Shown here: piece by piece, positions 1 through 64,000 of the stretch
Layout of the letters: every line of letters starts with the position of its first letter
Position numbering within the stretch: position 1 is the stretch's first letter
Assembly (NCBI RefSeq): GCF_001194135.2
Contig: NC_069001.1
Span: 18,327,257 to 18,391,256, forward strand
Direction of reading: 5' to 3'
DNA: 64,000 nt
DNA from: Octopus bimaculoides
Taxonomy: Eukaryota
Notes under the pieces: generated by a model
Seen by the model: only the letters and a program-made list of their open reading frames with translations
Databases searched by the model: none
What the model was told of the DNA's origin: nothing
Position numbers and translations under genes: made by a program

Positions 1-275
1 TCCAGCTGATTTCAAAACATATCTGCTACAAAGCTTTTCACTACACAGTGCTTGATCTTTTTGAACACTGGAATGGAATTTTGTTAAAATTAGCTATTTT
101 GGCGCACATGGCGGAAACGTAACCCACCCACTCACACTATTGTATTATTATTTTTTTTTTGGGGGGACCTTTATGATTTGACGGGCAACATTTATTTCGT
201 ATACTTGTATATTTTGTGGTATAGAATAGATAAAAAAATTTGTATTCGAAGTTATTTCACGTTAAAAATTGTCTT

Positions 276-445
276 ATCTGGTCACGGATAAAACGTAGAC
301 TGAAATATAAAAGTGGATCATGTGGTAACATGAAATGGTCACATATTGATGAGCCAATGTACCGTGATTATTACGATATGAAGTGTGGGAATTCGTGGGA
401 GAACTTTCAGACATTTATCAAGCACATAGCCGAAAAATATCCACA
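276..445 (+). mobile_element. Merlin (IS1016/ISXO2-like) transposase C-terminal remnant
   Basis: Translates as WSRIKRRLKYKSGSCGNMKWSHIDEPMYRDYY...FQTFIKHIAEKYP, resembling the Merlin/ISXO2 C-terminus (W..KR.L....G.......(Y)LDEFM.R...F..HIA..YP). Cut by an N gap. Confidence 0.7.
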
Positions 446-825
446 NNNNNNNNNNNNNNNNNNNNNNNNNNNNNNNNNNNNNNNNNNNNNNNNNNNNNNN
501 NNNNNNNNNNNNNNNNNNNNNNNNNNNNNNNNNNNNNNNNNNNNNNNNNNNNNNNNNNNNNNNNNNNNNNNNNNNATTTCTAGCATATCAAGTTTCCCTC
601 AGTGTCTAATCCCAATGTGCACCTTTTTTAAAATTTATTTACGTTGTTTAGAAAATAAAAATTATTTTGTTCACAAAATTTAATTAAAAGAAAAAAAATG
701 TATGAAGTTAACAAAAACAGATAGTGTGTTATTTTTATTCCTTCTACCTATCTACGTTGTTTAGAAAAGAAAAAAGTAATTTTAAAAAAATTATTTACTT
801 TGTTTAAAAGAAATTATTTACTAAT

Positions 826-964
826 TTGCATACGCGCGCACGCGCACACATGTATTCATTTGCGCGCGCGCGCACTTTTCGTAGGATCGACCACTCACGA
901 CTAGCTAGCGCGGACGCGCGACAGCGCGACTGCGCGTTCGGGTCCGCTCTGCTTGAGTAGTACC
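826..964. mobile_element. CpG/CGCG-rich segment, probable right terminus of the Merlin element
   Basis: Dense CGCG tract ending GAGTAGTACC (reads GGTACTACTC on the minus strand; Merlin TIRs begin with GG). Lies downstream of the transposase remnant. No left TIR seen in the window. Confidence 0.35.
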
Positions 965-1005
965 GTTATTTTTGTGCTCAGGAACATTTTCACAAAAAAA
1001 TATAT

Positions 1006-1195
1006 CAATCATCATCATTATCTAACATCCATGTTCCTTGCTGGCACGGGCTGGACGGTTTGCCAGTTCCCCTCCAAGGTACAAGTCAGGGCAAATTTGT
1101 TTATGGAAGACCAGCAGTCACTCATGCATACCAGCCCTACCCTCTCCAAGCCACCAATGTTATCCAAGGGAAAGGCAGAGACTGATACAAACCAT
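1006..1195 (-). mobile_element. Retroposon 3' tail fragment (RTE-related)
   Basis: (CAT)n followed by ...CATCCATGTTCCTTGCTGGCACGGGCTGGACGG, a variant of the CATCATCGTTTAACGTCCGCTTTCCATGCTAGCATGGGTTGGACG tail repeated elsewhere in the window. Confidence 0.5.
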
Positions 1196-2836
1196 CTAGT
1201 TGGATGTAGTACGTTGTATTTGTTGGTTTAACACTATTTAGATGCTATAACTTGTAGACATTGACATCTGATGAATGTATATTTTATTTCTGATGACTGT
1301 CATGTGAACAGTTATGTTGAATGTGAGCTGAATATATTTTGATGCATGAAGACCAACAAAGATATAAATTGTGGTATTATTTACATGTCTAATGTTTCCA
1401 AAGGCAGCAAATGATAATGCGACAGAGATATAAAATAAACGTTGTAAGAAATGAGAGATTGATTGGATGATTTGTGAAAAGCTTGTACGATTTAGTTTTA
1501 TGTAAATTTACTGGATAGATCAACATACATTTCTTATAGATCAAGACATTTCCGTTTCAAATGGCAATGCAGAAACTCGTTAAATTAGCCGAATTTTCCA
1601 ACGTACCTATACGTAAAATATTTGCACGGTTGATAGATTGAAGCGAGAACATTGTTTTCATGTTATGTGGATTTCCCTTAAAGATAATTATTTGGATTAA
1701 AGCTGCTGAAAGCAGTGGATGTATGCTTTTATGTAGTTTTATAAATGAAAAATGAATCTCCGTGAAATATTGAATTGTGCAATAAAAATACTGCCAGCTG
1801 TGGAACGCAAAATTTGACATTAATGGAAGAAATACCGTAAGAATAGATCGTGTTGGGCAGAAGTGATTGATCGGATGTATCTTTGCATTTGAAAGTATAA
1901 ATATGTTAATGATATTGGAAAGTATAATTTTCTGTCTGCTCTAAATTGAAAAAGTAAACGGTGGTTTAATGTGCAGGAGGTGTGATATACAAATTTATAT
2001 TGCAAGATTTGTAAAGGGTAGATGGATTATCAAGGTTGCCAGAGAGCAGCACCAAAACTCATATGTCTATAGAATTCAGAAATAACACCAGGCTGGGGGA
2101 CGCTAGAATAGGAGAGACTTTTAATGATGTCAATATCAGTAAATAATAGAAATAGGCAAACAGCGTTTTTTTTTTTTCGAAGAGACAAGTCAATCAAAAA
2201 CAGACAAGCGAAACTATTTTATCGATAGGAGGGAAAAAAAGTTAAAAGTATATAAGGCCAATCAAACTAATTTGGTCAATTGAAGACAAAAACAATTGCT
2301 ATTCTATCGAATGGGATCTAATTATTTGCATGTTAGCATGGCTATTGTTATTTTAAGTTTGATTCTATGTCAAACCATGGGTATGTGTGGTTAAGAAGCT
2401 TACTTCCGAAACATCTGGTTTCAGGCTCTTCTAAGCCATATCTGTATGGGAAGTACGCGTTGCAAGCTTTACTTGATCGAGAGGAGAGTCGTTCTAAAAA
2501 ATTCACGTCTTCTGAGTGTTTTCCTAGATGCCAAATATTTTGTCGCTATCGTCGTGAAAAAAAACTTTTTACAATGCAGTTGTCTCCCTTCTCATACTAG
2601 GTTTCTACCTAGTATGAGAAGGGAGACAACTGCATTGTAAAAAGTTTGTACGTCTGAATAACTGACACCCTTCAGACACCGCTCCATGGGAGGCAACTCT
2701 ACTTTCCCTTCTGAAAAACATTATAACTTTTCCCCACTTTTTCGTTCTTGTATCTTTCCCTTCCATTATTCCTTTCTTTTTTCTGTCTCCCTTTTACTAT
2801 TACACTCTAGCAGAGCAGAAAATATATTTGTATTTA

Positions 2837-3880
2837 TATCATCATCATCTTCATTTAACGTCTGCTTTCCATGCTAGCATGAGTTAGACTGGGACTAGTA
2901 AGCCAGAGATCTGCACCAGTCAGATTTGGCTTGATTTCTACGGTTGGATAACCTTCATAACACCAACTATTCCGAAAGTATAATGGGTGCTTTTTACGTG
3001 CCACCGTCACGGATGCCATTTACATGTCACGACCACGATTAAGATTTCACAGGTGCCATTCAGATGACACTGGCAACAGCAACGACTATGATTTCACTTG
3101 GTTTGACAAGTTTTCTCAAGCACAGCATATCGCCAAAGGTTTCGGTCACCTGTCATCACCACTGTTAGGTCCAACATTCGAAGATCGTGCTTCACCACCT
3201 TCTCTCATGTCTTCCCGGGTCCTACTCCCAGTTAGAGCTTGGCACTTCTTCACACAGCTGCCCTCGTTCATACACATCACATAACCATACCAGCACACCT
3301 GATACCTCTTATGCCTAGTTTTTCTCTCAAGACATTTACACTCTGACATTGCACATCCAGCGAAGCATACTGGCTCCGTCTCTTTCAATCCTTCACATGT
3401 CCTCTGTGGTCACAGCCCATGTTTCACTGATGTGTAGCACAGCTGTTTGCACACAGTCTGCCTTTCATTTTGAGGAAGAGGCCCTTTGTTAGCAACAGAG
3501 TTAGAAACTCTCGGAACGTTGCCCAGCCTTATTTTTATTCTAGGAGCTACGCTCTCGGAGCATCCACCTCCACTGCTGACTTGGTCACCTAGGTAACGGA
3601 AGCTATCAACTACTTCTAGTTTTATCTCCTAGTATTTGATGGAATCTATTTTCCGTACATTTGTAGTGTTTATTGTACCTGTACATCTGCCAAACCCAAA
3701 GACTATTTTCCCTGATATTGCTGCATCTGTGTCCATAGCTTGTACCTCATATGAGTCCATAGCTTACCCCAGGTACTCCATAAGATTTATGGAGTTTCTG
3801 TGTATGCCTTTTGACAGATGAAGCAGGGCCATCTACCTGAAGGGATTTGTGATTTATCCTCTTTCCTACTTCCTAAGTCT
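2837..3880 (-). mobile_element. 5'-truncated, degraded RTE LINE
   Basis: Minus-strand peptide WYGYVMCMNEGSCVKKCQAL matches the RTE ORF2 C-terminus; shared 3' tail ending in (GAT)n. Confidence 0.8.
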
Positions 3881-4398
3881 TTGACCCAACAATGTATTTT
3901 ATAGTAAATAGGAAAGATGATGGTACAGACTCACTCCAGCAGTTCATTTAGCTATATTGCATTGCAGTTGTGTTGTCTGTTCAATAATTCTAAATCATTT
4001 GGGGAAGGGGCATTTACAAACTTTGATGGTATAACCTTTCATATTGTGATATACCCCTTGAGGGTTTAATGCAATCTTGTGGATTTTTCCTACTGTATAG
4101 TTATCTTTTATTTACTTCACTCAATTTACTGCAACCATGTGATAAAGTTTCTTTACATAACTGCTTACAGTTTATCTTTAAGGGCACTGCCATTTGTTGG
4201 CAGTTCTCATAGACAGTAGATAATGTCACATATAATTGCAGCTGTTGGTTCATGAATTTATTATTCACTTTCTCCTTATTTGTTCAGTGTTTTTTTGGAG
4301 TCTTTCAACATTTGTTTGGAAAGAAATCATGCATTGTTGTATTTTCTCACTTCAATCAATAACTTGTAGGTACGTGGTATTTCGTTATGCAACCAAAA

Positions 4399-4605
4399 TC
4401 TTAATATATAAAACTGAGAAAGTGTCTGTCTGTCAGTGTGAATCCCTAAAATTCGAGAACTACCCAACCGATTTCATCGAAATTTTACACATGCCTTACA
4501 TAAGGTCCATACAATGTCATGGGTCAATTTTCAACTTTTTGCCTAATGCGAGTCCGGAGCAATCTCTTACACTTATCTCCTACACTCTTTTATTTCTACG
4601 CCAGT
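4399..4605 (+). mobile_element. Non-autonomous Helitron/Helentron-like 5' fragment
   Basis: A|TCTTAATATATAAAA start followed by GTCTGTCTGTC and CAACCGATTTCATCGAAATTTT, an arrangement typical of such elements. A similar start lies near 42920. Confidence 0.5.
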
Positions 4606-4859
4606 AAAAGAATTTGTTAGGGTTGATTCCCTTTGACTGTCCGTTCTGTTACCACCCCTTCCTCTAGTATGTGCTACTATGGTCTTAGTGACTCAGTCAC
4701 TTCTTATTCATATTCGGATCAATAGGATCTCCGTAAATGGCTTCTCTATTTTCGTGTGGTGTATTGGTATTATGTGCTGCAATTCTGTATAGATATGAGT
4801 TTTGGTGCTGCTCTTTCTAGCGGTTCGTCCTTCTATTTCTATGCCTCAAGTGTAGCAGG

Positions 4860-4964
4860 CGGTCGGGACGAAGCCAGAGGAAACTCTGGTGGAAGTCCGA
4901 AGCGCCTCTGACGTGCAAATCGATCGTCGGAACCGGGTGTAGGGGCAAAAGACCAATCGAGCCG

Positions 4965-5007
<43 letters not shown>

Positions 5008-5580
5008 CGCCAGCGGGAGAACGACACGCAATTCCGTCCGGTAAAGCGAATGACTGGAGGGCCCCGGGGACGTTGACGGCCTCGATCTACTCTCGAACTG
5101 TCCCGATCGGAGGCGGCTGTATAGCGCAATGTAAGCCGAACTGGTGATGTGCAATGAACCGAACATCCGGCTAANNNNNNNNNNNNNNNNNNNNNNNNNN
5201 NNNNNNNNNNNNNNNNNNNNNNNNNNNNNNNNNNNNNNNNNNNNNNNNNNNNNNNNNNNNNNNNNNNNNNNNNNNNNNNNNNNNNNNNNNNNNNNNNNNN
5301 NNNNNNNNNNNNNNNNNNNNNNNNNNNNNNAGCACGGGTCAGTCGGTCCTAAGAAACGGGCGAAAGCTTCCACGAAAGGCACCGGATCCGTCGTTGTTAA
5401 TGCACGCAAGCGGCCGGCCTCGTATCTAAAGGGAGCTCGCAGAGTTGCCGGGAGTCCCGGGAAGAGTTCTCTCTTCTTCGTAAAGGACCGCATCCGTGGA
5501 ATCGGCTCGTCGGGAGATACGGTTATGGTACCTGTAGAGCACCGCCTCTCAGGCGGCGTCCGGTGCCCCTAGAAAATCCA
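4860..5580 (+). rRNA. 28S: Orphan 28S rRNA fragment, probably a pseudogene (N gap at 5175-5330)
   Basis: Contains conserved LSU motifs GAAGCCAGAGGAAACTCTGGTGGA, TGACGTGCAAATCG, TCTAGTAGCTGGTTCCCTCCGAAGTTTCCCTCAGGATAGCTGG, GGTAAAGCGAATGA, ATGAACCGAAC, GGGTCAGTCGGTCCTAAG and GAGTTCTCT..TT, in the correct order. Flanks are not rDNA. Confidence 0.92.
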
Positions 5581-6049
5581 GGTCCGTAATGATTCAAGAG
5601 TGAATTGCAGGTCGTCCATTGTCTTACAGAAAACGACACGAAGGCCTGATTCTAAAAGTGGCAGGAACGCTGGAACCATTGTGTTGTAGAAGATGACTAT
5701 TTGCAAAATGTTAATTTATTCTAATTAATCCTGGAACTTTTTGATTCCACATTATACATTCAGAGAAATATCTACCCCATTTGTCGTCACACAACTACAG
5801 TTTATGGCAACTTTTATTACATGATTACGCTCATGTGCAGATTAAACGTAAACATTGATCTCACAAAGTTATTTATATAGGTTTTCTGTAGTTTCCATTG
5901 ATAGTATTNNNNNNNNNNNNNNNNNNNNNNNNNNNNNNNNNNNNNNNNNNNNNNNNNNNNNNNNNNNNNNNNNNNNNNNNNNNNNNNNNNNNNNNNNNNN
6001 NNNNNNNNACACATACATGTGTATATATACATATATAGATAGATAGATG

Positions 6050-6213
6050 TATATATATCTGTTTATTTCTTCGTGTTCCTTTCTGTTGAAGAGCATAGGC
6101 TTGAAATGCTAAAGATTTTCTCACCTTCCTGAGCGTTAAACTAATACACCTGTTTGTTGTTTTTCCACCTCTCTTCATCTTTTGTTTTTCTGTAAATTTC
6201 AACTATATATATA
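6050..6213 (+). mobile_element. Interspersed repeat with a degenerate hammerhead-like motif (probable Penelope-like terminal repeat)
   Basis: TTTCTGTTGAAGAGCATAGGCTTGAAATGCTAAAG; a homologous copy lies at 35540-35700. Confidence 0.55.
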
Positions 6214-6500
6214 TATACTATAGCCTCGATCTGACCAAAGCTTTGTGAGCGGAATTCACACATGGAAACTGAAAGAATACTGTCGTATATATGTGTGTGT
6301 GTGTCTGTGTTTGTACCCCCACCATCACTTGACAACGGATGTTACTGTGTTTATGTCCCCGTAACTTAGTGGTTCGGCAAGAGACACAAATAGAATAAGT
6401 ACTAAGCTTACAAAGAATGGATCCTGGGATCGATTTGCTCAACTAAAAGCAGTACTTCAGCATGGCTGCAGTCAAATGACTGAAACAAGTAAAACAATAA
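6214..6500 (+). mobile_element. tRNA-derived SINE (octopus OR-type), body and 3' end
   Basis: Matches other copies in the window: CCCCGTAACTTAG.GGTTCGGCAA...TAGAATAAGTACT...CAGCATGGCTGCAGTCAAATGACTGAAACAAGTAAAA. Confidence 0.85.
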
Positions 6501-6504
6501 ACAA

Positions 6505-7170
6505 CTATGCCATTTTAATCCCGAGCAACACTGTATATCTGCTAGTTCTTTATGAATACAATCATTGTCACAGTATCTTGCAACAATTGCTAGGCATGCC
6601 ATTTCATTCATGTCAGTACTTTCATCACTAGCGACATTGAATTCAGCAGCGTTTTGTAATCCAGCTTTTTATTTTATTGTTATGTTTTCAGTTATATTAG
6701 ATATACGTCTCTCAATTGATCTTGCAGAAGTTGGTATTTCTTGAATTCGAGACAGTATTGTTTCAGCATTTGGTAAATCATTGAACAAAATTTTAGCACT
6801 TCTCAGAAAAACTTTTTTGATAAATTCTCCAATTACCTATCTCAGCTATACATTGGGCAATTGTGTAACTACGTTTGTTGGCTTTATTTTTGGTTCCAAG
6901 CATTTGAACAAAAACAGAAGTGCTTTTTTTAAAACTAGAAATAGCCCTTTTTATGGCTTCACTTTTCTCATCAGTTTTTAAATGAAGTCTGTCTACTTTG
7001 ATAGTGTCTTTGTACACTTGATGTACGACATACGACAGATTCACAGCAGAATGCACACACAACATGATCGTTTTGTCATACAAATCCATATTCAGTCTCC
7101 AGTAATCTTGAAATGAACAAACATCAAGTTTTTGTCTTTTGTTATTCATCTTACGTTTATTTTTTGCCAA
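6505..7170 (-). mobile_element. hAT (Charlie/GTF2IRD2-like) transposase remnant
   Basis: Minus-strand SDESTDMNEMACLAIVARYC (first catalytic Asp motif DESTD), with RSYTIAQCIAE upstream. Contains stops and frameshifts. Confidence 0.75.
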
Positions 7171-7624
7171 GAGGTGTGCATGTCATTGTGAATTGGTCCC
7201 TTTTCCACACATGGTGCGCATGCCATAGGTTGCTGACACCTGTGCTAGTGTATACTCACAAGGAATGGGGATCAAAGCATAGATGGGATGGTAGAATAAG
7301 AGAGAGATACATGGTAACAATTGCTAGGGAATGCTCTTAAGGCACAGAGTTCATAATATACATGGCCAAGTATGGCCAAGTATTGCCAAGAAGGTGTGAG
7401 TAGGGAGTCAGAGTGGATATTGCAGTGACTGGTGAGAACCTGGGTATAAAGAAGGGGATGGGGAAAGCAGCAATACAGTGAACAGGGCAGTGAGGGTGGG
7501 GATGGGGGTGTATGAAGAGGAATAGAAAAGATACACTTTAGGAGCAATATAGTTTGGTAGGGTGTGTGAGAATTTTATTGTTATGTGTGGATGGGACAGA
7601 ATGCTTCTAGCACTCAATTTCGCT

Positions 7625-7812
7625 GATGAGGGCAGGCCCTCTCCAGAACCTCATATCATCAGATATCTCGATCTATTGTCATTTCTTCTGTGAGCCCTCA
7701 TATCTTTCCTCATTGCATCCTGTCTTCCTGGGTCTCCCTCTTCCACAGTGACCAGCATTGCTTTATACAGCTGTCTTCATTCATATGCATCACATATCCA
7801 AACCAAAGTAGA
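7625..7812 (-). mobile_element. RTE LINE ORF2 C-terminal fragment
   Basis: LLWFGYVMHMNEDSCIKQC...GLTEEMTIDRDI. Confidence 0.7.
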
Positions 7813-7847
7813 CTTATAACTGTTTTAAATAATACACACACATCTGG

Positions 7848-7990
7848 TGTTGCTGTGTGGTAAGAACTTTGTTTCCAAACCACATGGTATAGGGTTCAGT
7901 TCCACTGCATGACACCGGGCTGACTAAACCCTTGTGACAGGATTTATTAGACAGTAACTGAAAGACCACACATGAAAATCCACAGTCATA
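7848..7990 (+). mobile_element. Degraded OR-type SINE 5' part
   Basis: GCTGTGTGGTAAG...CCACATGG...GGGTTCAGTTCCACTGC (A-box/B-box-like head). Confidence 0.65.
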
Positions 7991-8849
7991 TATAGAAAAA
8001 TTAATAAGTAAATGCACGATAAATAAGTATAATAAAATACAAAGTAAAAATCATAAAATAATGATAATAAAACGACTACACGTGTTTCATAACCAAGTTT
8101 TCAAATAGAAAATAAAATATATTCAAATCGATTAAATCGATCGAAAATCAATTCTATTCAAAAATATAGCTAATCTTCAGGTCAAAATACAACAACAATA
8201 ATAATAATAAAAGGAATGTATATATCAACCAACAATAAATAACAAATGAATGTTTATAAAAATACTTATATTAAGATAGAAAAATGTTAAACAATATTAT
8301 TAAAAAGAAATTTAATACTAATCTTATCGAAAATTATNNNNNNNNNNNNNNNNNNNNNNNNNNNNNNNNNNNNNNNNNNNNNNNNNNNNNNNNNNNNNNN
8401 NNNNNNNNNNNNNNNNNNNNNNNNNNNNNNNNNNNNNNNNNNNNNNNNNNNNNNNNNNNNNNNNNNNNNNNNNNNNNNNNNNNNNNNNNNNNNNNNNNNN
8501 NNNNNNNNNNNNNNNNNNNNNNNNNNNNNNNNNNNNNNNNNNNNNNNNNNNNNNNNNNNNNNNNNNNNNNNNNNNNNNNNNNNNNNNNNNNNNNNNNNNN
8601 NNNNNNNNNNNNNNNNNNNNNNNNNNNNNNNNNNNNNNNNNNNNNNNNNNNNNNNNNNNNNNNNNNNNNNNNNNNNNNNNNNNNNNNNNNNNNNNNNNNN
8701 NNNNNNNNNNNNNNNNNNNNNNNNNNNNNNNNNNNNNNNNNNNNNNNNNNNNNNNNNNNNNNNNNNNNNNNNNNNNNNNNNNNNNNNNNNNNNNNNNNNN
8801 NNNNNNNNNNNNNNNNNNNNNNNNNNNNNNNNNNNNNNNNNNNNNNNNN

Positions 8850-8948
8850 ATAGTAGAAGACACTTGCTCAAAGTGCCACGCAGTGGGACTGAACCCGGAA
8901 CCATGTGGTTGGTAAGCAAGCTACTTACCACACAGCCACTCCTGCGCC
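8850..8948 (-). mobile_element. OR-type SINE tRNA-like head
   Basis: Reverse complement reads GGCGCAGGAGTGGCTGTGTGGTAAGTAGCTTGCTTACCAACCACATGGTTCCGGGTTCAGTCCCACTGCGTGGCAC, with Pol III A and B boxes. Confidence 0.9.
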
Positions 8949-9287
8949 TTTATTAGAATATAAACTAACGGAAATATTAAATGCAAATCTTATCTTAATG
9001 AATCATTCGTTTAAAATACAATTTAAACGAAGTTTTAGGTGAAACTAAAATTATAAACGTAAAATAAATAACTTTACTTTTAATATAAACTAACAAAAAA
9101 TTAATTTATATAAAAATAATATCACCATTAAATAAAAGAAAAAATATTTAACAAAATTATTGAAAAGAAATACAAAATTTATCTAATCGAATCTTTAGTT
9201 TATATAAAATTTTAGATGTTGTACTATTAACTTAGCCTTAATTAGAATATTAACTAATAATCAAAGAAATTATATAAAAAAAATACT

Positions 9288-10210
9288 TATCATCATCATC
9301 ATCATCGTTTAACGTCTGCTTTCCATGCTAGCATGGGTTGGACGATTTGACTGAGGACTGGTGAAACCAGATGGCTACACCAAGCTCCAATCTGATTTGG
9401 CAGAGTTTCTACAGCTGGATGCCCTTCCTAATGCCAACCACTCTGAGAATGTAGTGGGTGCTTTTACGTGCCACCGGCACGATGTCCAGTCAGGCGGTAC
9501 TGGCAACGGCCACGCTCAAAATGGTATATTTTATGTGCCACCCGCACAAGAGCCAGTTCAGGGGCACTGGCAACGATCTCAATTGAAAGTCCTTACACAT
9601 GCCACAGGCACAAGTGCCAGAAAGGCGACGCTGGGCACAGGTGCCATCACAATTTCGCTTTCACTTGCCCCAACAGGTCTTCGGAAGCAGAGTTTCGTGT
9701 CCAATGAAGGAGACGACGTTGGCATGGGTGCCAGTCGTCGAATTTAGTTCAATTTTGATTTCACTTGCCTCAATATGTCTTCGCAAACGGAGTTTAGTGT
9801 CCAATGAAGGAAAGGATGGCATAAGTGGGCTGGCTACACCCCTGGCAGAGGCCTTGGATTTAGGTCTCACTTGGCTTGCAGGGTCTTCTGACGCACAGCA
9901 TATTTCCAAAGGTCTCAGTCAGAAGTCATCGCCTCAGTGAGGCCCAATGTTTGATGGTCTTGCCTCACCACCTCATCCCAGGTCTTCCTGGGCCTACCTC
10001 TTCCACAGGTTCCCTCAACTACTAGGGTGTGACACTTTTTCACACAGCTATCCTCGTCCATTCTCACCACATTACCATACCAGCGCAATCGCCTCTCTTG
10101 CACACCACAACTGATGCTTCTTAGGTTCAACTTTTCTAGTATGCACACTGACATTACACATCCATTGGAGCATATTGGCTTCATTCCTTGCGAGCCTACG
10201 CATGTCTTCA
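9288..10210 (-). mobile_element. 5'-truncated RTE LINE with long 3' UTR
   Basis: ORF 9915-10211: GVQERRLRWYGNVVRMDEDSCVKKCHTLVVEGTCGRGRPRKTWDEVV; (GAT)n tail. Confidence 0.9.
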
Positions 10211-10828
10211 TTATTTATCCCATAAATCAAAAAGAAATATCAACAATATTATTGGAAAAGATGCAACACTAAACTAATCGAAGTTTTGGTTTAAACTAAA
10301 ATGATAAACTTTATACTATTAACTTAGTGTTGAATAAGGTATCGGTTAACATTAAATATCAATTGAATTAATATAAAAATACATATTTTTCCAATCAATG
10401 ATAGAAAATCATTTAGCAATATTAATGAAGATAAAAGCAATACTTATCTCAACGATGCTATTGTTTAAACTAAAAATTTTAAACGTTAAACTAATAAATA
10501 AGCGTTTATTAGAAAGAAGTCACGTGAAGATATTGCATAAAGAAAAAGAATAGAATAAAGAGATATAAAAACATGAATGAAAGTTTTATTTATAAAATCA
10601 TGAATGAAAATTAAAATTTATATAATTTAAATCATAATAAAACAATTAACTATATTGTAAACGTATGATGGAACGTTAAAATCTAAGTAATTATAGAGTC
10701 TAAAGAATAAAACTAAGAAACATAACTTAAATAATATATATGAAATAAGCTAAAATACTACAATTAAATTAATTAATTAATTAAAATATGTATATTATTA
10801 ATTTTATAAAAATCATAGTGTCATTAAA

Positions 10829-10867
<39 letters not shown>

Positions 10868-11759
10868 ATAAAACGTACACACACACACACACACTAAGTT
10901 CCAAGGAATACAATGTGGATGAAGTATTTCAGTGTTGTTTCTCTGGAAGCACTCCCCAGTCTTCTTCAGAACGGTGTAGTTCAGATGTTGTTAGTTTAAA
11001 TGACAGAAATGACATTACAAATAAGAATTAACAAGAACCAACGAATGGAAGAGACATTTCTGATGAATATGAAATTATTTAAGGTCTACCAATAGCAGAT
11101 GTACCTGTATACACTGATATACATTCACACAAGAAATACACATATATTTTTATAACCTGAAGAATGGCACAAAGCAATACACCATGCATAAGGAGAGACC
11201 AAGTGAATCCCTAGCTTCAATAAACTCTATAAGAACCCCTGCATAAATTGGGTTTTCATAACTCAAAAAAGTTACTTCTTCTTTTGCCTGTATTGAACAA
11301 GATATCTGAACAATATTTCTTCAGTGTGGAGAGGAACATTGATTACATTGAATAACATGACATTTTCTAATAAACCTGGTCAGTGATAGTCTTCCTCAAA
11401 CACAGGTGGACAGTCATACATAAATCACATGGAAAAATTCGAGCAAGAGAAATAATATTCTTAAGATTATAAACCTAGAAAATTACAGGACAATTTATTA
11501 CACTTGGACAACTTATTACATCTGGTAAAGTACAGAACAAGAAAATTTTTACTTAAAATATTGCAGCTAAGGATAAAATTTCAAATAAAATATTTAGATT
11601 TAGAAAATAATAGCTTTTATTAAAACTAAAACTTTTATTACAAGTTATTACTTCTATTTGTTATTACTTGTTACTTCTATTAAAAATAAAAAATAAAAAA
11701 TAACTCAATTATGATATTTTTTGCACTTAAACAAAATTTATTTTTTTAATTATTAATTA

Positions 11760-12114
11760 CTGTAAAAACCCATGTAATTTGTGCACCTGTGTAATTTATG
11801 CAGGTGATTTTCAGGATAAAATATTTTTGAAAAAGCTTATACTCATGTAAATTTCAGATCCAAAAGTTTTCAGAATTGCTGATATGGCCAGGGAAAAAAA
11901 GGTTTTCAATTTAGTTGCATTTAGCATAATTTCACTTACTTATGATTAGATTTCATTAAATATAAATAATTTCTGTTTAACAGGTATCACATTAAAAGCT
12001 ATTAAATTACAAAGTGTTTGTGTTGTCTTCTATATTAATAAAATCTGTTTTGCTCACTCGGTATACTTTTTATGTTTGTGAAAAAAAGTGTGTAAATTAC
12101 ATGGGTTTTTACAG
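11760..12114. mobile_element. Tc1/mariner-pogo-type MITE
   Basis: Perfect 21-bp TIRs CTGTAAAAACCCATGTAATTT / AAATTACATGGGTTTTTACAG, flanked by TA on both sides; no ORF. Confidence 0.85.
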
Positions 12115-12789
12115 TAATAATTAGAAATTTTCTACAAATATACTTTAGATGGTGCAAATTCTGCTTGTATCTGAATTTGTTGGGAAATCTGAATTTGTTG
12201 GGAAGAAAATGTATTCGGAGGCATGAGGAGAGGAGATTCAGAAAATTTACACAGGTCAGCTTTGTTACCTCATAACTTTCGGAAAAGTGTTTTTAAATGA
12301 AGATTTTGACAAATACCCTTCAGAGTGTGTAGATTATGATTATATCAGAATTTAATACACAAGTAAAAACTGGTGGGATAGCACTCATACATAGTGACAC
12401 TCATCACATTTTTGTTTCTAAAAATTTATAATTCCAATATAAACCAAATCCACATCATATCTATACTATCTACACCATTAAAAATATCCATGTTTCTGAA
12501 AGTTATGGGAAAGGAAATTTGTTTGGGCACATATTTGTAGGTATACTCCAGCTAACCCAGGCCCATTACTATATACTGCTGCACGTGCGTTACAGGAAGT
12601 AAACATGCATTATTGTAGGATATATATACATACATACATACATATACAAGAATAAAATCCAGGGATCCTAGTGTAGGCAGTTTGTAAGCTTTAATCAGTT
12701 CACGGCAGGTAAAGAGAACAAAAAGTGGACAAGGTATGATAAAGAAAAATAACAATTTATTGACATCGAATTTTACACATTCTTTCCTA

Positions 12790-13320
12790 CATTGAACTTA
12801 TGAGAAAATTCAATAAGCTGATAGTTTCTTTATAGCCCACAATTGGTAGTTTCTTTATAACCCACAGCTGATAATTTCTTTACAGCCCACAGACCAATTA
12901 GAGTTGCTATGGATGCAAATAAAAATCCAAATTGAGCAAGCTGATCCTGTGATGTAATAGTTACTCATTGAGGGATGCTCAACTTAGCTAATCATCAGGT
13001 CAAGGTTAGCTTAATGAAATGAAAGTTACATTGTCACTTAGAATTCCCATGTCAACTCACTGCAGATGTGAATTGAAATGAAATGACATTGAAGGTTACA
13101 CACTTTTTCCCAAGTTGAAGTTATGGGGAAATTCAATAAGCAGATAAATTCTTTATAGTTGATGGTTAGCAACTAGAGTTGCTACAAATCCAAATAAAAA
13201 TACAAATTGTGAGAGTGGAATGGGTAAAATATACACTACATATGTTTCTTAGCTAGCTCAAGCTCGTGATGCAATTGTTATGCAATGAGTTGTACTTAAT
13301 GTTGCTAATCATCAGGCTGA
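12790..13320. repeat. Diverged tandem duplication (~325-bp period)
   Basis: GAA(C/G)TTATG.G.AAATTCAATAAGC.GATA, TAGAGTTGCTA...CAAATAAAAAT.CAAATTG and GCTAATCATCAGG each occur twice, about 260-325 bp apart. Confidence 0.6.
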
Positions 13321-13447
13321 GATTACATTAATTTTATGTTGTTGGCTGGAGTTTCTAAGTCAGCCACAACACAATGGTGAGCTCGGCTGAATAGAAAAAC
13401 TCGTTGTAAAAAATAAAAAATAAAAAAAACCCAAAACACAAAAACCA

Positions 13448-14772
13448 AGAATCAATGAGCAATACAGCAAAGGGTGAGACCCAAAATAAGCAAGAGTGGG
13501 TGTGGTTTAGAGTTGAGAAGTTGGAAGAAAAGGAGAAAGAAAGAAGAAAAAGGTAAAGAATTGATATCGTTATGGGAAAAGTATTGTGGTCATAAACATC
13601 TCTTCAAGAGAGGTGACAGCAGATTTTGCTGGCTGCTAGAATGCTGTCATCCAAATTTATATGGTTAAATTGGTGGCCATAGTTGGAGGAGTGCTGAGAA
13701 GGCTTGTCATGGTAGTAAAGTTTAGGGAAATAAAGGAAGGGTTTACCTAGAGAAAAAAAAACCTTCAATTTTATCTATATGGATGAACATATCCACATTG
13801 CCAGGTCCAGGGGATAGGGGTCACTCCACATAAAGATATACCTAATCGAGTTCTTATAACCAGCTTGATGTAGGGCACTATTATAATATTCGGCATATAG
13901 CTCGAGTATTTATTTCTTGGCAGATAGAGATGAACTATAGGATATGCTGTCAACAATTGATTTAAGGACAGAGGTGGGGTGATTAGTTAAAAAGCTTATA
14001 TAATTTAGGTTCTCACCTGGTTTGTGGTAGTCGTTTTATAGATCTAAGGCAACAGTGAAGAAGTCGGCAGTTTTAAGATTGGAGCTAAGGCCCATGTTCT
14101 TAAAGAAGGATATGATTCTTTTTCAATGGTGTTCGACTCTCAGTTACTATACCACTGGACTGCAAACAGAGTGTCATCCCTATATAGACCACTAGAAATA
14201 TTGGGAAAGTGATCCTGGAAACAGTGGAGATCAGTGACCTGGGCTGAGGCTTATATCAGAGGGGCAAATGAGGTGGACAGAAGGGTTTGCAACAAACTTT
14301 TCATTTCAAATTTATTTGAGGTGGTTTGAGCTTGAAACGTTCAGTTCTATCTTCCAGACTGAGGTTAAAAGTCATTAATTTTCATGGGGTGAGGGTTGAG
14401 TGTACTGTTCCTGCGTGTAAACCCTATATTTTTTCAAACTAATGAAATTCTTTTTGAAGTTATCCAGATTACTGTTAAGAGGAGGGTTTTTTGTGAGATC
14501 TAAATTCATTGAAGAAGGCTTGATAATTCTGGTTTTTAGGATTAGTAAGAGAGTTGTTAATAAAGAAGAAGGCCTTCCACATCATACAACAAATCAGTTC
14601 ATTGATACTGTGAACCATAAAACTCATGTATTCAGTTTTATTTGTTAATGGGATATCCTTGAGCAACAGGTTCAGAAAAGGAGAAAGAGTTTCTTCCCAC
14701 TCCTCAGCTCTAAACCATAACTACTCTTGCTTATGTTGGGTCTCACCCTTTGCTATATCACTCATTGGTTCT
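13448..14772 (-). mobile_element. Penelope-like element RT remnant flanked by 83-bp inverted repeats
   Basis: Minus strand reads SGLYRDD (around 14174-14194), then FFKNMGL..NLKTADFFTVALDL.NDYHKPGENLNYISFLTNHP (PLE RT motifs 5-7). Inverted arms at 13448-13530 and 14690-14772. Confidence 0.8.
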
Positions 14773-14819
14773 CAAAACTTACTTCTTGATTAAAAAAAAA
14801 ATTGTTTTAATTTTTCACT

Positions 14820-15313
14820 ATAAGCCCTTCTATTCAATTGAACAGCCTGGAGGTATAATAAAAAACACTTGCTCAGTGTGCTATGCAGCAGGACTGAACT
14901 TAGGACCATGTAGTTAGGAAGTAAACTACTTAACACATGACCATGCCTGTAGTTATAGACACACACAGAAACACATTCTTTCATTTGTTTCAGTCATTTG
15001 ATTGTGGCCATGCTGGAGCACCACCTTTAGTTAAACAAATCGACCCCATGACTTATTCTTTGTAAGCCAAGTACTTATTCTATCAATCTTTTTTGCTGAA
15101 CTGCTAAGTTACAGGGACGTAAACACACCAACACAAACACACACACACACACACACATATATATACACGACAGGCTTCTTTCAGTTTCCGTCTATCAAAT
15201 CCACTCACAAGGTTTTGGTTGGCCCAAGGCTATAGTAGAAGATACTTGCTCAAGGTGGGACTGAACCTGGAACTATGTGGTTGGTAAGCAAGCTACTTAC
15301 CACAGCCACTCCT
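14820..15313 (-). mobile_element. Two OR-type SINE copies
   Basis: Head at 14855-14950 and a near-complete copy at 14975-15313, matching the copies at 6214 and 8850. Confidence 0.8.
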
Positions 15314-15518
15314 NNNNNNNNNNAAAATGACTCAATAGCACACCCACATACACACATACATGCATATACATACACATACACATACACACATGTATTGAAG
15401 TTTGATTCTACACATGTGTGTGCATTTGTCTGACATGACTTCAGCTCATCAGAAATGTTTTTTATTTCCAGTGAAATTCTGCTAAATATAAGATAAACAA
15501 AGAGGCAGGGAGAGAGTG

Positions 15519-15558
<40 letters not shown>

Positions 15559-16131
15559 AAAGAGGGAAAGGAAAAGAGAAAAGTGAAGCATAAAATTAAG
15601 TGGAATATTAGAGATTGATGGTAACAGAAGTAGATGATGAGGATGGTGATGATGATGATTGTCATAGAAAAAGATAAGAAGGCAGGATAAAAGTAATTAA
15701 AAGCAGTGAAAGCAAAAAGTATAAAAAAATAGAAAGGCAAAAAGAAGGAAATAATGAAAGGAAAAAAAAAAGAAAGGAAAGAATGAATGAATGTGGGCAA
15801 GAAAGCAAGGAAGGATTTCCAATAGAATTCTTAATTCAATATATCCTTCACATGGTGGCAGATATCGCATCGCATCATGTCATATTGTTGTGGTGGTGTA
15901 CTGTTACAGTAGTAATATAAATAAAGGTCATGTTTGTTGTTGTTGTTGATGGTGGTGGTGGTGTGTGTATTGTGTGTTGTTTGTGTATGCGTTGCCTATT
16001 CCCTTGTGTAATGTGTCACGTATATGCCTGCTTGTGCATGAAACTGGTTATAGAGTTACATGCAACTAATTTCACTCTATCACCAACAATGCAACTGGTT
16101 ATACTATACTACCTGTATGACATCACTGCCA

Positions 16132-16318
16132 ACTTGCTACTACCTATGCAACACCACAGGTTACTTGTTACTACCTGTGCAACACCACTGGCTACTTGCT
16201 ACTACCTATGCAAAACTACTGACTACTTACTACTACATATGCAGCACCACTGGCTACTTGCTACTACATATGCAACACCACTGACTACTTGCTACTACCT
16301 AGGCAACACCACTCACTG
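16132..16318. repeat. 31-bp minisatellite, about 6 copies
   Basis: Unit ACTTGCTACTACCTATGCAACACCACTGGCT. Confidence 0.9.
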
Positions 16319-16445
16319 TTAATTCAAAACATGTTATACTCAATGGTGGCAAAAATGATATTTTATATAAATTTTTTTTCATCTGTGATAAAAGTACATG
16401 TGATCTGAGAGTATAATAAACAATTATTATTAATAACTACATTAA

Positions 16446-16665
16446 AGCAGTGAGCTACCAGAATCGTTATCACACCAGGCAAAATGCTTAGAGGCATTTC
16501 ATCCATATTCACATTCTGAGTTCAAATTTTGCTGAGGTCGACTTTACTTTTCATCCTTTAGGGGGCAATAAATTAAGTACAAGTGAAACACTGGGGCTGA
16601 TGTAATCGACTAGTCCCCTCCCACCAAAATTCAGGACTTGTGCCTTTAGTAGAAAGGACTATTAA
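16446..16665 (+). mobile_element. tRNA-derived SINE with Nin/Deu-like central domain
   Basis: GCAGTGAGCT..CAGAATCGTT...TTCTGAGTTCAAAT...GAGGTCGACTTT.C.TTTCATCCTTT...ATAAATTAAGTAC. Confidence 0.8.
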
Positions 16666-18019
16666 TAACTACATTATTATTAGCAATTACCTTTTGGATG
16701 CAGAGATAGTTTTCATGTGCACATTAATTTCTTTTGTGCATGCTGGCAAAATGAGTCATTTCAAATGAGAAGAGCAAACAAGAAACCTTTATTGAATGAT
16801 TGAGGTCTGTGGCTAAGCCTTACACATAGTTTGTCTTCAAAAAGGAATATACCAGCTCTCAACAAGGCTCAGCCTGCATAGATATAGCAGCCAAATCTCC
16901 CTCAGATTACATTTTATTGCATCTTAAAAAAGGAATGACACTACAAAGAAAAAAAAAAAAGGTCAGATAGCTGCTTTAGACCAAAAATATATATTGTGGC
17001 TATTCCCACCTCGTACTAACAGTATCTCAGCCAGATTATGTCTCTGGCCACCAAATGAAAGCTGACCTTTGAAAAATGATTTAATTGGTGAATATCATGC
17101 TTGGTGTTTCTGTGACCTCAATCAATCCTTTTAATTCATCAAAAGCTCACATATAATCAGAAACCAGTAGCAGTGGCATAGTGAAACATGAATGAACTCT
17201 ACTACATCATTTGAGCAATCATTTAATTGTATTTCCACTCATACATATATACATGTACATACATATATACACACATATAGATGCATATAGGTATACACTT
17301 ATTAGTTTAAATACCTGATGAGAAAAAAAGGGGGAAGGATTTCGTTATATTGCTCTAATTTAATTCTATGTTCTAAGTATCAAACTAAGTTTAGTGACTC
17401 TGTTTTATTTCGTGCATTCACCTCGTGTCCTTTTAAAGTGAACTTTTGGACTGCCTTCTAATTTGCATGCTGGTTTGTTTCGTAAGTGGCGTGATACTTT
17501 TTGCACATGGATCTTTAGGTTCTGCTTTAATCAGAGTGTATTTTTGAGTATACATTGCTCACATATTCACTCCATTATTTGAGTAGCATTCGAGTAATGT
17601 AATAATTCTGTAGTAAAAAAAAAACAAATTTTTTAGTTTGGGGCTTAAACTTTTCATTAGAAAGTCAAAATCAATGCAATATATTGAAAAAGAAGAAAAC
17701 AGGAGTATTGGAGAAATATGTTTTATCTGTGACAGGTTATATTAGAAAAGGTTAGCAGTTAGAATGATCAAGGGTGAGAAGGAAGAGAGGTTTCATATAA
17801 TACGAGAGCACCAAGTGATGTAATTGTAAGCAAGTGTGTGTTGTTCTTCAACTGTTGGTCAACACAGTGTGAGACTAATATGGATGAATGTAATTTCACA
17901 GTGTGTGTGTGTGTGTAGTGTAAATATGTAACTGTACATATTTGTGTGTATATATCTGCTTTTGGTTTGTGTATGTGATGGCATTTAGCTTGCATGTATT
18001 AGTGGAGTTGAGTTCGTTT

Positions 18020-18250
18020 ATATGGCCAGGCTCCAACCCAGGCTGCAGTAACAAAGTATACCCCTTTCCTCACACTTCTCACTCCATTATCACTACCTTG
18101 ATGTCCTGGATACATTCCAGGCCAGTGTCTGCAATCAAGTTGTCAATGTAAGTGTGATGTTTTCCTCTTCTTACATTGCCATTAAGTGGATTCTACAGGA
18201 CTAATTTGTGCTTCCAATTCATGGTGGCACATGCAGTGACCAAATAGTTA
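18020..18250 (-). mobile_element. RTE-like LINE C-terminal fragment (same family as 55790-57120)
   Basis: NPLNGNVRRGKHHTYIDNLIADTGLECIQDI versus NPLHGDVRRGKHCHTYTENSIADSGLECIQDL in the 56-kb copy. Confidence 0.75.
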
Positions 18251-18344
18251 CACCCGTCTTTGCCTGATCTTAAGTAAAACATGCATATTGTTCTGATGAA
18301 GTGGGAAGGTGTTTCAGCAGTTGTGTGGGGTATGTGTGTATATA

Positions 18345-19125
18345 TGTGTGCAAATTAAAAATAACATTGTTAAATATAAATTTAAGGTCATTCATAAATA
18401 TTTTAACATTGATAATAGATATAATGAAACTATAAACCACAAAACCATCAGGATTGGTTTTAGCCTAACTCCTAATTTATTTACAATTATATCATCAATC
18501 AACAACAGAAAATTAAATAAATTCTACACCAATAGACAATAATTCTACTAATTCTCCTAAACTTAAACTATATCTCCCAAATTCCACCAACTCTAATAAC
18601 AATGGCCACATAATTCCCAATGATGGAATTGTTATAACCTTTATTAACTCCATTAATAACAATTCTTCTTATAAATGCACACATAATAACATTTATGAAA
18701 AGTGTGATTGTGAAGTTAAAACTAATTGCAAGTTTAAGAATTCATGTAAGAGAAGAAATGTAGTCTATCAATGCACAGTTGTAACACTGGGTAAAAAACA
18801 TTTCTATATAGGCTCTACTGAAAATAAAGTTAAGACTCGCATGGCTAACCATCTCCAATCTTTTAAAAATAAACAGAAAATCAACTCCACTAGATTAAGC
18901 AAATTTATATGGGAATTAAAAGATAATAACATTGAATTTGAAATTAAATGTGATATCATTGCTTCTGCAATGGCTTATAAAATTAATAACAAGAAATGTA
19001 ATCTATGCATCATGGAAGCTTTCCATATGTTTACTTCTAGGAATGCCCTACTTAATTTATGAAAAGAGAAAAATATTTCTTGTATTTATGTGGGAAAATA
19101 TGTCTTCTCTAAATTTAAGTAATTA
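18345..19125 (+). mobile_element. Penelope-like element thumb/linker and GIY-YIG endonuclease remnant
   Basis: KVIHKYF...TIRIGFSLTPNLFTIISSINNRKL, then CDC...CKFKNSCKRRNVVYQC...FYIGSTENKVKTRMANHLQSF...STRLSKFIWELK...CNLC. Confidence 0.88.
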
Positions 19126-19185
19126 ATTAATATGATTAAATTATCAAATAATATAAATATACTATATAATATAAAAAATAATAAA

Positions 19186-19432
19186 TGTGCCCTTTTAAAG
19201 CCTAGCCAGGCTCATGGGCCCGGTTTCCTGGTTTCAATGGCGTATGTGTTCTCCAGCTGGACGGGACACCAGTCCATCGCAGTGTTACTCATTTTTGCCA
19301 GCTGAGTGGACTGGAGCAACGTGAAATGAAGTGTTTTGCTGAAGAACACAACGCGTTGCCCGGTCTAGGAATCGAAACCACAATCTTACGATCATGATGC
19401 TGACACCCTAACCACTAAGCCACACGCCTCCA
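19186..19432 (-). mobile_element. tRNA-derived CORE-like SINE, full length
   Basis: Reverse complement reads GGAGGCGTGTGGCTTAGTGGTTAGGGTG...GGTTTCGATTCC...GTGTTCTTCAGCAAAACACTTCATTTCACGTTGCTCCAGTCCACTCAGCTG. Confidence 0.88.
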
Positions 19433-20049
19433 CACTATATAATATAGCACAACAATAATATAAAAATATATTATATAACATTAATAACTGTTTGAATTCT
19501 TTTTTTTAAATGCTTTTCACTGAAAAATTTGTATAATCCCTTGAACTCCACTAATATAATTCCCATCCTCCCAAACTTTTACTTAACTATACTACTACTA
19601 ATAATAATGACTATAACCATTATATCTAAAACTTAAATTATTATTGCACCCATTACCTCACATAAATAACCACCTTTAGATATTCTTAGTAACCATTTAC
19701 TAACATTTGAACATACACACTTGGTAACATTAATAATTGTTTGGCTATTGTTTACCTCCTTGTCTTACATTAATAACCACATTTACACATCCTTAACAAC
19801 ATCTTAATACCCTTTGAATGCACATGTATATATATAGATATATGATATATGAGTGTGAGTGTGTATAAATATACAAATTTATGTATATATGAATATGTAT
19901 GTATAGGCATGTATATATGTATGTGTGTGTATGTATATGTGTGTACATACATATATGTATACATAAGTGTTTGTGTGTGTATATATATATATATATATAT
20001 GAATGTGTATGTGTGTGTATGTACATGTATGTGGACATAAATATATATA

Positions 20050-20915
20050 TCATCACCATCATCATCGTTTAACGTCCGCTTTCCATGCTGGCATGGGTTG
20101 GACGGTTTGACTGGAGACTGGTGAGCCAGATGGCTGCACCAGGCTCCAATCTGATCTGGCAGAGTTTCTACAGCTGGATGCCCTTCCTAACGCTAACCAC
20201 TCCAAGAGTGTAGTGGGTGCTTTTACGTGCCACTGGCACGAGGGCCAGTCAGGCGGTACTGGCAATGGTGTTTTTACGTGTCACCTGCACAGGAGCCGGT
20301 CCAGCGACGCTGGTAATGCTCTCGCTTGAATGTTATTTTCCACGTATCACCGGCACAAGTGCCAGTAAGTAACGATCACACTTGAATGGTGTCTTAGTGC
20401 TCTACTAGCACGGATACCAGTCATGTGGTGCTGTCATCGAATTTAATTTCGATTTCACTTGCCTCAACAGGTCTTCGCAAGCAGAGTTTAGTGTCCAATG
20501 AAAGAAAGGTATGCCGAAGTGGGCTGGTTACACCCTTGTCATAGGCCACGGGTTACGGTCTCACTTGGCTTGCCGGGTCTTCTCGAGCACAGTATATTTC
20601 CAAAGGTCTCGGTCACTAGTCATTGCCTCAGTGAGGCCTAATGTTCGAAGGTCGTGCTTCACCACCTCATCCCAGGTCTTCCTGGGTCTACTTCTTCCAC
20701 AAGTTCCCTCAACCGCTAGAGTGTGACACTTTTTCACACAGCTATCTTCATCCATTCGTACTTCATGACCATACCAGCACAGTCATCTCCCTTGCACACC
20801 ACATCTGATGCTTCTTAGGTCTAATTTTTCTCTCAAGGCACTTATACTCTATCAAGTATGCACACTGACATGACACATCCAGCGGAGCATACTGGCTTCG
20901 TTCCTTGCAAGCTTA
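20050..20915 (-). mobile_element. 5'-truncated RTE LINE
   Basis: MDEDSCVKKCHTLAVEGTCGRSRPRKTWDEVVKHDLRTLGLTEAMTSDRDLWKY plus the shared tail. Confidence 0.9.
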
Positions 20916-21203
20916 TACATATATATATACTATTTAAATCAATATATGCCTATTTATTTATTTGTTTATTTATAGTAGTATATATATTTGTACATGCAAT
21001 TTAAATTAATATGTGCCTATTATTTGTTTATTTTATTTTTTTTATATACAAACATCTGTACACTTCAAAATTATTCTTCAGCTCACATGATTCTCTCCCC
21101 TCCTATACATTTTTTCAAATACAACTAAACAAAATTGAACATGCATAATTATATGAGTATATGAGTACACGCATATGTATGTGTGTATGTATGTATGTGT
21201 ATA

Positions 21204-21247
<44 letters not shown>

Positions 21248-22059
21248 TATTTATATGCACACCTTATGCATTCTTATAATTTATTTCCATTAAAATAATT
21301 CTCTCTCCAGTTATAATAATTTTTACATACAGCTAAATAAAATACTTTCTTTTTCTTTATACTTATGTTGATGTATGCATATGCATACGCAAGTAATTAA
21401 TTATAAAGATACATATTTGAAAGTGTAAGTATGCAGATGTATATCTATGTACACATGTGTGTGTAAGAATACACAGATACATGCCTGTATATGTATATAT
21501 GTACATGTATACATGTGTGAGTATGAGCACATACACATGAGTGTGCAGATATACATATATGTGTTTATGCAGGTGCATGTGTATACATATGCGGGTATAT
21601 GTGTGTATGTATGTGCATGTATATATGCATATATGTATGCATGTGTGTGTGTGTGTGCATGTATATATGCATATATGTNNNNNNNNNNNNNNNNNNNNNN
21701 NNNNNNNNNNNNNNNNNNNNNNNNNNNNNNNNNNNNNNNNNNNNNNNNNNNNNNNNNNNNNNNNNNNNNNNNNNNNNNNNNNNNNNNNNNNNNNNNNNNN
21801 NNNNNNNNNNNNNNNNNNNNNNNNNNNNNNNNNNNNNNNNNNNNNNNNNNNNNNNNNNNNNNNNNNNNNNNNNNNNNNNNNNNNNNNNNNNNNNNTGTGT
21901 GAGTATATATGTATGCATATATCCATAGATACGAGAGTGTGTGTGTGTGTGTATGTATGCTGAGATGTACATGTACATGGGTGTATATTTGTAATATATG
22001 TAGGCATATCTATCTACATATCTCTATGTGTCTGCAGGCACGTATAGCTACATGGTTCT

Positions 22060-22935
22060 AGGTAAATTCCACCATGGAAAATTCCACCAGGTAAATTCCA
22101 CCCATGGACAGACTTCCAATATAAGCTGCTCCTGCTAATAATCACCGTGGTCAGGACCTATGTTATTTAATCTGTCTGTCTCTCAAGTCTTAAGAAGAGA
22201 GAGAGAGAGTCTGAAGATGAGATAGAAAATAATCTTTATAATCTACTTGAACTAAGATGGGATCACTTTAATGTACTCCCATTGAGCAAGAATCTATGAA
22301 AAAGACTCATCACAAAATTTCAAAAATAATATAATTTGGGATAAAGAAAGAAAAATTAAATTTTAGCCCACATTTTATTATAACAATAGGATAAAAAATA
22401 GCAGCGAGTACATTGTGAAGCAGAGTTAGGAAAAGAAAGTTTAATTTCTTTAAAAATTTCTTAAGATGAATTGTGTGCCATACTTCTTAAAAATTCCTGA
22501 ACTCGCTTCTTCAGCCGTGTATCAATAATTTGATAGGTCTTTTTTTATTTATTATTTTTTTTATTGTTGAGTCTCCATGTCGAATGTGTGCAATTTTTCT
22601 CTGGCTTAATCCTTCCTCAGCTTCGAGGGCAGTGCATAGTTTCCATAAATTTGGATATGTGGATTTTAGTGTGGATGAGTGCAAAGCATTGTGAAACCCT
22701 TCTAAAGAATTATTTGATCTTGGCAAGTCCTTTAAGACACGATCACATATATTCCAAAGTTGTATAGGAAAATGTGGGATTTCTCTTCACCAACAAGGAC
22801 CATGCCCCTTACAATCCCACTGTATGTAATCTCAAAATAGGTGATAAACTCAGAAGGGATGTCTTCATTGTTAGACAAATCTTCAAATACATTGACAACA
22901 TCTTCAACGTATTTTTTGTATTCATTGACATTATT
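22060..22935 (-). mobile_element. MULE/Mutator-type transposase C-terminal remnant with subterminal repeats
   Basis: PRSNNSLEGFHNALH...YPNLWKLCTALEAEE (RTNN.LEG.H motif); short repeats (G)TAAATTCCACC at 22060-22105. Confidence 0.7.
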
Positions 22936-23056
22936 GATATTATTTTTTATGCATTCTNNNNNNNNNNNNNNNNNNNNNNNNNNNNNNNNNNNNNNNNNNN
23001 NNNNNNNNNNNNNNNNNNNNNNNNNNNNNNNNNNNNNNNNNNNNNNNNNNNNNNNN

Positions 23057-23560
23057 NTTTACAATCCAATGTGACTCCCTAATTGAGGCTTGGAGACCAG
23101 ATATTGTTGTAATAAATAAAGAAAAAGGGAAACCAAAGTTATAGATATTGCAATACATGGGGATGCACACATAAATGACAAAAAACTAGAATAAATTGAA
23201 AAATACAGACTACTAAAAGATGAAATTGCAAGAATGTGGACTATGAGGAGTGTGTCTGTCATCCCAGTAGTTGTAGGGGCACTCGGAATCCTAACAACCA
23301 AGTTCAAGAAATATGTCAGAGAAATCGGAATTGACATGAGAGCAGAACAAGCTCAAAAGACTGCGCTGCTGGGGACAGCTAGGATATTGAGGTTGGTACT
23401 TGGATGTTGAATGTCTCCTATGATAATTAACAACCAAGTACCAAAGCTTATAATGTGTGGAAAGAGACCCTGTGAGACCTCCAACAGCAGGCTGCTGTCA
23501 GCTCTCACAGAATCTACCAGAGCAAACAAGATTGAGCACTCTGAGAAGTAAAACAATAAC
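23057..23560 (+). mobile_element. R4/Dong-type non-LTR retrotransposon 3' end (restriction-like endonuclease)
   Basis: PDIVVINKEKRETKVIDIAIHGD...IEKYRLLKDEIARMW...PVVVGALG...QKTALLGTARILRLVL; ends in AATAACAATAA. Confidence 0.85.
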
Positions 23561-23575
23561 AATAAGGCATCTATG

Positions 23576-23840
23576 AAATCATCATCATCGTTTAACGTCC
23601 GCTTTCCATGCTAGCATGGGTTGGACGATTTGACTGAGGACTGGGAGCCTGGTGTTGCCATCCGGTTGGATGGCAACACCAGGCTCCAATCTAAATTTGG
23701 CAGAGTTTCTACAGCTGGATGCCCTTCCTAACGCCAACCACTCAGAGAGTGTAGTAGGTGCTTTTACGTGTCACCTGCACGAAGGCCAGTCAGGCGATAC
23801 TGGCAACGGCCACGCTCGAAATGGTGTCTTTTATGTGCCA
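23576..23840 (-). mobile_element. RTE 3' UTR/tail fragment
   Basis: Near-identical to the tails at 9288 and 20050. Confidence 0.85.
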
Positions 23841-24129
23841 GCTATCAGTAAAAGAGATATTTTAAACCTACACTGTAAAAAGTCTCAATGAATATCAAAG
23901 TGACCTTATTTTGAGGTCAGCTAATATCCAGGGCAAGAAAGATTAAGGCTAATTGGATGGATATTGTCAAAGCAAACTAGAAAAGGAAACATCTCCTGCA
24001 ATCACAGTATCATTTCTAACAGAGGTTAAAATAACTCTATATATTGAACTCGAAGTTGAGGCAACCAGAATATCTGGACTGAAAACAGAAAGAATCCCTC
24101 CAATAACTAGGAATAATTAAAAATATGGT

Positions 24130-25180
24130 TTGGACAAAATTTGAGTAAGACTGACTGTTACCCTTGTAGCCAGGTCTCCTGTCATCTAGTTCTTATTCAC
24201 CTGGAAATCAGGTGCCAAGCTTGTCTGGATCTATCTTTGCTCTTACCAATGCCTTGTACTCTGACCACCTCCTTTTCTGTGGTGTCCAGCTACTGTTCTC
24301 CAATGCACAGACACATCCACAGAATTGTCCCATTCTCCTTAACCATTTTTACCAGTGACTCACCTTCTGACAAATTCATTGGAGGAGAGTAGTCCTCTTT
24401 CCACCCTCACTTTCCTTTTGAAGAAGGTTGATGAGGACTTGACCATCTTCATGTATGGTGTCTGTCCTCAATCCTTTCATCCTTATCTACCACACAACCT
24501 CTTTCACCAAAGCCATCTGAGCAAGGAAAGCAGTCCCCAAGCCTTACTGAGTGGTGAGATGATATTTATGATTGACTGGGTTGAAAGTTAAATGTTTCCT
24601 ACATGTAATACAACTCCACAAGTCAGCAATGCTTGGACACTACATGAATGCATACAACAGGGTTTCATCCCTCTGCATGCACCTCAGACGATTCCATCTA
24701 GCAGAACTTCCATCTCTGTAGAATTTATCTCAAACTGGTAGTGCCCTTGAGTACCACTGCCAGACCAAGGTTTTTTACAAGTTATCCCTGATTGTCCCTG
24801 GTCCAAAAGTCCACTGGAACAGACTGGCTAAAACATTTCATACTCTTCAAGGGTATCATTCTCCCAGCCCATTTAAGGATGAGGCTGGCCACTCTGGGAC
24901 CAAACCAGACTCTGATCAAGTTAACCACTCCATCTGTGCAGTGACCCATGAGGCTTTTTGATGACATAGACTAGCTTCAACAAGGGCCACGCTGCAAGCC
25001 CACTAACTTGTCCAGAATTATCTTTGCTCTTACCATCACCTCATATTCCAACCACCTCCACTTCAGTAGTGTCCAACACCCTTAACATATTGTCATCTGC
25101 ATACAATGACGCAGCCATCCTGCATTCCAGCTCAAATGAGATGCACCTCAACAATTCCATGTTTCACAGCAATGGTTTGA
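24130..25180 (-). mobile_element. Highly degraded non-LTR retrotransposon-like remnant
   Basis: Higher-complexity block with broken LINE-like reading frames; clade not assigned. Confidence 0.3.
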
Positions 25181-26447
25181 GAGCCAGTATATAGAGAAGA
25201 GAAAACAGAAGACATCCCTGACAGACTGAGCACATGGTATGAAAAAGTTCTGCTGAATGGTCATTCACTATGACTATTGAGGAAGTACCACTGTGCATTG
25301 CTGAAAATGGGTTCGAAATCAGTTGCTTTTAGGAATGCTGCTAGGAAGCAATGATTGCTCCTATGAAAAGCATTTGACTGATGTAAATTGATGATGGCTC
25401 CACAAAAGTTACGTTTGCTTCTCCCTCCTTTATTATGCATCACATAAGGGGTGGGGGTTCATGGATAGATCTATTGGAAATTGCAAATGTCCTCTAGTGG
25501 AGGTGGTGGGGGTAATAGTAGTAGTAGTAGTTGTTAATGAAGTTGATGATGACAATGATGATGATGATATTGATAATGATGATATTGATAATGATGATGA
25601 TCATTATCATCATGATGACAATATGAAGCCTTCTAGCATTCAAGAGGGAAAATGTTATGATGACTAAATTTTTGCTTGTTATTGTATGTTTATGTGTGCA
25701 TGTCTGTGTATATGTGTGTCAGCATGTGTGTGTATGTGTCTTCACATGCCTGTCTGTGCCTATGCATGTGTGTGCATGCTTCGTTTCCATTTTCTTTTCC
25801 CCACCAATATATAATAAAACATTAAAACAAACCTTGTGTTTTCTTGGATTACTACAGTTTTTCTTTTCTCATTGATATTCACTTTCAGTGACCTTCTGCA
25901 TTTTGTGTAAACCTTCAAATGCACACGCACACATGCACACACATGCAAAAGAACACCTGTATATATTTATGCATGCATGTACGTATATATGTATATGTGT
26001 GTGTGTGTGTATAGTGCATATATATATAACATATATACACACATCTACATACATAGAGTTCGTGTGTGTGTTTGTGTAACATAAACACACATATACATAT
26101 ACCTAAAAATAACAATATTGACACAGACACATAAATATTAATCTCTATATAGCCATCCTTATACGTATACATACTTGCATACTGCAAAATTATCACATAC
26201 ACACACACATCTATATGTATATGTGTGAGTTTGCATGTGTATGTGACCTTGAGATTTTTCTTCATTTTTATTTGTTTGTTCTTATTATTTTGTTGTCTCC
26301 CTGATTGTAATGTTTGACTTGAGAGTTGTGTAATCATTATACAACTGCAAACATACACAGTTTTCACACTTACACACACAAACACGTGTGTGTAAGTATG
26401 TATGTATGTATATATATATATATATATTCACACACACACTCACATAT

Positions 26448-27355
26448 ACATCATCATTGTTTAACGTCCGCTTTCCATGCTAGCATGGGTTGGACGATTT
26501 GATTGAGGACTGGTGAACTAGGTGGCTACACCAGGCTCCAATCTAATCTGGCAGTGTTTCTATAGCTGGATGTCCTTCCTAACACCAACCACTCCGAGAG
26601 TGTAGTGGGTGCTTTTTTTCGTGCTACCGGCACAGGGGCCAGAGGTGGCTGGCATCGACCATGATCGGATGTTGCTTTTTACGTGCCACCAGCCAGTCAA
26701 GGTGGTGCTGCCATTGACTATGTTCAGACTATTTTTATGTGCCACCGGCATGTGGATCACAACTACAATTTCCATTTGATTTTGATTTTGATGTTGATGT
26801 ACTTGACTCAATAGGTCTCCTCAAGCACAGCATGTCACCCTACGATCCAAGGTACTTTTGAGTGGGCTGGTTATGTGACACTAGTGTAGGTTACAGCTGT
26901 GAACTCACTTTATTTGCTGGGTCTTCTCAGTCACAGCATATCTCCAGAGGTCTTGGACTTTCGTCATTGCCTCTGTAAAGCCCAACATTCAAAGGTCATG
27001 CTTCACCACCTCATCCCATGTCTTCCTGGGTCTCTCTCTACCCTGGATTCCTTCAACTGTTTGGGAAGGCACTTCTTTACACAGCTCTCCTCATCCATCC
27101 ATAGTACATGACCATACCAGTGCAAACGTCTCTTGCACACCACATTTCTCACAGGGCGCTTACACTCTATCGTGTGTGCTCACTGACATTACACATCCAG
27201 CGGATCATGCTGGCTTCATTTTTTTCAAGCCTATGCATGTCCTCAGCAGTCATGGCCCATGTTTCACTGCCGTGAAGCATAGCAGTTTGCATGTGTGCAT
27301 GCATCGTACAATCTACCTTTCATTCTGAGTGAGAGGCCCTTTGTCACCAGTAGGG
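26448..27355 (-). mobile_element. 5'-truncated RTE LINE
   Basis: Same C-terminal coding remnant and 3' UTR as the 9288 and 20050 copies. Confidence 0.88.
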
Positions 27356-27474
27356 GTATAAATATGTATACACACACACACACACACACCACAGATACAT
27401 AGATAAATAGGCTTGATGATGCAAACATGAAAAAGTAGAACTCAAAGCATAAGTATATATATCAAAAGACACGT

Positions 27475-27660
27475 AAAAGGCACCCTTGCCAGTGACACAT
27501 GAAAGACACCGATTACACTCTGTGGAAGGGCATCCAGCTGTAGAAACTAAGCCAACACAGACAAATGGAGCCTGGTGCAGCTCTCTGGCTTACCAGCTCC
27601 AATCAAACCGTTTTACCCATGCCAGCATGAAAAACAGACACTAAATGATGATGATGATGA
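27475..27660 (+). mobile_element. RTE/SINE 3' tail, plus orientation
   Basis: GGGCATCCAGCTGTAGAAAC...CCCATGCCAGCATG...(GAT)n. Confidence 0.75.
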
Positions 27661-27766
27661 CAGAAATTAGTATTGCTAGGCACTGCACACATCTTACACA
27701 GAGCACTTTCAAAGCAGTAAAAATAGCAACAGCAAAATAAATGACACAGAGCTGCATTTAATAGTA

Positions 27767-28968
27767 TGAGGGGTGCTGAAAAGTTCCTGGCTTTACTATT
27801 TAGGAGAAAACATGCAAAAAATCATGATGGCATACAATATATCTTTCTCTTTTATGCAGATTTAACACATAATGGCAGCTCTTACAGTGGATTACGTTAA
27901 AACTGAAGCACAAACAGTCAGGAAGTTCTGCTTTTTGCAAGGCAAAGGAGTGGCAGAAATCCATGGTGAGGTGGAAGCCTTGAAGGATGGCTGCCTATAT
28001 TACTTCACTGTGAAAATGTGGGTGTCAGACAGGTCAATTTGGGGTTACAGATGAACCCTGGTCAGGACGGCCAACTTCTGTGACCATGGAGGACAAATCC
28101 GAAGCTGTGCACATCGTGATTATCAAGGACAGTGAGATTTCAGCTAAGGTCATAGCTGAAACTCTGGGGGTTTCCTGCAAAAGAGTTGGCCACATCATCC
28201 ACAACATTCTGGACATGAGAAAGCTTTTTGTAAAATGTGTGCTGAAATGCTTGAATCCAGATCAGAAGTGCATCAGAGTGACGATATCAAAGGTGATTTC
28301 GGACTAGTTTGCAGCAGGAGAGGCTGGAAATGTGGCTTGTTTAGTCACCATGGATGAAACGTAGATTCTTCATTATGATCCCCAGATCAAGCAGCAATCA
28401 ATGGAGTGGTACCACAGCAGTTCACAATGTCCCAAGAAGTTTCAGATCTAGATTCTGGTTTCAGTTTTCTGAGTACTCCTTGTAAAATACTTGCCAAAGG
28501 GTCACACCATCAATGTGGAATACTACATGTCTCTGTTGGATGAACTACATGAAGCTTTGAGGCAGAAATGTCATGGAAAGCTGAGCTGTGGTGTCCTGGT
28601 TTTGCAGGACAATACACTAGCACACACAGTTCATGAAACTCTACAGAAAATACGCAACCTTGGCTTTGGATTGGTAAACCACCTACCTTAATCTTCTGAC
28701 TTGGTCCCCTCCAACTATCACCTCTTTCCACAACTGAAGAAACAGCTTAAGGAAATGAAATTTCACTCCAATTCAGAAGTGATCACTACTACATAGGCCT
28801 GGTTGGAGGCCCAACATTCTGAGTTCTTTTTACAGGGCTTAGAAAAACTGAAGGGCCATTGCAATAAGTGTGTGAATCTGAGAGGGGAATATGTGGAATA
28901 AAAGCATAATTTACTGATACTCTTATATTTCCTTTTACCCAAAGCCAGGACTTTCCAGTACCCCATTG
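27767..28968 (+). mobile_element. Near full-length mariner (DD34D) element, inactivated
   Basis: Imperfect ~29-bp TIRs (TA)TGAGGGGTGCTGAAAAGTTCCTGGCTTT / AAAGCCAGGACTTTCCAGTACCCCATTG(TA). Broken ORF with LVTMDET, VLQDN and P*SSDLVPSNYHLF motifs. Confidence 0.92.
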
Positions 28969-31900
28969 TACAGTAAAAGCATGCAATAAAAATACAACTA
29001 CTGAATATTAATAACTTCCTACATGGCTCAAGGCCACAAATTTGGTGGCTGTGGGATGTAGTTAACTATAGTGACTGTAATAGTTGACCAGTTGATTTTA
29101 TTGAGCTGGGAGGATAAAGGGTAAATTTGACTTTGGTGGAAATCAGACTCAAAATTTGTTTTGAGTTTGACTATCATAAAATATTTGTCTAATAGTGTAA
29201 CAATTCGGTCAATCCATAGTGACTGATAAAAATATAACAGTAACAACATGATAACTATAATAATAATGGTTTCAAATTTTTGCACAAGGCCAGTAACTGN
29301 NNNNNNNNNNNNNNNNNNNNNNNNNNNNNNNNNNNNNNNNNNNNNNNNNNNNNNNNNNNNNNNGGGGGGGGGGGGGTAGTCGATCGCATCCCCCACCCCC
29401 GGTGCTCAACTAGTACTTATTTTATTGACCCCAGAAAAAGATGGACAAAATATTGCTAAACATTTTGCCACTATGATAATGATTCTGCCAGCTTGCAGCC
29501 TTAGTAACAACTGTAATAATAATGGTTTTAAATTTCGGTACAAGACTGGCAATTTTGAATGGAGGGGGTTAAGTCAATTACATCAACTTATTGACCATGA
29601 AAGGATGAAAGGCAAAACTGTCAGAATTTAAACTCTGAACATAAAACCAGAAGAAATATCACAAAGAATTTTGTCTGACACACAAATGATTTTGTCAGTT
29701 TGCTGCTTTACAACAACAATAATAAAAGCCAACATGATGATGATCAAAAGAAAAGCTATGGGAATTGAGAGGATAGTAAAGCTGTTGATTTTGAAACTGA
29801 ATATGTTAATTGTGAGGATAATGATGATGATGATGATAGCTGGGAGTACAGTTACAATGATGATTATTATTATGATGATGATAATGTTCACAATTATTTG
29901 ATAAATCCAAGCTTTCCGTATTCACACACAAATATTCTCAATCAATCAACAAGAAATTCATATATTTAGGAAACCATTTTGTTCTGATTAAAATAAATAA
30001 CAATAAATAAATAAAATAAAAATGAACTACTAAATCACGATTTGGAATTAGTGGAGTATTTTAATTGAGGGAAGGGTAGAGAATCAGACAAAATGTCTAG
30101 TAGAATTTGTTCCAGATCTTTGCATTCTGAGTTCAAATCTTGCCAAGGTCAACTTTATCTTTCAGGGTTGGCAAAAATAAAATATTTGGAGTCAATTTAA
30201 TTGAATGCTAATTTGTGCCAACATGCAATGCTAGATTAGCAATGGTATAACTGCCTGAAGATGGCACTTCATCAACAGGTGGGAGGTGAAGAAAGACATT
30301 GGTAAGAGTGGACTGCCATTGTTGTGTCAATATTTTATCTGTATAACAGATATAACTGCAAATATAACATACATACACACAACATATGCACATATATGTA
30401 ACACACCTACTCTCTCACTCTAATAGCAGACTCCATTAAAAAGGACAACACACAAAAAAACCCCAAACAAACTAAAAACAAACAAAAACCTTCCCCCACC
30501 AGAAAAATTGCTGAAGTACTTTAGTTACAGAGTGAAGCAATAAAACTAATCAATACTTATCAGAGCAAAGAAATCAATAAAGTTTATTGACTGAACATTG
30601 CCAAAGATATTGTAATCTCACAAAGTAAGAAAATAAGAAATAAATAAAAAAATTAAAAAAAAAGAAATATGAGCCAATGCAAACCAATATGTATCAATGG
30701 TACTGATGGTATTGATGGTATTGATATGAAATATTTATTCAATTATCTCTCTTTATTTCTTCTGACAAAAATACTGACACATGCAGTATCTCTCCTTCCT
30801 CTTACCCTATTTGTGCATGTGTGAGTTTGTCTATGCATGTATATATATATATATATATATATATTGTATTTGGTGTCTTTTTGTCACACTTCTCTTTCTA
30901 TTTCTCACCCTCTAGCTATTCTACCCCCTCTCTCTACCTTTCTCGCCTCTCCATCTTTATATTTATCAGCCTTCTCACTTCATATCTGTATCGGCCACTT
31001 TTGTTTGTGTTGTCTATATATCTATCTGTCTTCTGAACGTCTGTTTATGTGGTCTCTCTGTCTCTGTCTGTCTGTTGCATTGAGTTCCCGGGGGGGGGGG
31101 GTCTTACAATAAACCAGAGCTGAGGCTGTCAAGATGTTAACCTTAGACCTAGACTATTTAACTACCCCCACCTCCTACAATGAAAGCAATCTAAAAAATC
31201 CCTGGACCCTGTATACAAAGACTCAAGTAGAGTCACCTTTTAAACAAATCAACCAGGAAGCTTTTGTATGGTTAGTTGGCCTGTTAGAAATAGCAGTCAA
31301 TTCTCCTTTATATTATACTGTCTTTAGCAATGGCAGGACATATTGTAAGCTGTGGTCATACATGCTTGTCTGAAATATGACTGGGCAGTCATGGCTGGAA
31401 CAATTTTGATCATTGGCTGACTCAAGTAAAACTGACCTGATCATCATCATAAAAAAAAAAGCAAACAGTTTGAGTAAACTGCTATTGCTGTTTAAAAGTA
31501 AGGCAGGGTTCTTTTCAAATCTACACATATCTGTTCTGAAGTTGAAAAATCTGCAGCTCTAGTACAGCACAACACCAGAAGAGACTAGATGAAAAGATTT
31601 AGCCAGTATTTCTTTACATTTTCTTAGGAACAAAGATACACCCTCACCACACAAAGTGTGATGTTTTTGAGAAAACTTTTGTGAAAGATTTATAATATTT
31701 AGGGTGAAACACTGGGTTTTAAACAACAATGTTTTACATTCAAACACACCATTCTGGATAGCATCAAGGGTTTTGCTAAAATTACTTCAGTAGGTTTTTT
31801 TGTTCTCTTCTTCCAGAACAAAAACAAAACAAAACAAAAAAAAAACAGGAAAGCAATTGATGCAATTTGGGGAGAGAAAGCAACAAGAATTGACAGGGTT

Positions 31901-32284
31901 TGAAGAGTTTTTTTTATCAACCATAGTCATTAATTGAGAGAGAGAAGGCAAATATAATGTATGCGCATGCACACTTACACGCACACACACACTTATTGGA
32001 CAAACATAAACAGTAGCTAAACCATATCCAAACTTGGTGAAATATTTTTTTATTTGTCAGTCATTGTTAGTTGCTGGGATGTGGTTCATGCTGAACACAA
32101 TATTAAGTGTTGCACCAAGTCAAGATTATGTGACCTTAATTAAGTCATGAAGAAGGAAGGAAGAGAAGGATGAAGGGGAATAGTTTGTGGTAAATATGAG
32201 TGGTGTTGGTGGTAGTGGTTGTAGTGGTAAGAGAACTAGTAGTGATGATGGTGGTGGCAATGGAAGAAGTAATTTTGGTGGTAA

Positions 32285-32435
32285 TATAGCATGAAGCATT
32301 TTGCTGTATTTCATCTGTCTTTACGTTCTGAGTTCAAATTCTTTCAGGGTCAATAAATTAAGTAGCGTACTGGGTTGATCTAATCGACTGGCCCCGCTCC
32401 TCCAAAATTTCGGGCCTTGTGGCTAGAGTAGAAAA
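32285..32435 (+). mobile_element. Nin/Deu-like SINE, partial
   Basis: TTACGTTCTGAGTTCAAATT...GGGTCAATAAATTAAGTA...AATCGACTGGCCCC. Further fragments at 29040-29320, 29520-29640 (minus) and 30100-30190. Confidence 0.7.
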
Positions 32436-33589
32436 GAATATAGCATTAAGCAAATGCTGATGGTTGTTGTGGTAATGATGATGTAGATGTAGTAGTAGTA
32501 AAACAGTAGTGGTAATATTTATGATAGTTTGGGTGCAAGTATATGATTATTGGAGTGATAAGACTGGTTTCTGAGATGGTGATGGTGGTGGTGGTGGCAG
32601 TAGTAATTGAAGTGGTGCTTATGTTGGTGGTTGTTGTTATTGAGTGGTGCAGCCACACTGACCATACTATGACTAACATTAGTATTACTGAAAATAGTCA
32701 TACAAACTGCATATTTCTATTCAAGATGCAGGATCCAAAATGTAAATAATGTAAACCTAATTCAATTTGGATGCAAATATATGGCACTAAAGTAAGCTGA
32801 ATTAATAATACCCTATAAATTGTAAGTATTCTAAAATAAGCCATAATTTTCTTAGGTGCACACACTGAAAAATAAGGAACCATATAATTTTATTTAAATT
32901 ACTTGTATATCAGTTTTATTCTTCTTCTTTGAGACATAAAAAGTTTGATGACCTCATTGTACAATGAACCACTTTACTTGAGTTGCATTAGTACACTTTT
33001 TTTCATCTGAAAGTAAACCAAGGCCACTTAGTCCTGACTTTGTGATTCATGAAAGCAAGTACTTATTCATTTGAGAGTGGAAAATGTGCATTCTGTTGAA
33101 GCTATGTACAACTTCTCATGTTGCTATTTACAACTTCTCACCATGAAAACGAATGTGCAACCGTGCTGTCAAAGCTGTGCACACCCTTCACTGTTACTTT
33201 TTCGCCATTTTTCCATTATCCTATGATACATCTGGTACCATATCATGATACAGTGTGCTGTGAGGTGTGCAGTGTTATTTCAGGACACCTGCTACCAAAT
33301 TTCAAACAGAGTATAACAAAAGTTTTCCATTATGATTTGTGATTAAATTAATAATTAAGGTTAATATTTATAATGAATTTACCATTTTTGATGATTGTGC
33401 AGCATGCACCAAGCATACCTGGAATATATGTCCCTAATAGCAAGAACGATAGTAGTGGTGTTGGTGGTAGTTATAGTAGTGTTGTTGGTGGCAAAGGCAG
33501 TGGGGTGAGGTAGCAATGATGGTCAGTGCAGGCAGGAAAAGACAACGCCATGCTTTGGGTTATTTTAGTTGATGGTTTAGACCACATTA

Positions 33590-33800
33590 TTCTGTGAGGT
33601 GTATAGAGCTGTATACATTCCTCCCTGGATAGAACGCCAGTCTGTTGCAAGATTGCTCATTTTTTCCAGCTGAATGGATTGGAGCAACGTGAAATGAAGT
33701 GTTTTGTTTAAGAACCCATTGCATTGCCAATTCCAGGAATCAAAACCACAACCTTATGATCATGAGTCCAACACCCGAATCACTAAGCCAAGTACCTCCA
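33590..33800 (-). mobile_element. CORE-like SINE, degraded
   Basis: Homologous to 19186-19432. Confidence 0.8.
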
Positions 33801-34834
33801 CTATTTAGTTTGATGCACTGTATCATTTTCTTTGAGAAAATGCCAAATATTTCAAACACCAAATAGAGAAGTCAAATCCTGTCATCGACATTTCAATGTT
33901 TCACAATGCTGGGTCTTTAATATTTTTTTGCCACTTGAGGTGACAGGAGATGTTGGAGCATGACATGAAACCCATTTCTGTCCCTTCTATAAATTAGGAG
34001 ATGAAATCAATTTATTTTCCAGTAGTTATTTAACCCAAGGTCAGCTATCATCAGGCAAAATTATGATCAACTGGAAATGCTCCAGCCATAACCATCCTGT
34101 TGTTTGGTATGTCTATCCTGTTGCCCTGCTAACATTCCACATGTTTTTTGGGATGGTCATAAATGGGAAGATAAAGTTGAGCAAATCCAAGCAACTCACT
34201 GAGTGCTGTGTCCTTCCTTTTAGATCGTAGTAGCATGTGAAAGAAGGGGAATTTACCTGCCATGTCTAGAATACTGTTGATTAGCCTTAGGTCAGCCCTG
34301 ATCGAACAGACCCACATATGTTGTTTTAATAAGAAATAAAGAGAGCTTTCTGAAAAATCAGTTTCCAGTTTTCTACAGTCAGAAAATAAAGACATAAACA
34401 CAATATATGTACATATACACATATATACGCNNNNNNNNNNNNNNNNNNNNNNNNNNNNNNNNNNNNNNNNNNNNNNNNNNNNNNNNNNNNNNNNNNNNNN
34501 NNNNNNNNNNNNNNNNNNNNNNNNNNNNNNNNNNNNNNNNNNNNNNNNNNNNNNNNNNNNNNNNNNNNNNNNNNNNNNNNNNNNNNNNNNNNNNNNNNNN
34601 NNNNNNNNNNNNNNNNNNNNNNNNNNNNNNNNNNNNNNNNNNNNNNNNNNNNNNNNNNNNNNNNNNNNNNNNNNNNNNNNNNNNNNNNNNNNNNNNNNNN
34701 NNNNNNNNNNNNNNNNNNNNNNNNNNNNNNNNNNNNNNNNNNNNNNNNNNNNNNNNNNNNNNNNNNNNNNNNNNNNNNNNNNNNNNNNNNNNNNNNNNNN
34801 NNNNNNNNNNNNNNNNNNNNNNNNNNNNNNNNNN

Positions 34835-35700
34835 TAACAGGTGACAACAAAATATCCAGACAGTTAGACGATACAAAAAAGGACAGGAAAAAAACAAGGA
34901 TGGGTCATTCTCGGAGTTTTCTATCTTCAGTTGAGTTCCAGATTTTCTCAGCAGTTTTGGCCAGTTACAGTCGAGACTGCTCCAATCTGGCCAGCCCCAA
35001 GAAAATCTAAGCTAAGAACACAAGATTCCTTGGAAGAAAGCAAGTGAATGTATACAAAAACAAGGACGAAAAAGAACGGAGAAATAGTACACAAATACAA
35101 ATACAAACAACAGGACATTAACAACAGGTGTCTTTCGACTAAGGACAAATGAAAGTAAGCTGGCGTGTGTGGAAGTGAAGCCTTACAGCAGGGACGTAAG
35201 AGATGAAAGTCATGGGAAGGAATATAGATGTTGCACAGATGGTAGTCGAACCAAGAAAGAACACCGGTCATGTGGAAGGAGAGGAGAGAGGTAGGGGCAG
35301 AGGGATAGAAGAATTAGGGAGGGACAAGAAAGAAAGAAAAAAGCAAAGGGACAGAGTGAGGTAAAAGAGGAGGGAAAGTGAGAATGAAGGGAAGGCCAAG
35401 AAATGTGAGAGAGGGGGAACGAGGAAAAGAAAAGTGGAAAGAATGAAGTAAGTGTGAAGGGGCTGAAAGAAAGAATAAGAGAGTTGTACAGAATTTAGAT
35501 ATATATATGTACTTACATCGCTAGCCACTACACATTCTTTATTTTCTCTCCTTGTTTCTTCTTGTGTTCCTTTCTGTGGAAGAGCGTTGGCTCAAAACGT
35601 TAAAGACTTTTTCACTTTCCGAGCATTAAACTAATACATCTGTTTGTTGTCTATGCCACCTGTCTTCGTCTTTTTTTTGGTGAATTTCTCCCTATAAATG
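34835..35700. mobile_element. Probable Penelope-like terminal/UTR remnant with hammerhead-like repeat
   Basis: Purine-rich UTR-like block (minus strand pyrimidine-rich) followed by the TTTCTGTGGAAGAGCGTTGGCTCAAAACGTTAAAG repeat shared with 6050-6213. Confidence 0.5.
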
Positions 35701-35881
35701 CATATGTACATGTGTGTACACATATATATGTATGTGTATATATATGTGTGTATGTACATATATTGTGGATATGAGTTTGAGTACATGTTTATGTAGGTGT
35801 GTATGTTTATATATATATATAAAATGAATTTAGACAGTGGTCTACAATGTGTTACCAAAAAGGAAAACTACAACTGTCACT

Positions 35882-36180
35882 AAGTATGACTAGGGTGTCA
35901 GAACACCTACATTGTTAGAAATAAGAGCTAAAAAGCTCTAATGCTTTGGTTAAAGCACATAATTGTATACGTCTGTATTGACAGGGACTGTTATCACCTG
36001 AAAGCACCAGTAATTCCATCCCCAACTCCTGAGAATTTTGGGAGATTACAGTTCCTGTCAGTACATACACACACACACACACACATATATACACACACAC
36101 AATTATGTGCTTTAACTACAATGGAGCTCTTTAGGTCTTATTTCTAGCGATGTAGGCGTTCTGACATCTTAGTCATACTT
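35882..36180. mobile_element. Palindromic (foldback) MITE-like element
   Basis: ~85-bp inverted arms AAGTATGACTAGGGTGTCAGAACACCTACA... / ...TGTAGGCGTTCTGACATCTTAGTCATACTT, plus an inner inverted pair GTATTGACAGGGACTGTTATC / GATTACAGTTCCTGTCAGTAC. Confidence 0.8.
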
Positions 36181-36339
36181 GGGGTGTGTGNNNNNNNNNN
36201 ATATATATATATATAATATATATATATCGTGCCGGTGGCACGTAAAAGTACCCACTACACTCTCAGAGTGGTTGGCGTTAGGAAGAGCATCCAGCTGTAG
36301 AAACTCTGCCAGATCAGATTGGAGTCTTGTGCAGCCATA

Positions 36340-37230
36340 TCAAGCAGTTGTCGTCAAGAATGAAACAAGTGAAATCAAGCTGACTGCCCTGAAGCTGTGT
36401 TATGGCAAGGTAGAGACTATTGCAGAAGGACTGAAAAGCATCTTGGACGAATTTCACTTGTGGGGTGCAATCTCAATGATTATTGCTGATACGACAGGTG
36501 TGAATACAGTATAAAAGAGTGGGGTAGTGGTTAGATTGCAGAGAATGTTCTTGAGTAAAGGCTATGACAAGCCACAATTTGTGAACTGCTAACACCATGT
36601 CTTGGACAGAATTCAAACATTGTTATGGATGAGGGGCTAGCAGGTATAAGCAATTCACCCAACATTGAATATTTTCTTGTCAAAGAAATCATGACAAGTT
36701 ATGAAGAACTAAAAGTCTCCTTCCAGAATGGAACTCGTCATTGAAGATCAACCTGGTTGGAGAGATGATATGAAGTTTCTATTCCACTTAACTCGTGCCT
36801 TCAGGTTCTTCCATGAAAAGGGAGACATACCTTTCAAGTTTCAGAAAACTCCAAACATCAATAATTCCAGATGGAATTTGCAAGCAATCTTAGCCCTCCT
36901 TGCATTTTCTTCATGCCACATGTGAGAGATTGCAAATGGTCTGCCGGTTCAGCTCATATGACTGGGTTGATCACTCGTTCAGTGACCAAGCCTTACTTGT
37001 GATAGCTTTGCATCACAAGTAAGACTCATACAAGACTCCTTTCAAATGCTTGACAAATCATTGGAAACAAGAGCCCTCAAAACTAAACATCAGCAGAAGC
37101 AATCAATGCTGTGAGTGAGCAAGATCTAGATGCTGTGAGTCATGCAAGATCTAGATGCCACATACAAGAACAAAGCCAACCTGCCACTGCATTTCATTCT
37201 CTCTGTTAGACCTGTTGCAACTTGACTTTT
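36340..37230 (+). mobile_element. DDE transposase remnant with CxxH-like motif (superfamily uncertain)
   Basis: MIIADTTGVNTV*KSGVVVRLQ...FVNC*HHVLDRI, then NINNSRWNLQAILAL; multiple stops. Confidence 0.6.
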
Positions 37231-37544
37231 AACTAATTTTACTTTGTATAACTTACCTTCTTTTTGTTGTTCTGGAATGCAGAAACAGTTCTTTTAACAG
37301 TTATGGATTAAACATTTTGGATCTTTTCCCCTTTTTTGTTTATTTTTCTATCCGGGTTCTAGTTTTTGGAAATTTACCCAAATGCAACAAGTATAAAAAT
37401 TTCAAAGTTAGTCATGGGAGAACTTTTTAGATCAAATGCAAATAAAACATTGATTTTCGTTGTCTTCTAGCAAAAACCTATCAATAAAAATTGTATCCCT
37501 AGTACACACAGTATGGTGAGATTCTGTGACCAGGTTTTGGGTAG

Positions 37545-37760
37545 GTGTTCTGCTTGCTACAGGCAGATTTTCTTGAGCATGGCAGAGCACCAACCCTCCC
37601 AATCCATTGTTATCTCCTTTGTAAGGCTCAACATCTTGAAGTCAGCTTTCACAACCTCATCCCATATTGCTTGGCAAAGGTCTCTAATAATATTTACTAA
37701 GACATTTGAAGATGATGCAATACTACTAATTAGTGCATCATCTTTATGAAACAATTAGTA
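37545..37760 (-). mobile_element. PIF/Harbinger transposase fragment
   Basis: SIASSSNVLVNIIRDLCQAIWDEVVKADFKMLSLTKE resembles the Harbinger HTH region (TIS.IV.EVC.AIW..L). Confidence 0.55.
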
Positions 37761-37924
37761 TTGCATCATCTTTGAAGAACACAATTGAAAGGACACAAGA
37801 AGAACTCCATCCTACAATGTTTTACATCAACAGGTTGGAACTTTCCATTTTGCAAGTAGATCTTGTGATTCATCTCTTTCATCATTTATTTTGTTCACGA
37901 AGCCAAATCTCCTGGAAATAATCG

Positions 37925-38040
37925 TAATATGGACAAATGCCAAAAGAACTCGGCTCTATAAAGACAAGTGGATAGAAATAGATTCTGCTGAATTCAGAAA
38001 GTTTATTGGATTGATTAGACTGGTTAACAAAATTTGAATC
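37925..38040 (+). mobile_element. piggyBac-like transposase fragment
   Basis: WTNAKRTRLYKDKWIEIDSAEFRKFIGLIRL resembles the PGBD N-terminal W...D..E...FIGL motif. Confidence 0.45.
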
Positions 38041-38439
38041 TTTTGCTGTCCCATGAACTAAAGAAGGTGAACTTTATAGTACTTTTAATGCAGATTTCGA
38101 ATCAGTTTTTAGAATTTTTCTATCGGGCATGGTTTTTATGTGACAGAGTAATTAAATTATCCAATAAATGTACTATATTAATACAGAAATAAGGCTGAAA
38201 ATTATAATTGGTCAACAGAATTAATGAAAAACTCTTTCCCACAAACAAAAGTAGGCTTAAATAGCATTTTATCTGCAGAATTCAAGTATCTTTACAAATT
38301 TTTTCTGTAAGTCATAGTGTTTCTGTGATAGCATATGTAAATTGTTAAACAATTGTATTTCATGAATTCAAAAATCAGGTTGATAATACAAGGAAACTTA
38401 CCTTTAAAACTGATTTTTGACTGTATTTAGTTTCTGGAA

Positions 38440-38870
38440 CATCCTTTTTTAGTGCCGAACAAAAATCAGCCAACATAGAAGAGCCCAACTTTACTTGTTA
38501 CCAAGTTTCCATGTTCAAAATGTTCGGCTGAAACCCCTCGCTGTGCTCATCACTGACAGCCTCAAAATTTGCAGAAAAAGTCCAAGGGAGAATTCAAGAA
38601 GTGGATTTTAGGCTTATATTGCATCCCAAGGTGTTGTATGATGTCAGTAGCTCTTTCATAATGTCAGAATAGTTCTCTGCTCTATGATTCCCCAAAGACT
38701 CTTCATCACACTCTTGGTCTCTCATCAGCTCCCTAATCTGTGACCAAACAAAAATACCCTCCTTGATTTTTGCATCACTTACTCTTGAAAATTTAGTTTT
38801 CAAATACATGAATCCCTTGCCAGTTCTATCCATACCTTTGATTGGCTAAAAATACACAGTATTTCCGATG
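38440..38870 (-). mobile_element. Chapaev3/CMC-like transposase C-terminal remnant
   Basis: YLKTKFSRVSDAKIKEGIF..QIRELM...LGNHRAENY...LGCNISLKIHFL...AVSDEHSEGF. Confidence 0.75.
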
Positions 38871-39149
38871 TTTAAACCTCTGTAACTTTTTCCTCAAATT
38901 TTTTCTCCATAAGATCATGGCTCCATAGCAATAAGAGTAGAAAACTACATCAATATAACCGATTTTCAGATTTTTTACTTCCTTTTAAAACATGCAGATT
39001 CTGTGAATCAGCTTAACCATACATTCATACATGCATATATAGATGCATATGCATGTACACATATGCATACATGTACACATACATGCTGGCCATCCACTTG
39101 TGACTGAGGAAAACTATTGCTGACCTTTGGGAACATTGTGCACTTTAGG

Positions 39150-41460
39150 ACTAATATTTTGTACTTGCGGCTCTAGTGGTGGCTAATGAGCTCTGCTCTT
39201 GACAATCATACACGACTGCAAACATTGAAAACCAAGCTTTCCCCATTCACTACACCAGTAGTATGCAGCACACTTAAATTCTTCACGAAGAATACATGCT
39301 CTCTCAAATGTTTCAATCCTCTCCATAACCTGCTTCCTCCATCTGTGGCGATGACAAGCATTGCTCTCCCAGTCGGTCTACTGCATACCACAGGCCTTTA
39401 ATGAGGACTTGACACAGTCCTTAAATAGCAGCCTTGGTTTCTGCCGGGTTCTCTTTCCACTAACAAATTCCCCATATAGCAATTGTTTAGGGATCCTGCT
39501 ATCCTTCATTCTAATAAGGTGTCCAGTCCAACATAACCGGTGTTGTGCACCATCGCCTCAATACTCAAGATACCAGCTTTCTCCAGGACCTGTGTGTCTG
39601 AAGTTCTTAAGGCCCAGCCAACATTCAGAATGTGTCTCAGACATCTCTGATGAAAGCATTGAAGGATCCTTACATGACATTTGTAAAGGATCCATGTCTC
39701 ACATGAGTAAAGGAGCAATGTCAGTACACATGCACGGTACAGTGCAACTTTTGTTTGCCTTGCTATGCCATGCTGGGACCAGACACAAGACTGAAGAGAC
39801 CGGAAGGAATCAGTTGCTCTCTGCAGCCTGAAAGATATTTCATTATCCAGGGAGCAAGAACGGCTGAGTGTGCTGCCCAGGTAGACAAACTTGTCTACCA
39901 CTTTCAGAATTGTTCCTTCAACCAGGATAGCTGGTTCCACAAATGAATTTACTGGTGCAGCCTGGAACATTGCAACAGTCTTGTCCAGGCTAATGCTGAG
40001 TCCAAATGCCGTGCAAGAAGCATAAATATGATTCATAAGTATTTGCTGGTCATCCACTGTATGAGTGACTAAGTCACAGTCATCTGCATAAAGGAGGTCA
40101 TGAATAAGAGGCTGGAAAACTTTTGAATTGGCAGCAAATTGGCATAGATTAACGAGGTGGCCAGGAGATCAATACCTGACATAAATTCCCAGAGAGCTAA
40201 ACTTAGCAAATGCATCAGTAAAAGCAACAGCAAAGAACAAAGAAAAGAGAGTTGGGGCAAGGATGTCACTCTGCTTGACACCATTCTCTACAGAAATGGG
40301 TCCTGCCATGCTACCACCAACATTGACCCAAGCCCCCATCCCATCATGAAATGATTTAATTATAGAGACAAAGTAATCTGGACATCCAAGTTTGCCAAGT
40401 ATTTTCCATAGTAAGGCCCTATTCACAGTATCAAAGGCCTTGGACAATATCTGGACAAGATCCATATTCTGCTCATAGCACTTCTGCATCTGTCTTGCTG
40501 TGAAAATCATATCCATTGTCCCTCATCCAGATTGGAGGCCACGTTCAGATAGGACATCATTTACGAGACACCCATTCAGGTGGGTAAGAAGAATATTTAC
40601 CAGAACGTTGCCAGCAGCTGATAGTAGAGCAATACCTCTGTAGTTAGCACACATTGTTCTGGCTCCTTTTTCCTTTATAGAGAGGAAGAATAATTGCACA
40701 CTTCCAGTCCTTAGACATTGCACCATCCCTCCAGACTACACTAATAAGTTCATGAAGGGACTGTATGATGTAATCACCACCAAATTGCAAAACCTCAGCA
40801 CAAATTCTATCCTTTCCAGGTGCTCTACCAACATTCAATTTACTTATTGCTGTCATTACTTCATCTATTGAGGGTGTGGGATTTAAGGAGTCAATGATAG
40901 GTCTTTGTTGCAGAGTATCAATTACTGTTTCATCTACAACTGACTCGTGGTTTAGGAGTTCAGAGAAGTGTTCGATCCAGTGACCTGTGATTTCTGTTGA
41001 TTTAGTAAATAGAGTAGAAGACACCATGGAAAGCAAAGGAGCTGATGCAGAGTTCTTAGGCCCATAAACTTGCTTCATAAGATGGTAAAGTTTCTTGCTG
41101 TCATTTGCATCAACAGCAGTCTGAACATCACGAGCAAGATCCTCCTACCAAGTATTCTCCATCTTCCGGAGAGAATGTTGCAGTAGTGATTTTACACTGC
41201 TATAGTGGGCAAGTGCTCGATTTCGTTGCACAGCTGAAAGTCCTCTGTGTAGTAATACATTGTGGGCATGGCGCTTTACAGCCAATAGTTGCTGAACTTC
41301 AGCATCATTTTCATTAAACCAGTCTCTGTGTCTGGAGGTAGCATATCCCAGTGTTTCAGCAGCACATTGAAGAACCTGGTCTCGAAAATCTTCCACTATT
41401 CTAATTCTTGCAAAGTGATGCTATTTAATACCTCTGACATTTTTTTTTTACCTCTTCTAC
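39150..41460 (-). pseudogene. RTE/BovB-clade LINE ORF2 (linker, RT and C-terminal Zn finger), disrupted
   Basis: Consecutive broken ORFs: HRDWFNENDAEVQQLL; VYGPK..APLLS; RAPGKDRICAE; DMIFTARQMQ; SKAFDTVNR; GVKQSDILAPTLF; LQMTV (FADD region); VDKFVYLGS; CSRVC. Confidence 0.95.
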
Positions 41461-41474
41461 ATCTGAAAATTCAA

Positions 41475-42131
41475 TAGCACCAGCGTCCGTCACCAGTGAT
41501 GACCTTCAAAAAAAGGTCCAAATCAACTTCTGCCTGTTCTTTCAGTTCAGGACATGCATTCAGTCCTGATTGCTTTTGATCTTCCTTGAGTAAGCGAGGC
41601 ACTAATTTTGCTGCAACTCTTTTCATTCACAATTACTTATTCAAAATTCATTGGCAGGAGCTCCAGGACACACTAGTCATATCAACAAGTTTGTCAATTG
41701 TTTGGTGACAGTCATGAGGTTTTCATTTGTTTGCGGGGTCAATGGTAATCCTGAACAAGGTTGGTCTTCAAGCAACAAGCAACCATTCCTAAAGCATAGA
41801 AATCACCCGTAAATTTGTGTTTGCTTATGGCAGCATCCTTATAAGCTGTTTGATACATGTCAACTGTTTCAGCTATCATTTTCCTCGGCAGAAAACAGAA
41901 TTTCATGGAAGCATGCTGCTCCTTCATTTCAGCCATTACAAAAATTGATGAACAGGAGAGAAGTACTGCAAAACAAAGACACACCATGTGGCAGTATGTC
42001 TTTAGCCAATACTGCTGGTCGGCAGACTGATGCCTGAGGGTTGCATCAAGTGGATTCTAATGACGGAAGCCTGAACTACAATGGACTTGTCCCACAGAGA
42101 ACGTTTCGAGTTACTTTTCGATACCTACTCA
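41475..42131 (-). mobile_element. Mariner element, 5' half
   Basis: TIR-like (TA)TGAGTAGGTATCGAAAAGTAA; EQHASMKFCF..KMIAETVDM; AAKLVPRLL...KVITGDG. Ends at the RTE LINE. Confidence 0.85.
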
Positions 42132-42175
42132 TACATATCTATTGATATGCCATTGTAATACCATTATTAGAGAGA

Positions 42176-42218
<43 letters not shown>

Positions 42219-42230
42219 NNNNNNNNNNGA

Positions 42231-42268
<38 letters not shown>

Positions 42269-42803
42269 AATAGAGAGAGCGAGAAAGAGAGAGAGTAACA
42301 GAGGAATGAGATGCTGTGTTTGTGCAAAGCAGGGAAATGGTAAAAACTTTGCAAGAACTCACTGAAAGATTGGAGAAGATTAAATTGAATAAGAATGAAA
42401 GCTGTACTAACATGCAACACAATTGCAGTTCACTGCATTTTGTTGCATGGTGCATAGAATTGGTTGAAAATACTGGAGATAAAGCAGATTTTTAAGTGCA
42501 ACAACAACTGCTACTTAGTAGTAAGGATGGTGGTGGTGATGATGGTGGTGGTGGTAAGAGAACTCAATTATTTAACAGTTGATGAAGACTATAATTGTTT
42601 GTCACAGGGTTCTGAGCTGGTCAGTGGTTCATTACATTTGTGACAGAGAGAGTGACGAGGGAGCATTTGTAACTCACCACAGAACAAATATCACAAACGA
42701 CTTCATTCAAGAAGCTGGGTTTCAGTTTTCTCAATGATAGATAGATATATACTTAACACTCACACACATATACATACGCTCACAACATATACATACAAAC
42801 ATG

Positions 42804-42853
<50 letters not shown>

Positions 42854-43512
42854 CAGGCTTCCCCACAGTTTCTATCCTCCCAAATTCTAGTTCTTTCAAG
42901 TTATTAGTCACCTCAACTTTATCTAATATTATAAAAGAGAAGCTGAACTCCATCTGTCTGTCTGTAACAACAATTGTCTTTCACGATAGTAAGCTCAATG
43001 CTCTAACCACTGAGCCATGCACATTCACAGAACAGCATTATCATTATCAACAACAATACTTCAGCCAAAGAGAGAGCCTCCATGTGTTTGTTTGATCTGA
43101 TGGAGATAATAGTCAAATCTCCTTCAAATTACACTCACACTCTAGCTGCCTTCAGTTTTAAAAGATGATAAGTATGGTGGTACCATACACCCTTTCTCTC
43201 CTTTAATAACAGGAGATTCCCCTAAACCTGTCTGCCAGAGTTGTCACCACATCTTTCTTAAGCCCTTCTCTGGTGAATTGTCAAAGACTGGTATTTTGTG
43301 AATGTAGTACTGCCAAATTTGAGTTCTTTCAGTAAATTGTTCAACATCTCTACTTTTCTGGTTCAAAATAATCTTTGGAAATAGTGTTTGGTTATCATTG
43401 GCACCATTTTCTGTTGCTAAAGTATCTGCTTAAACACTTGTTTTTTGTTATGTTGAAATGTCATTTTTTAAATATTTTGTGCCATTTGTTTGCATTTGTG
43501 TTCATTAATGTT

Positions 43513-43645
43513 TCTTCTTCTTCTTCTTCTTCTTCTTCTTCTTCTTCTTCTTCTTCTTCTTCTTCTTCTTCTTCTTCTTTTTCTTCTTCTTCTTCTTCTT
43601 CTTCTTCTTCTTCTTCTTCTTCTTCTTCTTCTTCTTCTTCTTCTT

Positions 43646-43710
<65 letters not shown>

Positions 43711-43715
43711 CATCA
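43513..43715. repeat. Compound (CTT)n-(ATT)n-(CAT)n microsatellite
   Basis: Seen directly; it produces the poly-S/L/R/K ORFs. Confidence 0.98.
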
Positions 43716-43730
43716 TCATAATTATTATCT

Positions 43731-43905
43731 AGGCAGTGAGCTAGCAGAATCGTTAGCACACTGAATGAAAGGCTCAGTGGTATTTCATCCTGAGTTCAAA
43801 TTCCACTGAGGTTGACTTTGCCTTTCATCCTTTCAGAGTTGTTGTAATCAACTAGTCCTCTCCCTCAAAATTTCAGGCCTTGTACCTTTAGTAGAAAGGA
43901 TTATT
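43731..43905 (+). mobile_element. Nin/Deu-like SINE
   Basis: GGCAGTGAGCTAGCAGAATCGTTAGCAC...GAGTTCAAATTCCACTGAGGTTGACTTTGCCTTTCATCC. Confidence 0.85.
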
Positions 43906-45529
43906 ATTATTATTATTATGCTTGGCAGCTGATTTTCTAGTTCAGTTTTATTTGTTCTGGGGCAAATCCCAGGGAATGAGAATGTATTTTTACATTATAG
44001 TTATTAACACTAAAATAAAAATGGAAATATTTGTTAAAGAGAAGAATCAAACCACAACAGTTCTTGTAGATTGAATGAGCATGAAAAGTTGACACCTGAT
44101 ACATCACGATTTCAACCTGAATTTCTTTTCTTTATTTTATTCAGATCAATCAGGACCACTGATGTTTCTTTCATTTCACACAATGGATTTGAATAGAGTT
44201 GAGAGAGAATCTAAACTAGTGACATAGAATTTTGTACAAGAAAATCTACTTTATTTAAAGAATAGCAGAACAGGTTGATATTTAGTTTAGATATTTAATG
44301 TTCCATGAAATAAATATATTAACACCTGTCTGTCAGCCGGTTTGTCTGCATGTCTATCTGCCTGTCTATCTATTCTTTTCTGCCATCAACCATCGGACTG
44401 TGGCCCTAATTGAATACCATTCTGAAGGTTTTAACTGATCAAAGTAACTCCAGTACTGATGGTTTAAAAATAATTTTGTGCCTATTTTATCTGCTGTGCT
44501 GATGGGGCCTATTGAGGCAGGTACATATGGTAACTTCTGTTTGTTAGTATCTCAATGATTAGACAGTATTTTTCTTGATGGCATGTCAATTTGGTGGGGT
44601 TGGGGTTACTTGATTCTTGAGATTATCATTCCTTCACATTTAGATTTAGATCCAATTGTCACCAGGGATTATTTTCCTTCTCTGAGAGGAGATAATTTCA
44701 GAAAAGCCATAAGTTTATGCTTTATTTTAATTAATATATCTTTGCTTTTATCTCTTGTCACTGGACACCTAGTGTGCCAGTCAACTTTTTCTCCTCTCTG
44801 ACTAATTCTCTTTTTTTTAATATCCATTGAGGATTTCTTCTAGACATTACCCATCATTCTCATGTTTGGCCAAAAGGCTTTATTTATTGCTTTGTCTATC
44901 ATTTCAAATTATATTTGTTTACTTTCATACACCACCCTGTATTGTCTTGTTTGCTCAAGCCCTACTTCTATGCAAATCTTGCAGGTGCCACCAATATATG
45001 AAGTTCTCAGTCTTATCGTTAAAGGTATGAAACAAGGAATTAGTATATTTTGGTCGATAACTGATGAAGAATTAAGGTCCTTCAGTATCTGTCCTGTGTA
45101 CATTTTGTAGTATTTAATGCATTTTTCATTTGTTGAGTAACTGAATTGCATCCTGACTTATATATATATATATATATATATATATNNNNNNNNNNNNNNN
45201 NNNNNNNNNNNNNNNNNNNNNNNNNNNNNNNNNNNNNNNNNNNNNNNNNNNNNNNNNNNNNNNNNNNNNNNNNNNNNNNNNNNNNNNNNNNNNNNNNNNN
45301 NNNNNNNNNNNNNNNNNNNNNNNNNNNNNNNNNNNNNNNNNNNNNNNNNNNNNNNNNNNNNNNNNNNNNNNNNNNNNNNNNNNNNNNNNNNNNNNNNNNN
45401 NNNNNNNNNNNNNNNNNNNNNNNNNNNNNNNNNNNNNNNNNNNNNNNNNNNNNNNNNNNNNNNNNNNNNNNNNNNNNNNNNNNNNNNNNNNNNNNNNNNN
45501 NNNNNNNNNNNNNNNNNNNNNNNNNNNNN

Positions 45530-45577
<48 letters not shown>

Positions 45578-46239
45578 TATATTAGTATTAAACCTAATAC
45601 TAACCTAAGATAAATAAACTTTGAAAGTAATCATCCAAAATCTGTCACAAATATTTTGGTTGGGAATGTTTCAAAAAGAATTTCTTATCTTTCATCAAAT
45701 GAAGAAATTTTCAACAATAATGTAGACTATTATAACATGGCCACTCAGTAAAGTGGGATATACACAAAAGTTAAAATATTATGGACTAAAAGAAAACTGT
45801 AGTAATAGGAAAAAATTAGATAAAACAGAAAACAACTGAATGTTTAAATGTTCTGGGAAGAATGGATATTATGGTAATAGTAAATATACACTATATAAAA
45901 TCTATAATGATAAAACGACTAAAATTAAAACTCAGCAGGTTATTAATATAAAGTGTAACAACGGAATTTTACATGTTAAAGTTAGTGAACAAAACTTATG
46001 CAGCAAGAACGGTAGTAATAAGGAACAAATAAATCTTATGACTAATCATAAAATCAAAAGACCTAAAGCTATATATCATAACAACACTAATAATCATTAT
46101 TATTCTGAATACTTCAATAGAAAATTAGATAAGGTTGAAGTAAATAAAAATAGTTGATATCCAAGACCTTGGTAATAAAATTCATAAAAATAAAACAAAG
46201 AGATATACCCATACAACACATAATTATAATAAAAATTCT

Positions 46240-47000
46240 AATATAAACAATATCATATGGTTAATAATTCCATTTGCAAAACAAATTAAAAGTAACTTAG
46301 TTAAATTTTTATACAAAGTTATTTCCAAGCACTTCACTAAAGATGATAAATATAACGAGATAATTAACACTAATAAAATTGAAATTGGATTCTCTGTCTC
46401 ACAGAATGTTTCTCAAATTATTTCTTCAATTAATAATAAAAAAAATTGAGTAGTTTCTAAATTAATAGAGATAAAAACAATACTCATATCTTGTAAAGCA
46501 ACCATAATGAACCCAATTATAAAATAAAAACGATAAAATCTTCATTTTAATCATAAAAATATAAATAAACAATATAGAACTAATAGACGTGAATAATTTG
46601 GCAACGATTTGATAATGACAAATGTAAATATAAGTTGTGATTGCAAACTTAAAAATAACAGCCCGTTTAAAAATTTTTGCAAGCAAAAAAATGTAATATA
46701 TAGGTGTAAGGTAGAATCGGAGGGAATAAATTATTGTTACATAGGTTCCACCGAAAATTATATTAAGAAAAGAATTGCTAACCACAAAAACACATTCAGA
46801 AATAGAAGTAAATTAACCAGTACCAGTTTAAGCAAATTAATGAGGGAGTTGAAGACAAAAATAAAAAATATAATCTAAAGTGGGAAATAATCATATATGC
46901 AAAATCCTATAAAATTGGGGATAAACATTATAATCTATGCATTGATGAAATCTTCCAGATTTTAACTTCTAGGCATAAACTTCTCAACAATAAATGAGAA
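46240..47000 (+). mobile_element. Second Penelope-like thumb and GIY-YIG remnant
   Basis: WLIIPFAKQIKSNLVKFLYKVISKHF...QIISSINNKK; CDC...NVIYRC...CYIGSTENYIKKRIANHKNTF...STSLSK; frameshift, then LKWEII...YNLCIDE. Confidence 0.88.
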
Positions 47001-47627
47001 AAAGGTTTATCCTAAATATGTTTTTAAAAAATACAACTAAAATAAAATAAAATAACAAAAATAATAGAATAAATTAATTAATAATATAATTGGGTAATAT
47101 AATAATATATGTTCTTGAATATAGACCTATAATATTAGTCTAATAATAAAAATAATTGCAACACAAATTTAGATGATGTGGAATGTGCATGTCATATTTA
47201 CAGTAAACGAAAATAAAATCTAACCTGACCATAAACAATACCCCAGTTAAATAGAAATAAATTAATAAAATAAAATATAAATTAACCCTTAGCACTAATA
47301 ATTATAACTAATTAACTTAGAAAATAATTTCATTAATTAATATAAATTATACTACCGTTTCATGTTTTCACAATAATTAATATGTATTAAAAGAATTAAT
47401 AGATTTACATACTGTTAACCATAATAGAAAACAATACATATGTAAATTTAATGGTTCCTTTGTTTTTAAGCATGTTAACACACACACAAATAAAAACAAA
47501 AAGCATCTACACTTATAATGGTTTCTTNNNNNNNNNNNNNNNNNNNNNNNNNNNNNNNNNNNNNNNNNNNNNNNNNNNNNNNNNNNNNNNNNNNNNNNNN
47601 NNNNNNNNNNNNNNNNNNNNNNNNNNN

Positions 47628-49798
47628 GACCTGAAGCTAGTCACAAAAACTGATGCGATCTTTACGTTGCCAACAGACACTCGTACTTTACGCTGTCAAG
47701 TGATACCACGCTTCTTTTATGTTACCATGTGACACTTTGCGTTCTTTACGCTGCCAACTGACACCTCGCGTTCTTTACGTTACCAACAGACACCACACAT
47801 TCGTTACGTTGCCAATGATACCACGCTTCTTTTACGTTGACAAGTGACACTACTCGTTCTTTACGTTGCCAACAAGCACCAAGCTTTCTTTTCGTTGCCA
47901 ACTGCCACAATGCATTCTTTACGTTGCCAACAGACAGCACACGTTCTTTGCGTTGCTAACTGACACAATGCGTTCTTTACGTTGCCATCAGACACCACAC
48001 GTTCCTTACGTTGCCAACAGACACCACACGTTCTTTACGTTGCCAACAGACACCACACGTTCTTTACGTTGCCAACAGATACCACACGTTCTTTACGTTG
48101 CCAACAGACACCACACGNNNNNNNNNNNNNNNNNNNNNNNNNNNNNNNNNNNNNNNNNNNNNNNNNNNNNNNNNNNNNNNNNNNNNNNNNNNNNNNNNNN
48201 NNNNNNNNNNNNNNNNNNNNNNNNNNNNNNNNNNNNNNNNNNNNNNNNNNNNNNNNNNNNNNNNNNNNNNNNNNNNNNNNNNNNNNNNNNNNNNNNNNNN
48301 NNNNNNNNNNNNNNNNNNNNNNNNNNNNNNNNNNNNNNNNNNNNNNNNNNNNNNNNNNNNNNNNNNNNNNNNNNNNNNNNNNNNNNNNNNNNNNNNNNNN
48401 NNNNNNNNNNNNNNNNNNNNNNNNNNNNNNNNNNNNNNNNNNNNNNNNNNNNNNNNNNNNNNNNNNNNNNNNNNNNNNNNNNNNNNNNNNNNNNNNNNNN
48501 NNNNNNNNNNNNNNNNNNNNNNNNNNNNNNNNNNNNNNNNNNNNNNNNNNNNNNNNNNNNNNNNNNNNNNNNNNNNNNNNNNNNNNNNNNNNNNNNNNNN
48601 NNNNNNNNNNNNNNNNNNNNNNNNNNNNNNNNNNNNNNNNNNNNNNNNNNNNNNNNNNNNNNNNNNNNNNNNNNNNNNNNNNNNNNNNNNNNNNNNNNNN
48701 NNNNNNNNNNNNNNNNNNNNNNNNNNNNNNNNNNNNNCACTACGCGTTCTTTACGCTGCCAAGGGATACCACGCGTGCTTTACGTTGCCGCCTAACACCG
48801 CGCGTTCTTTACGTTACCAACAGACACCACACATTCGTTACGTTGCCAATGATACTACGCTTCTTTTACGTTGCCAAGTGACACTACGCGTTCTTTACGT
48901 TGCCAACAAGCACCAAGCTTTCTTTACGTTGCCAACTGCCACAACGCGTTCTTTACGTTGCCAATAGCCACAACGCGTTCTTTTTGTTACCAACAGACAC
49001 ACACGTTCTTTACGTTGCCAACAGACACCACACGTTCTTTACGTTTCCCACTAATACCACGCGTCTTTTAGGTTGCCAAGTGACACTACGCGTTCTTTAC
49101 GTTGCCAAGTGACACCTCGCGTTCTTTACGTTACCAACTGACACCTCTCGTTCTTTACGTTACCAACATACACCACACGTTCTTTACGTTGCCAACCACA
49201 TGTTCTTTACGTTGTCAACCACACGTTCTTTACGTTTCCCACTGATACCACACGTCTTTTACGTTGCCACCTGACACCGCGTTTTTTGCGTTACCAAGAG
49301 ACACCACACATTCTTTACGTTGTCAAGAGATACCACGTTTCTTTTACGCTGCCAACTGATACCACACGTTCTTTACGTTACCAACAAACACTACGCGTTC
49401 TTTACGTTTTCTACTGATACCACACGTGCTTTACGTTGCCTACTTGACACCGCGCGTTCTTTACGTTGCCAACAGACGCTACGCGTTCTTTACACTGCCA
49501 ACTGATACCACGCGTACTTTACGTACGTTACCAACTGACACCTCACGTTCTCTACGTTACCAGCAGACACCACACATTCTTTACGTTGCCAAGAGATACC
49601 ACACTTCTTTTACGTTGTCAAGTGACACTACGCGTTTTTTACGTTGCCAACAAACACCAAGTGTTCTTTACGTTGCCAACAAACACCAAGCGTTCTTTAC
49701 GTTGCCAACTGCCACAACGCGTTCTTCATGTTGACAACAGACACCACACGTTCTTTACATTGCCAACTGACACTACGCGTTCTTTACGTTACCATCAG
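47628..49798. repeat. 29-bp minisatellite array with higher-order structure (N gaps inside and after)
   Basis: Consensus GTTCTTTACGTTGCCAACAGACACCACAC; roughly 50 units visible. Confidence 0.95.
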
Positions 49799-50689
49799 NN
49801 NNNNNNNNNNNNNNNNNNNNNNNNNNNNNNNNNNNNNNNNNNNNNNNNNNNNNNNNNNNNNNNNNNNNNNNNNNNNNNNNNNNNNNNNNNNNNNNNNNNN
49901 NNNNNNNNNNNNNNNNNNNNNNNNNNNNNNNNNNNNNNNNNNNNNNNNNNNNNNNNNNNNNNNNNNNNNNNNNNNNNNNNNNNNNNNNNNNNNNNNNNNN
50001 NNNNNNNNNNNNNNNNNNNNNNNNNNNNNNNNNNNNNNNNNNNNNNNNNNNNNNNNNNNNNNNNNNNNNNNNNNNNNNNNNNNNNNNNNNNNNNNNNNNN
50101 NNNNNNNNNNNNNNNNNNNNNNNNNNNNNNNNNNNNNNNNNNNNNNNNNNNNNNNNNNNNNNNNNNNNNNNNNNNNNNNNNNNNNNNNNNNNNNNNNNNN
50201 NNNNNNNNNNNNNNNNNNNNNNNNNNNNNNNNNNNNNNNNNNNNNNNNNNNNNNNNNNNNNNNNNNNNNNNNNNNNNNNNNNNNNNNNNNNNNNNNNNNN
50301 NNNNNNNNNNNNNNNNNNNNNNNNNNNNNNNNNNNNNNTCTTTTTCATTTCTTTAATGTGTTTATTATAAAAATGTTCTTTGATTTCTGGTTGGAACCCC
50401 CAGGTTTTCTGCACTGAAAGAGCCTGGTTAAGAGTCTATACGGTTACGTGACACAGCCCGGACACCTTGCAACTATGTTATGACACCAACCAGCATGTTG
50501 CAGAGGGTGTTTAAAAACTCAAAGGTTCATAAAACCGACTTTGAAAAATTTGACGTATTCAATTTCTAATTTTTTAAGGAATATTTACAGGACAATTCTG
50601 ATTCAAGTACCGTCAATATTACTGATAGATTTTGTATTCAGTTGATAAGACTAAATTAAAATATAAATGGCATATACGAATTTACGACC

Positions 50690-53600
50690 AGTTGAGATAT
50701 ATTCTGAAGGTTTTTCACTATAGTTTAATGTGAAGAAAAAATAAATTTGCTTATTTTCCGCCAATGCGTTGCGCATCAATTCACGTATTTGTTCCGGCCA
50801 GGCGGATAACGTGAGCTATCAGTAAAAATGATTTTGCTGAATTTTGCTGAAGAAAACTAAGCGTTCGTGTCAGCACAGTGTTTTCCCACTTGGTATGTTT
50901 TTCTGAAGAGATCAAAGCGGTTTGCAATGTATAGTGGTTCAGTGGATGGTGCCCTTGAGCCGACTATGGTGATCTAACACTGTTTTGTCCGAGACAAAAG
51001 TTTGTTGTTTATCACAAACTGCAATGGAAATGCTTTACAAACGTATTTGAAGTGTTGTTCACTAATTTCATTTCAATCACTGCATGGCATACTTTCTCAC
51101 GTAATAGCTCCGGCTGGGCGGATAACGTGCGCTATGAAGAAACAAAGTTTTACTTATTTCCAAATGAAAACAATTCAGGTCAGAGTTGTCTCTCTTGGTA
51201 TCTCCTTACGAAGGGAATTAAACGGTGCACAATGCAACCAATAGTTCAGTTGCGGGCGCTTTAAGCTGACTATGGTATAGTAAGCAGAGCAGCGTTGATG
51301 GCATTAAAACCTTAGGCAATTCAGAAAAATGGGTCCTGTGATACCAATTTATAGACAGCAAACCACAGCGCACATAAGATTTGAATGAGGACCCCATGGT
51401 CATGAGGAAGCCGGGTAATGGCCCAGTAAGCGAATACCTCCAGACATTACTCGTTCTAACACATTTCTGTTTTAAGACAGATTTCTATTCTTTCACAACA
51501 AAATGAAATAATAAAACATACAACAGGTTGAAATGTCTTTTAAATATATATATCAACTGTTCTTCAGTATGATTTTGTTATTCACCGGCAGTGCTACCCT
51601 AAGTCTACACACGGGTTTGTGATTGCTATAATATGGCGTGAATATAGACGTATAGAAGAGAGTGTCGAAACTGAGAAACTACATTAAGCTTCCGTGTAGG
51701 CAGGTACTACTCTTTCTAACTACGTAATAGCTCCGTCTATGATACGTAATAGCTCCGTTGTGATATGTAGAAATTTAAAATATGAAGTAAAGCTCCGCTG
51801 AAATATATTTAAATTACGTTGATTATAGTTTGACGTGCAGCAAAGATTTCTCGGCTAAGACAAATAGGGTTAGAGAAGAATGGAGATTTAAAGATGGTCA
51901 ACACATGTTTGAAAGGAAAATAGAATTTTCTCATTTTCCGTAAATGCCTCGCACATCAATTCACATATTTGTTCCGGCCAGCCGAATAACGCGAGCTACC
52001 AGTAAAATTGTTTTTACTGATTTCCGATGAAGATAGCTATGCGTCCGAGTCAGCGAGACTGTTGTCCCTCTTGGCATATTTCTAAGAGAGGATCAATACG
52101 ATTTGCCATGTATTCACTAGTTGAGTGAATGGTGTCTTCAGCCGACTATTAAGTTCTCGTCTTACGCAAAACTTTGTTCTTCACTATAAACAGCAGTGGA
52201 AATGAATTGTAGGTGAAAATATCTGGCATACGTGGTTGAAATGATATCCCGTAATATTATTCTCCATCACTGTTTGAAATACTTTCTCACGTAAAAGCTC
52301 CGGCTGGGCGGATAACGTGCGCAATGTATGAGTAATTAATTGTTTACGTATCTCCAAAATTAGGCGTTACCAACGATCAGCTCAGTCATGTCTCCCTTGT
52401 ATATGTTTCGGAAAGGAATAATTGTCCAGTCGGGGACCTCTACAGCTGATTATCCTTCTTCTACCAGAGCTGACTTTGTTGCATTATAGGCACCATTAAA
52501 ATCAGATAATTTTCTCCTTATATATATATCTCATTTTCGAGAGCAAAGTGCAGCGGACAGTGACGACATTGGTTCGTTTGTCTCATATTGCAGATGGTTA
52601 GTTGCCGAAAATGCCAATCTTTCTAGACAGCACTGGTTCTACCTCGAGTTTGTCATAGCCAGATTTCTTTTCTTTCACAACAAAATGCAATAATCAAACG
52701 CCATATCGGATAAAATGGCTTTTAAATATATTTCTAGAGATTTCTTCACTAGGTCTTTTTACAGTTATTTAGAAGGACATTATTCAAAAGTACTTTTAAA
52801 TTTCTGAATTGATAAAGTTCTATTTTCTATAGCAGAAGCCATGAGATTTAGCCCGATCAATTTAACTATATGCTACATTAACGAATGCGCTTCTACAAGG
52901 AGGAATATATATATATTGTTTTAAGAGCGAGAGAGTTGACCTAAAGAATGTGTGTATAGATGTGACAGGTTGTGATACGTAGAAATGCAAAATATGAAGT
53001 AAAGCCCAGTTGAAATATATTTAAAATTTTATTGACTATAGTTTGTCGTGCAGCAAATATGTCTCGGCTAAGACAAATAGGGTTAGAGAAGAATGGAGAT
53101 TTAAAGATGGTCAACACTGCATCAATTCATGTGTTTGTCCCGGCCAGCCGAATAACGCGAGCTACCAGTAAAATTGTTTATACTGATTTACGATGAAGAT
53201 AGCTATGCGTCCGAGTCAGCGAGACTGTTGTCTCTCTTGGCATGTTTTTAAGAGGGGATCAATACGATTTGCCATATATTCACTAGTTGAGTGAATGGTG
53301 TCTTCAGCCGACTATTAAGTTCTCGTCTTACGCAAAACTTTGTTCTTCACCATAAACAGCAGTGGAAATGAATTGTAGGTGAAAATATCTGGCATACGTG
53401 GTTGAAATGATATGCCGTAATATTATTCCCCATCACTGCTTGAAATACTTTCTCACGTAATAGCTCCGGCTGGGCGGATAACGTGCGCAATGTGTGAGTA
53501 ATTGTTTACGTATCTCCAAAAGTAGGCGTCGCCCACGAGCAGCTCAGTCATGTCTCCCTTGTATCTGTTTCGGAAAGGACTAATGGGTGTGCAAAACATC

Positions 53601-54350
53601 CCGTTGTCCAGTCGGGGACCTCTGCAGCTGATTATTCTTCTTCTACTAGAGCTGTCTTTGTTGCATTATAGGCACCATTAAAATCACTTAATTTCCTCCG
53701 TATATATATCTCATTTTCGAGAGCAAAGTGCAGCGGACAGTGACGACATTGGTTCGTTTGTCTCTTGCTGCAGACGGTTAGTTGCCGAAAATGCCAATCT
53801 TTCTAGGCAGCACTGGATCTACCTCGAGTTTGTCATAGCCAGATTTCTTATCTTTCACAACAAAATGCAATAATCAAACGCCATACCGGATAAAATGGCT
53901 TTTAAATATATTTCTAGAGATTTCTTCACTATGTTTTTTACAGTTATTTAGAAGGACATTATTCAAAATTACTTTTAAATTTTCTGAATTGCTAAAGTTC
54001 TATTTTCTATAGCAGAAGCCCTGAGATTTAGCCCGATCAATTTAACTTTATGCTACATTAACGAATGCGTTTCTACAAGGAGGAATATATATTGTCTTAA
54101 GAGCGAGAGAGGTGACCTAAAAATGTGTGTATTTTCTATTTTCTTTTACAGAAAACGTGAGATATGTGGCTCCCGATAAATGACGCAGCATCCCCATGTC
54201 TATTGGCAGCACTGGTTCCAATACGAGATTTATTTTCCTGCACGTCAGATTGTAATGAGAAAAGACTTCACCATTTCAAATATCTTTTAAATATATTTAA
54301 ACTGTTCTTAAGTATAGTTTTGTGATTTGTTGGATACCTTAGACGTACAT
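50690..54350. repeat. Nested direct-repeat array: two close ~1.2-kb copies, one older copy, and ~310-bp internal subunits
   Basis: 51758-52956 and 52970-54132 are highly similar; 50690-51560 is a diverged paralogue. Each contains two subunits carrying CCGGC..G.CG.ATAACG.G. No long ORF. Confidence 0.9.
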
Positions 54351-54454
54351 GATGATCACAAACGTTTGCTGTTACATCTAGTGGTATGGCTACAGAAAAC
54401 ATTGAAAATACGTTAGCCTACCTAGTCTTTTATTATTAAATTGAGTTATATGAA

Positions 54455-55160
54455 CTAAATTTGACGATTTTTTATGTCTCCTGTTTTCAGGAACAGCTTG
54501 ATGTATTAGTGAACCATTAACCGCGGTTGAGGGAATAGAGATTAAAGTTGTAGATGAGAAAAAGTTAACTGGCCTTGAGGACTGGAAGCTATCTGAGTAT
54601 TGGAGACGACTTACCTGTCTCAATGACTCCCAGCGGCTATCAAATTGTCGACCTACTTATGTACAAATAAATGTGTTGTGGTTGTTTGCAATAATGTTAC
54701 ACAAATGAATATAGACGACTGTTTCGATTCCGAGAAACTATCTTACACAAGTGGAGTCTCGAGTTACAACTCTTTCTAACCATTACAGAAGATATAACTG
54801 TGCTGCCTTATGCGATGTAGGCACAATGTTTACAGTCTATATATATATATTCTATTTATGTATCAACTAGGCGTGCCCGTACGCAAAATGTATAAAACAA
54901 ACGAAAGTAAAAAACAATGCAAAAAAAAAAAAACCTAGCTAACCTACTTTGTATCTAAAACAGTGTATTCGGGCTAAATTTGACGATGTTTATGTCTCCT
55001 GTTTTCAGGAACATCTTGATGTATTGGCGAATAGTCAACCGCATTGGAGAGCATGAAGATTAAAGTTTTAGTTGAGAAAAAACGAGCTGACATGGGGTAC
55101 TGAAAGCCATCTGAATATTGGAAAAGAGCTACATGTATAATAAGTTACCTGTATAATAAG
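54455..55160. repeat. Diverged direct duplication, 519-bp period
   Basis: CTAAATTTGACGAT.TTT..ATGTCTCCTGTTTTCAGGAACA.CTTGATGTATT begins at 54455 and at 54974. Confidence 0.85.
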
Positions 55161-55204
55161 AGTTACCTGTATGGTATCAAAGCGTCGATACCATAGCTGC
55201 TGCT

Positions 55205-57160
55205 CAATGCTCTATGAACATTGAAAAAGCTGTAAGATGTGTGACATCGGATAGCTGCAACGGTAACTACGAAGCTGTGGTCAACAGGAAGGGTCACGAC
55301 CGGCATTCTAACTGCGTCCGCCTGCTCGAGTTCGTGCCCACGTCTTTGACGAGGGCCTTAGGCTCAATTCAGACGGCTCTGTGGAGCTGCTGGAGACTGT
55401 GGTCAATCCCTGGCTGGAGAGGATTGCTGCTGGAAGACCATATTTGTGACAGCAGGATTCGGCTCCTTGCTGGGTTATTTGTCGGGAGCCTCATGGGCCT
55501 AGGGGCCCAATTCTAATCCACGGACACTTGTTTGTAGTCAGTAAATAAAGACCATATTTGTGGCAGCATATGGAAGACCATATTTGTGGCAGCAGGATTT
55601 GGCTCCAGAAAAAATCAAAGTGTTTGTCGGAGAATTTCTACCAGCCCCAATTTCTGGCCTCGGATTGTAACCCCATGGATTACCATGAGAAGCTCGCATT
55701 TGAGAAAGATACCAACCGCACTTCCTACAACACCAAAGCTGAGCTGGTGACTAAGATCAAGGAAGTATTGGAAGATCTTCACAAGGACACATAAGTGTTA
55801 CGAATGGCCCAAAATGTGAAATGGCAGCAACATATGACAAATGAATGCCTTTATGGTGACCTGCCGAAAGTTAGCGAGAAGATCAGGCAATGACGGCTGC
55901 GAATATCTGGTCTCTGCGTGCGCCACTCTGCACTGGAAGCCATCCGAATTAGTATTGCGAACCCACTTCACGGTGATGTAAGAGGAAAACATTGTCACAC
56001 TTACACTGAGAACTTGATTGCAGACTCTGGACTGGAATGAATCCAGGATCTAGAAGCAATGATGAAGGACAGAGAAATGTGGCGGGTGGACTTTGTTGCT
56101 ATGGCCCGGGCTGGAACCCCTCTTCAGTAATAGTAGGGACACTGTGTAAGCAATAAGGACTCTATGGCCCAGTGCACAGATTTGCTTACAGCCTATAATG
56201 CCGTTAAGGCAACCCTGGTTACAATACACCATAGTCAGCTCAAGGCGCCCTCTACAGGACTGGTGGATACATTGTAAACCCGTTAGTTCCCATCGAAACA
56301 AGATACAAAGAGAGAGACATGGGGATGCTGGGCCNNNNNNNNNNATTTCTACCAGCCCCAATTTCTGGCCTCGGATTGTAATCCCATGGATTACCATGAG
56401 AAACTCGCATTTGAGAAAGATACCAACCGCACTTCCTACAACGCCAAAGCTGAGCTGGTGACCAAGATCAAAGAATTGTTGGAAGATCTTCACAAGGACA
56501 CAAGAGTGCTACGAATGGCCCTAAATGTGAAATTGCAGCAACATATGACAAATGAATGCCTTTATGGTGACCTGCCAAAAGTTAGCGGGAAGATCAGGCA
56601 AGGACGGCTGCGAATATGTGGTCTCTGCGTTGACACTCTGCACTGGAAGCCATCCAAATTAGTGTTGCGGAACCCACTTCATGGTGATGTAAGAAGAGGA
56701 AAACATTGTCACACTTACACTGAGAACTCAATTGCAGACTCTGGACTGGAATGTATCCAGGATCTAGAAGCAATAATGAAGGACGGAGAAATGTGGCGGG
56801 TGGACTTTGTTGCTACGGCCCGGGATGGAATCCCCCTACAGTAATAGTAGGGACACTGTGTAAGCAATAAAGTCTCTATGGCCCAGTGCACAGATTTGCT
56901 TACAGCCTATAATGCCGTTAAGGCAACCCTGGTTACAATACACCATAGTCAGCTTAAGGCGCCCTCTACAGGATTGGTGGATACATTGTAAACCCTTTAG
57001 TTCCCATCGAAACAAGATACAAGGAGAGAGATATGGGGATGCTAGGTTATTTATCGGGAGCCTCATGGGCCTAGGGGCCCAATTCTAATCCAAAGACACT
57101 GTTGATTGTAGTCAGTAAATAAAGATTATGCACCAGGATCCGGAGCCGTCTTGAAGCAGG
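55205..57160 (+). mobile_element. Deleted maT/DD37D-type mariner interrupted by RTE-like LINE 3' ends and tandemly duplicated
   Basis: Mariner motifs YEAVVNRKGH..SNCVR, PWLERIAAGRPYL..QDSAPC and DCNPMDY..EKDTNR; mariner sequence resumes at 57127 (..RSRLEA). LINE parts read RMALNVK.QQHMTNECLYGDLPKVS.KIRQ.RLR at 55800-56330 and 56500-57122. Confidence 0.8.
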
Positions 57161-57521
57161 GATGGAAGGTAAAGCCNNNNNNNNNNAAGAGAAGGAAAAT
57201 CATGCCCTTATTTAGAAGAAAAATAGCAAATTATGATGTCATAATAAAAGCGTATCAAAATTTTCAGTCGAATTTATGCAAAGAAATGAAATTTATCAAT
57301 ATTTTTTATCTCCCTTTAATTTGCTGACGTGAAAAATCAGTATTGAAATGACGTCATAAAATATATTTTTCAAATTTTACAAAATGTCTTCCTTCAAGAA
57401 AATATTGTAATTTAAAAACAAAGATCTTTTGTTATTTACTGTGAAAACATTTATTTATATATAAATCATTTATTTATATAAAAAACACTTATTTTTGCGG
57501 ATTAACATCCGCACGATTACT

Positions 57522-57662
57522 TAACCCTAACACTAACCCTAAACCATAACCTTAAACCCTAACCCTAAAACCCTAACCCTGACCCTAAACCATAACCTTA
57601 AACCCTAACCCTAAACCCTAACCCTGACCCTAAAACTGTAACCGTAACACTAACCCTAACCC
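57522..57662. repeat. Interstitial degenerate (TAACCC)n telomere-like tract
   Basis: About 20 variant units (TAACCC, TAAACCC, TGACCC, TAACCA). Confidence 0.9.
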
Positions 57663-58846
57663 GGTAATCTTCAAGTTTAGGAAGTTAAAAAAAGAAAACA
57701 AAAAATATTCAAGGGAAATAACTGAACGACTTACCAGTATTGTCCGTACTACTCTGAAATGTGTTTTCTTTTAGCTGTTTATAAATAAATCACACACGTG
57801 TTTTTTTTTGTTTTTTTACACACGCGCTTTTTTTTCGAAAACAGCATGCGACAGAAGGAGAGAACTTTGTCGATGGAAATGATAATGAAATTCAACAGAT
57901 ATTAGATATTTATTCAAGGGTCACCATGCAGTTCTAGAAATTAACCTACTCAACATTATAAACGTCAGANNNNNNNNNNNNNNNNNNNNNNNNNNNNNNN
58001 NNNNNNNNNNNNNNNNNNNNNNNNNNNNNNNNNNNNNNNNNNNNNNNNNNNNNNNNNNNNNNNNNNNNNNNNNNNNNNNNNNNNNNNNNNNNNNNNNNNN
58101 NNNNNNNNNNNNNNNNNNNNNNNNNNNNNNNNNNNNNNNNNNNNNNNNNNNNNNNNNNNNNNNNNNNNNNNNNNNNNNNNNNNNNNNNNNNNNNNNNNNN
58201 NNNNNNNNNNNNNNNNNNNNNNNNNNNNNNNNNNNNNNNNNNNNNNNNNNNNNNNNNNNNNNNNNNNNNNNNNNNNNNNNNNNNNNNNNNNNNNNNNNNN
58301 NNNNNNNNNNNNNNNNNNNNNNNNNNNNNNNNNNNNNNNNNNNNNNNNNNNNNNNNNNNNNNNNNNNNNNNNNNNNNNNNNNNNNNNNNNNNNNNNNNNN
58401 NNNNNNNNNNNNNNNNNNNNNNNNNNNNNNNNNNNNNNNNNNNNNNNNNNNNNNNNNNNNNNNNNNNNNNNNNNNNNNNNNNNNNNNNNNNNNNNNNNNN
58501 NNNNNNNNNNNNNNNNNNNNNNNNNNNNNNNNNNNNNNNNNNNNNNNNNNNNNNNNNNNNNNNNNNNNNNNNNNNNNNNNNNNNNNNNNNNNNNNNNNNN
58601 NNNNNNNNNNNNNNNNNNNNNNNNNNNNNNNNNNNNNNNNNNNNNNNNNNNNNNNNNNNNNNNNNNNNNNNNNNNNNNNNNNNNNNNNNNNNNNNNNNNN
58701 NNNNNNNNNNNNNNNNNNNNNNNNNNNNNNNNNNNNNNNNNNNNNNNNNNNNNNNNNNNNNNNNNNNNNNNNNNNNNNNNNNNNNNNNNNNNNNNNNNNN
58801 NNNNNNNNNNNNNNNNNNNNNNNNNNNNNNNNNNNNNNNNNNNNNN

Positions 58847-58885
<39 letters not shown>

Positions 58886-59174
58886 CTACTCGTTTCGTTT
58901 CATCATCGCATATATATGTGTGTGTGCGAGTGAGTCTTCGTGTCTGTGTTCGTTCTCCTTACCACCACCACAACCAACACTACCACCATCATCATCATCA
59001 TTAATACCCACCTCCCGGATTTCTCTCTCCCAGCAACCCACTAAGACTTCGACCTTAGTTATGTTGTCCAAGTTAGACCTTAAAAACACCGATCTAACCA
59101 GTCTGGAAGAAAGTAAAGAAGGAAGAAACGCACGTTCACTTATCCTCTGAACTAAGTTTTCTTTTTTTATATCA

Positions 59175-59545
59175 CCTATCACTTAACGCATGCGCATAAG
59201 TGTAATTCCGTGAAATATTCACGCTTATTTACGTGGCAGATATGTGCAATTTAATTAAAGGTTGTATCACATGTATGGCGATATTTTTTTTGTTTATGGG
59301 GAAAATAGAAAAATAAGAGTGAATACTTATTTTATGAGTGCTATGTATTAAGTCTATAAAATTGTGCACAAAGTATATAAAGAGTGTAAAGTGCATTAAG
59401 TAATCATAGTATTCCAATTTCTTTCATTTTTCAATGAGTAGCAGACGAGCGACTGTTTTTCCATACAGACACAACACAAGCTACGCTTTCAGGATTTTTG
59501 GACAAAGTTTTCAGACATAATCTCCGTGAAATATTCACGGGTCCC
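59175..59545. promoter_or_regulatory. Putative promoter-like cluster of palindromic sites
   Basis: NRF1-like ACGCATGCGCA inside a CACTTA...TAAGTG palindrome (59180-59202); CCGTGAAATATTCACG(C/G) twice (59208, 59524). Motif inference only. Confidence 0.3.
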
Positions 59546-59637
59546 GCTAGTAGAAGTAATAATAAACTTTATTTCTTGTACCTTGACTGGTTAGATTCGA
59601 ACAAAAATAAATGAGATTGCTCACTCTCGAGAGCACG

Positions 59638-59830
59638 TAGAGGTGCGTGGCTCAGTGGTTAGGGTGTTGGACTGATGATTGTAAGATTGTGGATCGATTT
59701 GTGGGCAAAATACTTCATTTCACGTTGTTCCAGTCCAAAAACGAATAATCCTGCGACGGACTGGCGTCCTGTCTAGGCGAGGAATTAATACGCTGGGAAA
59801 CCGACCCTTGTGAGTAATCATGACTTGAGA
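59638..59830 (+). mobile_element. CORE-like SINE, internally deleted
   Basis: GAGGTGCGTGGCTCAGTGGTTAGGGTGTTGGAC...AAAATACTTCATTTCACGTTG. Confidence 0.8.
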
Positions 59831-60329
59831 AGGCAATTTTTTTCTTTTCTCCCGAAAGTATTACTTACCTGGTTTACATGTGAGCTGCAATCGTAAAACG
59901 TAAACAAACCTCGGACTTGTGATAGAAAAATGGAAGCAAAACCTCTGATTCCAGAAATTCTTGTATTTTATATGAGAGCAATCAATAAAAGTTACATTGG
60001 TTCACACAAGCTGGAATCTCTAGACTGTTATTTATCAAAGAGAAGTGCAGTCAAACGTAGCTGTGAAGTTGTGTTTACTCAATCACGTGGTGTCCGATGT
60101 AGATATTTTCCAAAGCCGAAAATTGCTTATAACTGCGTAAAAACCAATTGAATTGAAATATTTTGTGAATTAAAGCACTCTTATAGTAATGTATTTAATC
60201 GTGAGACCACTCCAATTTCAGCTCAATTCGACCCAATTGCAATTTTTCAAGGTTTTCCAAGGAGCTTAATATCTACGTCTCAGCAAGTTGCCGCTATCTT
60301 GAATATATTTACGTGTTAATGTATGTATT

Positions 60330-60338
60330 TAATGTATG

Positions 60339-60372
<34 letters not shown>

Positions 60373-60444
60373 TGTATGTATGTATGTTTGTATGTATGTA
60401 TGTATGTACGTATGCATGTATGTACGTATGCATGTATGTACGCA

Positions 60445-60484
<40 letters not shown>

Positions 60485-60665
60485 CTTGTGTTCGTTGCCC
60501 ACCACGGCTTTACAAACGGTGCTAGCTTGTTTACTTCCCTATAACTTAGCGGTTCAGCAAAAGTAACCGATAGAATAAGTACTTAAAAAGCTTTAAAAAA
60601 TCCTAGGGTCGCTTCGCTCGACTAAAACCCTTCAAGGAGATGCTTCAGCATGGCCGCAATCCAGA
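60330..60665 (+). mobile_element. (TATG)n/(TG)n tract followed by OR-type SINE 3' part
   Basis: CCCTATAACTTAGCGGTTCAGCAAAA...GATAGAATAAGTAC...CAGCATGGCCGCA. Confidence 0.8.
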
Positions 60666-61220
60666 CTTTTGTTGTTTTTGCTTTTTGATTCGCCTATGCA
60701 TGTATGTGTATATGAACATTAATATGAATCTATGTATACATATGCGCGTATATCTGCATATGCCGATGTATATGTTGATGTGTGCGTGTATGTGTGTGTA
60801 TATATGTTAGGTCGATGTTTTTCACTTAAAAAAAAAACAAAAAAATTCTCAACAGTGTATGTGCACTTTTAACACTTGTTTGTTCTAGAACCAATGATGA
60901 TAATATGATGACGATGATATACACATTTATACATATACCTAAACACATACACACACACACATACACACATATACACCCACACATACATACATACATACAT
61001 ACATACATGCATACATAGATGCATATATACATACATATACATACATATGTTTATGAATGTATGTACGCATGCATATAGAATGTTTACGTTTATTGTCAAG
61101 TGCATGTTTGTATAATAAACATGGATATGTTTATCACTTCTATTTAAAAACACATTCAATCACACATGTATGTGTATGTGCGTGTATGTGCGTGCCTGTG
61201 CGTGTCCGTGTTTGTGTGTG

Positions 61221-61254
<34 letters not shown>

Positions 61255-61829
61255 TGTGTGTGTTGATATGCATACACGTATGTATGTATGTATGTATGTA
61301 TGTATGTATGTATGTATATGTATGTCTTTCATGTATTTTGTACTCATTTGTCTCTTTCGTCCAACCCACAACTCCCGTTAATCCCCAAAATTCCTCTCTA
61401 CGCCCTCCAACGCCACTCTTTCCACAATGTACCCCTGTCATTGCCCACCACTCTGCTCCCTGCTATGATTCAATCTGTATTTATTTACACACACAAACTC
61501 ACACAAAAACACGCATTCACGCATATACACACAGCCACACGCACGCACACAGACACACACATACAGACACACACACAGACACACACACTCCCGAAGTTCT
61601 ATTTTTGTTAATTATCAATATATTACCCATCCTTGTATTGCAGTCAGAGATAGAACAGCTAAATAATAAACAAAGTAAAAATAAACAACAAATAAACAAG
61701 AAAAACAAAACCCACGTAAAACTAGAACCGCAGTTCCTGGGGTGCAGAAAATGGACTCTATTCAAAAATTTAAAAGGCTGTAGTGTAGAATGTACAATAT
61801 AATTAATTATATTCATCTTTCAAAAGTGT

Positions 61830-62060
61830 GAAGGCGCGTGGCCTTGTGGTTAGACCATTGCACGGTCGCGTTTTCAATTCTCTGAGAAGCCAGTGCGTTC
61901 TGTTCTTGAGAAAAATACTTCATTTCACGTTGCTCCAGTTCACTCAGCTGTAAGTAACTCTGCGATGGACTGGCGTTACGTTTATAGAGGATGTTATGAT
62001 CTCAATCACTTGTATACCGTAGAAACTGGGTAACCAGCGCTATAGGTTCGAGAACTCGAG
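61830..62060 (+). mobile_element. CORE-like SINE
   Basis: GAAGGCGCGTGGCC.TGTGGTTAG...TTCATTTCACGTTGCTCCAGTTCACTCAGCTG. Confidence 0.8.
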
Positions 62061-62394
62061 ACAGTACCTAATTCTCTCTTTTCAAAAGAGAGATAAAATC
62101 GAGTTGAATAAACATTTTGAGTACATCAGTCCTTTTGAAATATTTGTGGTCTGAGGGGAAGTTCATTTGGATACCGGGCCATTGGTGAGGGGAAAGGGTG
62201 GGAACCACTGGTCTATGTAGTCGCTCGTCTTGTTAGAAACTGCAGCCAAACGCCCTCAAATCACATCTTACTTTCCTGCTAACAATAAACATCCCATTAA
62301 CTTGTGTAATCTCATTATAATGGGTGATCATGGTTGGACGGTCTTAGGTCGTACACTAGTGTCTCCCAAAGGAAGATCACATATATAATGTATA

Positions 62395-62555
62395 GGTGCA
62401 GGCGTGGCTGTGTGGTAGGAAGCTTGCTTCTCTACCACATGGTTCTGGGTTCAGTGCCACTGTGTGACACATTGGGCAAATGTTTTCTACTATAGTGTCG
62501 GGTCGACCAAAACCTTGTGAGTGGATTTGGTAGACAGAAACTGAAAGATGCCCAT
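62395..62555 (+). mobile_element. OR-type SINE 5' part
   Basis: GTGCAGGCGTGGCTGTGTGGTAGGAAGCTTGCTT...GGGTTCAGTGCCACTG...GGAAACTGAAAGA-like end. Confidence 0.85.
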
Positions 62556-63275
62556 CTCCTCCCGTTCTTCCTTCTGTTGTTCTTCGCCTCTCCCCTTCAC
62601 TACTATATCTCTCTCTTTTCCTCCTTGTCTCTCGTTGCTCACCTATATTCTATTTCCTCCCCTTTTTTTCTCCCTCTACTACTCTTTCTCCTTACCCCTC
62701 GCTGGTCACATGTGTCCGGCTACTACTTCCTTTCCTATCTTGGCTACTGCCAAGCTCGCACGAACTTTCTTCTTCTCTCTTCTTTTAAGTTCGTCACATC
62801 ACAGCGTTCAGTATACATATATATATTTTTCACGTCTGGCCTTATAGGCCTTCTTGTTTATTTTCACTGTTTCGTTTTCCTGTCTTGTTTTCTGTTCGCC
62901 ACTACATTCCTCCGCACTACANNNNNNNNNNNNNNNNNNNNNNNNNNNNNNNNNNNNNNNNNNNNNNNNNNNNNNNNNNNNNNNNNNNNNNNNNNNNNNN
63001 NNNNNNNNNNNNNNNNNNNNNNNNNNNNNNNNNNNNNNNNNNNNNNNNNNNNNNNNNNNNNNNNNNNNNNNNNNNNNNNNNNNNNNNNNNNNNNNNNNNN
63101 NNNNNNNNNNNNNNNNNNNNNNNNNNNNNNNNNNNNNNNNNNNNNNNNNNNNNNNNNNNNNNNNNNNNNNNNNNNNNNNNNNNNNNNNNNNNNNNNNNNN
63201 NNNNNNNNNNNNNNNNNNNNNNNNNNNNNNNNNNNNNNNNNNNNNNNNNNNNNNNNNNNNNNNNNNNNNNNNNNN

Positions 63276-63314
<39 letters not shown>

Positions 63315-64000
63315 AAACTTACTGTATTATACATATACGTATATATACATGTACGTATGTATCTATGTATGTGTGTCTTTGTGTCTATATTTGTCTCCCA
63401 CCACCGCTGACTCAGCCAGGATTGACACATGGCTAAACATGAACAACCAGAACATGGCTGACAACTGATTGCTGTATGGTATTTGGTCATTTGATATATT
63501 TATTTAATGGATCGATGCAGTTGATCAGAAATAATCAGTTCTGAGCAACGGTGCGCCAGATAAATATATATATTCACCTCTTGTAATGTTTCTGATTGTT
63601 CTCATTGACAAGTGTAAAATATCAATCGGACAACAAAATCGTGGCCTGTGCAAAGTATTTAATTCAATGTAAAAAAAAAAAAAGAAACACGAGGATTGTG
63701 GGTGAGGCGGAGGCCTCAAAACGGCCACTTAAAATTGTTAGAAATAACAGCTAAATTTCCCTCATACCATAGTTTGTAGTGAAGGGCACATTAAATAATG
63801 TAGTCTTAGATATCAACTAGATCTGGAAAAAGGAGCTGGCCGCCAACACTTTTTTCTGCAAAATAGGGGTAGCTTATCCTGTTCAGGCTATATTATTAGC
63901 ATTATCCTGCGTTTGAGAATTTAAAAATCACTTCTTTAACTTTCTAAAACATCTCAACGGTTCTAAAAGCAAACTTCGTTTGTTTGTTTACGTTTATCGT

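Follow-up and report, generated by a model that had tools for sequence, protein, structure and literature searches.

Described systems that resemble the present locus include TE-derived tandem repeats and satellites, e.g. arrays seeded by double insertions (McGurk and Barbash 2018, PMC5932611). The array analysed here lies in a 64,000-nt stretch of Octopus bimaculoides DNA (the window; GCF_001194135.2, NC_069001.1 18,327,257-18,391,256; coordinates below are window positions) and shares with these repeats a head-to-tail arrangement, a monomer partly homologous to the putative tail of a nearby TE, nested scales of repetition and a duplication-rich neighbourhood. It differs from them in having only ~3.2 copies of its unit, in that only half of the subunit has a detectable TE source, and in that its old units (~58% identity) carry sharply conserved islands, among them a 44-bp block (the 44-mer).

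Three further systems offer partial parallels. The eel elements UnaL2 and UnaSINE1 exemplify LINE 3'-tail stem-loops that are common to partner SINEs and are recognised by the reverse transcriptase. The LINE-sense strand of the array similarly has a short GC-rich hairpin between the tail homology and an A-rich end, but the block is not significantly similar to the LINE terminus, the units look like DNA-level duplicates, and no dispersed copies were found, further array copies being absent from the 64 kb, from 38 kb of Octopus vulgaris and from one distant LINE contig. In human DXZ4, with CTCF, and in mouse L1 5' monomers, each tandem unit carries a conserved factor-binding site. The array likewise has kilobase-scale units with a GC- and CpG-rich conserved block in variable repeat DNA, in a setting that appears unmethylated, but its copy number is tiny; the 44-mer may bear a loose resemblance to a CTCF-type core. 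The Xist A-repeat, finally, consists of repeated RNA hairpin modules spaced ~50 nt apart in a long non-coding RNA. A near-invariant GC-rich hairpin core between variable AT-rich spacers is common to both, whereas the spacing in the array is 316-1180 bp and neither covariation nor a thermodynamic signal was found.

Anatomy of the array and its homology to a putative LINE tail

The locus comprises three full units of ~1.1-1.2 kb each and a partial fourth, repeated head-to-tail with a unit-to-unit spacing of 1166-1182 bp in the repeat search, the alignment and the blastn/nhmmer self-comparison. The feature is real, and most of an earlier description made without database searches (the sequence-only reading) was confirmed. 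Its three paralogous units with two subunits each were recovered, while its phasing of the units is better replaced by the following boundaries:

50662..54330, strand unspecified: whole tandem array, from spacings, the three-unit alignment, and blastn and nhmmer self-matches
50662..51756, plus strand: unit U1, the oldest copy, with ~58% identity to U2 and U3
51757..52968, plus strand: unit U2, a recent duplicate of U3
52969..54132, plus strand: unit U3, with 92-96% identity to U2
54134..54330, plus strand: partial fourth unit, consisting of pieces of the tail only

Each unit contains the paralogous subunits A and B, which lie 316-326 bp apart and are ~50-60% identical, and additionally a ~560-bp 'tail' in which a further conserved island and a degenerate third subunit are found. 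U1 and U2 are ~58-65% identical by alignment and blastn, and their identity forms a mosaic along the unit, with ~75% in the A subunit, ~55% in the B flanks, less than 40% in parts of the tail, and values of up to 98%. The surrounding stretch is intergenic, has N gaps next to the array and abounds in further tandem duplications, among them a 29-bp satellite, a duplicate of 515 bp and a triplicate of 715 bp. It is not depleted of CpG, the observed/expected ratio being near 1 throughout 47-55 kb; the block at 11-46 kb is CpG-depleted, and only TE-like peptides are visible there.

The motif AGCYGAYTAT occurs once per subunit, as had been noted from the sequence. Two additional occurrences of AGCTGACTAT were found on the minus strand, at 56231 and 56945, and they led to a repeat homology that the sequence-only reading had called absent. 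Its statement that the array matched none of the TE families of the window was wrong, since the sequence that follows LINE ORF2 has a homologue in roughly half of every subunit. An nhmmer search with a subunit profile matched 56186-56317 (minus strand, E 5e-20) and 56900-57031 (minus strand, E 1.3e-18), and the homologous part is the motif-2/motif-3 half of every subunit, in the orientation opposite to the LINE, the LINE sense strand being the minus strand of the array. Remnants of LINE ORF2 are located at 56.2 and 56.9 kb, and array-like DNA begins 38 nt past the stop codon. Contiguity alone assigns the tail DNA at 56882-57125 to the LINE, and this tail is missing from an independent LINE copy at 18.0-18.3 kb. 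The homologous segments are:

51189..51333, minus strand: motif-2/motif-3 half of U1B, 72% identity over 148 bp to 56882-57029 (blastn E 1e-20)
50884..50971, minus strand: motif-2/motif-3 half of U1A, homologous to 56941-57029
53550..53673, minus strand: motif-2/motif-3 half of U3B, homologous to 56905-57032
51347..51440, minus strand: degenerate third subunit 'C' in the tail of U1, 63% identity to the terminal LINE tail at 57028-57120 (blastn E 0.002)
56500..56844, plus strand: C-terminal end of LINE ORF2, aligned to residues 917-1025 (E 8e-26) of a 1029-aa endonuclease and reverse-transcriptase protein; Pfam domains of P0013
56882..57125, plus strand: putative 3' tail of the LINE remnant, homologous to the subunits in inverted orientation, with its own GC hairpin near the end
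56168..56321, plus strand: second copy of the LINE-tail DNA, within the 715-bp tandem triplication

Within the partial fourth unit, 54164-54201 is 87% identical to the reverse complement of 57029-57066. The other half of the subunit carries the 44-mer or its A-type paralogue (motif 1), and comparison with the LINE terminal region revealed no detectable TE source for it. The LINE-tail half, unlike the motif-1 half, goes part of the way towards a match to a dispersed TE consensus, which the sequence-only reading had named as evidence that would speak against its own proposal. Homology of motif 1 to the LINE-terminal GGCTCCCGATAAAT was suggestive by eye and was rejected, as 1102-2000 of 2000 shuffles scored as well. 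In the proposed history, a subunit derived from the LINE tail would first have multiplied into A, B and the degenerate C, and the resulting ABC unit of ~1.17 kb would have been duplicated long ago (U1 versus U2/U3) and recently again (U2 versus U3), with the plus strand of the array antisense to its putative source LINE.

The conserved block and its A-type paralogue

Every unit has three conservation islands, one of which is the 44-mer of subunit B, and the A paralogue of the 44-mer in U1 is also conserved. The copies of motif 1, its partial copies and the island in the tail are:

51089..51132, plus strand: B-type 44-mer of U1, an imperfect palindrome with five CpGs
52279..52322, plus strand: B-type 44-mer of U2, one mismatch (T>A at 52296)
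53445..53488, plus strand: B-type 44-mer of U3, identical to the U1 copy
50781..50814, plus strand: A-type motif 1 of U1, 6-bp and 4-bp stems intact
51961..51994, plus strand: A-type motif 1 of U2, decayed, with three non-Watson-Crick stem positions
53127..53160, plus strand: A-type motif 1 of U3, decayed, with four non-Watson-Crick stem positions
51722..51757, plus strand: left half of the B motif (ACGTAATAGCTCCG), present as two exact 14-nt copies spaced 22 bp apart
51479..51517, plus strand: conserved tail island AGATTTCT..TCTTTCACAACAAAATG.AATAAT.AAAC, ~92% identical between U1 and U2, recurring at 52661-52699 and 53841-53879

The 44-mer is exact at 51089 and 53445 and has a single mismatch at 52279, as first described, and shuffles of the window contained no such matches; in the single haplotype represented, U1B and U3B are the same and one change is private to U2B. 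Both stems, CACGT/ACGTG and TCCG/CGGA, are present, and the relaxed core YCCGGCNNGNCGNATAACGNG occurs at exactly six sites in the 64 kb, corresponding to the three B and three A copies. Typical transcription-factor sites are shorter than such an invariant run of 44 bases, which counts against a binding element. Pairing in the sister subunit was found to be intact in U1A and weaker at 51961 and 53127, in line with the initial account, and the A-type motifs of U2 and U3 show four differences in 38 bp, though these units are ~95% identical overall. The extra ACGTAATAGCTCCG copies were located at 51722-51735 and 51744-51757 and are missing at the equivalent place of U2 and U3.

The 44-mer is conserved far beyond chance. 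At a background identity of 57%, U1 and U3 share an identical run of 44 bases, a length reached by 0 of 5000 shuffles (shuffled maximum 25), and this signal is carried by two independent lineages only, U1 versus U2/U3. Between the much older A and B paralogues of U1, too, no 38-column window is better conserved than motif 1, where 32 of 38 columns are identical, a value reached by 4 of 5000 shuffles.

Tests for RNA structure and other identities

The main idea of the sequence-only reading, a small structured ncRNA (sno- or miRNA-like) from either strand or a repeated protein-docking hairpin in a long non-coding RNA, found no support and is considered very unlikely. A small motif-1 hairpin of 5-6 + 4 bp with internal loops between does form in the B copies and U1A (-8.8 to -11.4 kcal/mol), the bases of the block are invariant, as in RNAs that work through base-pairing, and a T-run follows motif 1 in some copies. 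Covariance-model searches against Rfam 15, with its snRNA, snoRNA, miRNA, SL RNA, ribozyme and tRNA families, however, gave no match in the whole window at gathering thresholds, and at E values up to 10 the region 50400-54700 yielded seven chance-level hits, far below the gathering score and none covering the 44-mer. The 126-nt contexts of three copies on both strands folded no better than their shuffles (z -1.60, -0.04, +0.35, +0.07, -1.46 and -0.57), larger folds differ from copy to copy, and RNAalifold found only a weak consensus structure on either strand, with an unfavourable covariance term. Compensatory changes were seen at 0 of 15 pairs, with a covariation score of 0.049 against a shuffled mean of 0.091, a comparison of low power with its ~four independent sequences.

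The second hairpin that had been described is stable in only 3 of the 6 copies, and a miRNA-precursor-like hairpin of ~60 nt with a near-continuous stem of ~20 bp or longer was not found, nor were stems of miRNA length, C/D or H/ACA boxes, or tRNAs (ARAGORN). The argument that G-U-compatible changes favour a plus-strand RNA did not hold, as each of the five stem changes among the A copies is a transition, with four that fit the minus strand and one that fits the plus strand; this 4:1 bias is not significant.

The block could alternatively be a minus-strand RNA element, a stem-loop from the 3' tail of a SINE-like element or LINE subfamily, of the kind recognised by a 'stringent' LINE reverse transcriptase. 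In that case the array would consist of a single composite non-autonomous retroelement, or of several in tandem, and selection would act on the element and not on the host. Such an origin is unlikely. In its favour, the array's minus strand runs in the same sense as the LINE tail and has the same order of parts (motif 2, spacer, GC-rich hairpin, ~40 nt, A-rich end), the subunit starts differ (A at ~56941; B at 56882 or earlier) in a manner resembling 5' truncation, and the terminal hairpin of the LINE itself has a folding energy of -14.1 kcal/mol. Three G-U pairs preserve the U2A hairpin on the minus strand, where the intact A copy, U1A, is the 3'-most. The units share homologous non-subunit tails, however, and thus arose by DNA duplication in place, which ends selection at the level of the element unless the whole 1.17-kb composite is mobile. 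The lack of further array copies in the three sequence sets named above, the tailless LINE copy at 18.0-18.3 kb, the absence of significant similarity between the motif-1 region and the terminal part of the LINE, the absence of a covarying stem pair and the non-significant G-U bias likewise argue against it.

Read at the sequence level only, the minus strand of every B copy has …CUAUUAC/GUGAGA within the 3' hairpin arm, while U1A and U2A have GTGAAT. A 32-nt mini-exon with a splice donor on this strand (…CTATTAC/GTGAGAAAGTAT) could be imagined, either as one of several alternative first exons or in a spliced-leader-like array, and we regard this as extremely unlikely. The putative donor AC/GTGAGA would lie within the 3' arm of a hairpin, which is also where spliced-leader RNAs have theirs, and a TATA-like TATATTTAAAAG and the conserved tail block are found upstream on the minus strand. 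GT dinucleotides are common, however, good copies number only three, the Rfam spliced-leader models gave no hit, and no Sm-binding site (RAU3-6GR) occurs downstream of the donor on the minus strand in any copy, the sole one nearby (52361-52354) being upstream. A spliced-leader RNA proper was rejected on the missing Sm site and the few copies. We know of no report of spliced-leader trans-splicing from molluscs, and none of the titles and abstracts found in a literature search reports it in a mollusc.

Several other identities were rejected. For a coding exon or small ORF, all three copies do have one frame that stays open across the block, but the residues to either side of it lack conservation, synonymous variation is absent from the block, and ORFs of at least 30 aa are not conserved between units. 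A tRNA-derived SINE head was dismissed because the array has no B-box-like site and a single A-box-like site, in U1A; a DNA transposon, because no terminal inverted repeats surround the units or the array; and a hammerhead or retrozyme-type tandem repeat, because no ribozyme model matched. Exact look-ups of the ORFs returned no cross-species or second-locus match, six-frame pseudo-protein searches no match and motif scans of metagenome and viral sequence nothing, and the block sequence was not found in the full text of the literature.

Selection, concerted evolution and what the block may mean

We tentatively favour the reading that the locus is an old, locally amplified array derived in part from a LINE 3' tail, in which the 44-bp block is a candidate DNA-level protein-binding element under selection. 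The block would act as double-stranded DNA, as a putative composite sequence-specific site of promoter, enhancer or insulator type that was recruited from repeat-derived sequence and kept by purifying selection. The copying of half-sites alone suggests that the sequence rather than the hairpin is the unit, and the palindromic protein-binding site, which the sequence-only reading had offered as its second option, remains viable as a candidate, as does local gene conversion, its main alternative. The data show the repeat anatomy, the LINE-tail homology, the excess of conservation and the lack of a signal for RNA structure; that selection rather than conversion is at work, that the block acts as DNA and that it has a regulatory role are what we infer from them.

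Short-patch concerted evolution is almost as likely as selection on a binding element. The array would then be neutral and the 44-mer functionless, just the most recently overwritten patch, having arisen by in-register unequal exchange, short-tract conversion or template switching between units, with the hairpin-forming palindrome perhaps favoured by stalling replication or attracting breaks; on balance we consider this a substantial possibility, if a somewhat unlikely one. The mosaic of U1-U2 identity, from <40% to 98%, would be expected if the units of a tandem array repeatedly exchanged sequence in register, and the exact 14-nt motif pieces at 51722-51757 show that short patches of this very sequence have been copied locally. 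The neighbouring DNA duplicates very readily, as seen from the satellite, duplicate and triplicate described above, and the A copies of U2 and U3 are decaying freely. The flanks of the block, however, are only 50-67% identical, and the homology requirements of recombination make such flanks a poor substrate for conversion, which argues against conversion as the sole cause. Since A and B retain fixed type-specific differences in all units, their deep conservation does not result from A-to-B homogenisation. The overwritten patch would have to coincide exactly with the window that is best conserved between these ancient, non-homogenised subunits, and separate patches would have to be assumed for the two other islands, the A motif 1 and the tail block. 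CpG retention is uninformative as a sign of constraint, because CpG observed/expected is near 1 in the whole of 47-55 kb.

A more specific form of a functional block is quite unlikely, namely that the 44-mer and its A paralogue constitute a lineage-specific element from retrotransposon-tail DNA, used either as a protein docking site or as 32-nt mini-exon leaders. Octopus has many C2H2 zinc-finger proteins, and one of these would be a candidate long-footprint protein that organises local chromatin from the docking site; in the leader form, the minus-strand mini-exon and its donor would serve as a series of alternative leaders. In both forms, the element would be a regulatory device that is new and specific to cephalopods.

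A structured RNA should not be deduced from a sharply conserved island that holds a small palindrome within a tandem array; such arrays should first be compared with nearby repeats on both strands. If only concerted evolution is at work, the locus still shows a retrotransposon tail seeding nested tandem arrays. Repeat-driven reorganisation of cephalopod genomes is well known, while non-coding function in them is almost unexplored, and if the block is under selection, as we tentatively favour, it would cleanly exemplify the recruitment of repeat-derived sequence as a host element in a cephalopod.

Anatomy of the tandem array

The array at 50662-54330 runs head-to-tail with a start-to-start unit spacing of 1166-1182 bp, and its units are best phased by the extents of a recent duplication, which spans ~51757-52968 and 52969-54132:

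U1: 50662-51756, full unit, set by the recent-duplication boundaries
U2: 51757-52968, full unit, set by the same boundaries
U3: 52969-54132, full unit, set by the same boundaries
Partial fourth unit: 54134-54330, tail pieces only, similar to the U1 tail

U2 and U3 share 92-96% identity, and U1 is ~58-65% identical to either. Each unit comprises two paralogous subunits, A and B (316-326 bp apart, ~50-60% identical), followed by a tail of ~560 bp. Three short islands are common to all six subunits:

Motif 1: TCACGT..TCCGGC..G.CG.ATAACG.G
Motif 2: pyrimidine/purine inverted repeat around CTTGG.AT
Motif 3: AGCYGAYTAT

In the B subunits, the region of motif 1 is an imperfect palindrome of 44 nt (the block), ATACTTTCTCACGTAATAGCTCCGGCTGGGCGGATAACGTGCGC, which is exact at 51089-51132 and 53445-53488 and has one mismatch at 52279-52322. 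The 44-mer and the repeat array described in the sequence-only reading were thereby confirmed. Window shuffles gave zero matches to the 44-mer, and a relaxed core pattern found exactly six sites within the 64 kb, three of B type and three of A type. At 51700-51790 lie 2.3 repeats of a 22-bp unit (TACGTAATAGCTCCGT..TGA) in which the left half of the B motif is copied exactly. The corresponding position in U2 and in U3 has just GATACGTAGAAAT, and the repeat resembles a templated insertion for which ACGTA microhomology served as the seed.

Relationship to a LINE tail and genomic setting

The earlier statement that the array matches none of the window's TE families proved wrong. A search with a profile of the six subunits added two minus-strand matches, 56186-56317 (E 5e-20) and 56900-57031 (E 1.3e-18), each covering the motif-2/motif-3 half of the subunit; blastn aligned the same DNA at 72% over 148 bp, in agreement with a whole-unit profile search. 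The array-like DNA starts 38 nt past the stop codon of an ORF at 56500-56844 (+), which aligns with the C-terminal 110 residues of a 1029-aa endonuclease and reverse-transcriptase protein (E 8e-26). Because it adjoins this ORF2 stop codon, it is most simply the 3' tail of the LINE, an assignment by contiguity alone since a separate LINE copy at 18.0-18.3 kb is without this tail. The plus strand of the array is antisense to the LINE tail. The terminal part of the tail (57028-57120) matches 51347-51440 in the U1 tail, which is a degenerate third subunit (C), and 57029-57066 is 87% identical to the partial fourth unit. The 130-150 bp holding motif 1 showed no significant similarity to the LINE terminal region or the rest of the window, and a distant LINE contig did not match the array. 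Exact ORF look-ups and six-frame pseudo-protein searches found no cephalopod orthologue or second locus, and the block sequence had no match in metagenome or viral scans or in a full-text literature search.

Tandem duplications of differing unit size form a chain along the whole of 47.9-57.2 kb, the neighbourhood of the array. Repeats in this chain and elsewhere in the window are:

47866-50356: CpG-rich 29-bp satellite, consensus CGTTCTTTACGTTGCCAACAGACACCACA, at least 36 copies broken by N gaps, ~300 bp left of the array
54396-54618 / 54911-55136: direct duplicate of 227 bp, its copies 73% identical and spaced 515 bp, located after the array and before the triplicated composite
55200-57150: composite triplicated in tandem (period ~715 bp, 92-93% identity), made of a transposase-like fragment, a LINE ORF2 C-terminus and the LINE 3' tail
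19368-19422 (-): A-box-like TGGCTTAGTGG and B-box-like GTTTCGATTCC, a same-strand pair spaced ~34 nt
54721-54731 (+): the same B-box-like 11-mer
39083-41144 (-): remnant of a LINE reverse transcriptase, broken across several frames, with 84% DNA identity to an O. vulgaris copy (chromosome OX597816.1, locus L002, 9967-11437)
8850-8952: 103-bp piece, 96% identical to the same O. vulgaris locus

Read from its peptides, the transposase-like fragment is probably a mariner-type C-terminus; it had no Pfam match. The box arrangement at 19368-19422 resembles the head of a tRNA-derived SINE, and ARAGORN found no tRNA there. For one reverse-transcriptase ORF in the window, the best match among named sequences was from Octopus vulgaris. 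The window is draft-quality octopus DNA, and the O. vulgaris matches support its octopod origin.

The CpG observed/expected ratio is 0.1-0.4 across 11-46 kb, changes sharply between 46 and 47 kb, and is ~0.9-1.0 across 47-55 kb and again at 59-61 kb, with higher values in the CpG-rich satellite. In O. bimaculoides, gene-body methylation is reported for a subset of genes, and transposons are reported to lack methylation (PMC9476566). The profile fits a germline-methylated gene body at 11-46 kb beside unmethylated DNA from 47 kb onward, and together with the reported pattern it places the array just outside a probably methylated gene body. The five CpGs retained in the block are by themselves no evidence of constraint.

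Tests for RNA structure

The proposed array of structured ncRNAs was unsupported. Rfam gave no match at gathering thresholds and, at E up to 10, only chance-level matches, none over the block; no tRNA was found. With 5-6 plus 4 bp, the motif-1 hairpin is a small one (about -9 to -11 kcal/mol). In 126-nt contexts of three copies, neither strand folded better than its dinucleotide shuffles (z -1.6 to +0.35), and the predicted folds varied from copy to copy. RNAalifold returned ~-11 kcal/mol over 240 columns, and its covariance term was unfavourable. In the two hairpins drawn previously, 0 of 15 pairs had both partners changed, and covariation scored below the shuffled mean. The second of these (52065-52091, 53231-53257), taken as a hint of a plus-strand RNA, forms stably in no more than three of the six copies and does not form in the LINE copy. 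The hint is contradicted by the A-copy stems, where five independent changes, all transitions, are G-U compatible four times on the minus strand and once on the plus, a bias that is not significant (simple binomial estimate, p ~0.4).

Read as minus-strand RNA, the block could be the hairpin by which a reverse transcriptase recognizes a LINE- or SINE-type tail. Its layout is that of the neighbouring LINE tail (motif 2, spacer, GC hairpin, ~40 nt, A-rich end), which has a terminal hairpin of -14.1 kcal/mol, but to account for in-place conservation this would require the complete 1.17-kb composite unit of the array to be mobile, and we consider it unlikely.

Other readings were tried and rejected: the array has no conserved ORF, no A/B box pair and no terminal inverted repeats, and no Sm site follows the minus-strand GTGAGA donor-like site, as a spliced-leader type would have.

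Conservation and origin of the block

U1 and U3, which are 57% identical overall, share an unbroken match of up to 44 columns, a length reached in 0 of 5000 permutations (largest shuffled run 25); conservation of the block exceeds chance. A sliding identity profile of U1 against U2 has three islands:

A motif 1: ~88-90% over 60 bp
B motif 1: ~97% over 57 bp
Tail block, AGATTTCT..TCTTTCACAACAAAATG.AATAAT.AAAC: ~92%

Within U1, motif 1 is the best-conserved 38-column window between A and B, which are much older paralogues (32/38; 4 of 5000 shuffles as good), and fixed type-specific differences between A and B are retained in every unit. The A copies in U2 and U3 are decaying, differing at 4 of 38 positions though the units are ~95% identical overall.

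A tail-related subunit was multiplied into A, B and C, the resulting ABC unit underwent one old and one recent duplication, and the 44-bp block and two lesser islands were spared while all else diverged. Concerted evolution, with short-patch copying between units keeping the block alike, is nearly as likely an explanation as the one we prefer: the unit shows a mosaic of identity levels, and local copying of small motif pieces is proven by the 14-nt half-sites. The flanks, however, are too diverged to sustain ordinary homology-driven conversion. For this reason, and because this window is also where the ancient A and B paralogues, which have not been homogenised, are most alike, we favour purifying selection on the block as a putative binding site that would be recognized sequence-specifically in double-stranded DNA. 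A DNA-level site is favoured because exact half-sites stand alone and the RNA-structure signal is absent. From the sequence-only interpretation, a cis element and conversion are both still viable, and structured RNA is unsupported. The locus is a further example of a known feature type, the transposon-derived tandem array, with a conserved palindrome.
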